Source: Planctomycetota bacterium
GTDB lineage: Bacteria; Planctomycetota; B15-G4; SIAN01
Reading direction: 5' to 3'
DNA length: 64,000 bases
Assembly (NCBI GenBank): GCA_031409275.1
Contig: JANNXA010000014.1
Coordinates: forward strand, 32,001-96,000
Position 1 is the stretch's first letter. The number at the start of each line of letters is the position of its first letter. The notes under the pieces were generated by a model that searched no databases, was not told where the DNA came from, and was given only the letters and a program-made list of their open reading frames with translations. Position numbers and translations under genes: made by a program. Of this stretch, positions 1 to 64,000 are shown in pieces.

Positions 1-72
1 CGGGAGACCGCGGCGGGTCACCTTGTTGCCGACCTGGGTCTTCTTCGGGCAGTAGTGGCACTGGAAAGGCAC
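1..72 (-). CDS. rpmB: 50S ribosomal protein L28 (5' part only; runs off window start)
   Basis: Not in ORF track. Reverse complement reads GTG-start MPFQCHYCPKKTQVGNKVTRRGLP, with GGAGG RBS upstream. CxxC followed by GNxV is typical of the L28 N-terminus. Confidence 0.85.
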   Translation of the reverse strand, partial: MPFQCHYCPKKTQVGNKVTRRGLP

Positions 73-150
73 GGCGCGAACCTCCGCAAGCGGGACCAGG
101 GGAAGCCGTAGGAGACGGCGCGCCTGAGACCGGTGGAACGAGGGGGCGGA

Positions 151-178
151 ATTGTACGGACGATCGGCCGCACGGCAA
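151..178 (-). promoter_or_regulatory. sigma70-type promoter for rpmB
   Basis: Minus strand TTGCCG-N16-TACAAT upstream of rpmB. Confidence 0.6.
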
Positions 179-230
179 GCCGGCCGTCGCCGAGCGGACG
201 ATTCCCTGGGCAATTCGCCCGGAGCGCCCG

Positions 231-1304
231 TCAGGTCCGGACGCTGTCGAACAAGCTGATGCCGAGCGCGCCGAACAGGAGCGGTGCGAACCACGCCGCC
301 AGCACCGGGTGGATCTTCGACTCCCCGAGCGCCCGCATCGCCGCATCGACACCGAAATAGGCCACGCAGAGGAAGAAGGCGATCGCGAAGCCCTGCATGA
401 CCCGCTGGCGGTCGTAGCGGAGCACGAAGGGCAGCGCGAGCAGCAGCAGGAGCAGGTTCGCCAGCGGGAACGCGACGTGGAAGTGGAGCAGGACCTGGAA
501 GCGCGACTGGCCGGTGGCGGCGAACAGCTCCGCGAGATCGGCGAAGGAGAGGTCGAACGGTTCCTTCTCCTGCGCGCCGATCCGCCGCGGCGTGAGGTCG
601 CTCACCAGCAGCGGCAGGCGCTTCTCCTCGCGGCCATGCGCGTCGTCGAGGATGCGCAGGACGCCCCCGTCCATCGTCCAACCACCGCGAGCGGCGTCGT
701 AGCGCGCGTCCTTGAGATCGATGATCTCGACGCGATCGCCTTCGACGGCGCGCACCGATGCGTGGAGCAACGTGCCGCTGACCGGCTCGATCTCGATCCC
801 TGACCAGTAGCGCCCCTGACCATCCTCGAACTGCGCGCGCACGGTCAGGCCGCGATCCCCGTCCCGCAGGAAGCACTGTCGCGCCAGGCGCCGATCGGAC
901 GCCGCCGGCGCGACGAACTCCTGCACCAGCAACATCGCCACCGTCAGCACTCCGGCGACGATGAAGAGCGGGCGCAGCAGGCGAAAGATGCTGCGACCCG
1001 ACATCAGCACCGGGATCAGCTCGTTCTGGCGATTCAGGCGCGCGACCGCCGAGATCGCGCCGATCACCGTCACGAATGGCAGCACCTGCAGGAAGATCGC
1101 AGGCGACTTGTAGAGGTAGAAGCCGGCGACCCACGCGACCATCGTGCGCGCCGGGATCGCATGCTTCTGCGCGGTGTCGACGAACTCGTCGGCGTTGGCG
1201 AACAGGTCGATCACCATGAAGAAGCCGAAGAAGAAGATGAACGTCACCGCGAGCGAACCGAGGAAGCAGCGCACGACGTAGCGATCGAGCAGGTCGAACT
1301 TCAT
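231..1304 (-). CDS. lptG: LptF/LptG family LPS export permease (LptG-like)
   Basis: LLDRYV N-terminus, three TM segments, NELIPVLMSGRS motif, beta-rich periplasmic part, C-terminal HPVLAAWFAP; ATGA overlap with upstream paralog. Confidence 0.85.
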   Translation of the reverse strand: MKFDLLDRYVVRCFLGSLAVTFIFFFGFFMVIDLFANADEFVDTAQKHAIPARTMVAWVAGFYLYKSPAIFLQVLPFVTVIGAISAVARLNRQNELIPVLMSGRSIFRLLRPLFIVAGVLTVAMLLVQEFVAPAASDRRLARQCFLRDGDRGLTVRAQFEDGQGRYWSGIEIEPVSGTLLHASVRAVEGDRVEIIDLKDARYDAARGGWTMDGGVLRILDDAHGREEKRLPLLVSDLTPRRIGAQEKEPFDLSFADLAELFAATGQSRFQVLLHFHVAFPLANLLLLLLALPFVLRYDRQRVMQGFAIAFFLCVAYFGVDAAMRALGESKIHPVLAAWFAPLLFGALGISLFDSVRT

Positions 1305-2458
1305 CGCCGCACCACGAACGTGAGCAACGAGATGCCGATCGCCGCCAGAAGGAGATTGCCGCTCCAGCAGGCGAGCAACGGCGACACGAGCTGCTTGCTC
1401 ATCAGCACGGTGGCGAGCCGCTCGGTCGGGTAGAAGACGAAGAGCCCGATCATGCTGGCCAGCAGGAAGGCGATCAGGCGATTGCCGCTGCGGAAGACCA
1501 GTGCCAGCGGCACACCGAGCAGCAGGAAGACGAGCGGCGTCGCCGCGCGCGCGAAGCGCTGATGGATGCGCCCCTCGACCTCCACGACGTCGAAGCGGCG
1601 CAGCAGCGACTCCCCCGACAGCGGTGACGTCTCCAGCGACCGTGCGTGCAGCGCCAACAGCTCAGGCAGCGACTGCATCTTGAGTCGCCCGCGCTCGGTG
1701 TCGAAGTCGAGATCGACGGTCACCACCATCGCATCCTGCTGCGCCTCCTTCACCACGCCGGAGAGGCCGCGCGGCTTCTCGAGCCGCAGCACCAGCCGAC
1801 CGTGCTCCTCATCGAAACGCGCCACGGCGCGGTCGGCGCGGACGTGAGTGGTGACAGGCGCTCGCGCCGTTTCGCCGGACGCGTCCCCTTCAGGCTGCTC
1901 CGTCGTCTCGAGCAGCACCGACTCGAGTTCGACGCCGCCGCCCTCCAGCACGCGAATGTGCTCCCAGAAAAGCCGGCGTTGCGAACGCTTGTCGCCGAAA
2001 TCGACGCACCGTTCGCCCGCCGCGATGCGCTTCTCGAGCAGGACCTTGAGCGTCCCTTCCTGCGCCGGGAGCACGCCAAGCTGGTGCATCGCCCATGGCG
2101 ACCAGCGGCTCTCCGATTCGAAGATGACCGCGCCCAGCAGCACGGAGATCAGCACTCCCGGCCAGATCAGGCGATAGGGATGGATGCCGCTCGCCTTGAG
2201 CGTCGTGATCTCGTGGTCGGCCGCGGCGCGGCCGTAGACGAAGACCACCGCGATCAGCAGCGCCAGCGGCAGCAGGAAGGTCAGCGACTGGACCATCGTG
2301 TAGCGGACCAGCGAAAGATAGAGCAGCAGGTCGACTTCGGGGTGCTTGTAGAAGACGACGCCGGCGATCGCGAGCAACGCAACGGTCGTAATCACCCCGA
2401 GGATGAAGACCAGGTTGGTCACGAGTTCGAACAGGAAGCGGCGATCGAGGATGGTCAG
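1301..2458 (-). CDS. lptF: LptF/LptG family LPS export permease (LptF-like); probable CTG start
   Basis: TILDRRFLFEL start, YGRAAADHEITTLKASGI motif, SPLLACWSGN C-terminal motif; GGAG lies just upstream of an in-frame CTG at 2458. Confidence 0.82.
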   Translation of the reverse strand: MTILDRRFLFELVTNLVFILGVITTVALLAIAGVVFYKHPEVDLLLYLSLVRYTMVQSLTFLLPLALLIAVVFVYGRAAADHEITTLKASGIHPYRLIWPGVLISVLLGAVIFESESRWSPWAMHQLGVLPAQEGTLKVLLEKRIAAGERCVDFGDKRSQRRLFWEHIRVLEGGGVELESVLLETTEQPEGDASGETARAPVTTHVRADRAVARFDEEHGRLVLRLEKPRGLSGVVKEAQQDAMVVTVDLDFDTERGRLKMQSLPELLALHARSLETSPLSGESLLRRFDVVEVEGRIHQRFARAATPLVFLLLGVPLALVFRSGNRLIAFLLASMIGLFVFYPTERLATVLMSKQLVSPLLACWSGNLLLAAIGISLLTFVVRR

Positions 2459-2502
2459 AGGGCGCTCCGGTGGGAGGGGGACTATTGTTCCGCGGCAACG
2501 CC

Positions 2503-4014
2503 GTGAACCAAGCATTGCCTCTGATCTCGACGGACGCAGAGCTGCCGCGCGCGGAGTTCGTCGCGCTCGCGGCCGCACCGCGCCCGCCTGCCGTGGGTGG
2601 ACGGGCAGCCCGCCCACGCGCGGTCGAGCGGGTCGCCTCGAGCATCGGCGCGCTGGCTCGCAAGGTCTATCCACGCCGCGCCGGTTCGCGCCCGGCCGCG
2701 CGTGAAGCAGGTCGGGCAATCGAACTGCGTGCCGCAGGCGTGCGCGTCCCGGAGCCGATCGCTTGGGGCGAAGGCGGGCCCGATGGCGCCGCCGTCCTCT
2801 TCACGGCCTGGATCGACGCGGCGCGCGACCTCGCGTCGACCTGGGAAGCGAGCGACGCGCGCGCCGGCCGGAAGCTCGCGCGCGAACTCGGCGCCCTGAT
2901 CGGCGCGCTCCATCGCACCGGCTTCGCGCACGGCGACCTCCACTGCGGCAACGTCCTGATCGAACCGTCGGGCACGGCGTGGCTGATCGACCTCGGACGC
3001 ACCCGTCGCGCCGGAGCCGGCGCGCGCGATGCCGATCTCCACGCGCTCTACCACCACTTCGCGTGGCGCACACGGGCGGTCGATCGGATGCGCTTCCTGG
3101 TCGCGCACGGGGCGTTGCCGACACAACGCCGCGAGCGCCGGGCGCGACTGCGCGCGCTGGCCGCGGCGGCCGAGAAGTCGCGCCAACGTTTCCTGCGCCA
3201 CCATGAGCGACGCTGCGATGGGCGCGGCCGCGCCTTCGCGCGCTTCGACGGCCCGCTCGTCCGCGGCGTCGAACGCGCCGACCTTCCGACCGCTCTGCGC
3301 GACGGCCTGCGCCGGCTGTGGGCGGACGGGTTGCACGCGCTGCCCGCCGCGCTGAAGAAGGCCGGAGCCAAGGTGATCCACGCCACTCGCGAGAGCACGG
3401 TGTGGCGCCTCGAGCTCGCCGGCCACGCGTTGGCGATCAAGTGGTTCGACGATCGCGGACGGCTGCGCCGAGCCTGGCGTGGCAGCCGGGCGCGACGCGC
3501 CTGGCGCAACCACTTCCGCTTCGAGATGGCTGCGGTCCCAAGCGCCCGCGCCTGGCTCTTCGCGGAGAGCCGCTCCGTCGCCCGCCCCCCGCAGAGCGTC
3601 CTGGTCACGACCTTCCTCGACGGCTTCCAACGCCTGTCCGACGCACAGCCGGCGCAGGCGCCATGGCGCGCCCTCGCGGCGGCGCTGTCCCGCCTCCACG
3701 ACGAAGGGCTCTCCAATCGAGATCTGAAGGCGGAGAACGTCCTCGTTGCATTGGACGGGTCGTCGCTCGCGCTGATCGATCTCGATGGCGTGCGCCGGCG
3801 CCCGCCGACCCTCGACCGCGTGGCGCGCGACCTGATGCGCCTCAACGCTTCCTTTCCGGACGCGCGGACGGTGACATGGCGCCTGCGCCTCACGTTCCTC
3901 GCCGCCTACCGGCAGGCGCGACGGCGCGCGCGGCCGCCCATGCGCGAGCTGCGCGACGCGGTGGCCCACCTCACGGCGATCAAGTGGCAGCTTCGGCCGA
4001 ACGTTCCGCGCTGA
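2503..4014 (+). CDS. Lipopolysaccharide kinase (Kdo/WaaP/InaA family) with two tandem kinase domains
   Basis: Domain 1 LHRTGFAHGDLHCGNVL...LIDLG; domain 2 LHDEGLSNRDLKAENVL...LIDLDG; start (GTG 2503) estimated. Confidence 0.8.
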   Translation: MNQALPLISTDAELPRAEFVALAAAPRPPAVGGRAARPRAVERVASSIGALARKVYPRRAGSRPAAREAGRAIELRAAGVRVPEPIAWGEGGPDGAAVLFTAWIDAARDLASTWEASDARAGRKLARELGALIGALHRTGFAHGDLHCGNVLIEPSGTAWLIDLGRTRRAGAGARDADLHALYHHFAWRTRAVDRMRFLVAHGALPTQRRERRARLRALAAAAEKSRQRFLRHHERRCDGRGRAFARFDGPLVRGVERADLPTALRDGLRRLWADGLHALPAALKKAGAKVIHATRESTVWRLELAGHALAIKWFDDRGRLRRAWRGSRARRAWRNHFRFEMAAVPSARAWLFAESRSVARPPQSVLVTTFLDGFQRLSDAQPAQAPWRALAAALSRLHDEGLSNRDLKAENVLVALDGSSLALIDLDGVRRRPPTLDRVARDLMRLNASFPDARTVTWRLRLTFLAAYRQARRRARPPMRELRDAVAHLTAIKWQLRPNVPR

Positions 4015-5801
4015 GATGGGTCTTCCGCCGTCCGCTGGAACGGCGCGGTCGGCTGGCAGCGCTCTTCCTCGCCTCGCTCGGCGGAGCGCTTCTGGGCGGC
4101 GCTTCGCTCACGTCCGCCTACCCGCTACTGGTGATCCTGTTCGATGCGCAGTGGACGCAACGGCTCGCGGCGATCGCCGAACGTGCGCCACCGCTGCTGC
4201 TGCCGCTCGCGCGCGGACTCGTGGCGCTCGCGACCGGCGGCGATCCGCTCCACGCGCTCAGCTGGGTGCTGGGGCTGCTCGTGGCGGCGATGCTGCTCGC
4301 GGCGCTGCTGCAACTGGCGCAAGACTGGATCGCAGCGCCGCTGGTGCATGACGCGGTGAGAGCGGTGGCGACCGAGGCGCACGAAGCGCTGTTGCAAGGG
4401 GCCGGCGCCGACACGCCGCAAGGCGCGCTGCTGGCCCTCTTCACCGCCGACCTCGACGCGCTGCGCGTCACCTTGCAGAAGGTCTTCAGCAAGGTGGTGC
4501 ACGAGCCCTTCAAGCTGGCGTTCTCGCTGGTGCTGCTGGTCGCCATCGACGCCCGCCTCGCCTTGGTGATGGGCCTCCTCTTCCCGATCGCGGCCGGCGC
4601 GATCCTCTTCCTGTCGCGGCGACTGCGCGACCGCGCGCGCCGGACCTTGGCGCAGACGGGCAGCCTCGTCGCGCTGGTCGAGGAGGGGCTGCGCGGACGT
4701 CGCGTCGTGCGCGCGCACGGCCTCGAATCGCGCGAACGGCAGCGTTTCGCCGAGGTGCAGCTCGAGTTGACGGGCAATCAGGTCGCGCTCGATCGCCACG
4801 AAGCGCTGTCGAGCCCGCTGCTCGAGCTGCTGGTGTCGCTGGCGGCGGCGGCGGTGATCCTGGTGGGAGCGCAGCGCGTCGTCGCTCGCGAACTCTCCGC
4901 CGAGGCGCTGCTGACCTTCTTCGCCGTGCTGGCGTCGATGCTCGATCCGATGCGCAAGCTCGCCGACACACAGGTACGCACGCGCCGCGGCGCCGCAGCG
5001 GCCGTCCGCCTCAAGTCGTTGGTCGATTCGGTTCCGGCCACGCCGCCGATCCACGGCACGCTTCCCTTCCCGCGTCTCGTGCGCGGGATCGAATTCCACC
5101 ACGTCGCCGCGCACGCCGCCAACGGCGCCAAGCTGCTGACCGACATCAGCCTGGTGGCGCGGCCGGGCGAGGTGGTCCTGGTGGCCGGACGCTCGGGCGC
5201 CGGCAAGTCGACGCTGCTCGACCTGCTGGCGGGACTGCGCCGCTACGATGCCGGCTCGATCGCGATCGACGGTGCGCCGCTGCAGGAACTCGACGCCGCC
5301 GGCTTCCGCGCGCGCATCGGCATGGTGACGCAGGAGACGTTCTTGTTCCGCGGGACGATCGAAGAGAACGTCACCCTCGGCGCGGCCCCGCGCGGGGTCG
5401 CGCTGCACGAGGCGCTGGCAGGCGCCGGCCTCGCGCCGCTCGTCGCGACGCTGCCGCTCGGCGCCGCGACGCCGGTCGAGTCGCGCGCCTTCTCGGCCGG
5501 TGAACGGCAGCGCCTCGCCATCGCGCGCGCTCTCTATCGCGATCCGGCGCTGCTGCTGCTCGATGAAGCGACCAGCGCGCTCGACCGCCCGGTCGAGGAG
5601 AAGATCCTCGCCGGCCTCTTCGCGGCGCGCGCCGGCCGGATCACCTTCGTCGTCACCCACCGCCTCGCGAACGAGCTGCCGTTCGACCAAGTGCTCGTGC
5701 TCGACCACGGCGTCGTGGCGGCGCACGGCTCGCCGCGCGAGCTGCTCGAACGCTCGCCGCTCTACCGCGAGCTGCTCACCGGCGCAGCGGACGGCAACTG
5801 A
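3984..5801 (+). CDS. ABC transporter permease/ATPase fusion (MsbA-like)
   Basis: N-terminal TM domain; Walker A GRSGAGKST, signature FSAGERQR, Walker B LLLLDEATSALD, H-loop; start estimated. Confidence 0.85.
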   Translation: MAASAERSALRWVFRRPLERRGRLAALFLASLGGALLGGASLTSAYPLLVILFDAQWTQRLAAIAERAPPLLLPLARGLVALATGGDPLHALSWVLGLLVAAMLLAALLQLAQDWIAAPLVHDAVRAVATEAHEALLQGAGADTPQGALLALFTADLDALRVTLQKVFSKVVHEPFKLAFSLVLLVAIDARLALVMGLLFPIAAGAILFLSRRLRDRARRTLAQTGSLVALVEEGLRGRRVVRAHGLESRERQRFAEVQLELTGNQVALDRHEALSSPLLELLVSLAAAAVILVGAQRVVARELSAEALLTFFAVLASMLDPMRKLADTQVRTRRGAAAAVRLKSLVDSVPATPPIHGTLPFPRLVRGIEFHHVAAHAANGAKLLTDISLVARPGEVVLVAGRSGAGKSTLLDLLAGLRRYDAGSIAIDGAPLQELDAAGFRARIGMVTQETFLFRGTIEENVTLGAAPRGVALHEALAGAGLAPLVATLPLGAATPVESRAFSAGERQRLAIARALYRDPALLLLDEATSALDRPVEEKILAGLFAARAGRITFVVTHRLANELPFDQVLVLDHGVVAAHGSPRELLERSPLYRELLTGAADGN

Positions 5802-5808
5802 CCCGCCC

Positions 5809-6894
5809 ATGGCCGGCCGCATCCTCCTGCTCTCGGCGCCCCTCTCGATGCGCGGCACCAGCGTCTACACGGTGAGCCTCGCGCGCGAGCTCAAGCTGCG
5901 CGGGCACAAGGTCGCCGTGATGGCGCCGGGCGGCATCCTCGAGGCGGCGCTCGAAGATCAGGACCTGCCGCTGATCCGCGCGCCGATCCATGGACCGCTG
6001 TGGCGCGACCTGCTCTACCTGCCGACGTTGATCGAGCTGGCGCGCGACTTCGACCCCGAGCTGATCCACTCGCAGAGCCACCCGTTGGCCACGATCGGCT
6101 CGCTGATCGCACGGCAGCTTGGGGTCCCCGACGTGGTCACGGTGCACACGCCGCTGCAGCAGCCGCTGCGTCGTGCGCCGGGCGCGACGACGCATGCGAT
6201 CGCGGTGAGCGAGGACGTGCGCCAGGCGCTCGTGACCCACGGCCGCTTCCCGCGCGAACGGATCGCGGTGATCCCCAACGGCGTGGCCGCGAGCCTCTCC
6301 GCGCTCGATGAAGACGACCCGCTGCCCGACGAGCTGCCGGTCGTCGGCACCGTCGGCCGCATGGCGCCGGGTCGCGGCATCGAGACCTTCCTGGCCGCGG
6401 CGCGGCAGGTGCTCGACGACGGTGGCAAGGCGGCGTTCCTGATCCTCGGCGAGGGGCCGCAGGAGGCGGCGCTGCGGCGGCGCGTGCGCGAGCTCGACCT
6501 GTCCGCGCACGTGACCTTCGCGCTGCCGCGGGCGCGGCTTGCCGACCTGTTCCGACCGATCGACATCTTCGTCTCGGTGGGCGAGAGCGAGGGGCACGGG
6601 ATCTTCATCCTCTCGGCCATGGCGCAGGCGCGCGCGGTGATCTGCACGGGCGTCGGCGGCGTGGTCGCCTTCGTGCGCGATGGCGAGAACGGTTTGCTGG
6701 TGCCGCGCAGCAGCAAGGACGAGCTCGCCGCGCGCATCCGCGGGCTGCTCGACGCGCCGCAGGAACGGCGCCGGCTCGGCCGCGCGGCGCTGCGCGACGT
6801 CCGGGAGCAATTCCCGTTGCACGCCATGGCCGAAGAGACTCTGGCGACCTACGCGCGTGCCGCCGCAGCGCTGCCGGCGTCGAACTCCGTGTGA
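5809..6894 (+). CDS. Glycosyltransferase family 4 (GT-B)
   Basis: IAVSEDVR, VIPNGV, VGTVGRM, EGHGIFILSAMA, VRDGENGLLVP. Confidence 0.85.
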   Translation: MAGRILLLSAPLSMRGTSVYTVSLARELKLRGHKVAVMAPGGILEAALEDQDLPLIRAPIHGPLWRDLLYLPTLIELARDFDPELIHSQSHPLATIGSLIARQLGVPDVVTVHTPLQQPLRRAPGATTHAIAVSEDVRQALVTHGRFPRERIAVIPNGVAASLSALDEDDPLPDELPVVGTVGRMAPGRGIETFLAAARQVLDDGGKAAFLILGEGPQEAALRRRVRELDLSAHVTFALPRARLADLFRPIDIFVSVGESEGHGIFILSAMAQARAVICTGVGGVVAFVRDGENGLLVPRSSKDELAARIRGLLDAPQERRRLGRAALRDVREQFPLHAMAEETLATYARAAAALPASNSV

Positions 6895-7005
6895 GGGCGC
6901 GACGGAACGAACTTTCTTCACGTTCCGCTGCGGTCGGCCGCGCCGGCCAACCGATGCAGGGGCGTGCTATGTTCCGCCGCTTCTGTCCCGCGACGGAAGC
7001 CTGAC

Positions 7006-7284
7006 TTGGAGCCCCGCTTGTCTGAAGTCGCTCTTGCTGCGCCGGTCGAGGCGCCGCCTCCGCCGCTGACCTTCATGCAGCGCCTGCACCGCTTCACCGA
7101 GCGGTTCGGCCACATGATGTCGCGTGTGATCCTGACGGTGCTCTACGTCACCCTCGTCGGCCCGGCCGGCGTGCTGCTGTCGCTGTTTTGCGATCCGCTC
7201 GCGATCAAGCGCTACCGCGGCTCGTCGTGGGCGGCATGGACGCGCACCAACGACACCCTCGAGCGCGCGCGGAGGCAGGACTGA
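7006..7284 (+). CDS. SxtJ-family small membrane protein
   Basis: FTERFGHMMSRVILTVLYVTLVGPAG...DPLAIKR...SSW...RQD matches the SxtJ pattern; directly upstream of a carbamoyltransferase; TTG start uncertain. Confidence 0.65.
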   Translation: MEPRLSEVALAAPVEAPPPPLTFMQRLHRFTERFGHMMSRVILTVLYVTLVGPAGVLLSLFCDPLAIKRYRGSSWAAWTRTNDTLERARRQD

Positions 7285-7285
7285 C

Positions 7286-9079
7286 ATGTACGTGCTCGGA
7301 CTCTCCTTCTACTACCACGACTCCTCCGCGGCCCTGGTGCAGGACGGGAAGATCGTGGCCGCGGCCGAGGAAGAACGCTTCAGCCGCATCAAGCACGACT
7401 CCGGCTTCCCCGGATTGGCGATCGACTTCTGCCTGCGCCGCGCCGGCATCACGCTGCAGGACGTCGACCTGATCGTCTTCTACGAGAAGCCGATCGTGAA
7501 GATGGAGCGCATCCTCACCACCGCCTTCTCGACCTTCCCGCGCAGCTGGGCGGTGTTCCGCGAATCGATGCACACGTGGTTGACGAAGAAGCTCTGGATC
7601 AAGGACCTGCTGAAGAAGCGGCTCGGCGTGAAGGCCGAGAAGATCGTCTTCGCCGACCACCACATGTCGCACGCGGCGTCGAGCTACTTCACTTCGCCCT
7701 ATGACCACGCCGCGATCCTCACGGTCGACGGCGCCGGCGAATGGACCACCGGCACGCTCGGCGTCGGCAAGGGCAACCGCATCAAGATCGTGAAGGAGAT
7801 GCGCTTTCCCCACTCGGTCGGGTTGCTCTACAGCGCGTTCACCGCCTACTGCGGCTTCGAAGTCAACGAAGGCGAGTACAAGCTGATGGGCATGGCGCCC
7901 TACGGCCAGCCGAAGTACGTCGACCGCATCAAGAAGATGATCCGCATCGGCGAGGATGGCTCGCTGTGGCACGACATGAGCCACTTCAGCTACCACTGGT
8001 CGCCGACCTCGACACTCTCCGCGAAGTTCTCCGAGGTGATGGGCCAGCCGCCGCGCGATCGCAAGCACGAGGACAAGACGCTCGACCCGTTCTATTGCGA
8101 CGTCGCCGCCAGCATCCAGAAGGTCACCGAGGAGATCCTCCTCAAGATGGCGACCTACCTGCACCACGAGACCGGCCTGAAGAAGCTGTGCATGGCGGGT
8201 GGCGTCGCGCTGAACTGCGTCGCCAACCACATCGTGCTGCGCAACACGCCCTTCGAGGAGATCTACATCCACCCGGCGGCGGGCGACGACGGCGGCGCGG
8301 TCGGCGCGGCGATGTGGGGCTACCACGAGGTGCTCGGCCAGGAGAAGAAGGCGCCCGCGCTCGACCACGCCTACCTCGGCAGCGAGTACGACCACGCGCA
8401 GATCGAGACGTTCCTCAAGCAGAACGACATCAAGTACGAACTGATCGAGGATGACGATCGCTTCTACACGCGCGCCGCCGAGGAGATGGCGGCGGGCAAG
8501 GTCGGCGGCTGGTTCCGCGGCCGCTTCGAGTGGGGTCCTCGGGCGCTCGGCGCGCGCTCGATCATCGCCGACCCGGGCCGCAAGGACATGAAGGAGACGG
8601 TCAACTCGAAGATCAAGTTCCGCGAGGCGTTCCGTCCGTTCGCGCCGTCGGTGATCCACGACCGCGCCGCCGAGTTCTTCGACATCGAGGATCCGGACAA
8701 GCACTTCCCCTATCGCTTCATGCTCTACGTCGCGCCCGTGCACGAGGACAAGAAGAAGCACCTCGACGCCATCACCCACGTCGACGGCACCGCGCGCCTG
8801 CAGACGGTCTACGAGGACAGCAACCCCGGCTACTACAAGATGATCCAGCGCTTCGGCGAAGGATCGGGCTACCCGATCGTCCTCAACACCAGCTTCAACC
8901 TGAAGGGCGAGCCGATCGTCGAGGACCCCTCGCACGCCTTCAACACCTTCTCGCTCTCGGGCATGGACGTCCTCTTCCTGCAGAATTTCATCGTGCAGAA
9001 GGACGCCAAGAAGATCCTGAAGCGGACCAAGTTCGCGCTGCGCCACGACGGCGACACGGTGACGGAGATGCTCTCGTGA
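7286..9079 (+). CDS. Carbamoyltransferase (NodU/CmcH/SxtI family)
   Basis: YHDSSAAL, EEERFSRIKHD, HHMSHAAS, EGEYKLMGMAPYG, GGVALNCVAN, EWGPRALGARS, KFREAFRPFAP, LNTSFN. Confidence 0.95.
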   Translation: MYVLGLSFYYHDSSAALVQDGKIVAAAEEERFSRIKHDSGFPGLAIDFCLRRAGITLQDVDLIVFYEKPIVKMERILTTAFSTFPRSWAVFRESMHTWLTKKLWIKDLLKKRLGVKAEKIVFADHHMSHAASSYFTSPYDHAAILTVDGAGEWTTGTLGVGKGNRIKIVKEMRFPHSVGLLYSAFTAYCGFEVNEGEYKLMGMAPYGQPKYVDRIKKMIRIGEDGSLWHDMSHFSYHWSPTSTLSAKFSEVMGQPPRDRKHEDKTLDPFYCDVAASIQKVTEEILLKMATYLHHETGLKKLCMAGGVALNCVANHIVLRNTPFEEIYIHPAAGDDGGAVGAAMWGYHEVLGQEKKAPALDHAYLGSEYDHAQIETFLKQNDIKYELIEDDDRFYTRAAEEMAAGKVGGWFRGRFEWGPRALGARSIIADPGRKDMKETVNSKIKFREAFRPFAPSVIHDRAAEFFDIEDPDKHFPYRFMLYVAPVHEDKKKHLDAITHVDGTARLQTVYEDSNPGYYKMIQRFGEGSGYPIVLNTSFNLKGEPIVEDPSHAFNTFSLSGMDVLFLQNFIVQKDAKKILKRTKFALRHDGDTVTEMLS

Positions 9080-10695
9080 GCGGACGCAAGCTGGAACGCG
9101 GCGGCACGCGGAATGGCTGGCGCGCCGGCGAGCGCGGCGGCGCCTTGGGCGTGCTGCTCGGCTGGGTGATGACGCTGCTGCTGCTGGCGCTGGCGCTCGA
9201 GGGGATCCTGCGCCTGTCGGGACTGCGTCCGGTGGTGACCATCAACGAGCCCGACCCGGAGCTTGGCTGGGCCAAGCGCAAGAACGAATCGACGCGCAAG
9301 GTGACCAGCGAGTTCGACGTCACCTTCTCGATCAACCCGCTCGGCCTGCGCGACGACGCCGACCTCACGCTGGCCAAGCCCGCCGGCACGCAGCGCGTAC
9401 TGGTCGTGGGCGACTCCTTCGTGCTCGGCTACACGGTCGAGCGCCACGACCATTTCGTCGACCTCGTCGAGCGGGCGCTGGTCGCCGATGGCCGCAAGGT
9501 GCAGCTCCTGAACGGCGGAACCGAGGGCTACTCGACCGATCAGGAGGTCGCGTGGCTGCGCCGTGACGGCTTCGCGTTCGCCCCCGACATCGTCGTGGCC
9601 TGCTTCTTCCAGAACGACGCCTGGATGAACGGCAAGACCAGCTACTCGGGCACCCCGAAGCCCCGCTTCGCGTTGGACGGGACGCTGGAACCCGCCGCTG
9701 CCAACACCGCGCCGCGCCGCGGCTGGCTCGCGACGCGCACCGCGCTGTTCGGGCTGGTCGACACGCTCCAGACGTCGATGCGCTACGGCAAGGAGCTCGC
9801 CTTCCAGGAGGGCGGGATGTCGATGCCGATGGATGAGGTGGTGATGCTGCGCACGCCGCCGGCCGCCGTCGCCGACTGCTGGACGCGCACCGCGGCCGGC
9901 TTTCGCGAGCTGAAGAAGAGCTGCGACGAGAAGGGCGCGAAGCTGCTGCTGGTGGCGATCCCGACGCGCGAAGAGATCGAGCCGGGCGCGCTCGCTCGCT
10001 GGTGCGACGCGCGCGGCGTCGCGCCGGACGCCGTCGATCCGCAGTCGCCGGCGCAGAAGGCGCTCGCGCTGGCGAGCGCCGCCGGCATCGCGACGCTCGA
10101 CCCGAAGGCGGCACTGGTCGCCGCCGCGAAGGACGGCACCAAGGTCTACTTCGAGAAGGACTGGCATCTCAATCCGGCTGGTTCGCGCGTCCTGGCGCGC
10201 CAGCTCTACGACACGCTCGCCGCGCCGGCGCTCCTCGGCGGTGCGCCGACGCCGGCTGGGGATGCCGCGTTCGACTTCGTGCCGGACAAGCCGATGGCGC
10301 GCTGGCCGTTCGTGCTCGGCGCCGTCTGGCTGCTGCTGTCGACGCTCTACGCGCGTACCAACCGCGACGAGTCGACGGTCGCGGCGTTCCTCCAGGTCGG
10401 CGTGATGATCGCCTCGGTGGTCGCCATCGTCGCGGGCTTCAGCTGGCTGATCGGACTGCTCGGACCGCGCATCGGCCGCTACGTCGGCATCGCGCTGCTG
10501 GTCGGATTCGGCGGCTGGCTCTTGTTCAAGATGGGGTCGAAGCTCTCGATCATCCGCGAGGTCTACGGCGCGTTCCTGCGCAATGGACTGTGGTACATGA
10601 TCCCGCTGATCGTGGTGATGCTGTCGATTGGCGGCCTGTTGGTGGTGGCGAGCAGCTCGCCGTTCATCGCGCCGTTCATCTATACGCTCTTTTGA
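9076..10695 (+). CDS. SGNH/GDSL hydrolase-like (AlgX/AlgJ-type) membrane protein with fused C-terminal SxtK/DUF5989-like domain
   Basis: VGDSF, GGTEGYS, FQND and DWHLN catalytic blocks; C-terminus LWYMIPLIVVML...IAPFIYTLF; GTGA overlap with the carbamoyltransferase. Confidence 0.8.
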   Translation: MSGRKLERGGTRNGWRAGERGGALGVLLGWVMTLLLLALALEGILRLSGLRPVVTINEPDPELGWAKRKNESTRKVTSEFDVTFSINPLGLRDDADLTLAKPAGTQRVLVVGDSFVLGYTVERHDHFVDLVERALVADGRKVQLLNGGTEGYSTDQEVAWLRRDGFAFAPDIVVACFFQNDAWMNGKTSYSGTPKPRFALDGTLEPAAANTAPRRGWLATRTALFGLVDTLQTSMRYGKELAFQEGGMSMPMDEVVMLRTPPAAVADCWTRTAAGFRELKKSCDEKGAKLLLVAIPTREEIEPGALARWCDARGVAPDAVDPQSPAQKALALASAAGIATLDPKAALVAAAKDGTKVYFEKDWHLNPAGSRVLARQLYDTLAAPALLGGAPTPAGDAAFDFVPDKPMARWPFVLGAVWLLLSTLYARTNRDESTVAAFLQVGVMIASVVAIVAGFSWLIGLLGPRIGRYVGIALLVGFGGWLLFKMGSKLSIIREVYGAFLRNGLWYMIPLIVVMLSIGGLLVVASSSPFIAPFIYTLF

Positions 10696-10696
10696 C

Positions 10697-10894
10697 CGTT
10701 GCAGCTGACGACGGCGCCGCGGACGGCGGACGCAAGCGATCCGGCTCCAGCACGGCGCCGTCGCAGCTGAACGTTGCCATCGCTCCGACGAGCGCGAGGA
10801 CGCGCTCGCGGGCGAAACGGCGATGCAGCTGACGAACGGCGCGCCGCGGGGACGGCAGCAGGAACGGTGGAAGTCGCGCCGTTCGCAGCTGATC
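10697..10894. repeat. Array of four GCAGCTGA motifs with hairpin spacers; folds as two attC-like imperfect inverted repeats (10697-10773, 10822-10894)
   Basis: GCAGCTGA at 10701, 10763, 10825, 10885; cgtt[g]cagctg[a]cgacggcgccg pairs with cggcgccgtcgcagctgaacg; gat[g]cagctg[a]cgaacggcgcg pairs with cgcgccgttcgcagctgatc. Confidence 0.75.
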
Positions 10895-11015
10895 CGGGTG
10901 GACTCGAGCGCGCTGCGCGCGGCTCGAGCTGAGCGGTGGCGGGCAAGGGGGCGGCGATTCGCGCGCGCAACCCGGTGATCCTCGGCAGAATGCGGACCCT
11001 TCCACGGAGCTTGCC

Positions 11016-11909
11016 CTGAAACCACTCGTGCTCTACCACGGGCAATGCCTCGACGGCTTCGCGGCCGCTTGGGTCGCGTTCCAGCGCTTCGGCGGCGCTG
11101 GCGAGTACCACGCCGTCCAATTCGGCGAGACGCTGCGCTGGCCGGTCGACGGGCGCGATGTGCTCATCCTCGACTTCAGCTTCCCGCGCGAGCAGTTGAT
11201 CGACATGAAGCAGCGCGCCACGTCGCTGCTGGTGCTCGACCATCACGTGACGGCGCAGCAGGACCTGGCCGGCCTCGACTTCGCGCAGTTCGACCTCACG
11301 CGCGCCGGCTGCACGCTGACCTGGGACTGGTTCTTCCCTGGCGAGCCGCGCCCCTGGCTGCTGGGCTACGTCGAGGACAAGGACCTCTGGCGATGGAAGC
11401 TCCCCGACAGCCAGGAGGTCGCGGCGGCGCTCCAGAGCTACTCACGCTCGTTCAAGACGTGGGACAAGATCCTGCGCAAAGGCATCGACGCGCTGGTCGC
11501 CGAAGGGCGCCCGATCCTGCGCTACAAGAACCGACTGATCGAAACGGCCGCCAGCCGCGTGAAGATGATCGACTTCGAGGGCCACCGCATCCCGGTGGTG
11601 ACCAGTTGCATGCTGCAGAGCGAGATCGGCGGCCGCTTGGCGAAGGACCATCCGTTCGTCGCCATCGTCTTCGAGTCGGGTTCGCGCCGCATCTGGAGCC
11701 TGCGCTCGCACGAGGAGGGCGGCATCAACGTCGCCGAGATCGCCAAGCGCCACGGCGGCGGCGGCCATCCCAACGCGGCGGGGTTCATCGAGCCGTTGCG
11801 TGACGATGGACGCCAAGAGCTCGTCGAGCCGGCGCTCCCCATCTCGGCGGCAGAGCTCTCCGAACTCAGCGACAGCGAAGGCGACGGCAAGGACCTGCTG
11901 CCGAGCTGA
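11016..11909 (+). CDS. DHH/DHHA1 family phosphoesterase; probable CTG start
   Basis: YHGQCLDG, ILDFSF, LDHH, EDKDLW, GGGGHPNAAG; GGAG at 11006-11009 before in-frame CTG at 11016. Confidence 0.85.
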   Translation: MKPLVLYHGQCLDGFAAAWVAFQRFGGAGEYHAVQFGETLRWPVDGRDVLILDFSFPREQLIDMKQRATSLLVLDHHVTAQQDLAGLDFAQFDLTRAGCTLTWDWFFPGEPRPWLLGYVEDKDLWRWKLPDSQEVAAALQSYSRSFKTWDKILRKGIDALVAEGRPILRYKNRLIETAASRVKMIDFEGHRIPVVTSCMLQSEIGGRLAKDHPFVAIVFESGSRRIWSLRSHEEGGINVAEIAKRHGGGGHPNAAGFIEPLRDDGRQELVEPALPISAAELSELSDSEGDGKDLLPS

Positions 11910-11933
11910 GCGCCGAAGCGTCCGGGCGGCTCC

Positions 11934-13385
11934 TCAACGAGCGCGCGCGTCCGGCTCGAAGCCGCCCCCCACCGCTTTGCACAACGCGATCGTGGCCAGA
12001 AGTTCGCCGGCCGCGGCGCTCGCCGTCTCCTGCTCGCTGTCGAGCAGCTGTTGTTCGGCGGTGGTGACCGCGAGGTAGTCGGTGAGGCCGCGCGTCCAGA
12101 GTTCGCGCGACAGGTCGAGCGTGCGCTGATCGGCGGCGCGCGCGATCGCGAGCGCTGCCCCCCGTTCACGCTCGCGCCAGGCGGCCGCGAGCGCGTCCTC
12201 GACTTCGACCAGTGCGGCGATCACCGACTGCTCGAAGCGAGCAAGTGCCTGCTCGGCGCGGGCGTCTTCGGCGGCCAGCGCCGCGCGCAGCCGGCCGTGG
12301 TTGAACAGCGGCACATGCAGATCGGGGCCGATCGACCACGCGGCGCTGCCGACGTCGCCCAGCGCGGCGAAATGGGTGCTCTGCAGGCCGAGGCCGCCGT
12401 TGAGCGTGAGGCGCGGGTAGAGATCGGCGGTGGCGACGCCGACGCGCGCCGTCGCGGCGGCGAGCTCTCGCTCGGCGCGCCGCAAGTCGGGACGCCGAGC
12501 GATCAGCTCCGCGGGCACTCCCGACTCGAACGACGGCGCGGACGGCAACGCAGCGGCCAGCGCCTGCTCGTCGGCAGGCTCGGCCAACCCCACCGGCAAC
12601 GACGCCGCCGGCACCGCCAGCAGCGTCGCGAGTTGATGGCGAGCCAGGTCCGCCTCACGCGCGAGGCGCGGCAACGTCGCCCCGGTGGCAGCGAGCGCCG
12701 ACTCCGCCTGGCTCGCCGGAAGTTCGCTGTCGATGCCCGCGGCGGCGCGCGCTCGCACCAGCGCGAGGCCGTCCTCCTGCGCGACGAGGTGGCGCCGTGC
12801 AAGCGCATGGCGGCGCTGCGCCGAGCGCAACTCCACGTACCGGCGCGCCACCTCCGCCGCCAGCGAGAGGCGCGCGGACGCGCCGGAAGCCTCGGCGGCC
12901 GCGAGATCGGCATCGGCCGCCTCGACGCTGCGGCGCACGCGTCCGAAGAGATCGACCTCGTAGCTCGCATCGAAGCCTGCGTCGAAGAGATCCTCTTCGC
13001 GGGCACTGAAGCGCGAGGCCGCGCCGGAGAGCTCCTCCGAACGACGGCTGCGCTCGTAGCGGCCGTTGGCAGAGAGCTCGGGCAACTGCGCGCCGCCGAC
13101 GACACCGCGCAGCGCGCGTGCCTCGCGAACACGCGCCGTCGCCTCGCGCAGCGTCGGGCTTTGCGCCAGGGCCTGTTCCACCAACTGCGACAGCGTCGGA
13201 TCACGAAACGCCTGCCACCAGGCCATCGGCATGGCATCGGTGCTCGCTCCGCCGTTCGATGGGGCGACGTAGCGTTCCGGCAATGCCACCGGCGGCGCGG
13301 CGTAGTCGGGGCCGACCGCCGCACAACCGAGCAGCAGCAGGCACGCGGCGGCGCCAAGCGGCGCTCGCAACGGCGTTCTGCTCAT
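11934..13385 (-). CDS. Efflux outer membrane lipoprotein (NodT/TolC family)
   Basis: Lipobox LLLGC-AAVGPDY, WWQAFRDPTL, ELIARRPDLRRAER, ADLYP, KAVGGG. Confidence 0.92.
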   Translation of the reverse strand: MSRTPLRAPLGAAACLLLLGCAAVGPDYAAPPVALPERYVAPSNGGASTDAMPMAWWQAFRDPTLSQLVEQALAQSPTLREATARVREARALRGVVGGAQLPELSANGRYERSRRSEELSGAASRFSAREEDLFDAGFDASYEVDLFGRVRRSVEAADADLAAAEASGASARLSLAAEVARRYVELRSAQRRHALARRHLVAQEDGLALVRARAAAGIDSELPASQAESALAATGATLPRLAREADLARHQLATLLAVPAASLPVGLAEPADEQALAAALPSAPSFESGVPAELIARRPDLRRAERELAAATARVGVATADLYPRLTLNGGLGLQSTHFAALGDVGSAAWSIGPDLHVPLFNHGRLRAALAAEDARAEQALARFEQSVIAALVEVEDALAAAWRERERGAALAIARAADQRTLDLSRELWTRGLTDYLAVTTAEQQLLDSEQETASAAAGELLATIALCKAVGGGFEPDARAR

Positions 13386-14464
13386 CGCGCCGCCCCAGCT
13401 TCGGCCTTCGCCGCGCCGACGCGCGTCTCCTCGATGAAGACATCCATCTGTTGGCCGACGAAGAGCGAGAGCGCCGGATCGACGATGCGGTAGATCACCT
13501 GCAGGACGCGGGTGTCGACCCGCTCGTTGGCATCGCCGGTGAGCGAACGCTTCGGAACCACGAACGGCTCGAAGCGGACGAACTCGAGCGCGCTCTCGAA
13601 CTCGCGATGGCCGCGCAGGTGCGCCTGCGCCCGCGCCTTCGCATCCACGCGCCACGCATCGTTCTCGTCGATGTCGACCCGCACGTGCCGGGTCGCGAGC
13701 GCGCCGAGCAGCAACAGCGGTTGTGCCAGCGCCCCCGCCGGCGCGTACTCGCCGGCGCGCACCTTCACCTGCAGGACGGTCGCCGCTGCGGGCGCGCGCA
13801 CGACCAGACGCTCGATCTCGACGGCCACTTGATCGCGTTCCGCCGCCGCGACGGCCACGTCGGCGCGGGCGACCGCGAGGTCAGGCTCCCACGAGCCCGC
13901 CTGCGCTCGCGTGAGCTGCGCCTGCGCCGTCGCCCGCCTCGTCTCCGCTGCCGCCACCGCGAAACGCTTGCGCGCGAGGAGCTCGGGCGCGACCGCCCGC
14001 GGATCGCTCACCGACTCCCAGCGCGCGACTTCGTCGGCGGCGTCGGCGAGCGCGCTGTTCGCTTCGTCGAGCTGCGCGACCAGCGGCGGCAGCTCCTCCG
14101 CACGCGGCAACTGCTCGAGCCGAGCAAGGCGCGCCTGCGCCGCCGCGAGCGCCGCCTCGCGCACGGCAAGTTCAGCGACACGGCTGCGAGCGTCGAGGCG
14201 AAACAGCGGCGCGCCGGCGGCGACCTCCGATCCGACGCTCACCTCCACGGCCACCACGAGTCCGCCGCTCGGCGCCCCGATCGCGATGTTCTCGCCGCTC
14301 GCTTCGACGATGCCGGCGCCGGCGACGAAGCGCTCGAACGGGGCGATCGCTGGAAACGACACGGGTGGCGCGATCGGCGCCGGAGTGGATCCCGCAACGA
14401 CCGTCCGCACCGCGAACACGGCGCCGAGCAGCGCGAGCAACGGCAGCAGGTACTTGCGAAACAT
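13382..14464 (-). CDS. Efflux periplasmic adaptor (HlyD/MFP)
   Basis: N-terminal anchor, lipoyl-like GxVxxVxVxxG halves around a coiled coil, VPKRSLTGDANERVDTRVLQV. Confidence 0.9.
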   Translation of the reverse strand: MFRKYLLPLLALLGAVFAVRTVVAGSTPAPIAPPVSFPAIAPFERFVAGAGIVEASGENIAIGAPSGGLVVAVEVSVGSEVAAGAPLFRLDARSRVAELAVREAALAAAQARLARLEQLPRAEELPPLVAQLDEANSALADAADEVARWESVSDPRAVAPELLARKRFAVAAAETRRATAQAQLTRAQAGSWEPDLAVARADVAVAAAERDQVAVEIERLVVRAPAAATVLQVKVRAGEYAPAGALAQPLLLLGALATRHVRVDIDENDAWRVDAKARAQAHLRGHREFESALEFVRFEPFVVPKRSLTGDANERVDTRVLQVIYRIVDPALSLFVGQQMDVFIEETRVGAAKAEAGAAR

Positions 14465-15213
14465 CAGTGCGGCTCCGAAGCGAGGGCGACGCGGCCAGGC
14501 TCGACGGCGCGGATGCAGCCGTCTTCCATCCGCGCGATGCGGTCAGCGAACCCGAAGATGCGGCTGTCGTGAGTCACGAGGACGAGGGCGCGATCGGGGC
14601 GGACGGCATGCGCGCGCAGCAGTTCCATCACGCCGTGGCCGGTGTCGGCATCGAGCGCGCTGGTCGGCTCGTCGCAGACCAGGAGGCGCGGCTCGTGGAC
14701 CAACGCGCGCGAGAGGGCGACGCGTTGCTGCTGGCCGCCGGAGAGGTCGCGCGGAGCGGAGCGGCGACGGGCGCCGAGACCCACCGAATCGAGCACCTCG
14801 CCGGCGCGCGCCAACGCCAGCGCGCGCGGCGTTCCGCGCAACAGGAGCGGAATGGCGACGTTCTCCTCGACCGACAGCGTCGGCACGAGGTTGTAGGCCT
14901 GGAACACGAAGCCGACGTTCGCCCCGCGCCAGCGCGTCAGCGCCGGCCCGCTGAGCTCGCGCAGATTCGCCCCGAGCACGGCGACCTCGCCGGCATCCGC
15001 GTCGAGGATCCCGGCCAGCACCGAGATGAGCGTCGTCTTGCCGCATCCCGAGGGCCCGACCAGCATCAGCAGCTCGCCGAGCGAGACGTCGAGGTCGACC
15101 TTGCGCAGCGCGTCGACGCGCGCGTCGCCGGTTCCGTAGCTCTTCTCGACGCCGCGGCAGCGGATCGCAAGCGATGGCGAAGCGGTGGGTGGTGTTGCGG
15201 CCATCGTGCTCAT
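14464..15213 (-). CDS. ABC transporter ATP-binding protein (LolD/MacB-like)
   Basis: GPSGCGKTT, LSGGQQQRV, CDEPTSALD, VTHD. Confidence 0.93.
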   Translation of the reverse strand: MSTMAATPPTASPSLAIRCRGVEKSYGTGDARVDALRKVDLDVSLGELLMLVGPSGCGKTTLISVLAGILDADAGEVAVLGANLRELSGPALTRWRGANVGFVFQAYNLVPTLSVEENVAIPLLLRGTPRALALARAGEVLDSVGLGARRRSAPRDLSGGQQQRVALSRALVHEPRLLVCDEPTSALDADTGHGVMELLRAHAVRPDRALVLVTHDSRIFGFADRIARMEDGCIRAVEPGRVALASEPH

Positions 15214-16364
15214 CCTCTGAACACGATCGCCGGCTCGAGGCGCAGCACCGTCCGGATGGCGAGCAGCGCCGACGCGAGGCAGATGAAGAGCACGGCGCCC
15301 CCGCTGATGGCGAGCAGTTGCCACGGCATCCGGAACGCGAGTTCGCTGTTGCGCGAGACGATGCCGAACAGCGAAGCTCCGCCGACTCCGAGCCCCCACC
15401 CGATCGACCCGGCGACGAGCGCCTGCGTGAGGATCATCGCGAGCAGCGTCGCCGACGTCGCGCCCATCGCCTTCAGCGTCCCGAAGTGGCGCAGGTTGTC
15501 GAGCGTGAAGTTGTAGAAGGTCTGCCCCGCGATCGCCGTCCCGATCACGAATCCGAGCAGGACGGCGATGCCGAAGTTGATCGGGATGCCGGTGTACTTC
15601 ATGAAGTAGCCGTAGGTCGTCGTCTTGAACTCGTCGGCCGTCTGCGCCAGGAGTCCGGTGGCGGCGTGGATGCGATCGCACAGCTCGCGCGCGGCGATTC
15701 CGGGCATCGGATCGGCCAGCACGAACGACAGCAGCTTGCGTTCCCGCGGCGCGTAGGTGGTCGCCCGCTGGTAGGTCGTGTAGAGGACCGGTTGCGACTG
15801 GAAGGTGCGCGACACGCGGCAGATCCCGACCACGATCGCACGATGATCGTTCAGCTCGAGCACGTCGCCGACGCGCAGCGGGCGCCGCGAGCCGTCCGCC
15901 TGCAGCGTGGCGAGCTTCCCGTTCGCGCCGTTCTCGTCGACGATGACGCCTTCGGCTCGCCGCAGGTCGGCCACCGTGCCTTCGACCATCTCGGGCGGGC
16001 CGCCCAGCAGCGTCGCATCGTCCAGCCCGAACACGTTGCACGTCTGATAGGCGCCATCCTGGAGGCGCACCTTGAGCAGCCCCTTGTAGAGCGGGACGGC
16101 CCACGCCACCCCGTCGACGCCGCGCACGCGCAGGAGCTGCGTGTCCTGCAGCGGCTTCACGTCGTCGACGAACTGCACCTTCGGATCCATGACCCACACC
16201 GCAGGCTGGCCGAGATCGGTGATGGAGCCGAACGTGCGCGTCATGAGTCCGACGAAGATCGCCGACTGCTGGGTGATCAGCAGCGCGGCGAAGGTGAGCC
16301 CCATCACGATCCCGAGGTAGCGCGCGCGATCGCCGACCAGCATCTTGAGCGCGATGCGGATCAT
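15210..16364 (-). CDS. ABC transporter permease (FtsX/MacB/DevC-like)
   Basis: MIRIALKMLVGDRARY, FGTLKAMGA, C-terminal LEPAIVFRG. Confidence 0.9.
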   Translation of the reverse strand: MIRIALKMLVGDRARYLGIVMGLTFAALLITQQSAIFVGLMTRTFGSITDLGQPAVWVMDPKVQFVDDVKPLQDTQLLRVRGVDGVAWAVPLYKGLLKVRLQDGAYQTCNVFGLDDATLLGGPPEMVEGTVADLRRAEGVIVDENGANGKLATLQADGSRRPLRVGDVLELNDHRAIVVGICRVSRTFQSQPVLYTTYQRATTYAPRERKLLSFVLADPMPGIAARELCDRIHAATGLLAQTADEFKTTTYGYFMKYTGIPINFGIAVLLGFVIGTAIAGQTFYNFTLDNLRHFGTLKAMGATSATLLAMILTQALVAGSIGWGLGVGGASLFGIVSRNSELAFRMPWQLLAISGGAVLFICLASALLAIRTVLRLEPAIVFRG

Positions 16365-17017
16365 CGGCGGCGCTCGCGACCACCCGCGAGGGCGGCTCTG
16401 CTGAAGGCCACCACGTGGCGCGCGATGGCCTCGGTCGCCGCCGAATCGCGGAAGGGCTTGAGCGCCGGCAGCCGCGCGATGACCGGCTCGGCGAAGAACC
16501 AGAACAGGCATTGCGAGACGACGCTCGCCGCCGCCAGCGCCACGGCGTCGGCCGGCGCGCGCGGCCCGAGCATCTCGCGGACGATGCCGAGCAGCCGCTC
16601 GAACTCCGGCCCGATCCCCTCGCGCACCATGACGTCGATCGCCGCCGAGGGGTCCGCCATCTCGCGCGCCATCAGGCGTCCTTGCCACGCGGGTCGGCCG
16701 ACGCCGCGCGCCCGCGCCAGCAGCGAGCGAACGAAGGCGCGCAGCCGTTCGGGAGCCGGCGCATCCGCTGCCAGCCCGCCATCGGTGGGGTGACGGGCGA
16801 GCGCCTCGGCGAACGAGGAGCGCATGACCTCGACGTAGAGGCGCGCCTTGCCGCCGAAGTGGTAGTTCACGGCGGCGAGGTTCGCGCCGGCACGGAGCGC
16901 GATGGCGCGAACCGTCGCCCCGCGCAGTCCGTGCTCCGCGAAGAGCTCTCCCGCTGCGGTCAGCACCCGCTCGCGGGTGCCCTCGTCGGCGGGCGGCGCA
17001 GTCGATTTCGAACGCAT
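16361..17017 (-). CDS. TetR-family regulator, CecR/YbiH-like (DUF1956 C-terminus)
   Basis: TRERVLTAAGELFAEHG...ANLAAVNYHFGGK helix-turn-helix; LMAREMADPS; heads the efflux operon. Confidence 0.88.
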   Translation of the reverse strand: MRSKSTAPPADEGTRERVLTAAGELFAEHGLRGATVRAIALRAGANLAAVNYHFGGKARLYVEVMRSSFAEALARHPTDGGLAADAPAPERLRAFVRSLLARARGVGRPAWQGRLMAREMADPSAAIDVMVREGIGPEFERLLGIVREMLGPRAPADAVALAAASVVSQCLFWFFAEPVIARLPALKPFRDSAATEAIARHVVAFSRAALAGGRERRR

Positions 17018-17056
17018 GATTCAAACGACCATATGAAACAGTTGTTTGAATCGCAA
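17018..17056 (-). promoter_or_regulatory. Promoter with overlapping inverted-repeat operator of the TetR/efflux operon
   Basis: Minus strand TTGCGA-N17-TATGGT, ending 10 nt before the ATG; inverted repeat gattcaaacgac...gttgtttgaatc (17018-17052). Confidence 0.75.
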
Positions 17057-17109
17057 GATCAGGCGCGACGTGCGGTGCGGCGGTCACCGGGCTACGATCG
17101 CGCGCCTTC

Positions 17110-17658
17110 ATGGACGAGATCGACGACTCTCCCCTGACCGACGACGACACCGCGCCACGGCCGGAGCGCGGAGCGCCGTGCCTCTGGTTCACCCGCCAGC
17201 CGCTGCACGAGCTGATCGAGGAGATCCGCGTCCGCCATTTCGGGTGGCTTCCAGGCCCGCTACGCGTGCAGTTCGCCGAGCAGGAGCGGCTCGCCGAGTG
17301 CGATCCGGGCGCACCGCTCCTGGTCTCCTTCCACTCGCTCCTGAACCACGCGCAGACTCCGGTCGAGGTGTTCGGGACCCTCGCCAAGCGGGTCGTCTGG
17401 CCGCACGCCGCCGCGAAACGACGCGGCCGCCGCGCGATGCCGCTGCCGTTCGCCGCGGTCTGCCCGGAGGAGGGTTTCGCCGACGCCTGGATCGACCTGT
17501 TCCTCGGCGCCTGCATTCGACGCGGCACGCTCGAGGAAGAACCCACCGTGCGGCGCGGCTGGCAGCGTCATTGGCTCGAGTCGCGGCCGCTGCCCCCGGC
17601 GCTGAAGCTGCGCCGCGCCGAAGCGGACGCGGCGCTGCGCAATCTGCTGAAGGAGTGA
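17110..17658 (+). CDS. Hypothetical protein, possibly a degenerate SprT/YgjP-like zincin lacking HExxH
   Basis: FHSLLNHAQTPVEVFGTLAKRVVW resembles the segment that precedes HExxH in such proteins, but HExxH is absent; sits in front of the SDR gene. Confidence 0.55.
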   Translation: MDEIDDSPLTDDDTAPRPERGAPCLWFTRQPLHELIEEIRVRHFGWLPGPLRVQFAEQERLAECDPGAPLLVSFHSLLNHAQTPVEVFGTLAKRVVWPHAAAKRRGRRAMPLPFAAVCPEEGFADAWIDLFLGACIRRGTLEEEPTVRRGWQRHWLESRPLPPALKLRRAEADAALRNLLKE

Positions 17659-17660
17659 CG

Positions 17661-18413
17661 ATGGGATCTCTCGAAGGCCGCTGCTACGTGATCACCGGCG
17701 CCGGCAGCGGCATCGGCCGCGCCATCGCGACGCGCGTCGCCAACGCGGGGGCGACGGTCGTCCTGGTCGGGCGCCGTCGGATGTCGCTCGAGGCGTCGGC
17801 GACCGCGATCGAGCGGGCGGGTGGCAAGGCGGTCCTGGCGCCCGGCGACGTGACGGACGCTGCGACGTCGGCGCGAGCGGTGGAACTGGCGCTTTCCCGA
17901 TCCGGACGACTCGACGGATTCGTCCACGCCGCGGGTGAGGCGCTGCGTGGCGTGGCGCTCGCCGACACCGAAACGGCAGCGTGGGAGTCCACGTTCGCGG
18001 TGCACGTCGGTGCCTTGCGCCACCTCGTTCATCACGCGCGGGCGCACCTTCCCGACCGCGGCGCCTCGCTGCTCGCCGTGGCGTCGAACCTGGCGCTGCA
18101 GGGGCTCGCCGGAATGGTCGCCTATTCGGCCGCGAAGGGGGCAGTCACGAGCCTCGTTCGAGCGCTCGCGGCGGAACTTGGACCGCGCGGCGTACGCGTG
18201 AACGCGATCTGCCCCGGACTCATCGAGACGCAGGCGACGCGCGGCGACGCCGGGTTCGCGGCCAACGCAGCGGCGTTCGCAGCGCGCGCGCCGCTGCGAC
18301 GGATCGGCCAGCCCGACGAGGTCGCCGCCGCCGCGCTCTTCCTGTTGTCGGACGACGCGTCGTTCGTCACCGGCCAGGCGCTAGTCGTCGACGGCGGCTG
18401 CTCGATCGCATGA
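17661..18413 (+). CDS. Short-chain dehydrogenase/reductase (SDR)
   Basis: TGAGSGIG, YSAAK, VRVNAICPG, FVTGQALVVDGG; AGGAG RBS. Confidence 0.93.
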   Translation: MGSLEGRCYVITGAGSGIGRAIATRVANAGATVVLVGRRRMSLEASATAIERAGGKAVLAPGDVTDAATSARAVELALSRSGRLDGFVHAAGEALRGVALADTETAAWESTFAVHVGALRHLVHHARAHLPDRGASLLAVASNLALQGLAGMVAYSAAKGAVTSLVRALAAELGPRGVRVNAICPGLIETQATRGDAGFAANAAAFAARAPLRRIGQPDEVAAAALFLLSDDASFVTGQALVVDGGCSIA

Positions 18414-18444
18414 GTCGCCGCCGTCGCGAACCGGACGTCGCGGT

Positions 18445-18819
18445 TCAGCGCGCGGCTGCCATCTCGCGGCGGCCCGCGAACAGGCAGTTGACGAGCTCGA
18501 CCACCAGCACGCAGCGGCAGCCGCGACGATCGCTGCACGGACAGACCAGCGTGACCGTCTTCTGCGAGGCGCGCTCGCCGATCGAGCGCAGCTTCGCCGC
18601 CTGCGACCACATCTCGGCAACGTAGAGCGCCGCATGCTCGCGCCCGGTGATCCAACCGCGCCACAGCGCGAAGTCGAGCTTCACGCTCGGGGCAAGATCA
18701 CGCTCCCATGCTTCGCAGCGAGGGGTCAGCGGATCTTTCGGACGCACCCGGCTCAACAGCACGCGCTCGCCGTCCGCGTCGGATGCCGCGGACCGCAAGC
18801 TCTTCGTGCGCAGTTCCAT
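18445..18819 (-). CDS. DUF488/YeaO-like protein
   Basis: DGERVLLSRVRP...WERDLAPS...YVAEM...TVTLVC. Confidence 0.65.
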   Translation of the reverse strand: MELRTKSLRSAASDADGERVLLSRVRPKDPLTPRCEAWERDLAPSVKLDFALWRGWITGREHAALYVAEMWSQAAKLRSIGERASQKTVTLVCPCSDRRGCRCVLVVELVNCLFAGRREMAAAR

Positions 18820-18931
18820 GATCGATCCTCGCTGTGGCCAGGCCGCCGTCCTGGCCGCCCCTCTTTCCCGCGCAGCAGCGTAGGGCTCTCCGCGCGCGGT
18901 GCTACGGAACGAAACGCGGACACTACGGAGT

Positions 18932-19786
18932 TCATTTCCCGGCGAGCAGTTCCGCGACCGGCGCCGGAGCGAGGAGGAGCGCCGTCCCCCACGCTTCGAA
19001 CTGGTAGCGCCGACGAATCGCAACCGGCTCGCTCGCGCCACGACCGCGCGCCTCGATCTCGAACGCGACGATGGCACCCGCCACGACGCGAACTCGCAGC
19101 GTCCCGTGGTCGGGTTGAGCGGCGACGGGCGCCCCTTCGTCGACGGGCGTCGCCGGGGACTCCGCCGCCGATCGGCCAGCGCGCCGAACTCCCTCGCCGC
19201 GGAGCAGTCGATCGAGCGCCGCCGGCGTCAACGTCACCACGAAGTCGACGGGCGCGGCAGCGGCCGATGCGGGGTCGGCGGGCGGCGACGATCCGGGCTC
19301 CTTCACGACCGCAGCATCGGGCGAGACCAGGTCGGCGACGACGCTCGCTGGCGAGGGAATCCGCGTGAGGTCGGCGACCATGCGAGCGATCGCCCGCTGC
19401 TCGGCGTCGCCGGACGCGCGCCACTCCGCACGCAACGCGGCGTCGAGGGAGACCCACTCCTCGCGCCGCGTGAGGACGACGAGTGCGTCGCCTTGTTTCC
19501 AGAACTGCGCATTGCCGAGCTCGTAGTGAGCGATCCCGTTGCTCGCGAACGTCACTTCCCACGTGTGTCGCGCCACGCGCCCCTTCGGCGCGGAACGACT
19601 CCCGGCGGCTTCGTTCGAGCTTGCGGCCGCCTGCGCCGCCTCGACCGCGGCGACGTCGGGCGAATAGCGATAGGTGCCGCGATCGGCGGCGGCGAACCGC
19701 GCCACGCACTCCGCGAGCTCTCGCGCCGGCGTCGCTGTTTCCTGGCAAGTCGTCGCAACGACCGCAATCAGGCAGAACGCAAGCAT
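18932..19786 (-). CDS. Secreted hypothetical protein (paralog of 19887-20780)
   Basis: Hydrophobic N-terminus; block-wise similarity to the neighbouring gene. Confidence 0.7.
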   Translation of the reverse strand: MLAFCLIAVVATTCQETATPARELAECVARFAAADRGTYRYSPDVAAVEAAQAAASSNEAAGSRSAPKGRVARHTWEVTFASNGIAHYELGNAQFWKQGDALVVLTRREEWVSLDAALRAEWRASGDAEQRAIARMVADLTRIPSPASVVADLVSPDAAVVKEPGSSPPADPASAAAAPVDFVVTLTPAALDRLLRGEGVRRAGRSAAESPATPVDEGAPVAAQPDHGTLRVRVVAGAIVAFEIEARGRGASEPVAIRRRYQFEAWGTALLLAPAPVAELLAGK

Positions 19787-19842
19787 CCATGGCTCCGCGG
19801 GAATGGGGCGCTCGATCGAGCGCGGGCCGCCCCCGACTGAAT

Positions 19843-19875
19843 CGCGATCCCCGTGGCGAGGCCACGGGGATCGTG
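19843..19875. terminator. Strong intergenic hairpin (terminator or stabiliser)
   Basis: cgcgatccccgtggc-gag-gccacggggatcgtg just past the stop of 19887-20780; no U-tract. Confidence 0.5.
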
Positions 19876-19886
19876 AATGAAGCGGG

Positions 19887-20780
19887 TCAGATGTCGAGCA
19901 CCGCGATCGCTTCGGCCGGAGCGGCCACCGCGGTCGCGTCGATCCCTGAGAGCTTCATCGAGCGGCGCACGACGCGCGGCTGCGGTCCCTTGACGGTGAT
20001 CTCGATCTCGATCGTCGTGATCTGGCCGTTGCTGGCGACGGCGGTCATCTTGCCTTCGCAGTCGAGTTCGCGCGCGGCGCCTTCGCCCTTCGGTTCGGGA
20101 GCTTCGCCAGCCTCGCCCTTGCCACCCTCGCCGCCCTCGCGCTTGCCGCCTTCGCGCTTGCCACCCTCACGCTTGCCGCCTTCGCGACGCGCGCCGCGAT
20201 CGTTCGGCGCGCCGACGAGTTCGCGCGCAACGTCCTTGTTGAGCGTCGCCACGTAGGTCACGGCGCCGTCCTTTTCGCTGCGCGTGACATCGCCGATCTT
20301 CTTGCCGAGTTCTTTCACAAGCTGGTGCGGAAAGAGGATGCGGTCGATCTCGACCGCCATGCGCCCGAGCATCGGCGGCGCCTTCTCGGCCCCTTCGGCT
20401 GCGGCCGGAGCCGGAGCCGCTCCACGCGAAACGCTCGTCCACTGCTTGCTCTTCGGGTCGAGCATCGCGACCTTCTTCTCGCTGCGGAAGAACTCCGCTT
20501 CGCGATGGCGCAAGTGCAGCGGCTTGCCGCGCTGGAAGTCGATCTGCCACCCCTCGCCGTCACGAGCGCGACCCTTGCCAGCTTCGCCCTCGCCGCCCGC
20601 CGGCGCGGCGTCGCCCGCCTCGCCGCCCTCTTCCTTCGCGCCGCGCCCGCCCGCGGTGGCGTAGTCGAAGTGGTAGCTCTGGGCGGCTTCGAGTTTCTTC
20701 GCCGCCGCCGCGAGTTCGTTCTTCGCCGCTTCATCGAACGGCAGGAATCCGACAACGGATGCAACGAGAGCAGCGAGCAT
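19887..20780 (-). CDS. Secreted hypothetical protein with REGGK repeats
   Basis: Signal-like N-terminus, coding-like composition, paralog of the downstream gene. Confidence 0.75.
   Translation of the reverse strand: MLAALVASVVGFLPFDEAAKNELAAAAKKLEAAQSYHFDYATAGGRGAKEEGGEAGDAAPAGGEGEAGKGRARDGEGWQIDFQRGKPLHLRHREAEFFRSEKKVAMLDPKSKQWTSVSRGAAPAPAAAEGAEKAPPMLGRMAVEIDRILFPHQLVKELGKKIGDVTRSEKDGAVTYVATLNKDVARELVGAPNDRGARREGGKREGGKREGGKREGGEGGKGEAGEAPEPKGEGAARELDCEGKMTAVASNGQITTIEIEITVKGPQPRVVRRSMKLSGIDATAVAAPAEAIAVLDI
20130..20186 (-). repeat. 15-bp coding tandem repeat (REGGK, about 4 copies)
   Basis: Repeated cgcttgccgccttcg / cgcttgccaccctca units. Confidence 0.8.
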
Positions 20781-20889
20781 GGAGGAGATCCTTGCACAGG
20801 AATGTGGAGCGAAGCGGAGGCGCGGGAGGATACGCGCTGCGGGGCCAAGTGGTGGGAACGACGAAACTCACCGGTCCGTGCCGCGGCAC

Positions 20890-21252
20890 TCACGCGATGC
20901 GCTGAATCAGAACGCAGCCGATCAGTTCCACCGCGAACGCCACCTCGGCGACGAGTCGGAACAGTCCACCGCGCTTACCAAAACGAGCCAACGCCCAACG
21001 GTGCCAGACGACGAGCGCCGGAACGAAGGTCAGCGGCACGACCAGGAAGGCGACGATCCATTGCCGCAGGAAGGGTGACGCAGCTCGCCCCAGTAGCGGA
21101 GCGATCGCGGCCACCAACAAGGCGGCCGCCGCCAGCGTCGCGAGTCCGCCGAACTGCAGCGTCGCGAAGACGAGCAGACGATGGCGCCAGCGAAGCGGTT
21201 GCAGCGGCGCGGGTGGCGCGGCGTGAGGACCGCGGTCGTCGACAACGGACAT
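20890..21252 (-). CDS. Small membrane hypothetical protein (3 TM)
   Basis: Three hydrophobic segments; GGAG upstream of ATG. Confidence 0.55.
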   Translation of the reverse strand: MSVVDDRGPHAAPPAPLQPLRWRHRLLVFATLQFGGLATLAAAALLVAAIAPLLGRAASPFLRQWIVAFLVVPLTFVPALVVWHRWALARFGKRGGLFRLVAEVAFAVELIGCVLIQRIA

Positions 21253-21368
21253 GACGAACTCCGGTCCGCAGAGTTCGCTCGCGCCCTGCTCGTCGGACGC
21301 TGCGCCGGGGGCGAAGCGTCCGCGACGTCGAGTCGCGTGAGCAGTCGAACGATCGATCGAACGAAAAG

Positions 21369-21456
<88 letters not shown>

Positions 21457-21479
21457 AAGGGGGGCGTTGAAGGGCGGGG

Positions 21480-21507
21480 AGTGTACGGCGGCCTCGGCCC
21501 GTTGCAA
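21480..21507 (-). promoter_or_regulatory. sigma70-type promoter of tRNA-Leu
   Basis: Minus strand TTGCAA-N16-TACACT. Confidence 0.6.
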
Positions 21508-21553
21508 AGTGACTCTTCGCGAGGACTTCGAGCGACACGCGAGAGGGGGGCGG

Positions 21554-23458
21554 GTGAACGACGCGGATCACGGCCACGACCATGGCGGCGGCGCGCACGG
21601 CGGCATCACTCGTATCCCGGTCGGCCGCGCACTCCCGGAACGGCATGGCGTGCTGGCGTTCCTGCTGCTGATTGCCGCGGCGACGCTGGTGTCGGGCGGC
21701 TTTCTCCTCCACGCCCGCGACCTCCACGTTCCCGCCTGCTCGGAGCCGTGGGACGCCGCGATCTATCCGTGGAACTTCTTCTGGACCGGCGAGGCGCTGA
21801 CCGCCCACGACGGCTCGCTCCTTTTCACCCGGCGCTTCTACTGGCCCGACGGCGAGGGGCTCGGGCTCTACACCCCCACCTGGGTCTACGGCGTCCTTTC
21901 GCTCCCCTTCCAATGGCTGCTGCCGGCACCGGAGTCGCGCCACGTCGCGGTCGCCTTCCTGCTGTGGTTCTCGAGCGTCGCGACCGCGCTGCTCGGCTAC
22001 CGCCTCGCTCGCGATCTCGGCCTGCGCCGACTGGCGAGCCTGCTCGTCGCGCTGCTGGCGTTGACCGCGAGCGGCCGCCTGATGAACGCCGCGCGCCTCA
22101 ATCTCTTCTGCACCGAGTTCTTGCTGCTCTGGATGGTGGCCGGACTCGCCTGGTGGCGACGCGGCGGCGCGGCACGCGCGGCCGGTTTCGGCGGCGCGTC
22201 GGCGCTGCTGCTGCTGCAGAGCCAACCACTCTTCTTCCAGGCCGCATTGCTGTTCGGCGTGCTGTTCCTCGCCACGCTGCTGCGCCGCGCCGGCCGCGCG
22301 CAGATGGTCGCACGCGGCCGATCGCTCCTCGGCGCGATGGCCGTCGCGTTCCTCCTCACCGCCCCCTTCCTCGTCGAGATGATTCGCGAGCTGCCGAACT
22401 CGCCGGCGCTCGGTCAGGCGCTCGAGTTCACGAGGTTCCTTTCGCTCGACCTCGCCGACTTGTTTCAGCCGAACTCCGCCGACCGCTTCGGCGGCGCGAT
22501 CACTTCGCTGCTGCCGGAGCGTCCGATCTCCTTCTTCGAGCAGGGCGGACCGCTCGGCACGGTGAGCCACTTCCTCGGAGTCGGATGGATCGCGCTGCTG
22601 CTGCTCGCGCTGCTGGCACCGGCGCAGCGCGCCGGTCGCCGCTCCCTGCTCCTCGCGTTGGCGCTGCTGGCACTGGCCGTCGGCCCCTATCTGCAGGTTC
22701 GCGGCGAACCGCTGCTGCCGATGCCGTGGCTCGTGCTGCAGCAGGTCCCCCTGCTCGCCATCGAGAAATCGCCGACGCGGCTGATCTGGCTGGTGCAGCT
22801 CGCCGCGGCCCTCGCGGCCGCCTTCGCGCTCGACTCGCTGCTCGGCGCAGCGAATGGGCGCGCCCGCGGCCTGCGAGTCGCGCTCGCGGCGTTGCTCGCG
22901 TTGGCGACGCTCGTCGAACAAGGCGAGACGGTGCCGCTGCGATCCGTCGATCCGCGCCTCACGATTCCGCCCGAGATCAGCGCGCTCGCGCACGAGCTGC
23001 CGCCGCCGCTCGATCCGCGCGGAGGTTTCGCGGTGCTCGATCTTCCCTACGACGGCGTACCGCCGCACGGCACGACCTCGCACGGCGTCAACGGCTTCGC
23101 GATGGCGCTCGGCGCGGCGCACGAACGGCCGATCTTCTTCGGACTCTTCCCGCGCGCGTCGCGGCCCGGCGAAACCGAGCGCGCCGCGCGTCCGCTCTTC
23201 CAGGCGTTGGAACGCTGTCGAAACCTGCCGCCCGGCGAGCTCCTGGCTCCGCTCGCACCCGGCGAAGCGGACGCGATCCGCCGCGACCTCACCGAGCTGT
23301 CGATCGGAGCCGTACTGATCCACGACTTCGCCGTCGAACCGGAACGCAGCCCCGGCGAGCGGCAACGACTGCGCGAGTTGATCCGCGCGCTCGCCCCGCT
23401 TCGCGAACAGCCGCTTTCGATCGGAAAGGATTACACGATCACGCTGTTCCGTTTCTGA
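21554..23458 (+). CDS. Polytopic membrane protein, GT-C/YfhO-like glycosyltransferase candidate
   Basis: About 12 TM segments; D...YPWNFFW and FYWPDGEGL first loop; SLDLADLFQP, ALAVGP...MPW, SPTR motifs; C-terminal AVLDLP domain. Confidence 0.65.
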   Translation: MNDADHGHDHGGGAHGGITRIPVGRALPERHGVLAFLLLIAAATLVSGGFLLHARDLHVPACSEPWDAAIYPWNFFWTGEALTAHDGSLLFTRRFYWPDGEGLGLYTPTWVYGVLSLPFQWLLPAPESRHVAVAFLLWFSSVATALLGYRLARDLGLRRLASLLVALLALTASGRLMNAARLNLFCTEFLLLWMVAGLAWWRRGGAARAAGFGGASALLLLQSQPLFFQAALLFGVLFLATLLRRAGRAQMVARGRSLLGAMAVAFLLTAPFLVEMIRELPNSPALGQALEFTRFLSLDLADLFQPNSADRFGGAITSLLPERPISFFEQGGPLGTVSHFLGVGWIALLLLALLAPAQRAGRRSLLLALALLALAVGPYLQVRGEPLLPMPWLVLQQVPLLAIEKSPTRLIWLVQLAAALAAAFALDSLLGAANGRARGLRVALAALLALATLVEQGETVPLRSVDPRLTIPPEISALAHELPPPLDPRGGFAVLDLPYDGVPPHGTTSHGVNGFAMALGAAHERPIFFGLFPRASRPGETERAARPLFQALERCRNLPPGELLAPLAPGEADAIRRDLTELSIGAVLIHDFAVEPERSPGERQRLRELIRALAPLREQPLSIGKDYTITLFRF

Positions 23459-23534
23459 GTCGCAGGCCCGGTTGCCGATCAGGAGGCCGTGCGCCGCCAG
23501 GAAGAACCAAGGGCGGCGACGCGGAGATCGGGCG

Positions 23535-25946
23535 ATGACGATGCGCGTGGCAGGCGGCGCTGGGGCCGCGTTGAGCTTGATCCTCTGGGCGGGCTGCAGC
23601 CGTGACGAGGACGCAGCCGCGGACGCGCCTTCGCGGAATGCGAGTCTCTCGCCCCGCAAACCGGCAGCAGCTCCGGGGAAGACCGCCGCGAGCGCACCGC
23701 CAGCGACCCGAGCGCCGCGAGCCGAGCGCGGGCCCGTGCTCGTCGCCCCGGACTCGGAAGCGCCGATCGCGATCGAGCGCCCGCTGTTCGCGCGACTGCC
23801 GAGCAGCACGATCGGCGCGCTGCGCCTGCCTCGTCTCGACCTGCTCGGCACTGCGGCGCAACGCACCGCGATGCAGGAACTCCTCGACTCGCCCCAGTTC
23901 GCGGCCCTGCGCGAACCGGCGCAGGCGAGCCTCGACCAGGCGTTCGCGGAACTCCGTCGACAGTCCCCCGAGCTGCTGCCGTTGCTGGACGAATTGAAGC
24001 AGTCGACGGGTGAACTCGTGATCGCGTGGCTCGGCCTCGACCCGCTCGCCTTCAGCGGGAGCGGCGTCAGCGATCGCTTCCCGGTCACCCTCGCGCTCCT
24101 CCACGACGCCCGTTCCGGTGCCGATCGTCTCGACCACCTCCTCGATCAGGCGATCGCGAGCGCGTCCGGTCGCGTGAACGGCGCCTCGCTCGAGCTCGTC
24201 GCACGCACCCCGCACGGGTGGCTGCGGCGGCTGCGCCACGACGGGCTGCAGCTCGACTTCGAGCGTGACGGAACGACGTTCACGCTGAAACTCGGCCCCG
24301 ACACCGGCAGTGACGAACGGCCGCTGCCGCCGCTGGCGCTCGGCGAGTCGTTCGCCGCGACCGACGTGGTCCGCGCATGCGCCCCCACGCGCGCCGCGGC
24401 CACGCCGATCGTCGAGGGTTTCCTCCACCTCGAATCGGTCTGGCAGCTGTGCCAACGCGTCGGGACGCTGACTCTGGGCTCGATCCTGACGGACGGCGGT
24501 TTCACCTCGATTCGCGGCGTGGCAGCGTCCTGCTCGCTCGCGGAGACTGGGCTCGACGAGTGCATCCGTCTGGTCGCGCCCGAAGGCAAGGACTTGCTCA
24601 GCGCGGCGTTCACGGCGCGCCAGCTCGACGCCGCATTGGCGCGCTGGCTGCCAGCGGACGCCAGCTACGTTTCGCTCCAGAGCTTCGACCTCGCCGGAAC
24701 CTACGAACGAGTCATGGCGCTGCTTCCCGTCGCCGCTCGCACCGAGTTCGAGCAGCAGCTCGGCCAGCTCGCCACGCGCGACGGGTTCGATCTCAAGCGC
24801 GACGTCATCCAGAACCTCGGACCGACCTTCGCGACGATCGGCGGCGGGGACCTCCTGACCGCGATGCGAAGCGCGACGGCGCCCGAGTTCGCGCTCGCGA
24901 TCGAACTGCAGGACGGCGCTCGGCTGCGCCGAGTCGTCGAACAGGCGATGCGTGCCAGCGGCATGGGCACGCGCACGCGAACGCGGGCCCTCTGCGGCCA
25001 GCTGATCACGCGCTGCGAGCCGGTTCCGCTGCCGCTCGGCGAAGGCGGGCGGATGGTCTCGCTGGTCCCGCAGTGGTGGATCGGCGACCAGGCTCTGCTC
25101 TTCTCGACCTCGGACCGCGCGATGGAGCAGATGCTGACGGCGGGCAAGGACGAGAAGGCGCGTGGTCCGGCGCCGGTCCGTGACGCGCTGGCCGCGCAAG
25201 GGGAACACCTCTTCGGCCTCACCTACGACGAGACGCTCGGCGACCTCGGATTGACCCTGGCGCGCCGCACCGCAACCGGCCTCGAACTGCGAAGCTGCGG
25301 CGGCAAGGGCGCGATGACCCTGGTCACGGCCGCGCTGCTGACCGGCGTCGTGCCGGCGATCGCGATCCCGAAGTTGCTCGTGGCGCGGATCGAGGCGAAC
25401 GAACAGGCGGCGATCGCCAACCTGCAGGCCATCGGCTCGGCACAGGCGCTCTTCCACGAACAGGCGCGCGTCGACAGCGACGGTGACGGTCACGGCGAGT
25501 ACGCGACGCTCGCCGAATTGACCGGCGCGGCGGCGGCGCGCGGCGGCGGCTCCAAGGAGTCCCGACCGCTCGCTTCGGAACGGCTGCGGCCTGACGAAAG
25601 CGGGACGGCCGAGTGCAACGGCTACCGCTACCGAATCGACCTGCCGATGGCGTTGCGACGCGGCGGCGGCCCGATCCCGGTCGTCGTCGCCGAGCGCGCC
25701 GAACTCGAATTCGTCGCCTACGCATGGCCGGTCCAGCCCGGCACCACCGGCAATCGCGTCTTCGCGCTCGATGCGGAAGGGTCGCTCTGGACCTCCGACA
25801 ATCGTGGCGAACAGCAGGGCTACAGCGGCCTTGCACGCATGCCGCCGCAGGATGCGAGCGAAGAGCGCGACCGGGCGGAACGGGTGAGCGGTGTGACGGC
25901 GGTCCGGCGCGGGCGCGACGCCGGCGTTTGGCTCGAGCTCAAGTGA
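23535..25946 (+). CDS. DUF3352-like putative lipoprotein with C-terminal pilin-like/DUF2950-like domain
   Basis: Lipobox-like LWAGC; GFDLKRDVIQNLG; AIAIPKLLVARIEANEQAAIANLQAIGSAQ...NGYRY...FVAYAWPVQPGTTGNRVF. Confidence 0.65.
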   Translation: MTMRVAGGAGAALSLILWAGCSRDEDAAADAPSRNASLSPRKPAAAPGKTAASAPPATRAPRAERGPVLVAPDSEAPIAIERPLFARLPSSTIGALRLPRLDLLGTAAQRTAMQELLDSPQFAALREPAQASLDQAFAELRRQSPELLPLLDELKQSTGELVIAWLGLDPLAFSGSGVSDRFPVTLALLHDARSGADRLDHLLDQAIASASGRVNGASLELVARTPHGWLRRLRHDGLQLDFERDGTTFTLKLGPDTGSDERPLPPLALGESFAATDVVRACAPTRAAATPIVEGFLHLESVWQLCQRVGTLTLGSILTDGGFTSIRGVAASCSLAETGLDECIRLVAPEGKDLLSAAFTARQLDAALARWLPADASYVSLQSFDLAGTYERVMALLPVAARTEFEQQLGQLATRDGFDLKRDVIQNLGPTFATIGGGDLLTAMRSATAPEFALAIELQDGARLRRVVEQAMRASGMGTRTRTRALCGQLITRCEPVPLPLGEGGRMVSLVPQWWIGDQALLFSTSDRAMEQMLTAGKDEKARGPAPVRDALAAQGEHLFGLTYDETLGDLGLTLARRTATGLELRSCGGKGAMTLVTAALLTGVVPAIAIPKLLVARIEANEQAAIANLQAIGSAQALFHEQARVDSDGDGHGEYATLAELTGAAAARGGGSKESRPLASERLRPDESGTAECNGYRYRIDLPMALRRGGGPIPVVVAERAELEFVAYAWPVQPGTTGNRVFALDAEGSLWTSDNRGEQQGYSGLARMPPQDASEERDRAERVSGVTAVRRGRDAGVWLELK

Positions 25947-25967
25947 CCGCCGCCGCTCGACCCGCGG

Positions 25968-28001
25968 TCAGCCGCCGAGTCCGTCGTCGAAGTTGACCGG
26001 CGCGGCCAGACGCACCCGGATCCCGAGCTCACGCTCGTTCACGGTGAGCATCAGCGTCAGCCAGCGGAAGATCGACAACCCGGCGAGGTCCTTGCGCAGG
26101 GCCTCGGTCCGCGCCGGCAACGTCTGCTCCTTCCACTCTCGTTCGAGCGCTTCGATGCGCGTGTCGACCTCCGGATCGAGCTTGCGGCGCGCCGCCTCGT
26201 CGAGCCCCTTCCCCACCAGTTCGGGGTGCCGTTCGCGAATCACCTCGCGCTCGACGCCGCGTCGGATGGTCACCCAGTCGGGCCGCGTCTGCTCTTCCGC
26301 GAAGACGACGCACAGGTCGTCGATGACCTTGCGCAGGCGGTCGGACGAAGCGAAGACGAACCCCTGTCCGAATCCGTTCACCGCCTCCTGCGCCTGGCGG
26401 TACTGAAGCTCGGTCTGCAGCCCGACGTTGCGCCCCGATTCGACGTTCATCTTCTGCACCGAGATCTCGTCGAGCATCTTGCCGGTGGTGGTGACGACGA
26501 TGCACGGGCGCTTCTGCAGCTCGAGCAGCCCGATGCCGAACGACGGGAGATCGTCGTCGATGGTCTTCAACTCGTGGAACTTGATCTCGTCGAAACCCTG
26601 GTAGGTCCAGGTCCAGACGTTGGGGATCTCGCGCGGCCGCGCGCGCAGCGCGCTGACGATCGTGTCGACGAACTGCTGCGCGACGTCGCGATCGGCGACC
26701 GGGAAGACGAGCGCCACGCGCGGACCGTTGCGCGGATCGGGGTAGATGACGACGCCGGCGTCCGCGCCGGGCGGCGAGTAGGCCTCGTCGGGCTCGACGG
26801 CAAAGGCGATCTCGTCGCCGACGACCTGCGCGAACGAGTCGAGGAGTTCCACCGTCGACTTCGGCTGGAACTGGCCCGCCGCGAACTTCAGGTTCGGGAT
26901 GAAGTCCTCGTTCATCAGCTTGCGCAGCTCGGGCTCCATCAAGCTCTCGATGCGGCGCAACAGCTGGCGCACATCGAGCCGCAGGTGGCCGGCCAGCGCC
27001 ACCTTCGCGGGAAAGACCTTCCCGCAGAAGGACCACGACGTGGCGAGATCGTCGGTCGCGCCGTCGAGCACGCCGCCCGCCACCGGCGTCAACGCGGGCC
27101 GATCGACGGTCACGTTCGTCGTCCACTCGATCTGGTTGCCGAGCGCGACGCGGCCCATCGCGGCGCCGAAGAACTTCGGATCGAGCAGCGCGCGCGCGAA
27201 GCGCATCAGCAGCGGATCTTCAGGGGTCGCTGGCGGAGCGGTGATGCCGAACTGCTTGCAGGCCGTCGGAATGTCGACCACGTAGTCGATCGGACGACCC
27301 ACCGGCGAGGGCGCCATCACCGCGGAGCGATATTGCGGCGAATCATCGAGCGAGAGCGTGTCGCCCTCCGCGAGTTTGCGCATCTCGTGGACGAGGTCGA
27401 AGTCGTTGCCGGCGATCAACGCATCCTCGGAACGGGCGAGGTGCCAGCGCTCGCCGTTCACGGTCAGGCTGCTGACCCCGTCCTGTTCCTCGTATGCGGA
27501 GATCAGTTCGCCCTGCAGCTTGCGCACCATGGAGAAGCGCACGGCCTCGGCGAAGAGCTTGGTCCGGAACGAGCCGCGGGCGATGACGGCGACCGCGAGC
27601 GAGCCATCGGCGCGCCAACGGCCGCAGCAGAGCACCTCGCGTCCGGCGAGGTCCTTCATCAGATCGAGCGGCGCGATCTGCGGCGGCAGCGCGGCGAGAT
27701 CAGCGAACGCCTGCTCGATCGCCGCGGTCGGCGCGTGGTCGGCGAACCAGCGCGTCGCGGTGAAGCTCTTCCACTCGTCCTTGAGCCGCAGGTTGGCGAA
27801 GAATCGCGGCATGGGGAACGCGGTGAAGTCGCGCGCGAACTCGGCGCGCCGGAGCATGAAGTGGACGTCCTTCGGCACCAGCGGGTCGAGCGTCGGACGG
27901 CCGCCCGCGAAGGGGTCGAAGAAGACCGCCCGGAAGGCGACGTAGGCGATGACCAGCACGAAGAGAGCGAGGATCGCCACGATCTTGAGGAAGCGCTTCA
28001 T
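25968..28001 (-). CDS. Membrane-anchored hypothetical protein, DUF3352-like
   Basis: N-terminal TM; DLMKDLAGREV and ELLDSFAQVVGDEIAFAV repeats; coding-like composition. Confidence 0.65.
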   Translation of the reverse strand: MKRFLKIVAILALFVLVIAYVAFRAVFFDPFAGGRPTLDPLVPKDVHFMLRRAEFARDFTAFPMPRFFANLRLKDEWKSFTATRWFADHAPTAAIEQAFADLAALPPQIAPLDLMKDLAGREVLCCGRWRADGSLAVAVIARGSFRTKLFAEAVRFSMVRKLQGELISAYEEQDGVSSLTVNGERWHLARSEDALIAGNDFDLVHEMRKLAEGDTLSLDDSPQYRSAVMAPSPVGRPIDYVVDIPTACKQFGITAPPATPEDPLLMRFARALLDPKFFGAAMGRVALGNQIEWTTNVTVDRPALTPVAGGVLDGATDDLATSWSFCGKVFPAKVALAGHLRLDVRQLLRRIESLMEPELRKLMNEDFIPNLKFAAGQFQPKSTVELLDSFAQVVGDEIAFAVEPDEAYSPPGADAGVVIYPDPRNGPRVALVFPVADRDVAQQFVDTIVSALRARPREIPNVWTWTYQGFDEIKFHELKTIDDDLPSFGIGLLELQKRPCIVVTTTGKMLDEISVQKMNVESGRNVGLQTELQYRQAQEAVNGFGQGFVFASSDRLRKVIDDLCVVFAEEQTRPDWVTIRRGVEREVIRERHPELVGKGLDEAARRKLDPEVDTRIEALEREWKEQTLPARTEALRKDLAGLSIFRWLTLMLTVNERELGIRVRLAAPVNFDDGLGG

Positions 28002-28129
28002 CGGGTGGGTCCGGTACTCCTTTCCGCTGCGCGTTCGAGCGGCAGCGGCTCGCCTTGTGGGACGAAAAGGGCAAGGCTACATTCCCCGGGCTCTTTCGAA
28101 GGCTCGCTCTCCCGCACTCGGATGACCGC

Positions 28130-29311
28130 TTGATCGTCGCGAAACGTCTCCTGCAGATCTCGCCGTCGGCCCCTTTGGCGCTGATGCAGAAGGCTGCGAC
28201 GCTGCGCGAGCAGGGGCGCGACATCCTGAGCCTCGGCGCCGGCGAGCCTGACTTCGAGACGCCGAAGGCCGCCCGAGACGCCGCGCACGCCGCCATCGAG
28301 GGCGGCAAGACGCACTACACGGCGTGCGCGGGCGAGAAGTCGCTGCGCAGCGCCATCGCCGACAAGATGCAGCGCGACCACGGCCTCGCCTACGACTTGA
28401 GCGAGATCCTGGTCAGCAACGGCGCCAAGCAGTCGCTCTACAACGCGTTCCTGGCGCTGCTCGATCCCGGCGACGTCGCGGTGATCCCGACGCCGTACTG
28501 GGTGACCTATCCGGAGGCGACTCGACTGGTCGGTGCCACCCCCCGGCTGGTGTCGAACACCGCGGCGAGCGGCTTTCGGCTCGACCCCGACCGCCTCGAC
28601 GAGGCGCTGCGGGGTGCGCGCCTCTTCATCTTCAACTCGCCGAGCAATCCGACGGGCGCGGTCTACTCGCGCGCGGAGGTCGCCGCGCTCGGCGCCGTGC
28701 TCGAGCGCCACGACTGCTGGATCGTCACCGACGAGATCTACGAGAAGCTCGTCTTCGATGGCGCCAGCCACCACTCGCTCCCCTCCGTCTGCCCCAAGCT
28801 GCGCGAACGCACCGTCGTCGTGAACGGCTTGTCGAAGGCGTACGCAATGACCGGCTGGCGAATGGGCTACGCCGCTGGGCCGCGCACCGCCATCGCCGCG
28901 ATGGACCTCGTCCAGAGCCACACCAGCAGCAACGCCAGCTCGATCTCGCAGCACGCCGCCGAAGCCGCGCTGCGCAGCGAGGGGTCGGAGCTCGGAGTGA
29001 TGGTCGCGGCCTTCGCGCGCCGGCGCCGTCTCGTCCTCGCCGGCCTCGCGTCGATCCGCGGGCTGACGTTGGTGCCGCCGCAAGGCGCCTTCTACGCGTT
29101 CCCTGACGTGTCGAGCTTCCTCGGCGGAGCGCTCGCGAACGCCACCCTCTTGTGCGAGCGAATGCTCGACACGGTGGGCGTCGCGACGGTTTCCGGCGAG
29201 GCGTTCGGCGACCCCAACTGCATCCGTCTCTCGTACGCCACCGCCGACGCCACGCTGACCGAAGCGCTCGCCCGCATGGCCCGTTTCTTCGCCACGCTTC
29301 GATCCGTCTGA
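28130..29311 (+). CDS. PLP-dependent class I/II aminotransferase (aspartate aminotransferase-like)
   Basis: GEPDF, NGAKQSL, NSPSNPTG, DEIYE, SKAYAMTGWRMG; TTG start estimated. Confidence 0.93.
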   Translation: MIVAKRLLQISPSAPLALMQKAATLREQGRDILSLGAGEPDFETPKAARDAAHAAIEGGKTHYTACAGEKSLRSAIADKMQRDHGLAYDLSEILVSNGAKQSLYNAFLALLDPGDVAVIPTPYWVTYPEATRLVGATPRLVSNTAASGFRLDPDRLDEALRGARLFIFNSPSNPTGAVYSRAEVAALGAVLERHDCWIVTDEIYEKLVFDGASHHSLPSVCPKLRERTVVVNGLSKAYAMTGWRMGYAAGPRTAIAAMDLVQSHTSSNASSISQHAAEAALRSEGSELGVMVAAFARRRRLVLAGLASIRGLTLVPPQGAFYAFPDVSSFLGGALANATLLCERMLDTVGVATVSGEAFGDPNCIRLSYATADATLTEALARMARFFATLRSV

Positions 29312-29321
29312 GGAGTCGCCG

Positions 29322-30659
29322 ATGTCGCGAGACCTGCGCAACGGCTTCCTGGTCACGCTGCCGCTCTCCGCCTCGGTGGTCTGCGCCGCGCTGCTGATGA
29401 CGCACTCGCGCGCCGAGGAGGACAACCCGCGCGTCTTCCAGCAGGCCGACCTGATCGCGAAGGTGCTCACCCGCCTCGAACAGGACTACGTCGAGCGCTT
29501 CGACGACGACAAGAGCTGGGAGCTGGTCTACGGCGGCATCAAGGCGATGACGAAGCGCCTCGATCCCTATTCGGTCTTCCTCACCCCCCAGGAGAGCCGG
29601 CCGTTCGCCGAGGAGACGCACAAGAACTACGTCGGCGTCGGCTTCGCCACCAACCCGCAGGCGCCGCCGATCACCATCGACTACGTCTTCGAGCACTCGC
29701 CGGCCGAACGCGCCGGCCTCGTGCCCGGCGATCGCGTGGTCGCCATCGACGGCGAAGCGATCGCGTCGCTCACGCGCGAAGAGGCGATCGAACGCATCAA
29801 GGGGCAGCCGGGCACCACGGTGAAGCTCGCGGTGGTGCGCGCGGCCGGCGGCTTAGAGGAGACGTTCGGGCTCGAGCGCGCGCGCATCCCGCAGTCGTCC
29901 GTCGTCGGCGGCGAGATCATCGACGGCACCGACGGCGTGGCCTACCTCTACGTCGATGGCTTCGGCGACGCGACCGTGCGCGAGTTCGACTTCGCGATGG
30001 AGCAGCTCGCGCAGCGTGGCATGAAGGCGCTGGTGCTCGACCTGCGCTTCAACAACGGCGGCCTGCTCGACCTCTCGCGCACCTTCGCCAACCGCTTCCT
30101 CCGCGACGGCCCCATCGTCAGCATCCGCTACCGGGCGCCGCGCGAAGGGCTCACCCATCGCGCCGACCCCGCCGAGTGCAAGTGGCCCGACCTGCCGCTC
30201 GTCGTGCTGGTGAACGGCGATTCGGCATCGGCTGCGGAGATCGTCGCCGGCGCGCTGCAGGACCAGGGCCGCGCGCTGCTGGTGGGCGAGCGGACCTACG
30301 GCAAGGGCGTGGTCCAGTCGATCTGGAAGATCCCGCTCGATTTCGGCCCGGAAGAGGAGCGCGAGGCGACGCTGAAGCTCACCACCGCCGAGTACCTCAC
30401 GCCGTCCGGTCGCGCCATCGAGAAGCGCGTCACGCGCCAGCAGAAGATCCTCGGCGGGCTCGAGCCCGACTTCACCGTGCGCGTCGACAAGGCGCGCAAC
30501 GAGGAGCTCGTCGAGCGGATCCGCATCCTGCACGTGCCGTTGCGCTGGCGCGAGCAGCACCTCGCCACCCATCAACGCACGCTGCCGCCGCTGCACGACC
30601 GGCAGCTCGACGCGGCGCTGGCCGTGCTTCGCGGCGAAACGCCGACGCAGGACTTCTAG
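29322..30659 (+). CDS. ctpA: Carboxyl-terminal processing protease (S41A, PDZ domain)
   Basis: LDPYS, PDZ domain, LDLRFNNGG, SASAAEIVAGALQD, RTYGKGVVQ. Confidence 0.9.
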   Translation: MSRDLRNGFLVTLPLSASVVCAALLMTHSRAEEDNPRVFQQADLIAKVLTRLEQDYVERFDDDKSWELVYGGIKAMTKRLDPYSVFLTPQESRPFAEETHKNYVGVGFATNPQAPPITIDYVFEHSPAERAGLVPGDRVVAIDGEAIASLTREEAIERIKGQPGTTVKLAVVRAAGGLEETFGLERARIPQSSVVGGEIIDGTDGVAYLYVDGFGDATVREFDFAMEQLAQRGMKALVLDLRFNNGGLLDLSRTFANRFLRDGPIVSIRYRAPREGLTHRADPAECKWPDLPLVVLVNGDSASAAEIVAGALQDQGRALLVGERTYGKGVVQSIWKIPLDFGPEEEREATLKLTTAEYLTPSGRAIEKRVTRQQKILGGLEPDFTVRVDKARNEELVERIRILHVPLRWREQHLATHQRTLPPLHDRQLDAALAVLRGETPTQDF

Positions 30660-30661
30660 GA

Positions 30662-31714
30662 ATGGCGGACACCGGCTTGCTCGACGGTCTCATCCTCGGC
30701 ATCGAGAGCTCGTGCGACGAGACGGCGGCGGCGCTGCTCGATGCCGACGGTCGGGTGCGCGCTTCGATCGTGCGCAGCCAGATCGATCTCCACGCGGCGT
30801 TCGGTGGCGTCGTGCCCGAGATCGCGGGTCGCAGCCACGTCGAGCACATGCTGCCGGTCCTCGAGGAGTGCTTCGCGAAGGCCGGCGCGCAGCGCAGCGA
30901 AGTGCGGGCGATCGCCGTGACGGTCCAGCCGGGGCTGATCGGCTCGCTGCTGGTCGGCGTGTCGACGGCGAAGGCGTTGGCGCTGGCGCTCGACGTGCCG
31001 CTGGTGCCGGTCGATCACGTCGCGGCGCACGTCTACTCGTGCTTCCACGGCGCGCTCGATCCGCAGTTGCCGGCCGCGTGCCTCGTCGCCTCGGGCGGCC
31101 ACTCGACGCTCTTCGCCGTGCACTCGCTGACGCACCACGAGAAGGTCGGCGAGACGATCGACGACGCTGCCGGCGAGGCGTTCGACAAGGTCTCGGCGAT
31201 CGTCGGGCTCGGCTATCCCGGCGGCCCGATCGTCGACCGGCTGGCCGAACAAGGCGATGCCAAGCGCTTCCGTTTCCCGCGCTCGATGCTGAACAAGGAG
31301 TCGCTCGACTTCAGCTTCTCGGGGCTGAAGACGGCGGTGCTCTACCACTGCCGAGGTCAGGATGGACGCGGCAAGCGCGAGCTCGACGCGCAGGAAGTGC
31401 GCGACGTCTGCGCGTCGTTCCAGGAGGCGGTGGTCGACGTGCTGGCGACGAAGCTGGCACGCACCGCGGAGCGCATCGGCGCGCGCGCGCTCGCCGTCGG
31501 CGGCGGCGTCGCCAGCAATCGCCGGTTGCGCGCGCGCGTCACCGAGCTGGCGGCGCAGCTTTGCCTGCCGCTCCATCTGGCGCCGCGCGAGCTCACCACC
31601 GACAACGCGGTGATGGTGGCCGGACTCGGCCGACTGCTCTTCCAGCAGGGCGTGCGCGCCGGCCTCGACCTCGACGCCCACGCGCGCGCCGTGGCTCCGG
31701 CGCCGTCCGCATGA
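30662..31714 (+). CDS. tsaD: tRNA N6-threonylcarbamoyladenosine transferase
   Basis: GIESSCDET, GGVVPEIA, HVAAH, SGGHS, DDAAGEAFDK, FSFSGLKT, TDNAVMV. Confidence 0.96.
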   Translation: MADTGLLDGLILGIESSCDETAAALLDADGRVRASIVRSQIDLHAAFGGVVPEIAGRSHVEHMLPVLEECFAKAGAQRSEVRAIAVTVQPGLIGSLLVGVSTAKALALALDVPLVPVDHVAAHVYSCFHGALDPQLPAACLVASGGHSTLFAVHSLTHHEKVGETIDDAAGEAFDKVSAIVGLGYPGGPIVDRLAEQGDAKRFRFPRSMLNKESLDFSFSGLKTAVLYHCRGQDGRGKRELDAQEVRDVCASFQEAVVDVLATKLARTAERIGARALAVGGGVASNRRLRARVTELAAQLCLPLHLAPRELTTDNAVMVAGLGRLLFQQGVRAGLDLDAHARAVAPAPSA

Positions 31715-32421
31715 GCCGCCGCGCCGTGAAACGCTCCACTCGTGCCGCTCGCGGCGGCGACGGCCTGCTCGGATTCGCGCACGTCGACCACGACCGCGCG
31801 CGACGCTGCGGCTTCCCGGAGGTGATCCTCGGCCGCGGCAAGACGCCGGCGCAGGTCGCCGCGATCTTCGCCGAGCTTGCGGCACGTGGCGATCGCGTGC
31901 TGGCGACCCGCTGCAGCGCCGACGCCTTCGCGGCGGTACGCGCCGAGGTGGCGGGCGCCCGCTTCCACGAGCTGGCCGGCGCGATCACCTGGCGGCGCGG
32001 TGCCGCGCCCCGTGGCGAGGGGTTGATCGCGCTCGTCGCCGCCGGCACGGCCGACTTGCCAGTGGCCGAAGAGGCGCGCCTCACCGCCACGATGATGGGC
32101 GCGCGCGTCGAGGCGCACTACGACGTCGGCGTGGCGGGAATCCACCGGTTGCTCCAAGCGCTTCCACGGATCCGTCGCGCTCGCGTCGCCATCGTCGTCG
32201 CGGGAATGGAAGGGGCGTTGCCCAGCGTCGTTGCCGGCCTGCTCGATCGGCCGGTGATCGCCGTTCCCACCAGCGTCGGCTACGGCGCGGCGTTCGGCGG
32301 GCTTGCAGCGCTGCTGACGATGATCAACTCCTGCGCGGCAGGTGTCAGCGTGGTCAACATCGACAACGGTTTCGGAGCGGGCTATACCGCTGCCCTCGTG
32401 AACCGTGCGCCGCGGCGCTGA
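31711..32421 (+). CDS. larB: Nickel-pincer cofactor carboxylase LarB (PurE-like)
   Basis: DHDRARRCGFPEVI..GKT, AGTADLPVAEEA, DVGVAGIHRL, AGMEGALPS, VNIDNGFGA. Confidence 0.92.
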   Translation: MSRRAVKRSTRAARGGDGLLGFAHVDHDRARRCGFPEVILGRGKTPAQVAAIFAELAARGDRVLATRCSADAFAAVRAEVAGARFHELAGAITWRRGAAPRGEGLIALVAAGTADLPVAEEARLTATMMGARVEAHYDVGVAGIHRLLQALPRIRRARVAIVVAGMEGALPSVVAGLLDRPVIAVPTSVGYGAAFGGLAALLTMINSCAAGVSVVNIDNGFGAGYTAALVNRAPRR

Positions 32422-32487
32422 TCCACGCCAGCGGAGCGTCGCGGCGGTCACCCGCGCCCGTCACTTCCCGCAACGCGAAGGGCCTCC

Positions 32488-33645
32488 ATGCACGCTCCGG
32501 CCTGGCTTGTCTTCGAAGATGGCACCACGTTCTCCGGCCGCTCGATCGGCCGCGCCGGCGAGACCTTCGGCGAGGTCGTCTTCAACACCTCGATGAGCGG
32601 CTACCAGGAGATCCTGACCGACCCCTCCTACAAGGGGCAGGTCGTCGTGATGACCTATCCGCTGATCGGCAACTACGGCATCGCGCCGTCCGACGGCGAG
32701 AGCCCGCGTTGCTGGCTCGAGGGCTTCGTCGTGCGCGAACTCTCGAAGGTCCCGTCCAACTTCCGCAGCGTCATCGACCTCGATCGCTGGCTCGACGAGC
32801 AGGGCGTCGTCGGCATCGAAGAGGTCGACACGCGCGCCATCGTCCGCAAGATCCGCGCGGGCAAGGTGCAGCGCGTCGGCATCTCGGCGACCGAGCGCGA
32901 CCCCAAGCGCCTGCATGCGCGCGTGCTCGCGTCGCCGCGCACCGACGGACTCGACCTCGTGAAGACGGTCACCCGCGCGAAGGCGGAGCAGTGGGTGCAA
33001 GGCCTCGACCTCGCCGAATTCCAGCCGAAGCCCGCCAACTTCTCCGGACCGCGCTACAAGATCGTCGCCTACGACTTCGGCATGAAGAGCAACATCCTGC
33101 GCAGCCTGGTTTCGACCGGCTTCGAGGTCGAGGTCGTGCCGGCCGCGACGTCGTGGCGCGAGGTGATGGCGAAGTCGCCGGACGGCGTCTTCTTCTCGAA
33201 CGGGCCGGGCGATCCCGAACCGGTCCACTACGCCGTCGAGAATGCGCGCGCCTTCCTCGAGCAGCGCGTCCCCTTCTTCGGCATCTGCCTCGGTCACCAA
33301 CTGCTCGGACTCGCGCTGAACGGCAAGACGCGCAAGATGCCGTTCGGTCACCACGGCGGGAATCAGCCGGTGCTCGATCGCACCACCGGCGCCATCGAGA
33401 TCACGGCCCAGAACCATTCGTTCATGGTCGATCCCGAGACGCTCGACCCGGCGCAGGTCGAGATCACCCACATCAACTTGAACGATCAGACGGTCGAGGG
33501 GATGCGCTGCCGGCAGCTGCCCGCGTTCTCGGTGCAGTACCACCCCGAAGCGGCGCCGGGCCCGCACGACTCGCTCTACCTCTTCAAACGCTTCCGTTCG
33601 TTGATCGAACAGCAGCGCTCTGCCACCGCCGGCCTGCCGCGCTAG
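32488..33645 (+). CDS. carA: Carbamoyl-phosphate synthase small subunit
   Basis: GEVVFNTSMSGYQE, SNGPGDP, GICLGHQ, FGHHGGN, QYHPEAAPGP. Confidence 0.97.
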   Translation: MHAPAWLVFEDGTTFSGRSIGRAGETFGEVVFNTSMSGYQEILTDPSYKGQVVVMTYPLIGNYGIAPSDGESPRCWLEGFVVRELSKVPSNFRSVIDLDRWLDEQGVVGIEEVDTRAIVRKIRAGKVQRVGISATERDPKRLHARVLASPRTDGLDLVKTVTRAKAEQWVQGLDLAEFQPKPANFSGPRYKIVAYDFGMKSNILRSLVSTGFEVEVVPAATSWREVMAKSPDGVFFSNGPGDPEPVHYAVENARAFLEQRVPFFGICLGHQLLGLALNGKTRKMPFGHHGGNQPVLDRTTGAIEITAQNHSFMVDPETLDPAQVEITHINLNDQTVEGMRCRQLPAFSVQYHPEAAPGPHDSLYLFKRFRSLIEQQRSATAGLPR

Positions 33646-33735
33646 TCTCCCGCCCCGCGTCGCGCCGGTGGGAGGCCCCTCCGCCGTGTTCGGCCCACGA
33701 TGGGCCGCGCGCGCCGCCATGAGGGGAACTCGCCA

Positions 33736-35646
33736 ATGGTGTTTCACCTGTTCGCGGCGCTGCTTTTCACGGCGCGCGGAGTGCCGACGCTCGACCAGCC
33801 GGAGCTGAAGCGGCTCGCCGATCGATGCGGCAGCCAGATCGACTGGTTGCGCGACCTGCCCGCGGTGGACGAAGCGGGCGGCGCATTCAACTACGTGCGC
33901 GACGGCAAGAAGCTCGACGCCAACGCGTTGAACCAGGGCGAGCTCCCGCCGGCGGCGCTGAAGCAGAAGATCGGCGAAGCGCTGTCGCGCGCGCGACTGG
34001 AGAAGAAGCTGGTGCTCTGGCACGTCTGGCGCCTCGAAGGCGGTCAGATGTATCGCGCGCCAATCCTCGACGACTACATGGATCAGGTGCTCTGGAGCGA
34101 TCCGGAGCTGGTCGCGCTGGTGAACGCCAACTTCGTGCCGCTGCGCACGCGCCTCTCCAAGGAGGTCGGCGCGCAGTTCGGACTCGTCGCATGGGAGTCG
34201 ATCGAACCGGCGCTCGTCTTCCTGACGCCCGACGGCAAGGTCGTCCACTCGATGGACCGGCTGCGCACCTTCGATGCCCACTGGTTCGCCGACGTGATGC
34301 GACGCGTGCTCGCGGCCCATCCCGAGTTCGATCCGGAAGATCAGAAGCCTGCCGCCGCTGACTCCTTCGCGACGCCCGACGCCGGCGCGCTGGAGCAGTC
34401 GCGCACCGCCTACTACGCCGCGATGGGCGAATGGCTAGCGGGTCGTGACGATGCGGCGCTCGACGGCTGGAAGAAGCTGATCGCGGCGCAGCCCGACAGC
34501 CCGTTCGCCTGGCGCGCCGCCGCCAACTTCGTGATCACGCCCGACAAGACCCCGGCCGGCGCGGCACGCCACGCGTTCGAAGGACCGGGCGCGCTCGCGC
34601 TGCCGACCGACGGCGCGCTGCCGCGCGACACGCGCTGGCGGCGCAAGCCGTCGGACGCCGAGAGCGTGGCGGAGAATGCGCTGCGGTGGCTGCTGCGGAC
34701 GCAGCGAGCCGACGGCTCGTGGAACGATTGCCGCTACGCCTACTGGAGCACGCCGGCGATCACCCCGAATGCCTGGATGGCGATCACCGCGCTGGCCGCG
34801 ACGGCGCTGCTCGAGTGGCGCGACCTGGCGCCCGATGAGGTCGACGCCGCGCTGTCGCGTGCCGAGGAGTACATGTTCAGCAGCGCCGGCGGCCGGATGA
34901 ACCTCGGCGAGAACGAGGAGTGCTACGCCCACGGCTATCGGATCCTCTACGTCGAACGGGTCCTCGCCCAGACCGAGGATGCGGAGTTGCGCGGGCCGCT
35001 GGTCGCGCGCCTGCAAGGGCTCGTGCAGCAGCTGGTGGGCACGCAGCGGCAGGGCGGCCAGTGGGCGCACGAGTACGACAACGCCTTCTGCACGGCGGCC
35101 GCGCTCGAAGCGCTGCGGCGCGCGCAGGCGGGCGGGGCGAAGGTCCCTGAAGCGGCGCTCACGCGCGGCCTCGACGGCCTGCAGGCGGCGCGCTACGCCG
35201 ACGGCACCTACGGCTACGGCGGTGGCGGCGCGCGCGGCAAGCCGGCGCCTCACCCCGACCACGTGAAGGATTCCAGCGGCCGCATGCCGGCATGCGAATC
35301 GGAGCTGGTGGCGGCCGGTCGTTCCGATGCGACCGCGCTGGGCAAGGCGTTCGCCGCGTACCGCCAGTACTTCGATCGCTTCGAGAAGATCTCGAAATGC
35401 GACTTCCACACCGATGGCGAGCTCGGCGGCTTCTTCTTCTTCAACGATCTCTACCAGTCGTCGGTCGCGCTGGCGCAGGTGCCGGCTTCCGCTCGGCCCG
35501 AGCTGCGCCGCTGGTTCGTCGAGCGCATCACCGCGCTGCCGGAGATCGACGGGTCGTTCCTGGATGACCACGAGATCGGCAAGAGCTGCAGCACGGCGTT
35601 CGCGCTGCTGGCGCTGAAGAACGCACTCGCGACGGACGCCCAATGA
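33736..35646 (+). CDS. Secreted protein: thioredoxin-like N-domain plus prenyltransferase/squalene-cyclase-type (alpha/alpha) barrel
   Basis: SDPELVALVNANFVPLR...PALVFLTPDGKVV (thioredoxin-like); QW-type repeats TQRADGSW, TQRQGGQW, ADGTYGY, IDGSF. Confidence 0.65.
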   Translation: MVFHLFAALLFTARGVPTLDQPELKRLADRCGSQIDWLRDLPAVDEAGGAFNYVRDGKKLDANALNQGELPPAALKQKIGEALSRARLEKKLVLWHVWRLEGGQMYRAPILDDYMDQVLWSDPELVALVNANFVPLRTRLSKEVGAQFGLVAWESIEPALVFLTPDGKVVHSMDRLRTFDAHWFADVMRRVLAAHPEFDPEDQKPAAADSFATPDAGALEQSRTAYYAAMGEWLAGRDDAALDGWKKLIAAQPDSPFAWRAAANFVITPDKTPAGAARHAFEGPGALALPTDGALPRDTRWRRKPSDAESVAENALRWLLRTQRADGSWNDCRYAYWSTPAITPNAWMAITALAATALLEWRDLAPDEVDAALSRAEEYMFSSAGGRMNLGENEECYAHGYRILYVERVLAQTEDAELRGPLVARLQGLVQQLVGTQRQGGQWAHEYDNAFCTAAALEALRRAQAGGAKVPEAALTRGLDGLQAARYADGTYGYGGGGARGKPAPHPDHVKDSSGRMPACESELVAAGRSDATALGKAFAAYRQYFDRFEKISKCDFHTDGELGGFFFFNDLYQSSVALAQVPASARPELRRWFVERITALPEIDGSFLDDHEIGKSCSTAFALLALKNALATDAQ

Positions 35647-37208
35647 GCGGCCTCCTGCTCGGCGGCGTGCTGGCCGCGTTGGCGCAGGCGAGTGCGACGA
35701 CCGGCCCGCCCACGGTTCGCTACGAGGTCGCCCTCGACGCGTCCAGCGCGGGCGATGCCGCTCGCTGGCACGTGCGCGCCACCTTTCCGCATGAAGGTGA
35801 CGCGCCGCTCGAGTTCTGGATGCCGCGCTGGACCGCGGGCGCCTACCACCTCGCCGAGTACGGACAGTTCGTCGAGAAGCTCGTGGCGCGCGACGCCGCC
35901 AGCGGCGCCGAGCTTGCGGTCGATCGCGACGGGAAGAACCGCTTCGTGGTCGCGGCCGGTCCGGCGAGTTCGGTGACGCTCGACTACGTCGCACGGCCAT
36001 GCGCGCAGGCCAGCATCAACGAGAACATGATCCTCGAGGTCGAAGGCAACCGCATCACGCGCGACTACGCCTTCATTTCGCCCAACTCGCTGCTCGGCTT
36101 CGTGCGCGGCGCGCAGGAGCTGCCGTGCAGCGTGCGCTTCGAATTGCCGTCGGGCTGGACGGCCGCATCGGCGCTGCCAACCGCCGACGATGGCGCCCTG
36201 CAGGCGCCGTCGTGGTGGCGGCTCGAAGACTCGCCGGTCCTGCTGTCGGCGCAGATGACGACGGTGCCCTTCGAGGTCGACGGGATCCCCCACCACTTCA
36301 CGCTGCAAGGCGGCGACGCCGCGCGCGCCGCGACGCTCGCCGACCATTGCCGCCGGATGGCGGAAGCGGGACGCGACTGGATGCAGGGGCTCCCGTACTC
36401 GAACTACCACTTCCTCCTGGTCGTCGATCCGCGCGAGCAGGGAGGCGCCGGACTCGAGCACAGCAACTCGACCTTGATCGCCGTCGATCCAAGCGTCGCA
36501 GCAAGCGACGAGATCGACCATCTGCTGGCGCACGAGTACTTCCACAGCTGGTGCGCGGAGCGGATCCACGTCGCGGCGCTCGATCGCCCCGACTACACGC
36601 AGCCGCTGGTCACCGGCACCATCTGGGTCAACGAGGGGCTGACCGAGTACTTCTGCCGCCACCTGTTGGTGCGCGCCGGGCTGCGCACGCGCGCGCAGTT
36701 CTTCGCCGGCCTCGCCGAAGAGGGGCGCAACGCTCGCATGCTGTGGACGGCGGCGTCGGACCGCTCGTGGAGCGACGTTTCGCGTGACGCCGCGAACTGG
36801 GACGACTTCGGGGACCTGATGGCGTTCTCGGTGAAGCACTACCAGGGCGGCTGCGTCACCATCTTCGCGCTCGACCTCGACATGCGCGCCGCATCGGCGG
36901 GCGAGCGCGGCGTCGCCGACCTGCTGCGCTTCTTGCAGCAGGCATACGGCACGCGCGGCAAGGGGTTCGCCGAGGATGCGATGCCCGCGATCGTGGCCGG
37001 GATCGCGCAGGCGAATCTCGACGCCTTCTTCGCCGAGCACATCGACGGCAAGACGCTGCCGAAGCTGCGCGATCGGCTGAGCACCATCGGCTACGCGGTC
37101 AAGGGCGGCCTGCAGGAGATCGTCCCCGTGCCCGACGCCACGTTCGAGCAAGGGGATGCGCTCGAGGACTTCTTCACGCCGCCGCCCGCCGCACCCCGAT
37201 CCCGCTGA
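35643..37208 (+). CDS. M61 glycyl aminopeptidase family metallopeptidase
   Basis: MPRWTAGAY, GGAGLEHSNS, AHEYFHSW, WVNEGLTEY; no PDZ domain apparent. Confidence 0.88.
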   Translation: MSGLLLGGVLAALAQASATTGPPTVRYEVALDASSAGDAARWHVRATFPHEGDAPLEFWMPRWTAGAYHLAEYGQFVEKLVARDAASGAELAVDRDGKNRFVVAAGPASSVTLDYVARPCAQASINENMILEVEGNRITRDYAFISPNSLLGFVRGAQELPCSVRFELPSGWTAASALPTADDGALQAPSWWRLEDSPVLLSAQMTTVPFEVDGIPHHFTLQGGDAARAATLADHCRRMAEAGRDWMQGLPYSNYHFLLVVDPREQGGAGLEHSNSTLIAVDPSVAASDEIDHLLAHEYFHSWCAERIHVAALDRPDYTQPLVTGTIWVNEGLTEYFCRHLLVRAGLRTRAQFFAGLAEEGRNARMLWTAASDRSWSDVSRDAANWDDFGDLMAFSVKHYQGGCVTIFALDLDMRAASAGERGVADLLRFLQQAYGTRGKGFAEDAMPAIVAGIAQANLDAFFAEHIDGKTLPKLRDRLSTIGYAVKGGLQEIVPVPDATFEQGDALEDFFTPPPAAPRSR

Positions 37209-37214
37209 ACTCGC

Positions 37215-38474
37215 TCAGAAGGTGACGTCGACGCGCAGCATCCCGACCCAGGCGTCGTCGACGCTCGCGTCGCCGCCCGGATGGAAGACGCGCTGCAGGT
37301 CAGGTCGCACGATCAGCCACGGCGTGACCTGGATCTTCCAAGCCAGCTCCGCGGCGATCTCTTCGTCTTCGGTGAAGCCGGCACCGGCCTCGCCCGACAG
37401 GTCCACCCATGAGATCGCCAGCGCGAAGACGTCGTCGTCGCGACCCTCGCAGCCGCCGGTCCATTGCAGTCCGATCGCGGCGTGGTGCGACGCCTCGCTG
37501 ACCTCCTCGTCGGCGCAACCCAGCAGGATCGCACAGGCGATTCCCTGCATGTCCTCGGCGTCGTCGGCGTTCTCGCGCCACAACGTCTGGTCGAAGGTGG
37601 CGTAGAAGGTCTCGGTTCCTTCGGTAGTCGAGCCGTCGAAGCGATCGAACGTCCCGCTGTGATGCGACGCGCCGATGGCCAGCCGTCCTGGCAACGTCTC
37701 TTCGCAGCACGACCAGCGCAGACCGAGCTCGCCGATCCAGTAGAGGTCATCGGGCGCGCCGAGGAAGGTCTTCGGTCCGCGACCACCCGTGCGCACGCCC
37801 TCCTGGCCGGCACCGTCGAAGCAGCCGGCCGACAACGAGCCGCTCTCGCTCCAGCTCCAGAACGCGCAGATCGCGGTGGCCGGGTCGGGATAGGTGGGCA
37901 GCCCCGTCGTCGGCGATACCACCAGGGAGCTGTGCAGCAGTTCGCCCGCGTTCTCGACCACGCTGAACTCGGTGCTGGCGTCGATCTTGCCGAGCTTGAG
38001 CCGCCACGTGCCGTCGGCGAAGAGTTGCTCGTACCAGACCTCCGCGATCTGGTGCATGGGGCTTGAATCGAAGTTCGACAGCGCCTGCCAATCGCCGACG
38101 TCGTTCGACACCTGGCGGCCGTTCAGCGAGTAGGCGTCGAGGAAGAGCGTCGCGCCCGGCACGCCGGCCAGCGCTTCGAGATCGAAGGTGAAGTTGACGT
38201 CGAGCAGGTGGTGGAACGTCGAACGCTCGCGAACGCCGCCAGCGAGCACGCGCGCGAGTTCCGCGGTCCAGCCGCCCTCGACCGCGATTCCGGCATCAGC
38301 GAGCGAACTCCGTGCGCCCCCCCACTCACCGGTGAGCTTCTCTTGTTCGAGAATGCCTTGCGCGCTGGCGCGCCCGCCGATGACGAGCAATGCCGTGCTC
38401 GCCGCAGCGAGTCCTAGAGCGCGCTCCAGGCGCGAACGCGTCGGCCCCCCGCTTCCATCGCCGGATCGGTCCAC
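37215..38474 (-). CDS. Carbohydrate-selective porin, OprB family
   Basis: KLTGEWGGARSSL, EVWYEQ, LKLGKID, PTYPDP, VRPDLQ.VFHPGG, terminal Phe; start estimated at GTG 38474. Confidence 0.88.
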   Translation of the reverse strand: MDRSGDGSGGPTRSRLERALGLAAASTALLVIGGRASAQGILEQEKLTGEWGGARSSLADAGIAVEGGWTAELARVLAGGVRERSTFHHLLDVNFTFDLEALAGVPGATLFLDAYSLNGRQVSNDVGDWQALSNFDSSPMHQIAEVWYEQLFADGTWRLKLGKIDASTEFSVVENAGELLHSSLVVSPTTGLPTYPDPATAICAFWSWSESGSLSAGCFDGAGQEGVRTGGRGPKTFLGAPDDLYWIGELGLRWSCCEETLPGRLAIGASHHSGTFDRFDGSTTEGTETFYATFDQTLWRENADDAEDMQGIACAILLGCADEEVSEASHHAAIGLQWTGGCEGRDDDVFALAISWVDLSGEAGAGFTEDEEIAAELAWKIQVTPWLIVRPDLQRVFHPGGDASVDDAWVGMLRVDVTF

Positions 38475-38679
38475 GTGACATCCCCTGTTGTCGATCAAGT
38501 TGATGAAGCGTCGAGTGTCGGACTCGGCACTGCGCGGCTCGATCGGCGCGTGAACGCGACCAGCTCGATCGGCGGGGCCAGGAATGGCGACGCCTCCCCG
38601 GGGGAAAGGGAGATCGTGCAGACGATTCCATGGCGGAGAGCGACGACAGGGCGAAGACCGGAAGGACGTTCCGATGACG

Positions 38680-38711
38680 AGCCGGAGGCGAGGCGCTCCC
38701 CGCCTCCGGCT
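38680..38711 (-). terminator. Hairpin at the stop of 38710-39081
   Basis: agccggaggcg...cgcctccggct. Confidence 0.45.
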
Positions 38712-39081
38712 AGCGGCCGGTGACGAGGTCCACTTGCAGCGACGCCGGCGCGTCGGCCGGCAGCGCGAAGGACGCGGTCGCGCGGCGTGCACGGCGACGC
38801 GGGCTTCGATCGAACGGCAGCGTGGTCAGCGGCGCGCGCGCGATCTCGACGCGTCGACCGCTTTCATCGATCGCGCTCAACACCGCGATGCCGCGCGCCG
38901 CCGAGAAGTCGCGGTCGGCGCGAACCCGCATCGACAGGCGGTCGGCCTGGCGCGAGACCTGCTCGACGACCAGGCCGCGAGCGGTCGTCAGGGCGGAGCC
39001 TGCATCGCTCGCAGTCGGCGCGGCGACCGCGGCCGTCGTCGAGACGAGGGCGAAGGCTAGGGCGAGGAGCGGCCGAGTCAA
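38710..39081 (-). CDS. Small secreted hypothetical protein
   Basis: TTG start with GGAG RBS; signal peptide (TRPLLALAFALVSTTAAVA); beta-rich body. Confidence 0.55.
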   Translation of the reverse strand: MTRPLLALAFALVSTTAAVAAPTASDAGSALTTARGLVVEQVSRQADRLSMRVRADRDFSAARGIAVLSAIDESGRRVEIARAPLTTLPFDRSPRRRARRATASFALPADAPASLQVDLVTGR

Positions 39082-39303
39082 GGGAGCTCTCCGTGGGGAG
39101 GGAGGGACCGGGGGGCAAGCGACTGGACCGCGACGCGTCACCCTTACCGTGCGCGCCGAGGCCGGCCACCCGATCGGACGAACTTTCCGTGGAAAGCGAG
39201 CGCCGCATCCCTCAAGACCCCCGGGAATTCGGCTCCCCCTTGGCCGTCGAACGGGGTCGTGGTTCAATCGCGCGCCCCCCAACCGAATCGGACGATCGTC
39301 CCC

Positions 39304-39678
39304 ATGGCTGCCCCCTCGTCGCTCCACGAACCCGCCGGCACGAACCTCCTCGGCGAGGCGCTCGGCGACTCGCGCCAGAAGTTCCGCCAGCTCGTCGGCT
39401 CGCTCGACGCCATCGTCGCCAGCGGCCGCCTCGAAGAGGGGCGTGCCCACCTCCACAAGCTCGTCGCGATGCAGACCGAGCTCCATCGAATGCTGAACCC
39501 GCGCGACCGCGTCGATGCCACCTCGCTCGCCCAGATCGATCGCGATGTGGCGCGCCTGCAGAAGGCGCTTGCCAAGGGGGTCGCTGGCGCGGTCGGCAAG
39601 GGGATCCTCGCGGTGGCGGTGGCCGGAGTGCTCGGCGTCGCGGCGCTGCTCTTCCTGATGTGGAAGTTCATCGCCTGA
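39304..39678 (+). CDS. Hypothetical helical protein with C-terminal TM anchor
   Basis: Coiled-coil-like N-part, hydrophobic C-terminus. Confidence 0.6.
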   Translation: MAAPSSLHEPAGTNLLGEALGDSRQKFRQLVGSLDAIVASGRLEEGRAHLHKLVAMQTELHRMLNPRDRVDATSLAQIDRDVARLQKALAKGVAGAVGKGILAVAVAGVLGVAALLFLMWKFIA

Positions 39679-39714
39679 TGGCGCTCGTCGCGCGGCGCCT
39701 CACCGTGCGGCCGC

Positions 39715-41991
<2,277 letters not shown>

Positions 41992-42046
41992 CGCAGGAGA
42001 CGAAGGACGCGCGCCGCCGGGAGCGGTGACGCGTCGCGTGGTCGGT

Positions 42047-42358
42047 TCAAGCGCCCGCCGGACGCACCGGCTCGGCGCATCGACATGGGACACCCGTGCA
42101 GCGCGGGCAGCCGGCGCCGTACTTCGCGCGCGCAGCCGCCTCGAGGTCGACGCCCGCGATGCTGGCCAGCGTCGAGAGCCACGCCAGCACGTCGGCGAAC
42201 TCCTCTTCGAGCGGCTTGCCGCGCACGTTGCGGCGCAAGGCGCGCGAGAGCTCGCCGACCTCCTCGGTGAACCACATGAACGTCCCTTCGAGGCCGCGAT
42301 GGCGATCCTTGGCGCCGAAGGTCGCGTCGATCAGGCGCTGGAACTCGGCGACCGTCAT
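42047..42358 (-). CDS. MazG-like nucleotide pyrophosphohydrolase
   Basis: EEVGEL...EEEFADVLAWL; C-terminal CPRCTGVPCRC. Confidence 0.85.
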   Translation of the reverse strand: MTVAEFQRLIDATFGAKDRHRGLEGTFMWFTEEVGELSRALRRNVRGKPLEEEFADVLAWLSTLASIAGVDLEAAARAKYGAGCPRCTGVPCRCAEPVRPAGA

Positions 42359-44055
42359 GCCGTTCCCCCGCCGCCGCGTCGCAGGGTGAGGAACGTCACG
42401 TCGTCGACTGCCTCGGTGCCGGCCCGGTGGTGCTCGATCGCGGCGAGTGTCGCGTTCACGAAGTCGCCGGCGGCGCGCGCTGCAACCTGCGCGAACAGGC
42501 GATGGGCCGCCGCTTCGCCGAGCTCCTTACCGGAGGCATCCTTGATATCGAACAGCGCGCGAGTGCACAGCAGCACGCGCTCGCCGACGGGCAGCTCGAG
42601 CTCCTTGTCCTTGATCGTGCGATCGAAGATCGGCCCCTTGTCGAAGCCGAGCGCGATGCCGTCGCCGTGGAACGGCTCGGCGGCGGCCGCGCCGACCTTC
42701 ACCCGCAGCAGCGGCGTGTGACCGGCGTTCGCCACCACCAGCCGTCCGCCGGCTGGCTCGACCCGCACCAGCAGCGCCGAGACGTACATGCCGCGGCGCA
42801 GGTCGGGCGCGAGCAGGCGGTTCATGCGACGCAACAGCTCGGCCGGTGAGGTCTCGGCTCCGGCCAACGCCTTCAGGAGCGAGCGGGCCATGGTGACGAC
42901 GATGGCGCCTGGGACACCGCCACCCGACGCCGAGACGACGGCGACTAGCTTGGCGCCGCCCGCCATGTCGGAGACGTCGTAGAAGTCGCCCGCGATCTTT
43001 CCTGCGGGGCGCGCAGCAGCGCCGCACTCGAAGCCCGGCACGGCCGGCAGCTTCTCCGGCAAGAGCGCGGCCTGCACTTCACGCGCAACCTCGATCTGAT
43101 GCGCCTGCGCGGCCTGCTGCTTCTGCATGTCCTGCAGGCCAAGCAGGCTCTGCGTCATGCGATCGAAGGTGCGCGCGAGCACGCCGACCTCGTCCGAGCT
43201 GTGCGCGTGGGTGCGATGCTCGAGATCGCCCGCGGCCACCGTCTCGATGTCCTCGGCGAGCTGCTGGATCGGTCGCGTGATGCGCTGCGCCAGCAGCCAC
43301 GACACCAGCACGCCGATGCCGAGGAAGACGAACGTCAGCAGGAGCATGCTCATGAGCACTCGGCTCAGGCTCTCCCCGATCTTCTCGGCCGACAGTGCCA
43401 CGACGGCCTTGGCGGCAACCTTGCCGTCCTGGTCCTTCACGTCGGCGGCGTAGATGCGCGCCTGGGTCCGCCGCTGCTTGTCGGTGCCCGCGTTGGCAAG
43501 GTAGGCGCCTTCCTGGATCAGCACCTCGGCGAAGCTCCGCGACGTGGTCTGCTCGAACGAGATCGCCGAGTCGCCGTTGATCACCTTCTTCATCGCGGCA
43601 TCGAGGATGACGACGTCGAGCAGCTTGGTGCCGCTCGCTTCGACGAGCTCACGAAGTCGGCGCCGATTGAGCGCGCTGCGCTTCTCGTACTGCGCCTTCT
43701 GCTCCTTCTCGAGCGTCACCTGGCCGAGCCCGCCCTCGTCGCGCGCCTTGGCCCCTTTGCCCTCGAGCGCGGTCTCGTGGAACGGCTCCCAGCAGTTGGC
43801 ATCGACCGCGGCGAGCGCGCGCACCGCCTGCACGCCGGTGGCGTCGATCTCGTCGGAGAGGATCCCGGCGAGGATCCGGTAGAGGATCAGGCCGAAGACG
43901 ATCAGCGATGCGGCGACGGTGGCGGCGGTGGCACCGGAGAACTGGGCGGCAACGCCGAGCCCTGACGCGCGTGGTCGTCCGCCCGCCGGAAGGAGCGCGC
44001 TCGATTCGTCGCGCTCGGGCGCGGCGCGCTTGCGGCGAGGTTTGGTGCGACCCAT
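42355..44055 (-). CDS. Membrane sensor with HAMP and SpoIIE/PP2C-type phosphatase domain (degenerate active site)
   Basis: Two TM segments; HAMP (ITRPI...DEVGVLARTFDRM); AREVQAALLP, GDFYD, NAGH, DDVT. Confidence 0.85.
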   Translation of the reverse strand: MGRTKPRRKRAAPERDESSALLPAGGRPRASGLGVAAQFSGATAATVAASLIVFGLILYRILAGILSDEIDATGVQAVRALAAVDANCWEPFHETALEGKGAKARDEGGLGQVTLEKEQKAQYEKRSALNRRRLRELVEASGTKLLDVVILDAAMKKVINGDSAISFEQTTSRSFAEVLIQEGAYLANAGTDKQRRTQARIYAADVKDQDGKVAAKAVVALSAEKIGESLSRVLMSMLLLTFVFLGIGVLVSWLLAQRITRPIQQLAEDIETVAAGDLEHRTHAHSSDEVGVLARTFDRMTQSLLGLQDMQKQQAAQAHQIEVAREVQAALLPEKLPAVPGFECGAAARPAGKIAGDFYDVSDMAGGAKLVAVVSASGGGVPGAIVVTMARSLLKALAGAETSPAELLRRMNRLLAPDLRRGMYVSALLVRVEPAGGRLVVANAGHTPLLRVKVGAAAAEPFHGDGIALGFDKGPIFDRTIKDKELELPVGERVLLCTRALFDIKDASGKELGEAAAHRLFAQVAARAAGDFVNATLAAIEHHRAGTEAVDDVTFLTLRRGGGGTA

Positions 44056-44068
44056 CGAGGCGCCTCCG

Positions 44069-44611
44069 TCACGGCCACTGCAACCACTCGCGGACGATCC
44101 AGACCAGCGCAAACGCGTAGATCCCCGCGACGACGTCGTCGAGCATGATGCCCGCCCCTTTCGGCAGGAACTCGAGCTGACGAGCGGGCCACGGCTTCAC
44201 GACGTCGAACAAGCGGAACGCGAAGAAGGCGAGCGTCAGTTCGCGCCACTCCGGGACGCCTTCCTTCAGCCGCAAGACCGCGACGAGGTAGCCGAGCACC
44301 TCATCGAGCACGAACGGCTTGGGATCCTTGAAGCCGTAATAGCGCTCCGCCCAGCCCCCGAGTGCCATTCCGATCAGCAGCACGACGGCGCCGGCGATCG
44401 CCGCAGCCAGGCCGAAGTGCCAGCCCCACCGCGGGACTGCAACGTGACCGATCAGCAGCGCGAGCACGACGCCACCCAGCGTCCCGAAGGTCCCGGACGC
44501 AACCGGCGCATAACCCAGCCCGAGACTCGAGATGAGGGCGGCGCGAACGCGGTCGAGCGGACCGGGCGGCGGACGCGGTGATCCGCCACCGTGCACTTGG
44601 CGTTGCGTCAC
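44069..44611 (-). CDS. pgpA: Phosphatidylglycerophosphatase A
   Basis: APVASGTFGT, KDPKPFVLDEVLG, FRLFDVVKPWP, GIMLDDVVAG. Confidence 0.92.
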   Translation of the reverse strand: MTQRQVHGGGSPRPPPGPLDRVRAALISSLGLGYAPVASGTFGTLGGVVLALLIGHVAVPRWGWHFGLAAAIAGAVVLLIGMALGGWAERYYGFKDPKPFVLDEVLGYLVAVLRLKEGVPEWRELTLAFFAFRLFDVVKPWPARQLEFLPKGAGIMLDDVVAGIYAFALVWIVREWLQWP

Positions 44612-45213
44612 AACCCCTCCCTCAAGTGGATCGCCGCTTTGCGGATGTAGCCGTAGCCACTCCAGACGGTGATCAACAGCGTCAACCAGATCAGCACGAC
44701 CGCCGACCACCACACCATCCGCGGCAGCGCGGGGTAGCGGTCAGCACAGCCGTCGTCGACGATGCGAAACAGCATCACCATCGGGATGGCGACGCACTGC
44801 ACGATCATCTTGACCTTGCCGGCGGGGTCGGCGCCGAAGTCGTGCCCCTTGCGTTCCATGTAGCCGCGCAGCGCGGTGACGATGAACTCGCGGCAGAGGA
44901 TCGCCACCACGATCCAGGGCGGCACGATCGAACGCCCCCAGCTGATCGCCGACAGGAAGACCAGCGACCCGCACACGATCACCTTGTCGGCCGCCGGATC
45001 GGCGATGCGGCCGAAGTCGCTCACCTGGCCCAGTTTGCGGGCGTAGTAGCCGTCGAGCGCGTCGGTCGCCGTGATCAGGATGAAGAGAGCGCAGCATGCG
45101 GAGGCAAGCACCCAGCCCGGCAGCGGGTCACCGCGGCCGAGCAGGTCGAGCAGAACGAACAGAACGACCGCGAGCGCCAGCCGTCCCGTCGTGATCTTGT
45201 TGGCGAGCGTCAC
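44608..45213 (-). CDS. pgsA: CDP-diacylglycerol--glycerol-3-phosphate 3-phosphatidyltransferase
   Basis: LANKIT..R, DALDGYYAR...G...DPAADK, REFIVTALR, GKVKMIVQ. Confidence 0.9.
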   Translation of the reverse strand: MTLANKITTGRLALAVVLFVLLDLLGRGDPLPGWVLASACCALFILITATDALDGYYARKLGQVSDFGRIADPAADKVIVCGSLVFLSAISWGRSIVPPWIVVAILCREFIVTALRGYMERKGHDFGADPAGKVKMIVQCVAIPMVMLFRIVDDGCADRYPALPRMVWWSAVVLIWLTLLITVWSGYGYIRKAAIHLREGL

Positions 45214-45238
45214 GGCTTGGCGGACGCGCCTCAGGGGA

Positions 45239-47218
45239 TCACCCCTGCAGGCGCTTCTCCCAATCGGAGCGGGTGACTTTCACGGCGCGTGCGAGCGAAC
45301 CCGAGTACGGCGCCACGTAGCCGTCCTTCTCGAGCCGCTCGAAGACGCGCGCCGCCGAGTAGTAGGTGATGCCAAGCTCGCGCTGCAGCTTCGAGAGCGA
45401 GACGCTTTCGAGCTCGAGCAGCATCGACACGGCGCGGTGCAGCAGTTCGCGCTCGTCGTCGGGCAGGTCGCGGAAGAGATGCGGCGGGAGCGCCGCGAGC
45501 GGGGCCGCGAGCGGAGCGACGGTCGGAGCGACCGGCGCCGACGGCAACGCGACGGACTCGACGTCAAGGTCGGGAAGAGCGGAGACGGTGGGCACGGCAG
45601 GAAGTGCGGGCGCGACGTCTTGCGTCGCGCCGGTCACGAACTCGACGGCGGCGGGAGTCGGATCGAGGAGCGCCGACGACTGCGGAGCCGGTTGCGTGGA
45701 CGAGCTCTCGTCGTCGTCCCACTTGCCGTCATCTTCGTCGTCATCATCGGCGACGTCTTCGTCGTCTTCGTCCTCGTCTTCTTCTTCGTCGTCCTCGTCG
45801 TCCTCATCCTCGGGATCGTCGTCGTCGTCCTCGTCGTCGTCCCACTCCTCTTCCTTTTCCTCTTCTTCCTTCTCTTCCTTGTCGCCTTCTTCCTCTTCCT
45901 CTTCCCACTCCTCTTCGTCTTCGCCCTCTTCGTCAGGCTCGGCGCCCGGCTCTTCCTCGCCCTCTTCGTCGGGTTCCTTGTCAGGATCCTCGGCGGGCTC
46001 TTCCGCGGGCTCGTCGTCCTCTTCCTTCTTTCGGCGCGGTGCGAGCGTCTCATCGGTCGGCGCCAAGGGAGCGTCGGGCGCCACCGCAGCCGAATCCTGC
46101 GTCACCGCAGTTGGACCATCGAGCAGCGCCGTGGCAGCGGACGGCGTTTCCGAAACGAGCGCCTCGAGGTCGCGATCTTGATCCAGCACTTGATCCAGCA
46201 CGGGAAGGTCCTTTTGTTCAGGTTCCGGCGAAGCCCCCGCTTCGAGCGACGGCTTCGGCTCTTCCAACGCAGCGTCCGGTCGCACGTCGGCAGGAGCCGC
46301 AGCAGGCGGCAGCGCTTCCGAGCGGCTTGCGCCCTCCGCGAGCGAGGTGTTATGCGTCGCCTCCGCCTCGTTGTCCACCGGCAAGACGCCGCCACTTTCC
46401 AACGTCGACTCCGGCACTTCCTCCTTCACGATCTCGACGTGGGCGCGAGGACGGAATCGATCCCACTGCGTCGACGGCGGCGCAAGGTCGCTGGCCGACG
46501 GCTCCGTGTCATCAACCTCGACTTCGATCGATGCCGGCGGCCCTTCGATCGCGGCGGGTGACGTTTCGATCGGGGCCTGCGCCACTTCCATCGCTGCGGC
46601 GACGATCGCGGCGCTTTCCTGCACTTGCACCGGCGGTGGCGCACTCGGCGCGACCTCCGTCGCCATGGCGCGCGGCGCCGGCGGCGCGAGCGTCGCACTT
46701 GCGGAGTGCATCAGGTTCGCGGCGGCGGCCTGCGCGCGCTGTCGCGCGGCGGCGGCCTGCGTTGCGCGCACCGCGGCCCGCTCCGAGGACGCCCTCGCGA
46801 GGCGTCCCTCGACCCCCGCCAGGAGGGGTGCGAACGGGAGCAGTGGAAGCCAGTCGATCGCCACCAGCAGTCCGAGCACCGAACAGGCGGCCAGGAGCGC
46901 GCCCACCAGATTGAGCAGCAGCGGCGATCCCGCCATCTGCTCCATCAGCGTCTGCTGCGCCGCGAATCCGAGGTAGCCCGCATCGAGTTCCCACGCGGCG
47001 GCGCGCGACGGATGGAGTCCGAGCCACAGCGCCGAGCCCGCGATGAAGGCGAGCCCGCCCAGGATTCGCCAGGGGAAGCGCGCGGTGCGGATGCCCAGCA
47101 GCGCCAGGAACAGCCAGATTCCGACCAGCAGCACCAGGCACCCCTGCGCCCAACCGCCCACGCGATCCGCGAGGCTCGTTTCGAGCCCGGCGGCCGCAAT
47201 CGCTGCAATGCACGTCAT
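45239..47218 (-). CDS. FtsK-like protein lacking the motor: TM domain, disordered/acidic linker, FtsK gamma domain
   Basis: N-terminal TM segments similar to those of the adjacent FtsK; C-terminal SVSLSKLQRELGITYYSAARVFERLEKDGYVAPYSGSLARAV; no Walker motifs. Confidence 0.8.
   Translation of the reverse strand: MTCIAAIAAAGLETSLADRVGGWAQGCLVLLVGIWLFLALLGIRTARFPWRILGGLAFIAGSALWLGLHPSRAAAWELDAGYLGFAAQQTLMEQMAGSPLLLNLVGALLAACSVLGLLVAIDWLPLLPFAPLLAGVEGRLARASSERAAVRATQAAAARQRAQAAAANLMHSASATLAPPAPRAMATEVAPSAPPPVQVQESAAIVAAAMEVAQAPIETSPAAIEGPPASIEVEVDDTEPSASDLAPPSTQWDRFRPRAHVEIVKEEVPESTLESGGVLPVDNEAEATHNTSLAEGASRSEALPPAAAPADVRPDAALEEPKPSLEAGASPEPEQKDLPVLDQVLDQDRDLEALVSETPSAATALLDGPTAVTQDSAAVAPDAPLAPTDETLAPRRKKEEDDEPAEEPAEDPDKEPDEEGEEEPGAEPDEEGEDEEEWEEEEEEGDKEEKEEEEKEEEWDDDEDDDDDPEDEDDEDDEEEDEDEDDEDVADDDDEDDGKWDDDESSSTQPAPQSSALLDPTPAAVEFVTGATQDVAPALPAVPTVSALPDLDVESVALPSAPVAPTVAPLAAPLAALPPHLFRDLPDDERELLHRAVSMLLELESVSLSKLQRELGITYYSAARVFERLEKDGYVAPYSGSLARAVKVTRSDWEKRLQG
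45708..46026 (-). repeat. Low-complexity Asp/Glu-coding tract
   Basis: tcg/tcc/tct-rich stretch encoding about 100 aa that are mostly E and D. Confidence 0.85.
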
Positions 47219-50169
47219 GCCTTCGCCTCCTCGTCCACTTCATCATCGTCGAACGGATCCGGTCTCTCGTCGCCGGCCAACGCCAGATCGCTCCCGGCAG
47301 CCGCACCCTCGTCGTCACCCCGCAGTTCGGACGGTTTCACTCCGCGCGTGGCGCGCTGCTCGCCGCGCCGCGTCTCCAGTTCCTCGAGACTCGTGCAGAG
47401 TACTTCGCGCGCCTGACTGCCCTTGAAATCACCGAGCAGCCCGTCGTTCGCCATCAGGTCGATCAGCCGCGACGCTCGCGTGTATCCGATCGCGAAGCGT
47501 CGTTGCAGCAACGATGCCGAACCGCGCTGCGTCTCCACCACGAACTTTGCCGCGTCATCGAAGAGATCGTCGATCTCGGACGGATCCTTGTCCGAACTGC
47601 TGCGTTTCTGGACCAGTTCGCGCGAATACTGCGGCGGCCCCTGGTCCGCCAGGAAATCGACGACGCCGCGGATCTCCTGGTCGGTGACGAAACAGCCCTG
47701 GACGCGCGACAGGTCGGCGGTCCCGGGCGGCACGTAAAGCATGTCGCCCTGGCCGAGCAGCTTGTCGGCGCCGTTCTGGTCGAGGATGACGCGCGAGTCG
47801 ATCTTGCTGGTGACGCGGAACGCGATGCGCGTCGGCAGGTTGGCCTTGATGAGGCCGGTGATGACGTTGGTCGACGGCCGCTGCGTGGCGAGGATGACGT
47901 GGATCCCGACCGCACGCGACTTCTGCGCGAGTCGGGTGATCGACTGCTCGACGTCCTTGCCGTGGACCAGCATCAGGTCGGCGAGCTCGTCCATGACGAT
48001 GACGATGAACGGCAGCGTCGTCTCGAAGTCGGCGGAGAACTCGTCGCCGAGCCGACGCTTGACCTCGTCGTCGCCGAGCTTGTTGTACGCATAGATGTTG
48101 CGCACCTCGACCTTGTGGAGCAGCGCATAGCGCTCCTCCATCTTCTCGACGGCCCACTCGAGGATGCCGGCGGCGCGCTTCATGTCGGTGACGACCGGGC
48201 ACATGAGGTGCGGGACGTTCTGGAACGAGGAGAGCTCGACCATCTTCGGATCGATCAGGATCAGCTTCACCTGCTCGGGCGTGCGCGAGAAGAGGATCGA
48301 CATGATCAGCGTGTTGAGGCAGACCGACTTGCCCGAGCCGGTCGAGCCGGCGACGAGCAGGTGCGGCATCTTCGCGAGGTCCTCGATGCGCGGGGCGCCG
48401 CTCGAGTCCTTGCCGAGGCAGATCGGGATCGCGTACTTCGCCGGGTTGTAGCCCGGCCATTGCAGAAGCTCGGACATGCGCACCACGGCGCGCGCATCGT
48501 TCGGGATCTCGATGCCGGCCGTCGACTTGTTGGGGATCGGCGCCACGATGCGCACGCTCTGCGCCGCGAGCGCCATCGCGAGGTCATCTTCGAGGGCGCG
48601 CAGCCGGGTCAGCTTGGTGCCCGGAGCCAGTTCGACCTCGAGCATCGTGATGGCGGGGCCACGCTGCACGCCCACCACCTTGGCGTCGACCTTGAACGAC
48701 TTGAGCGCGGTGGTGAGCTTGCGCGCCGCCTCCTCGGTGAACTTGATGAAGTCGCCGCCGCTGTCGCGCTCTGGCGGATCGAGCAAGTCAAACGAGGGGA
48801 ATTGGTAGGGCACCCGGCTGCGCTCGGGGGGCGCGGACGGAAGCGGAACCACCGCCGGAAGCGACGCCGGTGCGAGCGGCTTCGCGGAGCGCCTCGACGC
48901 GGCCTCGGCGAGCGCCGCGATGTCGACTTCGGGCGCGGCCGGAGCGACGTCTGCCGCCGCGGCGACGGCTGCGTCCGCGTCCGCTTCGACCGCGTCGACG
49001 GCCCCATTCGCGGCCGCCGCTGGCAGCGCAGGCTTCTTGGCGGTGACGCTCTTCAGCTTCGCCGCGAGCTTGCTGCGCAGCGTCGGCTTCGGCTCGCGAG
49101 CGGGCTCAACGTCCACCGCCGGCGCCTCGAGCTTCTCGCCATCGAGATCGACTTCGTCGCGCTCGGCGATGGGCGAAGCGACGATCGCGCGCAGGGGATC
49201 GGCATCGGCTGCGTTGGCGGCGGACTCCTCGTCGCGCTCGGCGTCTTCTTCGTCTTGTGCCTCGTCTTCGCGACGGAAGATCGAGGACGCCGGCTTGACC
49301 GCAGCGGCGGGCTTGGCCACCGCCGGCGCGGTCCACTCATCGTCGAGCGGCTCGGCAATCTCCTCTTCGGGCGCGACGGTGTCACTCTCCATCGCGGCGT
49401 CGACCGCCGACGCGAGCCGCTTCGACCCCTTCTTCCCCTTCTTCGCGGGCGCGGCATCCGAAAGCGCGCGTTCGAGCTCCGCGTCGAGTTCCTCGTTCGA
49501 GACATCGGGCGCGACTCCGCGCCCACGCGCCACCGCCGGGTCCTCGAGGTCGATCGCCGGCGCAACACCGCTGCGGCTCAGCGAACGACGACGCTCGGCC
49601 AGTCCGCTTCCAACGACGACGGCCGGTTCACCGTTGCCGCGCCGCGCCTCGATCCACGCCACCAAACGAGAGAACGACCGCGAGTAGAGCAGGTCGGCAT
49701 AGAGCACGAACGTGATCAGCAGCAGCAGCACCAGCACGATGCGACCGCCGAGAACGCCAAGCCCGCTGTCCATCTTGAGCAGCGCGGCGAGCCAGATGCC
49801 GAACTCGCCACCGGCATCGGGGATGCGCGGACTGAAGGCGCCGAGCAGTTCATGCAGGACCGCAGCGAGCACCGGCATGAAGAGGACGATGCCGAGCGCG
49901 CGCAGCGCGATGGGGCGCGTCGGCAATCGGCCGAACAGGCGCGCGCCTTCGCCGATCAGCGCGATCGGGATGAGGTAGGCGGCGTACCCCAGATGGCCGA
50001 GCAGCCCGCGCGCGACCCACTGGCCGAAGTCGCCGCAGACGTTGTGCCACTGGACCGCTCCGGTGGCAGGGCCGACGTCCTCGACGTAGGACGACATCGC
50101 GGCCAGCAGGAACGTCCCTGCGCCGAACCAGATCAGACTCGACAGCTCTTTCGTCCGCTCGCTCGCCAC
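47215..50169 (-). CDS. ftsK: DNA translocase FtsK
   Basis: 4TM N-domain, long linker, PHLLVAGSTGSGKS, IDPKMVEL, DELADLM, ATQRPS, GADKLLGQGDML, gamma domain SASLLQRRFAIGYTRA. Confidence 0.96.
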   Translation of the reverse strand: MASERTKELSSLIWFGAGTFLLAAMSSYVEDVGPATGAVQWHNVCGDFGQWVARGLLGHLGYAAYLIPIALIGEGARLFGRLPTRPIALRALGIVLFMPVLAAVLHELLGAFSPRIPDAGGEFGIWLAALLKMDSGLGVLGGRIVLVLLLLITFVLYADLLYSRSFSRLVAWIEARRGNGEPAVVVGSGLAERRRSLSRSGVAPAIDLEDPAVARGRGVAPDVSNEELDAELERALSDAAPAKKGKKGSKRLASAVDAAMESDTVAPEEEIAEPLDDEWTAPAVAKPAAAVKPASSIFRREDEAQDEEDAERDEESAANAADADPLRAIVASPIAERDEVDLDGEKLEAPAVDVEPAREPKPTLRSKLAAKLKSVTAKKPALPAAAANGAVDAVEADADAAVAAAADVAPAAPEVDIAALAEAASRRSAKPLAPASLPAVVPLPSAPPERSRVPYQFPSFDLLDPPERDSGGDFIKFTEEAARKLTTALKSFKVDAKVVGVQRGPAITMLEVELAPGTKLTRLRALEDDLAMALAAQSVRIVAPIPNKSTAGIEIPNDARAVVRMSELLQWPGYNPAKYAIPICLGKDSSGAPRIEDLAKMPHLLVAGSTGSGKSVCLNTLIMSILFSRTPEQVKLILIDPKMVELSSFQNVPHLMCPVVTDMKRAAGILEWAVEKMEERYALLHKVEVRNIYAYNKLGDDEVKRRLGDEFSADFETTLPFIVIVMDELADLMLVHGKDVEQSITRLAQKSRAVGIHVILATQRPSTNVITGLIKANLPTRIAFRVTSKIDSRVILDQNGADKLLGQGDMLYVPPGTADLSRVQGCFVTDQEIRGVVDFLADQGPPQYSRELVQKRSSSDKDPSEIDDLFDDAAKFVVETQRGSASLLQRRFAIGYTRASRLIDLMANDGLLGDFKGSQAREVLCTSLEELETRRGEQRATRGVKPSELRGDDEGAAAGSDLALAGDERPDPFDDDEVDEEAKA

Positions 50170-50296
50170 GGATGGACTCGCAGCGAACGGCCTCCTGAAG
50201 CGGGGACACACTGCCCCCCTCCCCGGGCCGCCCAACCGCGCGGGAGTCTACGCACGCCCCGGCGCAAGTGAAGCGGTCGATCGAGAGGTGGCTGAC

Positions 50297-50911
50297 TCAA
50301 GTCGCCGGCGGCGGATCGAGACCGAGCAGCGCCTGGACGGCGAGGATCGTCGCCGCAAGGTCGGAGTTGACGACGACGTGGTCGTAGCGCTCGCGCTGCG
50401 CCATCTCCTGCTCGGCCCAAAGCAGGCGCTGCGCGACGACCTCCGGCGCGTCGGTCCGACGCAACGCGAGTCGCCGACTCAGCTCTTCGATCGACGGCGG
50501 CGCGATGAAGATCGACAGCGCCACGATCTTCTGCGCCCGCATCTGTGCGGCGCCTTGGACGTCGATGTCGAGCAGCATCAGGCGATCGCGGCGACCGCTG
50601 GCGGCAGCGAGCGGCGCGCGCGGCGTCCCGTAGCAGTTGCCGTAGACGCGCGCCCACTCGATGAACTCGCCGGCCGCGACCATCTCCTCGAACCGGGCCA
50701 GCGAATAGAACCAGTAGTCGACGCCGTCCACCTCGCCGACGCGGGGCTGGCGCGTGGTGGCGCTGATCGAGAGTTCGACGCGCGGATCGCGCAGCAGCGC
50801 CTTGCAGATCGAAGTCTTGCCCGATCCCGACGGTCCAGAGAGCACGGCGAGGCCGCCGCGGAACGGCTGCCGCGGAAAGGTCGCCCCCTTCACTGCGCGG
50901 AACTCGCTCAC
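50297..50911 (-). CDS. gmk: Guanylate kinase
   Basis: SGPSGSGKT, SISATTR.PR.GEVDGVDY, YGTP, DIDVQGA. Confidence 0.95.
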   Translation of the reverse strand: MSEFRAVKGATFPRQPFRGGLAVLSGPSGSGKTSICKALLRDPRVELSISATTRQPRVGEVDGVDYWFYSLARFEEMVAAGEFIEWARVYGNCYGTPRAPLAAASGRRDRLMLLDIDVQGAAQMRAQKIVALSIFIAPPSIEELSRRLALRRTDAPEVVAQRLLWAEQEMAQRERYDHVVVNSDLAATILAVQALLGLDPPPAT

Positions 50912-51789
50912 TCGAAGTTCGCCACCTGCTCTCGCAACTTCTCGAGGCTCGACTTGGCTTCGCGCACCTTGACCAGCAACGCCGCGTCCTGGACCTTGCT
51001 GCCAACCGTCTGCACCTCGCGCCCCATCTCCTGGACCAGGAACTCGAGTTCGCGACCGATCGGCCCTTCGCGCACCAGCAGCTTCTCGAACTCCGCCTCG
51101 TGCGACTTCAGTCGATCGAGTTCCTCGGTCACGTCCGAGCGATCGGCAAAGAGCGCAACCTCGCGCGCGAGCATCGCCGGATCGGGCGCGACGCCCTGCC
51201 CTTGGAGCAGCGCGGTGATCCGCTCGCCGAGCCGCTGCTGGTAGTGGCGGACGGTCTCCGGCACGTGCGTCTGGATCGCGGCGGCGCATTCGGCCACCTT
51301 CTGCACTTCGCGGCGCAACGCCGCGGCGAGCCGCTCCCCTTCGCGCGCCCGCATCTCGAACAGCGAGCCGAGCGCGGCGTCGACCACCTTCTGCAGTTCC
51401 GGCTTGAAATCGGCGGCGAGCTCGTCGGGATCGACCGGAGCCAGCACTCCTGGCAGCCCCAACAAGAGCGAGGCGTCGATCTCCTTGACGAGTTTTCGCT
51501 TCTTCAGGTAGGCGCGCAGTTGCTCGACGTAGTGGTCGGCAACCTTGGTGTCGAGGCGCGCCGCGAGCCGTTCGCCGGCATCGCGCCAGAAGACGGCTAC
51601 CTCGATCGAGCCGCGAGCGAAGCGCTCCTTGACGCGCTGCTCGACCCAGCCTTCGAGCTGCTGCAACGCGCTCGGCAGGCGGGTCTTCGTGGAGAGGAAG
51701 CGGTGGTTGACGGAGCGCGCTTCGCAGAGCAGGCGTGCCCCGCGACCTTTGCCGGCGGCGCGACCGAAGCCGGTCATGCTGGCCGGCAT
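50908..51789 (-). CDS. yicC: YicC/YloC family endoribonuclease
   Basis: SMTGFGR, RSVNHRFL, DVTEELDRL, GRELEFLVQEMGREVQTVGSK, REQVANFE. Confidence 0.93.
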   Translation of the reverse strand: MPASMTGFGRAAGKGRGARLLCEARSVNHRFLSTKTRLPSALQQLEGWVEQRVKERFARGSIEVAVFWRDAGERLAARLDTKVADHYVEQLRAYLKKRKLVKEIDASLLLGLPGVLAPVDPDELAADFKPELQKVVDAALGSLFEMRAREGERLAAALRREVQKVAECAAAIQTHVPETVRHYQQRLGERITALLQGQGVAPDPAMLAREVALFADRSDVTEELDRLKSHEAEFEKLLVREGPIGRELEFLVQEMGREVQTVGSKVQDAALLVKVREAKSSLEKLREQVANFE

Positions 51790-51793
51790 CGCG

Positions 51794-52408
51794 TCACTTC
51801 CCCGCTTCGGCGGATGCGCCAGCCGCCGGCGCGCGGCTGCCCGGCTTGTAGAACGGCTTGCCCTGCTTGCATTGCGGGCAATCGGCCACGTCCCACGCAT
51901 CGGTCGGCAGCGTCATCAGCGGCCGGAAGGGCAGGTCGCCGAACGGCGAAGGCGCATGTGGATCGGGCGAACGCCAGACGATCGAGCTGACGCCGATCAC
52001 CTCGACGCCCTGCGACTTCAGCAGATCGACGACTTCCTGCGCCGAACCACCGGTGGTGACCACATCCTCCACCACCACGACCTTGCTGGCGGCTTCGAGC
52101 GTGAAGCCGCGGCGAAGCGCCATCTTTCCGGCCTCGCGCTCGGTGAAGTAGCTCGGTGTGCCGAGGTAGCGGGCGACTTCGTGGGCAATGATGATGCCGC
52201 CGATGGCCGGCCCCACCACCGCGTCGACGAGCGCGTCGCTCCAGCGGCTGCCGATGCCGGCGCCGAGCAGCGAGGCGCGAGCCGGCGACGCGAGCACCCG
52301 TGCGCACTGGAAGTACTTGTCGCTGTGCTTGCCGGAGCTGAGCACGAAATGGCCGTTCAGCAGCGCCTGCGTCTCTTCGAGCAGGCGGCGGACTTCAGCA
52401 GCTTCCAC
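51794..52408 (-). CDS. pyrE: Orotate phosphoribosyltransferase
   Basis: GHFVLSSGKHSDKYFQC, VVEDVVTTGGS. Confidence 0.93.
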   Translation of the reverse strand: MEAAEVRRLLEETQALLNGHFVLSSGKHSDKYFQCARVLASPARASLLGAGIGSRWSDALVDAVVGPAIGGIIIAHEVARYLGTPSYFTEREAGKMALRRGFTLEAASKVVVVEDVVTTGGSAQEVVDLLKSQGVEVIGVSSIVWRSPDPHAPSPFGDLPFRPLMTLPTDAWDVADCPQCKQGKPFYKPGSRAPAAGASAEAGK

Positions 52409-52456
52409 GGATCGGCGCTCCGACGGGGGAGTTCGAGAGGCAGTGGCGAGGTGCGT

Positions 52457-52861
52457 CTACTTGCCGTCGCCGGGATTCTGGGGTGGCGTCGCGCCTCCGT
52501 TCGCGCCGAGGTTCTGCGTCGCCTTGTCGATCGCATCCTGGAGGGCCTGCTGATTCGGGTCGAGACGTTCGGGCGAAGGCTTGAAGTTCGGGTCGAGCGG
52601 CGTGGTGTCGGCCTCGAAGTGGAAGCGGTTCAGCACGACGCACAGCGTGAGGAAGACGCCACCGAGGATGGCGGTGAACTTGTTGATGCCGTGCGCCTTG
52701 ACGCCGAACGTCTCGGCGCCAGCGCCACCAAAGGCCTCGGCGAGACCGCCGCCCTTCCCTTCCTGCAGCAGGATCACGCCGATCAGCACGAGCATCGTGA
52801 CGATCAGCAGGAACCAGAGGAAACCGTGCAGGAGCGAGGCGAACGAGAAGAGCAGCATCAT
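52457..52861 (-). CDS. secG: Preprotein translocase subunit SecG
   Basis: ILLQEGKGGGLAEAFGG, two TM segments, downstream of tpiA. Confidence 0.92.
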   Translation of the reverse strand: MMLLFSFASLLHGFLWFLLIVTMLVLIGVILLQEGKGGGLAEAFGGAGAETFGVKAHGINKFTAILGGVFLTLCVVLNRFHFEADTTPLDPNFKPSPERLDPNQQALQDAIDKATQNLGANGGATPPQNPGDGK

Positions 52862-52875
52862 GGAGTCAAACCTCT

Positions 52876-53640
52876 TCAGCGCGCCCGGTTCGGGCACGCG
52901 GCAATGATCTTCAGCAACGACGCGGCGGTGAGCGACGCGCCCCCCACCAGGGCGCCATCGACGCCCTCGACCGCGAGCAGTTCGGCGGCGTTCTCCGCCT
53001 TCACCGAACCGCCGTAGAGAATGCGAGTCGAATCGGCGAACGCCTTGGAGAAGCGGCGCGCGAGCCAACCGCGGATCAGATGATGCACTTCACATGCTTG
53101 CCCCGGAGTCGCGTTCACTCCGGTGCCGATGGCCCAGACCGGCTCGTAGGCGATCAATAGCGACGCGACGGCCGCCGCCTCGACTCCGCGCAGCCCGCTT
53201 TCGAGCTGCTCGAAGACGACCGCCATCGTCTTGTCGGCCTGCCGCTGCGCGAGCGTCTCGCCCACGCAGAGGATCGGCACGAGGTGCTCCGCGAGCGCAG
53301 CGCTGAGCTTGCGGCCCACGAGATCGGAACTCTCGCCATAGAGGTGACGGCGTTCGGAGTGGCCGACCAGGACGTGGCTGCATCCGACGTCGGCGAGCAT
53401 CGACGCCGAGACTTCCCCGGTGAACGCCCCGAGCGTCTCATGCGAGACGTTCTGTCCGGCCGTCCAGATCGAGCCGCCGCTCAGCACTCCGGTCACGGCT
53501 TCGAGGTAGGGAAACGCCGGCGCCACTCCGACTTCGACCCCAGTCGCCGGCGCCTTCTCCCTCAGTTCACGTGCCAACGCCACGGCCGCGGAGCGGTCGA
53601 GGTTCATCTTCCAGTTGCCGGCAATGACAGGGATGCGCAT
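52876..53640 (-). CDS. tpiA: Triosephosphate isomerase
   Basis: AGNWKMN, GHSERR, AYEPVWAIGTG, YGGSV, LVGGASL. Confidence 0.98.
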   Translation of the reverse strand: MRIPVIAGNWKMNLDRSAAVALARELREKAPATGVEVGVAPAFPYLEAVTGVLSGGSIWTAGQNVSHETLGAFTGEVSASMLADVGCSHVLVGHSERRHLYGESSDLVGRKLSAALAEHLVPILCVGETLAQRQADKTMAVVFEQLESGLRGVEAAAVASLLIAYEPVWAIGTGVNATPGQACEVHHLIRGWLARRFSKAFADSTRILYGGSVKAENAAELLAVEGVDGALVGGASLTAASLLKIIAACPNRAR

Positions 53641-53664
53641 GGGCGGGCCTAGGGAAACCGGGGG

Positions 53665-53692
53665 ACGTTAACGGCGGGGCAGGGGCTGTCAA
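53665..53692 (-). promoter_or_regulatory. sigma70-type promoter of the tpiA operon
   Basis: Minus strand TTGACA-N16-TAACGT. Confidence 0.55.
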
Positions 53693-53787
53693 TTCGCCCT
53701 TGCTCCCACGGAGCGCCCGCCCGCGTGGACCGCCCGACGCGGGCGCCCGCTCGAATCGACCCGAAGGTCGCGTCCGCCGCCCGGTCC

Positions 53788-55284
53788 CTAGCGGGTGTAG
53801 GCCGACTCGTCTTCGACCTGCTTGGTGAACTCACGCAGGTCGATCGTCGCGTTTCCGATCCGCTCGAACGGCACGATCGGCAGGCAACGCGGGTCGCCGC
53901 CACCCTGAGAACGGCGCCACACGACGGCGCGCGCGACGTAGTAGCGAGTCGGCGGCTCGAGCGTGGCGATCGAGACGGTGATCGTGAAGACGTTGCTCTC
54001 GACGGTGAGCAACATCGCGAGCTTCTCCCAACGCTCGGGCGTGATCGAGCTCGAATCGGAGGTGAAGCCGTCGACCTTGCGCAGGTCGTCGATCGTCTTC
54101 AGCGGGTACTTGCCCGTCTTGTCGTCAGGATCGGGCGGCCCCTCGTCTTCAGGCGTCTCGCCACCGCGCGCCTCTTCACGCTTCTTCTTGATCTCGTCGA
54201 GCGCCTCGCGCCGGAACGTCTCGAACTCATCCCATGCCGCGTAGGGAACCTCGGAGTCAGGAAAGAGGCTCTTCAAGACCCAGACGGGCGCTGTGTTGAT
54301 GTTGATGCGACCGTTGTTCACGCCTTGCGCCTCGGGGCGCGCCTTCTGGTCATTGGAGACATTCGCGGGTCCGCCGTCAGCGACCTCGTCGTTGATGTCC
54401 TTGAACTCGAGGTTCGACCAGACCGTGAGACCCTGCGCGAGGCCGGGCACCCACTTCTGGTCATCCGGATCGTCGCCGATCAGGAACCCGGTCAACAGGC
54501 GCGTCGGCTGACCGCCCGCCAGCGCGAACTCCGCCAGCGAGAACGGCGCGAAGGTCGGTTGCGCCGAATCGCCCTTCCAGTCGCCCGATTGCAGTGCCGG
54601 AGTCGCAAGCAAGTCGTTGCCGCGCTCGCCGCGCATCCAACGCTCCATGCGATCCAGCGACTCGGACGCATCGCTGATCGAAAGGTCGTCCGGCTGGCCA
54701 TCGCGCATCAGGTCGAGGCAGCGCTCGAACCGGCTGCGCCACTCCTTGCGATAGTCGGGGTCCTCGGCCGCCAACAGCAGCACGTTCAGCTTCGAGTCCT
54801 CGTCGCTGATGTCGATTCGGGTGCGAAGCTGCGCCTCCTCGCCCAACGAGAAGTCGAATCCCGAGGTCGCCCAGGTTTCGTCGAGCGAGTCGACGTGGCT
54901 TCCCACCGCCCCCGAGTCGCCGGCGCCAGCCCCACCGCCACCGGCTCCGCCCGCACCGCCCGCACCGCCCGCACCCCCGGCACCACCCGCCGCACCGCCG
55001 CCGCCAGCGCCTCCAAGCGCGTCCTCGCCCCCCGCGCCCTCGCTCTTGTCGTCGTCGAGGTCGACGAGGAGACCCGCTTGAGCGCGCAGGATCGCGGCCC
55101 GCGCCAGCGCTTCCATCTGCAGCTCGGTGATGTCGTTGAGCGCCAGTTCGCGCTCGACATGGGCGGAGAAGCAGAACTGCGGCACGATCACCAGCAGCAG
55201 GACGATCACGAACATCGCCAGCACGAGGATGATCCCCGACTGCGAATGGCGGCGTCGATCGGCCACGGAACGGTCGGCGGTCAT
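53788..55284 (-). CDS. gspK: Type II secretion minor pseudopilin GspK-like protein with Gly/Ala-rich insert
   Basis: QSG|IILVLAMFVIVLL, DSLDETWA, ISDEDSKLNV, GRININTAPVWVL, LTVESNVFTI. Confidence 0.8.
   Translation of the reverse strand: MTADRSVADRRRHSQSGIILVLAMFVIVLLLVIVPQFCFSAHVERELALNDITELQMEALARAAILRAQAGLLVDLDDDKSEGAGGEDALGGAGGGGAAGGAGGAGGAGGAGGAGGGGAGAGDSGAVGSHVDSLDETWATSGFDFSLGEEAQLRTRIDISDEDSKLNVLLLAAEDPDYRKEWRSRFERCLDLMRDGQPDDLSISDASESLDRMERWMRGERGNDLLATPALQSGDWKGDSAQPTFAPFSLAEFALAGGQPTRLLTGFLIGDDPDDQKWVPGLAQGLTVWSNLEFKDINDEVADGGPANVSNDQKARPEAQGVNNGRININTAPVWVLKSLFPDSEVPYAAWDEFETFRREALDEIKKKREEARGGETPEDEGPPDPDDKTGKYPLKTIDDLRKVDGFTSDSSSITPERWEKLAMLLTVESNVFTITVSIATLEPPTRYYVARAVVWRRSQGGGDPRCLPIVPFERIGNATIDLREFTKQVEDESAYTR
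54927..55020 (-). repeat. 9-bp coding repeat (Gly-Gly-Ala) in gspK
   Basis: Repeated ccgcaccgc units encoding GGAGGAGGAGG. Confidence 0.8.
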
Positions 55285-55375
55285 GCACGGCTCCGGAAGT
55301 CTCGCCCGGTTCGACCGGAACGCGGCGGCGATCTTCCGGAATCGGGCGCCCGGCGCAATCGCCGGGGTCGGCGCC

Positions 55376-55795
55376 TCACTCGGCGGCCTGCAGATGCAGC
55401 CGGAACAGCGCGCGGCGCGCCGCCTCTCCCTCCAGGAGTTCGAGGGCGACTGGAAGCGGGCGCCACGCCAGCTCGGCTCGGACCGGCAGATCCGTCTGCG
55501 CCGGGTCCCATTGCGGGCGCACGCCGTAGCCCATGCCCCACTCGATCAGATCGAGGTCACCGACGCACTCGTGCGCGCAGACGCGCAGATCGACGAGCCG
55601 CTCGGGCGGTGGCGCGTGCCAGTCATGCTGCATGCTGCGCCGCGTCGCCACTTCGAGCGACTCGGTGTAACCGACCTCAGCCGGGATCGGCGACCACGAG
55701 AATTCCTCGTGCGGCCAACGTCGCTCGAAAAGGTACTCGACGCCGCTGGCGCGACGACGGAAGACGTAGATGAGCACGCGGTGTTCGAGGGCCAT
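55376..55795 (-). CDS. Nudix-fold protein (NudB-like) with degenerate Nudix box
   Basis: VLIYVFRR..GVEYLFERR...W.PIPAEVGYTESLEVATRRSMQHDWH...WRPLPVALELL; GAGG RBS. Confidence 0.6.
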   Translation of the reverse strand: MALEHRVLIYVFRRRASGVEYLFERRWPHEEFSWSPIPAEVGYTESLEVATRRSMQHDWHAPPPERLVDLRVCAHECVGDLDLIEWGMGYGVRPQWDPAQTDLPVRAELAWRPLPVALELLEGEAARRALFRLHLQAAE

Positions 55796-55851
55796 GGCGC
55801 TACCTCGCTGATGCTTCGATATCGACGCGATCGAGGCGCGCCACCGCCGCG

Positions 55852-55892
55852 AAAAAAAGACCGCCCCGCGACGCCAATGCGACGCGGGGCGG
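55852..55892 (-). terminator. Rho-independent terminator after 55929-58061
   Basis: ccgccccgcg...cgcggggcgg stem followed on the minus strand by T7. Confidence 0.75.
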
Positions 55893-55928
55893 CTGCATCA
55901 GGACTTCAGTTTTGCCGCAGCTCGTCAC

Positions 55929-58061
55929 TCAGCCGGTGGTGATGACGACGAGCGGCGAGCCGTCGACCTCGCGCACCTCATAGTTGAATCCGACGATCGC
56001 GGACAACTGCGAAAGGATCACCTCGAGGTCACCGCTGCGCGCGCGATAGTCGACTTCGACGGACGCGAGCGATTCCGGGAAGTCGATGGTGGCGCCAGTC
56101 GCCTTTTCCAGATTGGCGAAGAGAGCCCCGAGCGTGCGGCCTGAAGTCGCGGGCGCCGGAGCCTCGGTCTCCATCGACACCGGCTCCGGCATCGACTGAT
56201 ACTCCATCGCCCGTGCGGTCGTCATGGTCCACGCGGCGGCCGCTGCCATCGTCGGCAGCACTCCGGTCGGCGTGAAGAAGCTGATCGACATTCCGTTGCG
56301 ATCGGACCGGCCCGCGATCCCGATGCCGGTGAAGTGACGCGAAACCACCTCCGCCTCGGGCAGCGCGGCAGGATCAAGGCGACCGCCGCTCCCCTCCTGG
56401 ATTCCGCCCGCGACCATCGGCACGAACTGGTAGCCGATCGAGATGAGTCGCTCGAGGTCGACGAACGCGAGCATCGACAGACCTTCCGCCGTCGGCTTGC
56501 CGGTCAGCGCGTGCAGCACCGTCTGCAGCCGCGCATTGTCGAGCGCGCTGCCGGAGCGGCCGCTCTCGCGCGCCCGCAACGCCGACTTCAGCGCCAGCAC
56601 GTTGGGCGCGATGCAGAGCACGTCGTTGGTGAGCGCCACGACGGGCTGCACCGGCGAACCCTCCGGCACCACGGTGAAACCGTGGCACCCTTCCGGCAGC
56701 CCGCGCGCGTCGTTCACCACGAGCCCTTGCTGCACCATCATCTGGCGCGCCCGATCGAGCAGCTTCTCGAACTGCTGGCGATCCCCGACTTCGAGCATCA
56801 GCATGCCGTCGGGCAGCATCGAGCCGGCGCCCGGCGGCGTCAGGTAGAGGCCGACTTCATCGCCGAACGCCGCCACGAGTTCGGCGCGAACGTCCATGCC
56901 CGTCTCGCGATCCATCTCGCCAAGCGCCATCTCGATCCCTCGCGAGGAACCGGGCGCGATCTGATCCGCCACCGTCACCAGCTTGTCGAGCATCGCTTCC
57001 GGAGCGAGGCGCAGGCCGAGGTAGAAGCCCGTCTCCGCCGGCGCCGACTTCAGGAAATCGAAGCCGCCATCGACGCAGTCGAGCAGCGAGAGGATGCCGG
57101 TCGGCGGCTGCGACCAGCTGATCGCCAGTGAATCGCGTACGCCGCCATCGACGAAGCTCGACGCCAGGCCGATGGACTCGACCGCGGAGATGCCGAGCAG
57201 GTCCATCTCCTCCTTCACGATCGGCGGCACCAGCCGCTCGAAGAGTCGGGCCACGTTGGCGACGTTCACGTACGCCTGGAGAGCCGGGGCTCCTCCGGTC
57301 ACCTGCGCCTGCCACTTCTTGAACGCTCCGCTGCGCGCGAGCGATTCGACCTGCGGAGCGGCAAGGCAACGTTCGAGCGAACTCGCTGAGCCGCTGAACC
57401 ACCAGCGCTTGCCCTCGGCGGCGAAGTAGATCGCCGTGGCCGGAGCATCGGAATCGAAACGAAGCGCGAGGCGGTGCGCGTCATGGCCTGCGATCCGGCA
57501 CTCCTCGGCGCGCGCGTCGAGGCCCGACTGGCGCAGCTGCCCCACCATTTCCTCGAACCAGCCCTTGAAGCGCTGACCGACTTCGACGCTGGCCACGGCA
57601 TCGAGGCCGATCGACACGTTCGCCATCTGGCCGGAGCTGGCGTGCTCGATCAGGCCGCTCAGCTGATTGACCGTGCGCGCATCGAGCGGGTGCGAGGCGG
57701 AGAGTTCGAGACGGCTGCCGCCGAACTCGACCTCGATGCCGCGCACGGCGAGCTCGACACGACCGTCGACGAACTGCCGCCATGGCACCGAATCGAGGAG
57801 CTGACGCAAGCCGGCCGTGGAGATCTCGGCGTGGAGTTCGCCCGCCATCGGTTCGAGGAACTGGCGCACCTGCGGTTCGTCGAGCAGCGTCGTCAATCCG
57901 AGGCTGGTCATCCCGTCGACCATGCGGGTCGTGTCGAGCGAGACGTAGAGCAGGGCGTCGCCGCCAACTCGATCGGCGAGCGAATCGCCACCGACGAGCT
58001 CGACCGGATCGGACGCCGACGAGGCGAGCACGATCGCCAACGGGACCGAGACAAGTTGCAT
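55929..58061 (-). CDS. DUF3352-like secreted protein with C-terminal STN/secretin-N0-like domain
   Basis: Similar to 23535-25946 (LLDEPQV, GMDVRAELVAAFGDEV); tail TLGALFANLEKATGATIDFP...LEVILSQLSAIVGFNYEV. Confidence 0.65.
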   Translation of the reverse strand: MQLVSVPLAIVLASSASDPVELVGGDSLADRVGGDALLYVSLDTTRMVDGMTSLGLTTLLDEPQVRQFLEPMAGELHAEISTAGLRQLLDSVPWRQFVDGRVELAVRGIEVEFGGSRLELSASHPLDARTVNQLSGLIEHASSGQMANVSIGLDAVASVEVGQRFKGWFEEMVGQLRQSGLDARAEECRIAGHDAHRLALRFDSDAPATAIYFAAEGKRWWFSGSASSLERCLAAPQVESLARSGAFKKWQAQVTGGAPALQAYVNVANVARLFERLVPPIVKEEMDLLGISAVESIGLASSFVDGGVRDSLAISWSQPPTGILSLLDCVDGGFDFLKSAPAETGFYLGLRLAPEAMLDKLVTVADQIAPGSSRGIEMALGEMDRETGMDVRAELVAAFGDEVGLYLTPPGAGSMLPDGMLMLEVGDRQQFEKLLDRARQMMVQQGLVVNDARGLPEGCHGFTVVPEGSPVQPVVALTNDVLCIAPNVLALKSALRARESGRSGSALDNARLQTVLHALTGKPTAEGLSMLAFVDLERLISIGYQFVPMVAGGIQEGSGGRLDPAALPEAEVVSRHFTGIGIAGRSDRNGMSISFFTPTGVLPTMAAAAAWTMTTARAMEYQSMPEPVSMETEAPAPATSGRTLGALFANLEKATGATIDFPESLASVEVDYRARSGDLEVILSQLSAIVGFNYEVREVDGSPLVVITTG

Positions 58062-58224
58062 GCGATTCTCCACCGACTGCGAAACGCGACCGGCGGGGCG
58101 GCGGGTCGCGCGGCGAGGCTCTGGAACGAGGGCCCCCGTACCTCGGAGCGGCGCTGCTCCGTTCAGGAGAGCGAGGCGCCGGGACGCTGGCGGAGAGACG
58201 CCGGGGCGCGGTGACGTTGCAGCG

Positions 58225-58264
58225 AAAAAACCAGAGCCGCACGCGAGGGGGTCGCGCGCGGCTC
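58225..58264 (-). terminator. Rho-independent terminator downstream of the putative 6S RNA
   Basis: Minus strand gagccgcgcgcga-loop-tcgcgtgcggctc-tggtttttt. Confidence 0.7.
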
Positions 58265-58331
58265 CAGCGTGGTCGCGAACTTCCGGCATGAGCGGCCGGA
58301 AGCCTTGCGTTTTCAAGTAACCCCGAGGAGT

Positions 58332-58510
58332 GAACCCAGCCTCAGTGCCGCAAAGGAAACCGGGCTAGCCTTGAACCTGATCCAACCGAGAGGCCGGTCC
58401 TCACGCCACGGGGTCAGCGTCCTCTTCAACAAAGGGTGTGCCGCTGCGGCCTTCACGATCCCCGCTCGTCGATCGTTCGCGTCGAGCTCGCTAAGTGGTT
58501 GCTCAGGCTC
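58332..58510 (-). ncRNA. ssrS: Probable 6S RNA
   Basis: About 180 nt intergenic; ends pair (gagcct/gggttc, cttag/ctgag); CAGGTTCAAGG...CGGCACTG 3' motif; TTCAAT -10-like box upstream and terminator downstream. Confidence 0.62.
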
Positions 58511-58616
58511 GAATTGAAGTCGCCGGCGCCGCGCCCCCAGCCCGCCCTCGCGCCGTCCCTGCGCCGCGCTTTCGCTCATGCGACGCCAGCGGCATCGGCG
58601 AAGCGCGCAGGTCGCG

Positions 58617-59531
58617 TCAGCGCCGCTTCTTCGGCGGCGCGAAATAGCGCGGGAGCACCTTGGCGAGCTTCGCCCGCGTCGCGCGCGGCTGCTGCTCGGC
58701 GGCCGTGACGATCGCGAAGCGGCACGCATCCGGGCAGCCGCAGGCGCGCGAAGCGGCGGCGACCTTGGGAAGCAGCGTCGGCAACAGCGCTCTCGCCCGA
58801 GCGGCATTCGACGTGAGGTTCGCGAGCACCATCTGGATGTCGACGTCCGCCTCACCGTCACGCCAGCAGTCGTAATCGGTGACCATGCAGACCAGCGCGT
58901 AGCAGAGTTCCGCTTCGCGAGCGAGCTTCGCTTCGGGCAGCGCCGACATGTTGATCAGCCCGGCGCCGAGTTGGCGATAGCTCTGGCTCTCCGCCCGGGT
59001 CGAGAAGAGCGGTCCCTCCATGCAGACGAGCGTCGGCTCGCCGAGTGCACCCGGCAGATTCGCAGCGCGCAGTTCCTGGCGCAGCAGGCTCGCGAGCCGC
59101 GGGCAAAACGGATCCGCGAAGGCGACGTGGCCCACCACGCCGTCGCCGAAGTAGGTGTCGGGACGATGGCGCGTGCGATCGATCAATTGCGCAGGAACGG
59201 CGAAATCGAGCGGCCGCAGCTCTTCGGCGAGGCTGCCGACGGCCGAGAAGGCGACCACCTGCTCGACGCCCAGCGACTTGAGCGCGGCGAAGTTGGCCCG
59301 CCCATTCACCTCGCTCGGGAGCAGTCGGTGGCCCTTGCCGTGACGCGGCAGGAACGCGACCGCCTGCCCGGCGATCTCGACGACGCTGATCGGGTCCGAC
59401 GGCTTGCCCCAAGGCGTCGTCGGGAAGAGCGTGGCGAGGCGCTTCGCGCCGGGGACTTCGTAGAGGCCGCTGCCGCCGATGACGCCGATCCGGACCGGCG
59501 GAAGGCGCCGGCTTCGCGCGCGCTTCGCCAT
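58617..59531 (-). CDS. mtnP: S-methyl-5'-thioadenosine phosphorylase
   Basis: IGVIGGSGLY, TPWGKPSD, FLPRHG, MEGPLFSTRAES, EAKLAREAE, VTDYDCW. Confidence 0.94.
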   Translation of the reverse strand: MAKRARSRRLPPVRIGVIGGSGLYEVPGAKRLATLFPTTPWGKPSDPISVVEIAGQAVAFLPRHGKGHRLLPSEVNGRANFAALKSLGVEQVVAFSAVGSLAEELRPLDFAVPAQLIDRTRHRPDTYFGDGVVGHVAFADPFCPRLASLLRQELRAANLPGALGEPTLVCMEGPLFSTRAESQSYRQLGAGLINMSALPEAKLAREAELCYALVCMVTDYDCWRDGEADVDIQMVLANLTSNAARARALLPTLLPKVAAASRACGCPDACRFAIVTAAEQQPRATRAKLAKVLPRYFAPPKKRR

Positions 59532-59532
59532 C

Positions 59533-60219
59533 TCAGACTCCGAGCTTCTTGCACAGCTCGAACAGGTCCTTCACCACCATCTTCGGGGTGATCCCGTCCT
59601 TCAGCTTCGCATTGCCGCGCGCCACGAATGCGCACGCGATGCCGAGCGTTTGCGCCGGCTCGAGGTCGTGGAACGAGGACGAGCTGACGTGAAGCCAGCC
59701 GGCAGCGCGCGAGCCGAGCCGACGCTTCGCATCCTGGAAGTGCAGCGGCGCTGGCTTGTACGAGCGCACGTCCTCGGCCGTCACCATCTCGGCGAACGGG
59801 ATCCCGAGCCGCTCGACGGTCGCCACGAGAGGCGCGCGATCGACGTTCGACAGCAGCAGCAGCGGGAAGTGGCTGCCGAGACGACGCAACGCCGAGACCG
59901 TGTCGGGAAACGCGGGCCAGCGACGCAGCGAGTCGGCGATTCGAAGCGCCGTCGGCTCGTCGAGCGTGCCACCGAACTGCACGAACGCCTCGCGCAGGCT
60001 CACCGCGAAGATCTCGCGGTAGTGCCGGTACGGCAGCGCTTCCCACTCCGCCTCGCGCTGTTCGCGGAAACGCAGGAACTCGTCGAAGCGCGCCTTGACC
60101 GCATCGAAGGCGCCTTCTTCGATGAGCGCGTCTTTCAGCCCCTGCTCCCAGTCCACCAACGTGCCGAAGCAGTCGAAGGTGAGCGCCTGGTAGACCGGGT
60201 TCTCCTTGCCGGATGCCAC
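59533..60219 (-). CDS. HAD-superfamily hydrolase (haloacid dehalogenase type II-like)
   Basis: FDCFGTLVDWE, LSNVD, SYKP, LHVSSSSFHDLEPA; GGGAGGGG RBS before GTG. Confidence 0.88.
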   Translation of the reverse strand: MASGKENPVYQALTFDCFGTLVDWEQGLKDALIEEGAFDAVKARFDEFLRFREQREAEWEALPYRHYREIFAVSLREAFVQFGGTLDEPTALRIADSLRRWPAFPDTVSALRRLGSHFPLLLLSNVDRAPLVATVERLGIPFAEMVTAEDVRSYKPAPLHFQDAKRRLGSRAAGWLHVSSSSFHDLEPAQTLGIACAFVARGNAKLKDGITPKMVVKDLFELCKKLGV

Positions 60220-60583
60220 GATCGTCGCCCCTCCCAAAGGAGCGCGGCGGGACGCAGCTGGCGCGTTCTCGGTGCGAACGAGCGCCAGGGGTCTGCACGC
60301 CGCAGATTCCGCCAACGGCGACGCATCCTATCGCTCCAGACCGGCGGCCCTAGCCCGCTTTCTTGACGATCCCCGTGGCGAGACGACAGGAACTCGGCTT
60401 CGGACGAGAAACGGGGCTCGTCTTCGACGACGCCGATTCGCCCACTCGCCGGGAAAGAACCGCGTTCCCGACCACGCGGATTTCGAGGGACGGGGCGCAG
60501 CGATTTCACCCTCACGGCAGCCGACGCCACCACGCGGCGCTTCAAGCCGCCGGGTCGCCCGCGACGACAACGGGAAGGCGCGC

Positions 60584-61480
60584 ATGCCAATCCCCCCTCC
60601 ATCCATCCCATCACCGCCAGCCGGCCGCCTCCATCGCCATGAGTCCGGCGCGGCGCTGAAACGGCAGCGCGCCGCGCTCGAGAGCCGTTACGCCAACCTG
60701 GTGACGGCGCGTCCGCGCCCCGCGCCCACGCTCCACGGCGAGACGCTGCGTGCGCTCGTCGACGCGCTCGACCTGCGCGAACAGGAGACGGCCGGCCACT
60801 CGCACCGGGTCGCGCTCTGGACACTGCTCTTCGCCGCATGGTGCGACGTCGCCGAGAGCGAACTCGAAGCGATCCACGCGGGCGCCCTGCTTCACGACGT
60901 CGGCAAGATCGCCATCCCCGATCCGATCCTGCTCAAGCGCGGTCGCCTCGATGCCCGCGAATGGGTCGTGATGCGGACGCATCCGAGCGCCGGCCATCGC
61001 CTCCTCGCGCGCACGACCAGCTTGCGCAGCGCCGCAGCGATCCCGTGGTGCCATCACGAACGATTCGACGGCAGCGGCTATCCGCGCGGACTCTCGGGAA
61101 AGCGCATTCCGCTATGCGCCCGTCTCTTCGCCATCGTCGATGTCTACGACGCGCTGCGCAGCGATCGACCCTACAAGGTCGCCTACACGCACGAGCACAG
61201 CATCGAGCTGATGCGCGCGCAGTCGGGCCGCCACTTCGATCCGCAGCTGTGCGCGCGCTTCTTCGACCTGCCGCAAGCCGCGCTCGAGCGACTCACCCCG
61301 TCCGCACGGAAGGCGCGTCCCTATGCCGAACTGCGCGAGATCGTCGCGCAGACGCTGGCGTGGATCGCCGCGCGTCCTCAGGGGGGCGGACCGAAGGCGC
61401 CCGATGCGTCGTCCGCGCCCGCATTGCGAGTGAGGTTGATGCCACGCACGCGCACGAGGCTTCCGCGCTCCGGTTCGTAG
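60584..61480 (+). CDS. HD-GYP domain phosphodiesterase (stand-alone)
   Basis: GHSHRV, LLHDVGK, HHERFDGSGYPRGL, DVYDAL.SDRPYK; start uncertain. Confidence 0.88.
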   Translation: MPIPPPSIPSPPAGRLHRHESGAALKRQRAALESRYANLVTARPRPAPTLHGETLRALVDALDLREQETAGHSHRVALWTLLFAAWCDVAESELEAIHAGALLHDVGKIAIPDPILLKRGRLDAREWVVMRTHPSAGHRLLARTTSLRSAAAIPWCHHERFDGSGYPRGLSGKRIPLCARLFAIVDVYDALRSDRPYKVAYTHEHSIELMRAQSGRHFDPQLCARFFDLPQAALERLTPSARKARPYAELREIVAQTLAWIAARPQGGGPKAPDASSAPALRVRLMPRTRTRLPRSGS

Positions 61481-61731
61481 CACCACAGCTCGATCACCTC
61501 GTGGCGCTGACGCGAGAACGCGTAGGGCCGCGGGTGGCGGACGATCCCGAAACCGATGCGTTCCGGCGCGCCTGCCAGATCGAGCAGGTGGCAGCGCGTG
61601 CGCTGATCGGGCCGCAGCGACGTCCCGGCGAGAAGCTTCGGAGTAGCGAACAGGCGGTCGAGCGCGCGCTCCGCCGCGCGCCGCTTGCGGACTCGCTCGC
61701 GCCACGCACGCCAGCGCGTACGCCAGCCCAT
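61378..61731 (-). CDS. Hypothetical protein
   Basis: ATG overlaps the GT2 stop; MGWRTRW...GFGIVRHPRPYAFS...IELWCY looks coding; converges onto the HD-GYP 3' end. Confidence 0.55.
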   Translation of the reverse strand: MGWRTRWRAWRERVRKRRAAERALDRLFATPKLLAGTSLRPDQRTRCHLLDLAGAPERIGFGIVRHPRPYAFSRQRHEVIELWCYEPERGSLVRVRGINLTRNAGADDASGAFGPPP

Positions 61732-62690
61732 CAGGCGGCAAACCAGTCGGTGGCAGGCGCGAACGCGCCGTCCTGCGCAACCACCCGCTGACGTGCCGGT
61801 GCGGTGCCGAAGAGGAAGAGGCGCAACGCCCGCTCCCTTCGTTGCGGCAACGTCGCGCCCGGACGCCACTCCCGCGCGACGACATCGCCGTGGCGCTCCG
61901 CCGCCAGCGCCGACTGCCACGCCGAAAGCGTCGCCCCCACGCCGAGCAGGTCGATCGGCCGCTCCGCACCCGGCCCGCGCACGAAGTAGTGAGCCTTGCA
62001 GGCGCGCAACGCCGCGGGGCGATGGATCGCGCTCGTGCGCGTCGATTGGTGTGCGTGCTGGCGCCAGCAGTACAGCCGCTCGCGACAGCGCCCCGCGACG
62101 AAGCCGCGCTCGTGCCATCGCATCCAGAAATCGATGTCGAGCGGCCAGCGCGGATCGCTGACGTAGCCGCCCACCGACGCGAGCGCGGAGCGGCGATAAA
62201 GGCCGGTTTGGTGCAGCGCCGGGATCTCGAGGAAGCGCGCCGCCGCCATGGCCTGCGACGTGCAAAGCCCGTTCTGCCACGCGACGTACCTGCGCATGCC
62301 CGGCGCGTCGAATCCGAAGACGACCGCGTCGCTGACGACGCCGTCCCACTTCGGCTCGGCAGCGAGCGCGGCGGCAAGACGCGCGAGTCGCTGCGGTGGG
62401 CAACGATCGTCCGCCTCCATCTGCGCCAGGAGCGGGTGGCTCGCCTCGCCGAGCGCTCGATCGAGCGCCTGCGCGGCGCCGCCGCCGGCGGTCGCGATGA
62501 CGCGCAATCGCGGCTCGTGACGCGCGCGCTCGAGGAGCCATTGCGCCGAGCCGTCCCTCGATCCGTCGTCGACGGCGACGATCTCGAGATCCACCTCACG
62601 CTGCGCGAGCAGATCGGCCACCGCGGCCGCGAGGTAGGGCCCGCCATCGCGAACCGGCAGGAGGACGGAGATCGCAGGCCGTGACGTCAC
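61731..62690 (-). CDS. Glycosyltransferase family 2
   Basis: ISVLLPVRDG, VAVDDGSRDGS, MEADD, WRQH. Confidence 0.88.
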   Translation of the reverse strand: MTSRPAISVLLPVRDGGPYLAAAVADLLAQREVDLEIVAVDDGSRDGSAQWLLERARHEPRLRVIATAGGGAAQALDRALGEASHPLLAQMEADDRCPPQRLARLAAALAAEPKWDGVVSDAVVFGFDAPGMRRYVAWQNGLCTSQAMAAARFLEIPALHQTGLYRRSALASVGGYVSDPRWPLDIDFWMRWHERGFVAGRCRERLYCWRQHAHQSTRTSAIHRPAALRACKAHYFVRGPGAERPIDLLGVGATLSAWQSALAAERHGDVVAREWRPGATLPQRRERALRLFLFGTAPARQRVVAQDGAFAPATDWFAA

Positions 62691-62772
62691 TCCCGGGCGC
62701 TCCGTTCGAGCAGTACCATGCCGCCGCTTCCTCTCCGATTCATCGCGTCGCGTGCTCCCGCGCAGGAACATC

Positions 62773-63294
62773 ATGGCTCGAAACGTCGTCATCCTCGCCG
62801 CAGCGAGCGGGCCCGTCGCCTACGTCGCGAAGCTCGCCGGGGCCAACGGGGAGGAGGTCGGCGCGGTGCTCACTTCCATCGACTTGCGCCGGGAGAAGGT
62901 CTCCGGCGGACGCATCGAGGAGGAGCGCGCCTACGCGGGCCAGCTCGCCAGCACGCTCGACGAGCCGGTCTTCATCGGTTCCGCGATCGCGCAGCTCGCC
63001 GGCCATTGCGAAACGGTGATCGTCGACTCGCTCGAGCGCTGGATCGAGCGGGTGGTGCAGCGCTTTCCCGACGATCCGATCGAGCGTGATGCCGAGGTGC
63101 TGTCGCTGCTGTCGGTGATGCAAGCGCGCATGGCTGACCTGCTGCTGGTGGCGCGACCCGCCTCCCCCCTCGAGCCGATCGCCCGCGATCTCCTCACGAA
63201 AGCGCTGGCGGGCTGCGCAAAGCACGCCGATAGCGTCGTCGACTTGAGCGGCCCGGCGCCGCGCGCCGTGCAGGGCCCTCTGCCCGACGCCTGA
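62773..63294 (+). CDS. CobU/CobP-like protein with degenerate catalytic motifs
   Basis: RIEEER...TLDEP...VIVDSLERWI...RDLL...LA..ADSV...SG aligns by eye with the CobU fold; P-loop and His absent. Confidence 0.6.
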   Translation: MARNVVILAAASGPVAYVAKLAGANGEEVGAVLTSIDLRREKVSGGRIEEERAYAGQLASTLDEPVFIGSAIAQLAGHCETVIVDSLERWIERVVQRFPDDPIERDAEVLSLLSVMQARMADLLLVARPASPLEPIARDLLTKALAGCAKHADSVVDLSGPAPRAVQGPLPDA

Positions 63295-63455
63295 TCGCGA
63301 AGAGGTCACCGTCGACGACGGCCGCCGTCATCCGCGCATGGCGTTCATCGCGCTGACCCACTTGCTGCTCGCGCTCTTCTGCTGGAAACGCGAGCGGTCC
63401 CGTCGACACCGCATGGCGGCGCGCGACGGGACCGCGTCTGCATCGAGCGAGTCGT

Positions 63456-64000
63456 TCAGTTCGACGGGAGGCGCAACACCGTCCCGACCTTCAGCCGATC
63501 CTTGTCGGTGATGCGGTCGGAGTTGGCGTCGAAGACGAGCTTCCACGCCGACTTGGTGCCGTAATTGGCCAGCGCGATGCTCATCAGCGTGTCGCCCTTC
63601 GCGACCGTGTGCTCGCTCGAAGAGGTGACGCGCTTGGGAGTCGCCGGCGCCGTTGCCGCCGTCTTCTCTTTCGCGGACGGCGTCAGTTCGAGCGCCTTGA
63701 CGGGCACCAGCGGTTCGCTGCCGGAAACGGCGAGCTTGGCCCCCTCCGTCGCGGCCGATTCGATCGTGGAGACCAGGTCCGTCCCCTGCGTCGGCGCCTT
63801 CGGCAGCTTGAGCCGCATGCCGACGCGGAGCTTGTTCTTGTCGGTCAGCGCCGGATTGGCATCGAGGATCGTCTGCCACAGCGCGCCGTCACCGTAAAGC
63901 GACCGCGCCACGCGCTCGAGCGAGTCGCCGCTGCGCACTTCGTACTGGTACTCACGCACCTTGATCGGCGGCTCGAGATCGGCGGTCGCGCCGCCCTTGA
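63456..64000 (-). CDS. Tandem LysM peptidoglycan-binding protein (5' end beyond window)
   Basis: YEVRSGDSLERVARSLYG...LRVGMRLKLP and HTVAKGDTLMSIALANYG...LKVGTVLRLP; frame open to the window end. Confidence 0.9.
   Translation of the reverse strand, partial: KGGATADLEPPIKVREYQYEVRSGDSLERVARSLYGDGALWQTILDANPALTDKNKLRVGMRLKLPKAPTQGTDLVSTIESAATEGAKLAVSGSEPLVPVKALELTPSAKEKTAATAPATPKRVTSSSEHTVAKGDTLMSIALANYGTKSAWKLVFDANSDRITDKDRLKVGTVLRLPSN

Follow-up and report, generated by a model that had tools for sequence, protein, structure and literature searches.

The intergenic hairpins that follow the SGNH/DUF5989 gene in this 64,000-nt stretch of DNA (the window) are best explained, with a probability that we put at roughly 0.55, as one copy of a lineage-specific, REP/BIME-like triple-hairpin repeat made from attC cores without R boxes; its copies are likely homogenised by exchange of the gene-conversion type, and each likely provides a block of structure at the transcript's 3′ end, behind the gene that it follows. 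An earlier interpretation from the letters alone (the sequence-only reading) had proposed domesticated attC remnants. The REP-like version of that proposal fits best, while its picture of two decayed tandem sites finds no support. An origin from an integron since lost is likewise unsupported: the unit recurs in conserved form at many loci, behind core genes, and an integron integrase gene (intI) is present elsewhere in the genome.

The Element and Its Fold

The four GCAGCTGA boxes stand where they had been reported, at 10701, 10763, 10825, and 10885 (spacing 62/62/60). Their number in 64 kb is at chance level (expected mean 3.72; at least 4 in 53 of 100 shuffles); it is their clustering that is unusual, with all four copies of the window inside 192 bp. 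Folding of 10680-10950, compared with shuffles, gave z-scores of -6.0 (DNA, + strand), -5.9 (DNA, - strand), and -5.2 (RNA). Boxes 1+2 and 3+4 pair as claimed, with inner stems of 11 bp each, and each of the two hairpins does have two extrahelical bases, on the 5′ arm and 6 bp apart (G10701/A10708 and G10825/A10832). Each interval between boxes is indeed itself a hairpin, the middle one being separate and carrying its own bulges (Table 1). The partial GAGCTGA at 10926, rather than being a fifth box, belongs to the 3′ arm of one more hairpin, smaller than the other three.

Inspection of the window bears out the statement that R boxes are missing or mis-spaced. In hairpin A, AAC is absent 5 nt before L″, and GTT abuts L′ instead of lying 6 nt further on; in hairpin B, AAC is 3 nt ahead of L″, and the R′ position reads GAC, not GTT. 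No ORF lies between the cores, again as claimed. The reported absence of intI holds for the window, but not for the genome, where another contig carries it.

The SGNH/DUF5989 gene comes last, after a carbamoyltransferase gene, with its TGA stop at 10693-10695; hairpin A begins after a gap of ~2 nt. Against a covariance model of family cores (R1, described below), hairpin A, which took no part in building it, scores 43.1 bits and hairpin B 44.3 bits; among the true attC cores of the genus, the best match shares 76% identity with hairpin A. The locus is matched without differences or joints by contigs from two runs of one study, one run possibly being the source; because contigs of two runs span it without differences, an assembly artefact is unlikely. 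Among the public runs listed as carrying the locus, none is of RNA. Rfam gave nothing above noise at the locus; its sole match within the window is a tRNA gene at 21372-21456 (- strand).

Table 1. Features of the element and its neighboring genes, in window positions.
Feature	Position	Strand	Remarks
Upstream gene, SGNH/AlgX-like domain fused to C-terminal DUF5989	9076..10695	+	start codon position inferred
Hairpin A, attC-type L core	10697..10773	+	L″ 10698-10704, L′ 10764-10772, inner arms 10709-10719 / 10753-10763
Middle hairpin	10776..10821	+	5′-arm bulges T10784, A10788; position kept across family, with covariation
Hairpin B, attC-type L core	10822..10894	+	inner arms 10833-10843 / 10875-10885, L′ 10886-10894, GAC at R′ position 10901-10903
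Small tail hairpin, one bulge	10903..10928	+	other family copies have tandem small bulged hairpins here
Purine-rich tail with GGTGGCGGG motif at 10935-10943	10929..10950	+	G-rich tails typical of family
Downstream co-directional gene, DHHA1-domain phosphoesterase-like	11016..11909	+	start CTG 11016 or GTG 11028, inferred from relatives

A Family of Copies in the Genome

The genome carrying the window (G000; 5.59 Mb, 69% GC, 92.9% complete) contains 31 cores of the attC L type by whole-genome pattern search. Model R1, built from 27 short cores (25 from G000 and 2 from the relative G003, the window's two being left out), finds 36 cores in G000 at E<1e-5, with the window's two among them. They group into ~22 loci, of which one is decayed and several are truncated or tangled with other repeats. 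The genome-wide copy count proposed in the sequence-only reading is therefore ~22 loci in G000, with further copies in relatives. One hairpin with the core pattern, at C16:182866, sits within a predicted gene and was left out of the 22; ~18 further matches of a generic hairpin search were taken as chance.

Copies commonly consist of hairpin A, the middle hairpin, hairpin B, and a G-rich tail, often with tandem small hairpins; GC skew in the tails is +0.27, versus -0.02 after stops genome-wide. Covariation, noted earlier between the window's own hairpins, recurs in the other copies: 93% of cells are paired, and the family cores show 83 two-sided changes versus 25 in shuffles and 12-23 in slid controls, a count that relatedness inflates. 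Cores were modelled alone, since a whole-element multiple alignment misaligned the long and short types. The middle hairpin, which has no attC counterpart, covaries across the family as well (16 two-sided changes). The detection patterns demanded attC-like cores, so that counts of bulges and sequences are partly built in; when the bulges were left free in the search, both were present in 35 of 38 genomic cores, one was present in a single core, and neither in two unrelated palindromes, while three shuffled genomes searched in the same way yielded no cores. A role as intrinsic terminator, one of the fates suggested at the outset, finds no support: no U-tract follows the GC stem, and the tails are G/A-rich.

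Comparison with True attC Sites

A search for intI elsewhere in the genome, as had been advised, found one on another contig of G000 (446.8 bits), with no attC within ~7 kb. A four-site attC array with full R boxes lies at the start of contig C2, with no integrase nearby. In G003 and G004, the orthologous intI is followed by an array of G000's attC type. Both loci (L114 and L125, respectively) are chromosomal integrons, with the cassette array downstream of intI and co-oriented with it; the orthologous intI of G000 stands alone. Upstream of intI in G004 (C3, L125) there is a long tandem array of 5- and 10-nt units.

Long family hairpins, including the window's two, measure 72-75 nt, versus 73-74 nt for true attC sites of the genus, to which they are 63-76% identical and with which they have an inner-stem motif in common. 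Model R1 picks up true attC in addition to family cores. Geometry (two extra bases on the 5′ arm) and sequence thus agree that the hairpins are attC L-box cores, as first proposed. When the family-derived core pattern was run on GTDB genomes, 103 loci gave 105 matches, of which 78 carry both R boxes, 17 a single one, and 10 neither. Seven of the 27 non-canonical matches belong to the family and come from records with Planctomycetota or Phycisphaerales in the title. Among the matches listed from 120 sampled genomes of the phylum, those outside the family and one other genus were canonical attC. Because the R-bearing form is widespread and the R-less form local, attC is the likely ancestor, and the family cores likely derive from true attC sites. 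Much of the L-box covariation may have been inherited from diverse attC donors, as the same variants occur in true attC.

The differences lie in what surrounds the L boxes and in strand preference. The R box is described as the site where IntI cuts (PMC5027507, PMC2727003, PMC7439510). R′ GTT is found in none of 109 family cores versus 21 of 29 array cores, and R″ AAC in 7 of 109 versus 29 of 29, the 29 comparison cores coming from loci chosen as arrays; no family core has both R boxes. In attC, the bottom strand is reported to be the more stable, with purine-rich unpaired parts (PMC5027507). Here, it was the better folder in 27 of 29 attC versus 30 of 109 family cores (the top strand was better in 54). 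Array cores favor bottom-strand wobbles (A-C 15 and G-T 4, read on the top strand), whereas family cores have no wobble bias (in-stem G-T 6 versus A-C 8, in 114 cores), and their Watson-Crick pairing is strict (1390 of 1417 pairs). Unpaired bases of the sense strand are purine-poor in attC (GC skew -0.10, AT skew -0.44) and purine-rich in the family (+0.23 and +0.17). The unpaired central spacer is absent: the outer stem of hairpin A runs on for a mean of 2.24 pairs, with no R duplex after it, although some B hairpins show a non-canonical outer duplex by eye. As a cassette boundary the element fails too, the flanking core genes being common to relatives and no ORF lying between the cores. The elements are attC-derived, yet fail as attC sites.

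Position at Gene Ends

In 15 of the 22 G000 loci, a stop codon lies at -6 to +2 of the first L″ (14 of 16 checked, plus one decayed copy); as background, 0.5% of intergenic positions in this genome fall within 3 nt of a stop. Across six genomes, 67 clusters were divided into 34 at a stop, 3 after the CCA end of a tRNA, 12 with a more distant stop, and 18 with none called; several of the 12 are B hairpins whose A was missed. Copies are always in the sense orientation. The genes so tagged include those for ArgRS, ProRS, MetH, G6PD, AdoHcy hydrolase, Rho, pyruvate phosphate dikinase, and two ABC permeases; 2 of 15 have no Pfam match. A SECIS reading was rejected, given that the element follows TAG and TAA stops no less often than TGA. 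By rough counts (crude gene calls, 2868 genes, the window's upstream gene missed), 13 of the 22 G000 loci lie between convergent genes, versus a background of ~37%.

The outer stems fit the end of their own gene, with 2.24 extra pairs versus 1.08 when flanks are swapped; for the 21 copies without a preceding GC, the figures are 2.24 and 0.70. In some copies, the reading frame enters hairpin A and stops in its loop or 3′ arm. The repeat then encodes the last residues and the stop of the gene, as seen at L180 (G000 C29), L102, L108, L116, L122, and L136.

Relatives, Gain and Loss, and Likely Exchange Between Copies

Model R1 has matches in all seven family genomes, with at least 10-27 per genome within the genus, true attC included (188 matches in that search, 150 of them listed); the counts for relatives are lower bounds, as 150 candidates per genome were scored (45 in the phylum search). 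At the stop of the SGNH/DUF5989 gene, the same element is present in G004, its stems conserved and its loops diverged; G003 has another subtype, in which the gene's last codons are the left arm of the first hairpin; and in G001 a single B-type hairpin is fused into the stop. In several copies, the right arm is complementary to the last codons of the gene it follows, with 8 outer pairs at this gene in G003, 9 in G004, and 7 in G002. The element is absent after the gene in G002, G006, G007, and the seven order-level genomes examined. The gap between the DUF5989 and DHHA1 genes is ~50 bp in G002, and holds differing extra genes in three relatives (G001, G003, and G007; ~1.4, 2.7, and 2.9 kb).

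Several species share tagged genes, frequently with differing subtypes, and same-genus relatives also carry elements after tRNA ends. Loci have been gained or lost, some being filled in one species and empty in G000. At one orthologous site that lacks the element, agreement with the filled site extends over three bases past the stop, as far as the G of L″. Three filled/empty pairs, compared for exact insertion ends and target duplications, proved too diverged to align across the gap. At one locus of G007, the second bulge is missing from two of three cores.

The nearest copy is a paralogue from elsewhere in the same genome, not an orthologue, for 29 of 36 A hairpins, 23 of 32 middle hairpins, and 25 of 32 B hairpins, a nearest-neighbor count biased by the fact that paralogues outnumber orthologues; against a size-matched foreign control, a paralogue is closer for 24 of 36, 21 of 32, and 22 of 32. 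Mean identity is still higher among orthologues (0.65, versus 0.61 for paralogues, in hairpin A). Long residence with partial homogenisation would fit these similarities.

A second R-less family, of single cores, is found in another genus of the order (G012 and G028), at ~12 per genome; these are intergenic and not at stops. Of 18 loci viewed, 17 are R-less and one is canonical (second-family loci: L077, L080, L100, L170, L175, L177, and L217-L228).

Other Repeats and Mobile Elements

These genomes hold several other elements. A RAYT-like Y1 gene in G000 (C27:25162-25488, L015) is flanked by its own 16-nt-tagged repeat, often in inverted pairs; with 43 copies in G000 and none in G001-G005, this repeat is a recent REPIN-like expansion. 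A second intergenic repeat, of ~110 nt, has 15 copies, often in tandem (G000 C4, C9, C10, C20, C27, C37, C50, and C51; L052, L056, and L160). It is interleaved with the attC-core element at three loci, has no Rfam match in the loci tested, and replaces the attC-core element at C27:75.8 kb, where G001 and G004 carry the latter.

In G006 (C13, L088 / L333), an IS110-family element lies in the spacer of an attC-like site, in opposite orientation and ~5 nt before L″, a placement known from the IS1111-attC group. G000 has three group II intron-type reverse transcriptase (RT) genes (C10, C35, and C47; L019-L021), of which that on C35 appears to interrupt an integrase-type IS gene. A further RT locus (C16:92000-96500, L022) has a small gene upstream, and downstream a template-like repeat of the preceding gene's 3′ end; read by eye, it looks like a diversity-generating retroelement.

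Relation to Known Systems

Like attC sites of the soil/freshwater type, the element has L″/L′ boxes, a 5′ arm with two extra bases separated by 6 bp, and the same core sequences, as well as a 50-nt terminal structure in its long copies and a sense orientation after a stop codon. Unlike them, it has neither R boxes nor an unpaired central spacer; its outer stem is closed, and it lacks a bottom-strand bias. In contrast to attC, CALIN, and SALIN (as treated in PMC4889954 and 10.1101/2022.09.11.507474), the unit consists of three hairpins and is scattered after housekeeping genes and tRNAs rather than gathered in cassette arrays.

With the RAYT-associated REP, BIME, and REPIN sequences of E. coli and Pseudomonas, it shares dispersed intergenic bulged hairpins, mosaic arrays, nearness to stops, restriction to a lineage, species-typical subtypes, and some enrichment between convergent genes. 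It differs from these in its attC cores; in a head-to-tail unit of 170-240 nt with one orientation; in numbering ~20 loci, not hundreds; in having no GTAG foot (it is flanked by TAG, TGA, TAA, or CCA, at variable offsets); and in that no linked RAYT was found in these incomplete genomes. By analogy, the element would work most like the REP/BIME mosaics discussed in PMC8266576.

According to PMC3001079, IS1111-attC elements and group IIC-attC introns insert on the opposite strand, close to where attC has its 5′ end. The insertion in G006 is one case showing that such an event can part R″ from the L core, as in these split sites; unlike them, the family copies examined retain no IS or intron, and R′ is missing too. 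In the papers searched, no description was found of an R-less attC repeat family, or of a link between attC sites and REP-like repeats.

Other Possible Origins

It is conceivable, though unlikely, that the element is a neutral or selfish DNA repeat with no host function, spread by off-target action of a recombinase of attC cores (IntI at the GTT/AAC of the L boxes, or an enzyme of the IS110/IS1111 type); nearness to stops would then be a bias of insertion or deletion. L″ boxes often start with GTT and L′ boxes often end with AAC, and the empty orthologous site that matches its filled counterpart up to the G of L″ would suit such a junction. intI is present in three of four same-genus relatives and in both second-family genomes (G012 and G028), the IS110-family element of G006 parts R″ from the core near the position of the family's left junction, and strict Watson-Crick pairing suits DNA. 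An extra base, however, is reported to disable L-bound integrase monomers (PMC2727003). L″ starts vary (GTT, CTT, GAT, ATT, and TTT), as does the stop offset (-6 to +3); no IS110 was found in G000, G002, G003, or G004 (78-93% complete); and the sense orientation is invariant, at positions that persist across species. The copies might instead be footprints of the process that builds cassettes, in which an attC hairpin is joined to the 3′ end of a gene or RNA, with incomplete products left on chromosomal genes; we consider this very unlikely. In a specific form, which we hold to be quite unlikely, attC cores are added at chromosomal stops and tRNA ends with an outer stem copied from the gene's last bases, giving half-made cassettes and a pool that exchanges sequence with the host's true attC array. 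Position and orientation are those of attC within a cassette, tRNA 3′ ends are tagged too, the cores match the host's own attC type, and in several copies right arms complementary to the gene's own last codons suggest templated copying; ordinary template switching in hairpins, though, can also give templated outer stems. Cassette formation is named as an open question (PMC8618304, PMC4889954), and a role in it has been proposed for IIC-attC introns (PMC3001079); G000 does have its three group II intron RTs, but no core lies beside the four RT loci searched. The R boxes are missing, moreover, the unit is three hairpins rather than one, and the tagged genes are housekeeping genes, not cassette genes.

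Mobilisation of a REP/REPIN family by a RAYT (TnpA-REP) transposase that recognises bulged hairpins has a remote chance of being correct. Bulged hairpins are RAYT substrates (PMC8266576), the Y1 gene of G000 is RAYT-like (below the NCBIfam cut-off), and a GGTGGYGRG motif, like the start of that gene's own repeat, occurs in 10 of 21 tails versus 34 of 1205 background regions. That repeat, however, is a different one, restricted to G000 among the genomes compared; no core at E<0.01 lies beside any of 30 Y1 loci searched; no Y1 gene was found in G001, G003, G005, or G007, all of which carry the family (70-94% complete); and a conserved GTAG foot is lacking. Integron activity could in principle have left a decayed cassette array or single inserted cassettes (CALIN/SALIN), given that G000 has intI as well as the four-site array without a nearby integrase, and that cassettes are reported to insert at chromosomal attG sites (10.1101/2022.09.11.507474). 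Such insertions retain R″ and bring a cassette gene, whereas there is no R″ here and no ORF between the cores; the flanking core genes are common to relatives, and the stems are intact and covarying. That core genes in six genomes keep the three-hairpin layout largely refutes this account, which seems scarcely credible. Least probable of all is an array of small structured RNAs released as units of ~62 nt, or a switch through pairing of boxes 2+3, possibilities that the sequence-only reading had touched on; the 62/62/60 spacing and the palindromic box of the window copy speak for them. Processed units of 62 nt are not borne out, as hairpin length ranges from 33 to 75 nt among copies. The 2+3 alternative is not kept, being fully complementary in 6 of 46 copies (9.9 expected at random), versus 41 of 49 for 1+2. 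Rfam searches of 16 family or attC loci matched one tRNA and no element.

A Possible Course of Events

Under the preferred explanation, a REP/BIME-like repeat from R-less attC cores, loss of the R boxes would have removed cleavage by IntI and so freed the cores from selection on the bottom strand; an IS110-family insertion like that before L″ in G006 may have been the means. The sense strand would then have become the selected one. Recombination between repeats may have carried cores from one gene end to another, and they may have persisted wherever strong structure of the sense strand, at the end of the transcript, was of use or did no harm. By analogy with REPs and with attC in cassette mRNA, hairpins 0-3 nt past the stop would slow down 3′ exonucleases and be encountered by the terminating ribosome. 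A long palindrome without mismatches is costly, and this, along with renewal of copies from bulged templates, might be why the bulges are kept. Translation is said to be lowered by REPs that lie within 15 nt of a stop (PMC12306157, citing earlier work), and attC hairpins are said to block the progress of ribosomes rather than end transcription (PMC8876359).

Some observations count against a role in RNA: the family cores have no RNA-type (G-U) wobble bias, many apical loops are C(GNA)G triloops, which are DNA-stable motifs, and the second R-less family is placed away from stops. The dispensability of the element, with its empty orthologous sites and its gains and losses at other loci, counts against such a role too. 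As to an enzyme spreading the copies, none was identified at the RAYT, IS110, and group II intron RT loci searched.

Implications

In this family, the cores of integron recombination sites would live on in a new guise, repeated across the genome at housekeeping genes. Together with the second family, this suggests that attC cores have turned into R-less repeats at least twice in one order. One practical consequence is that lone attC-like matches are not necessarily cassettes. The natural R-less variants offer material for learning what IntI needs of its sites, and, as the cores occupy precisely the place that attC has in a cassette, they may provide a lead on how cassettes are made.
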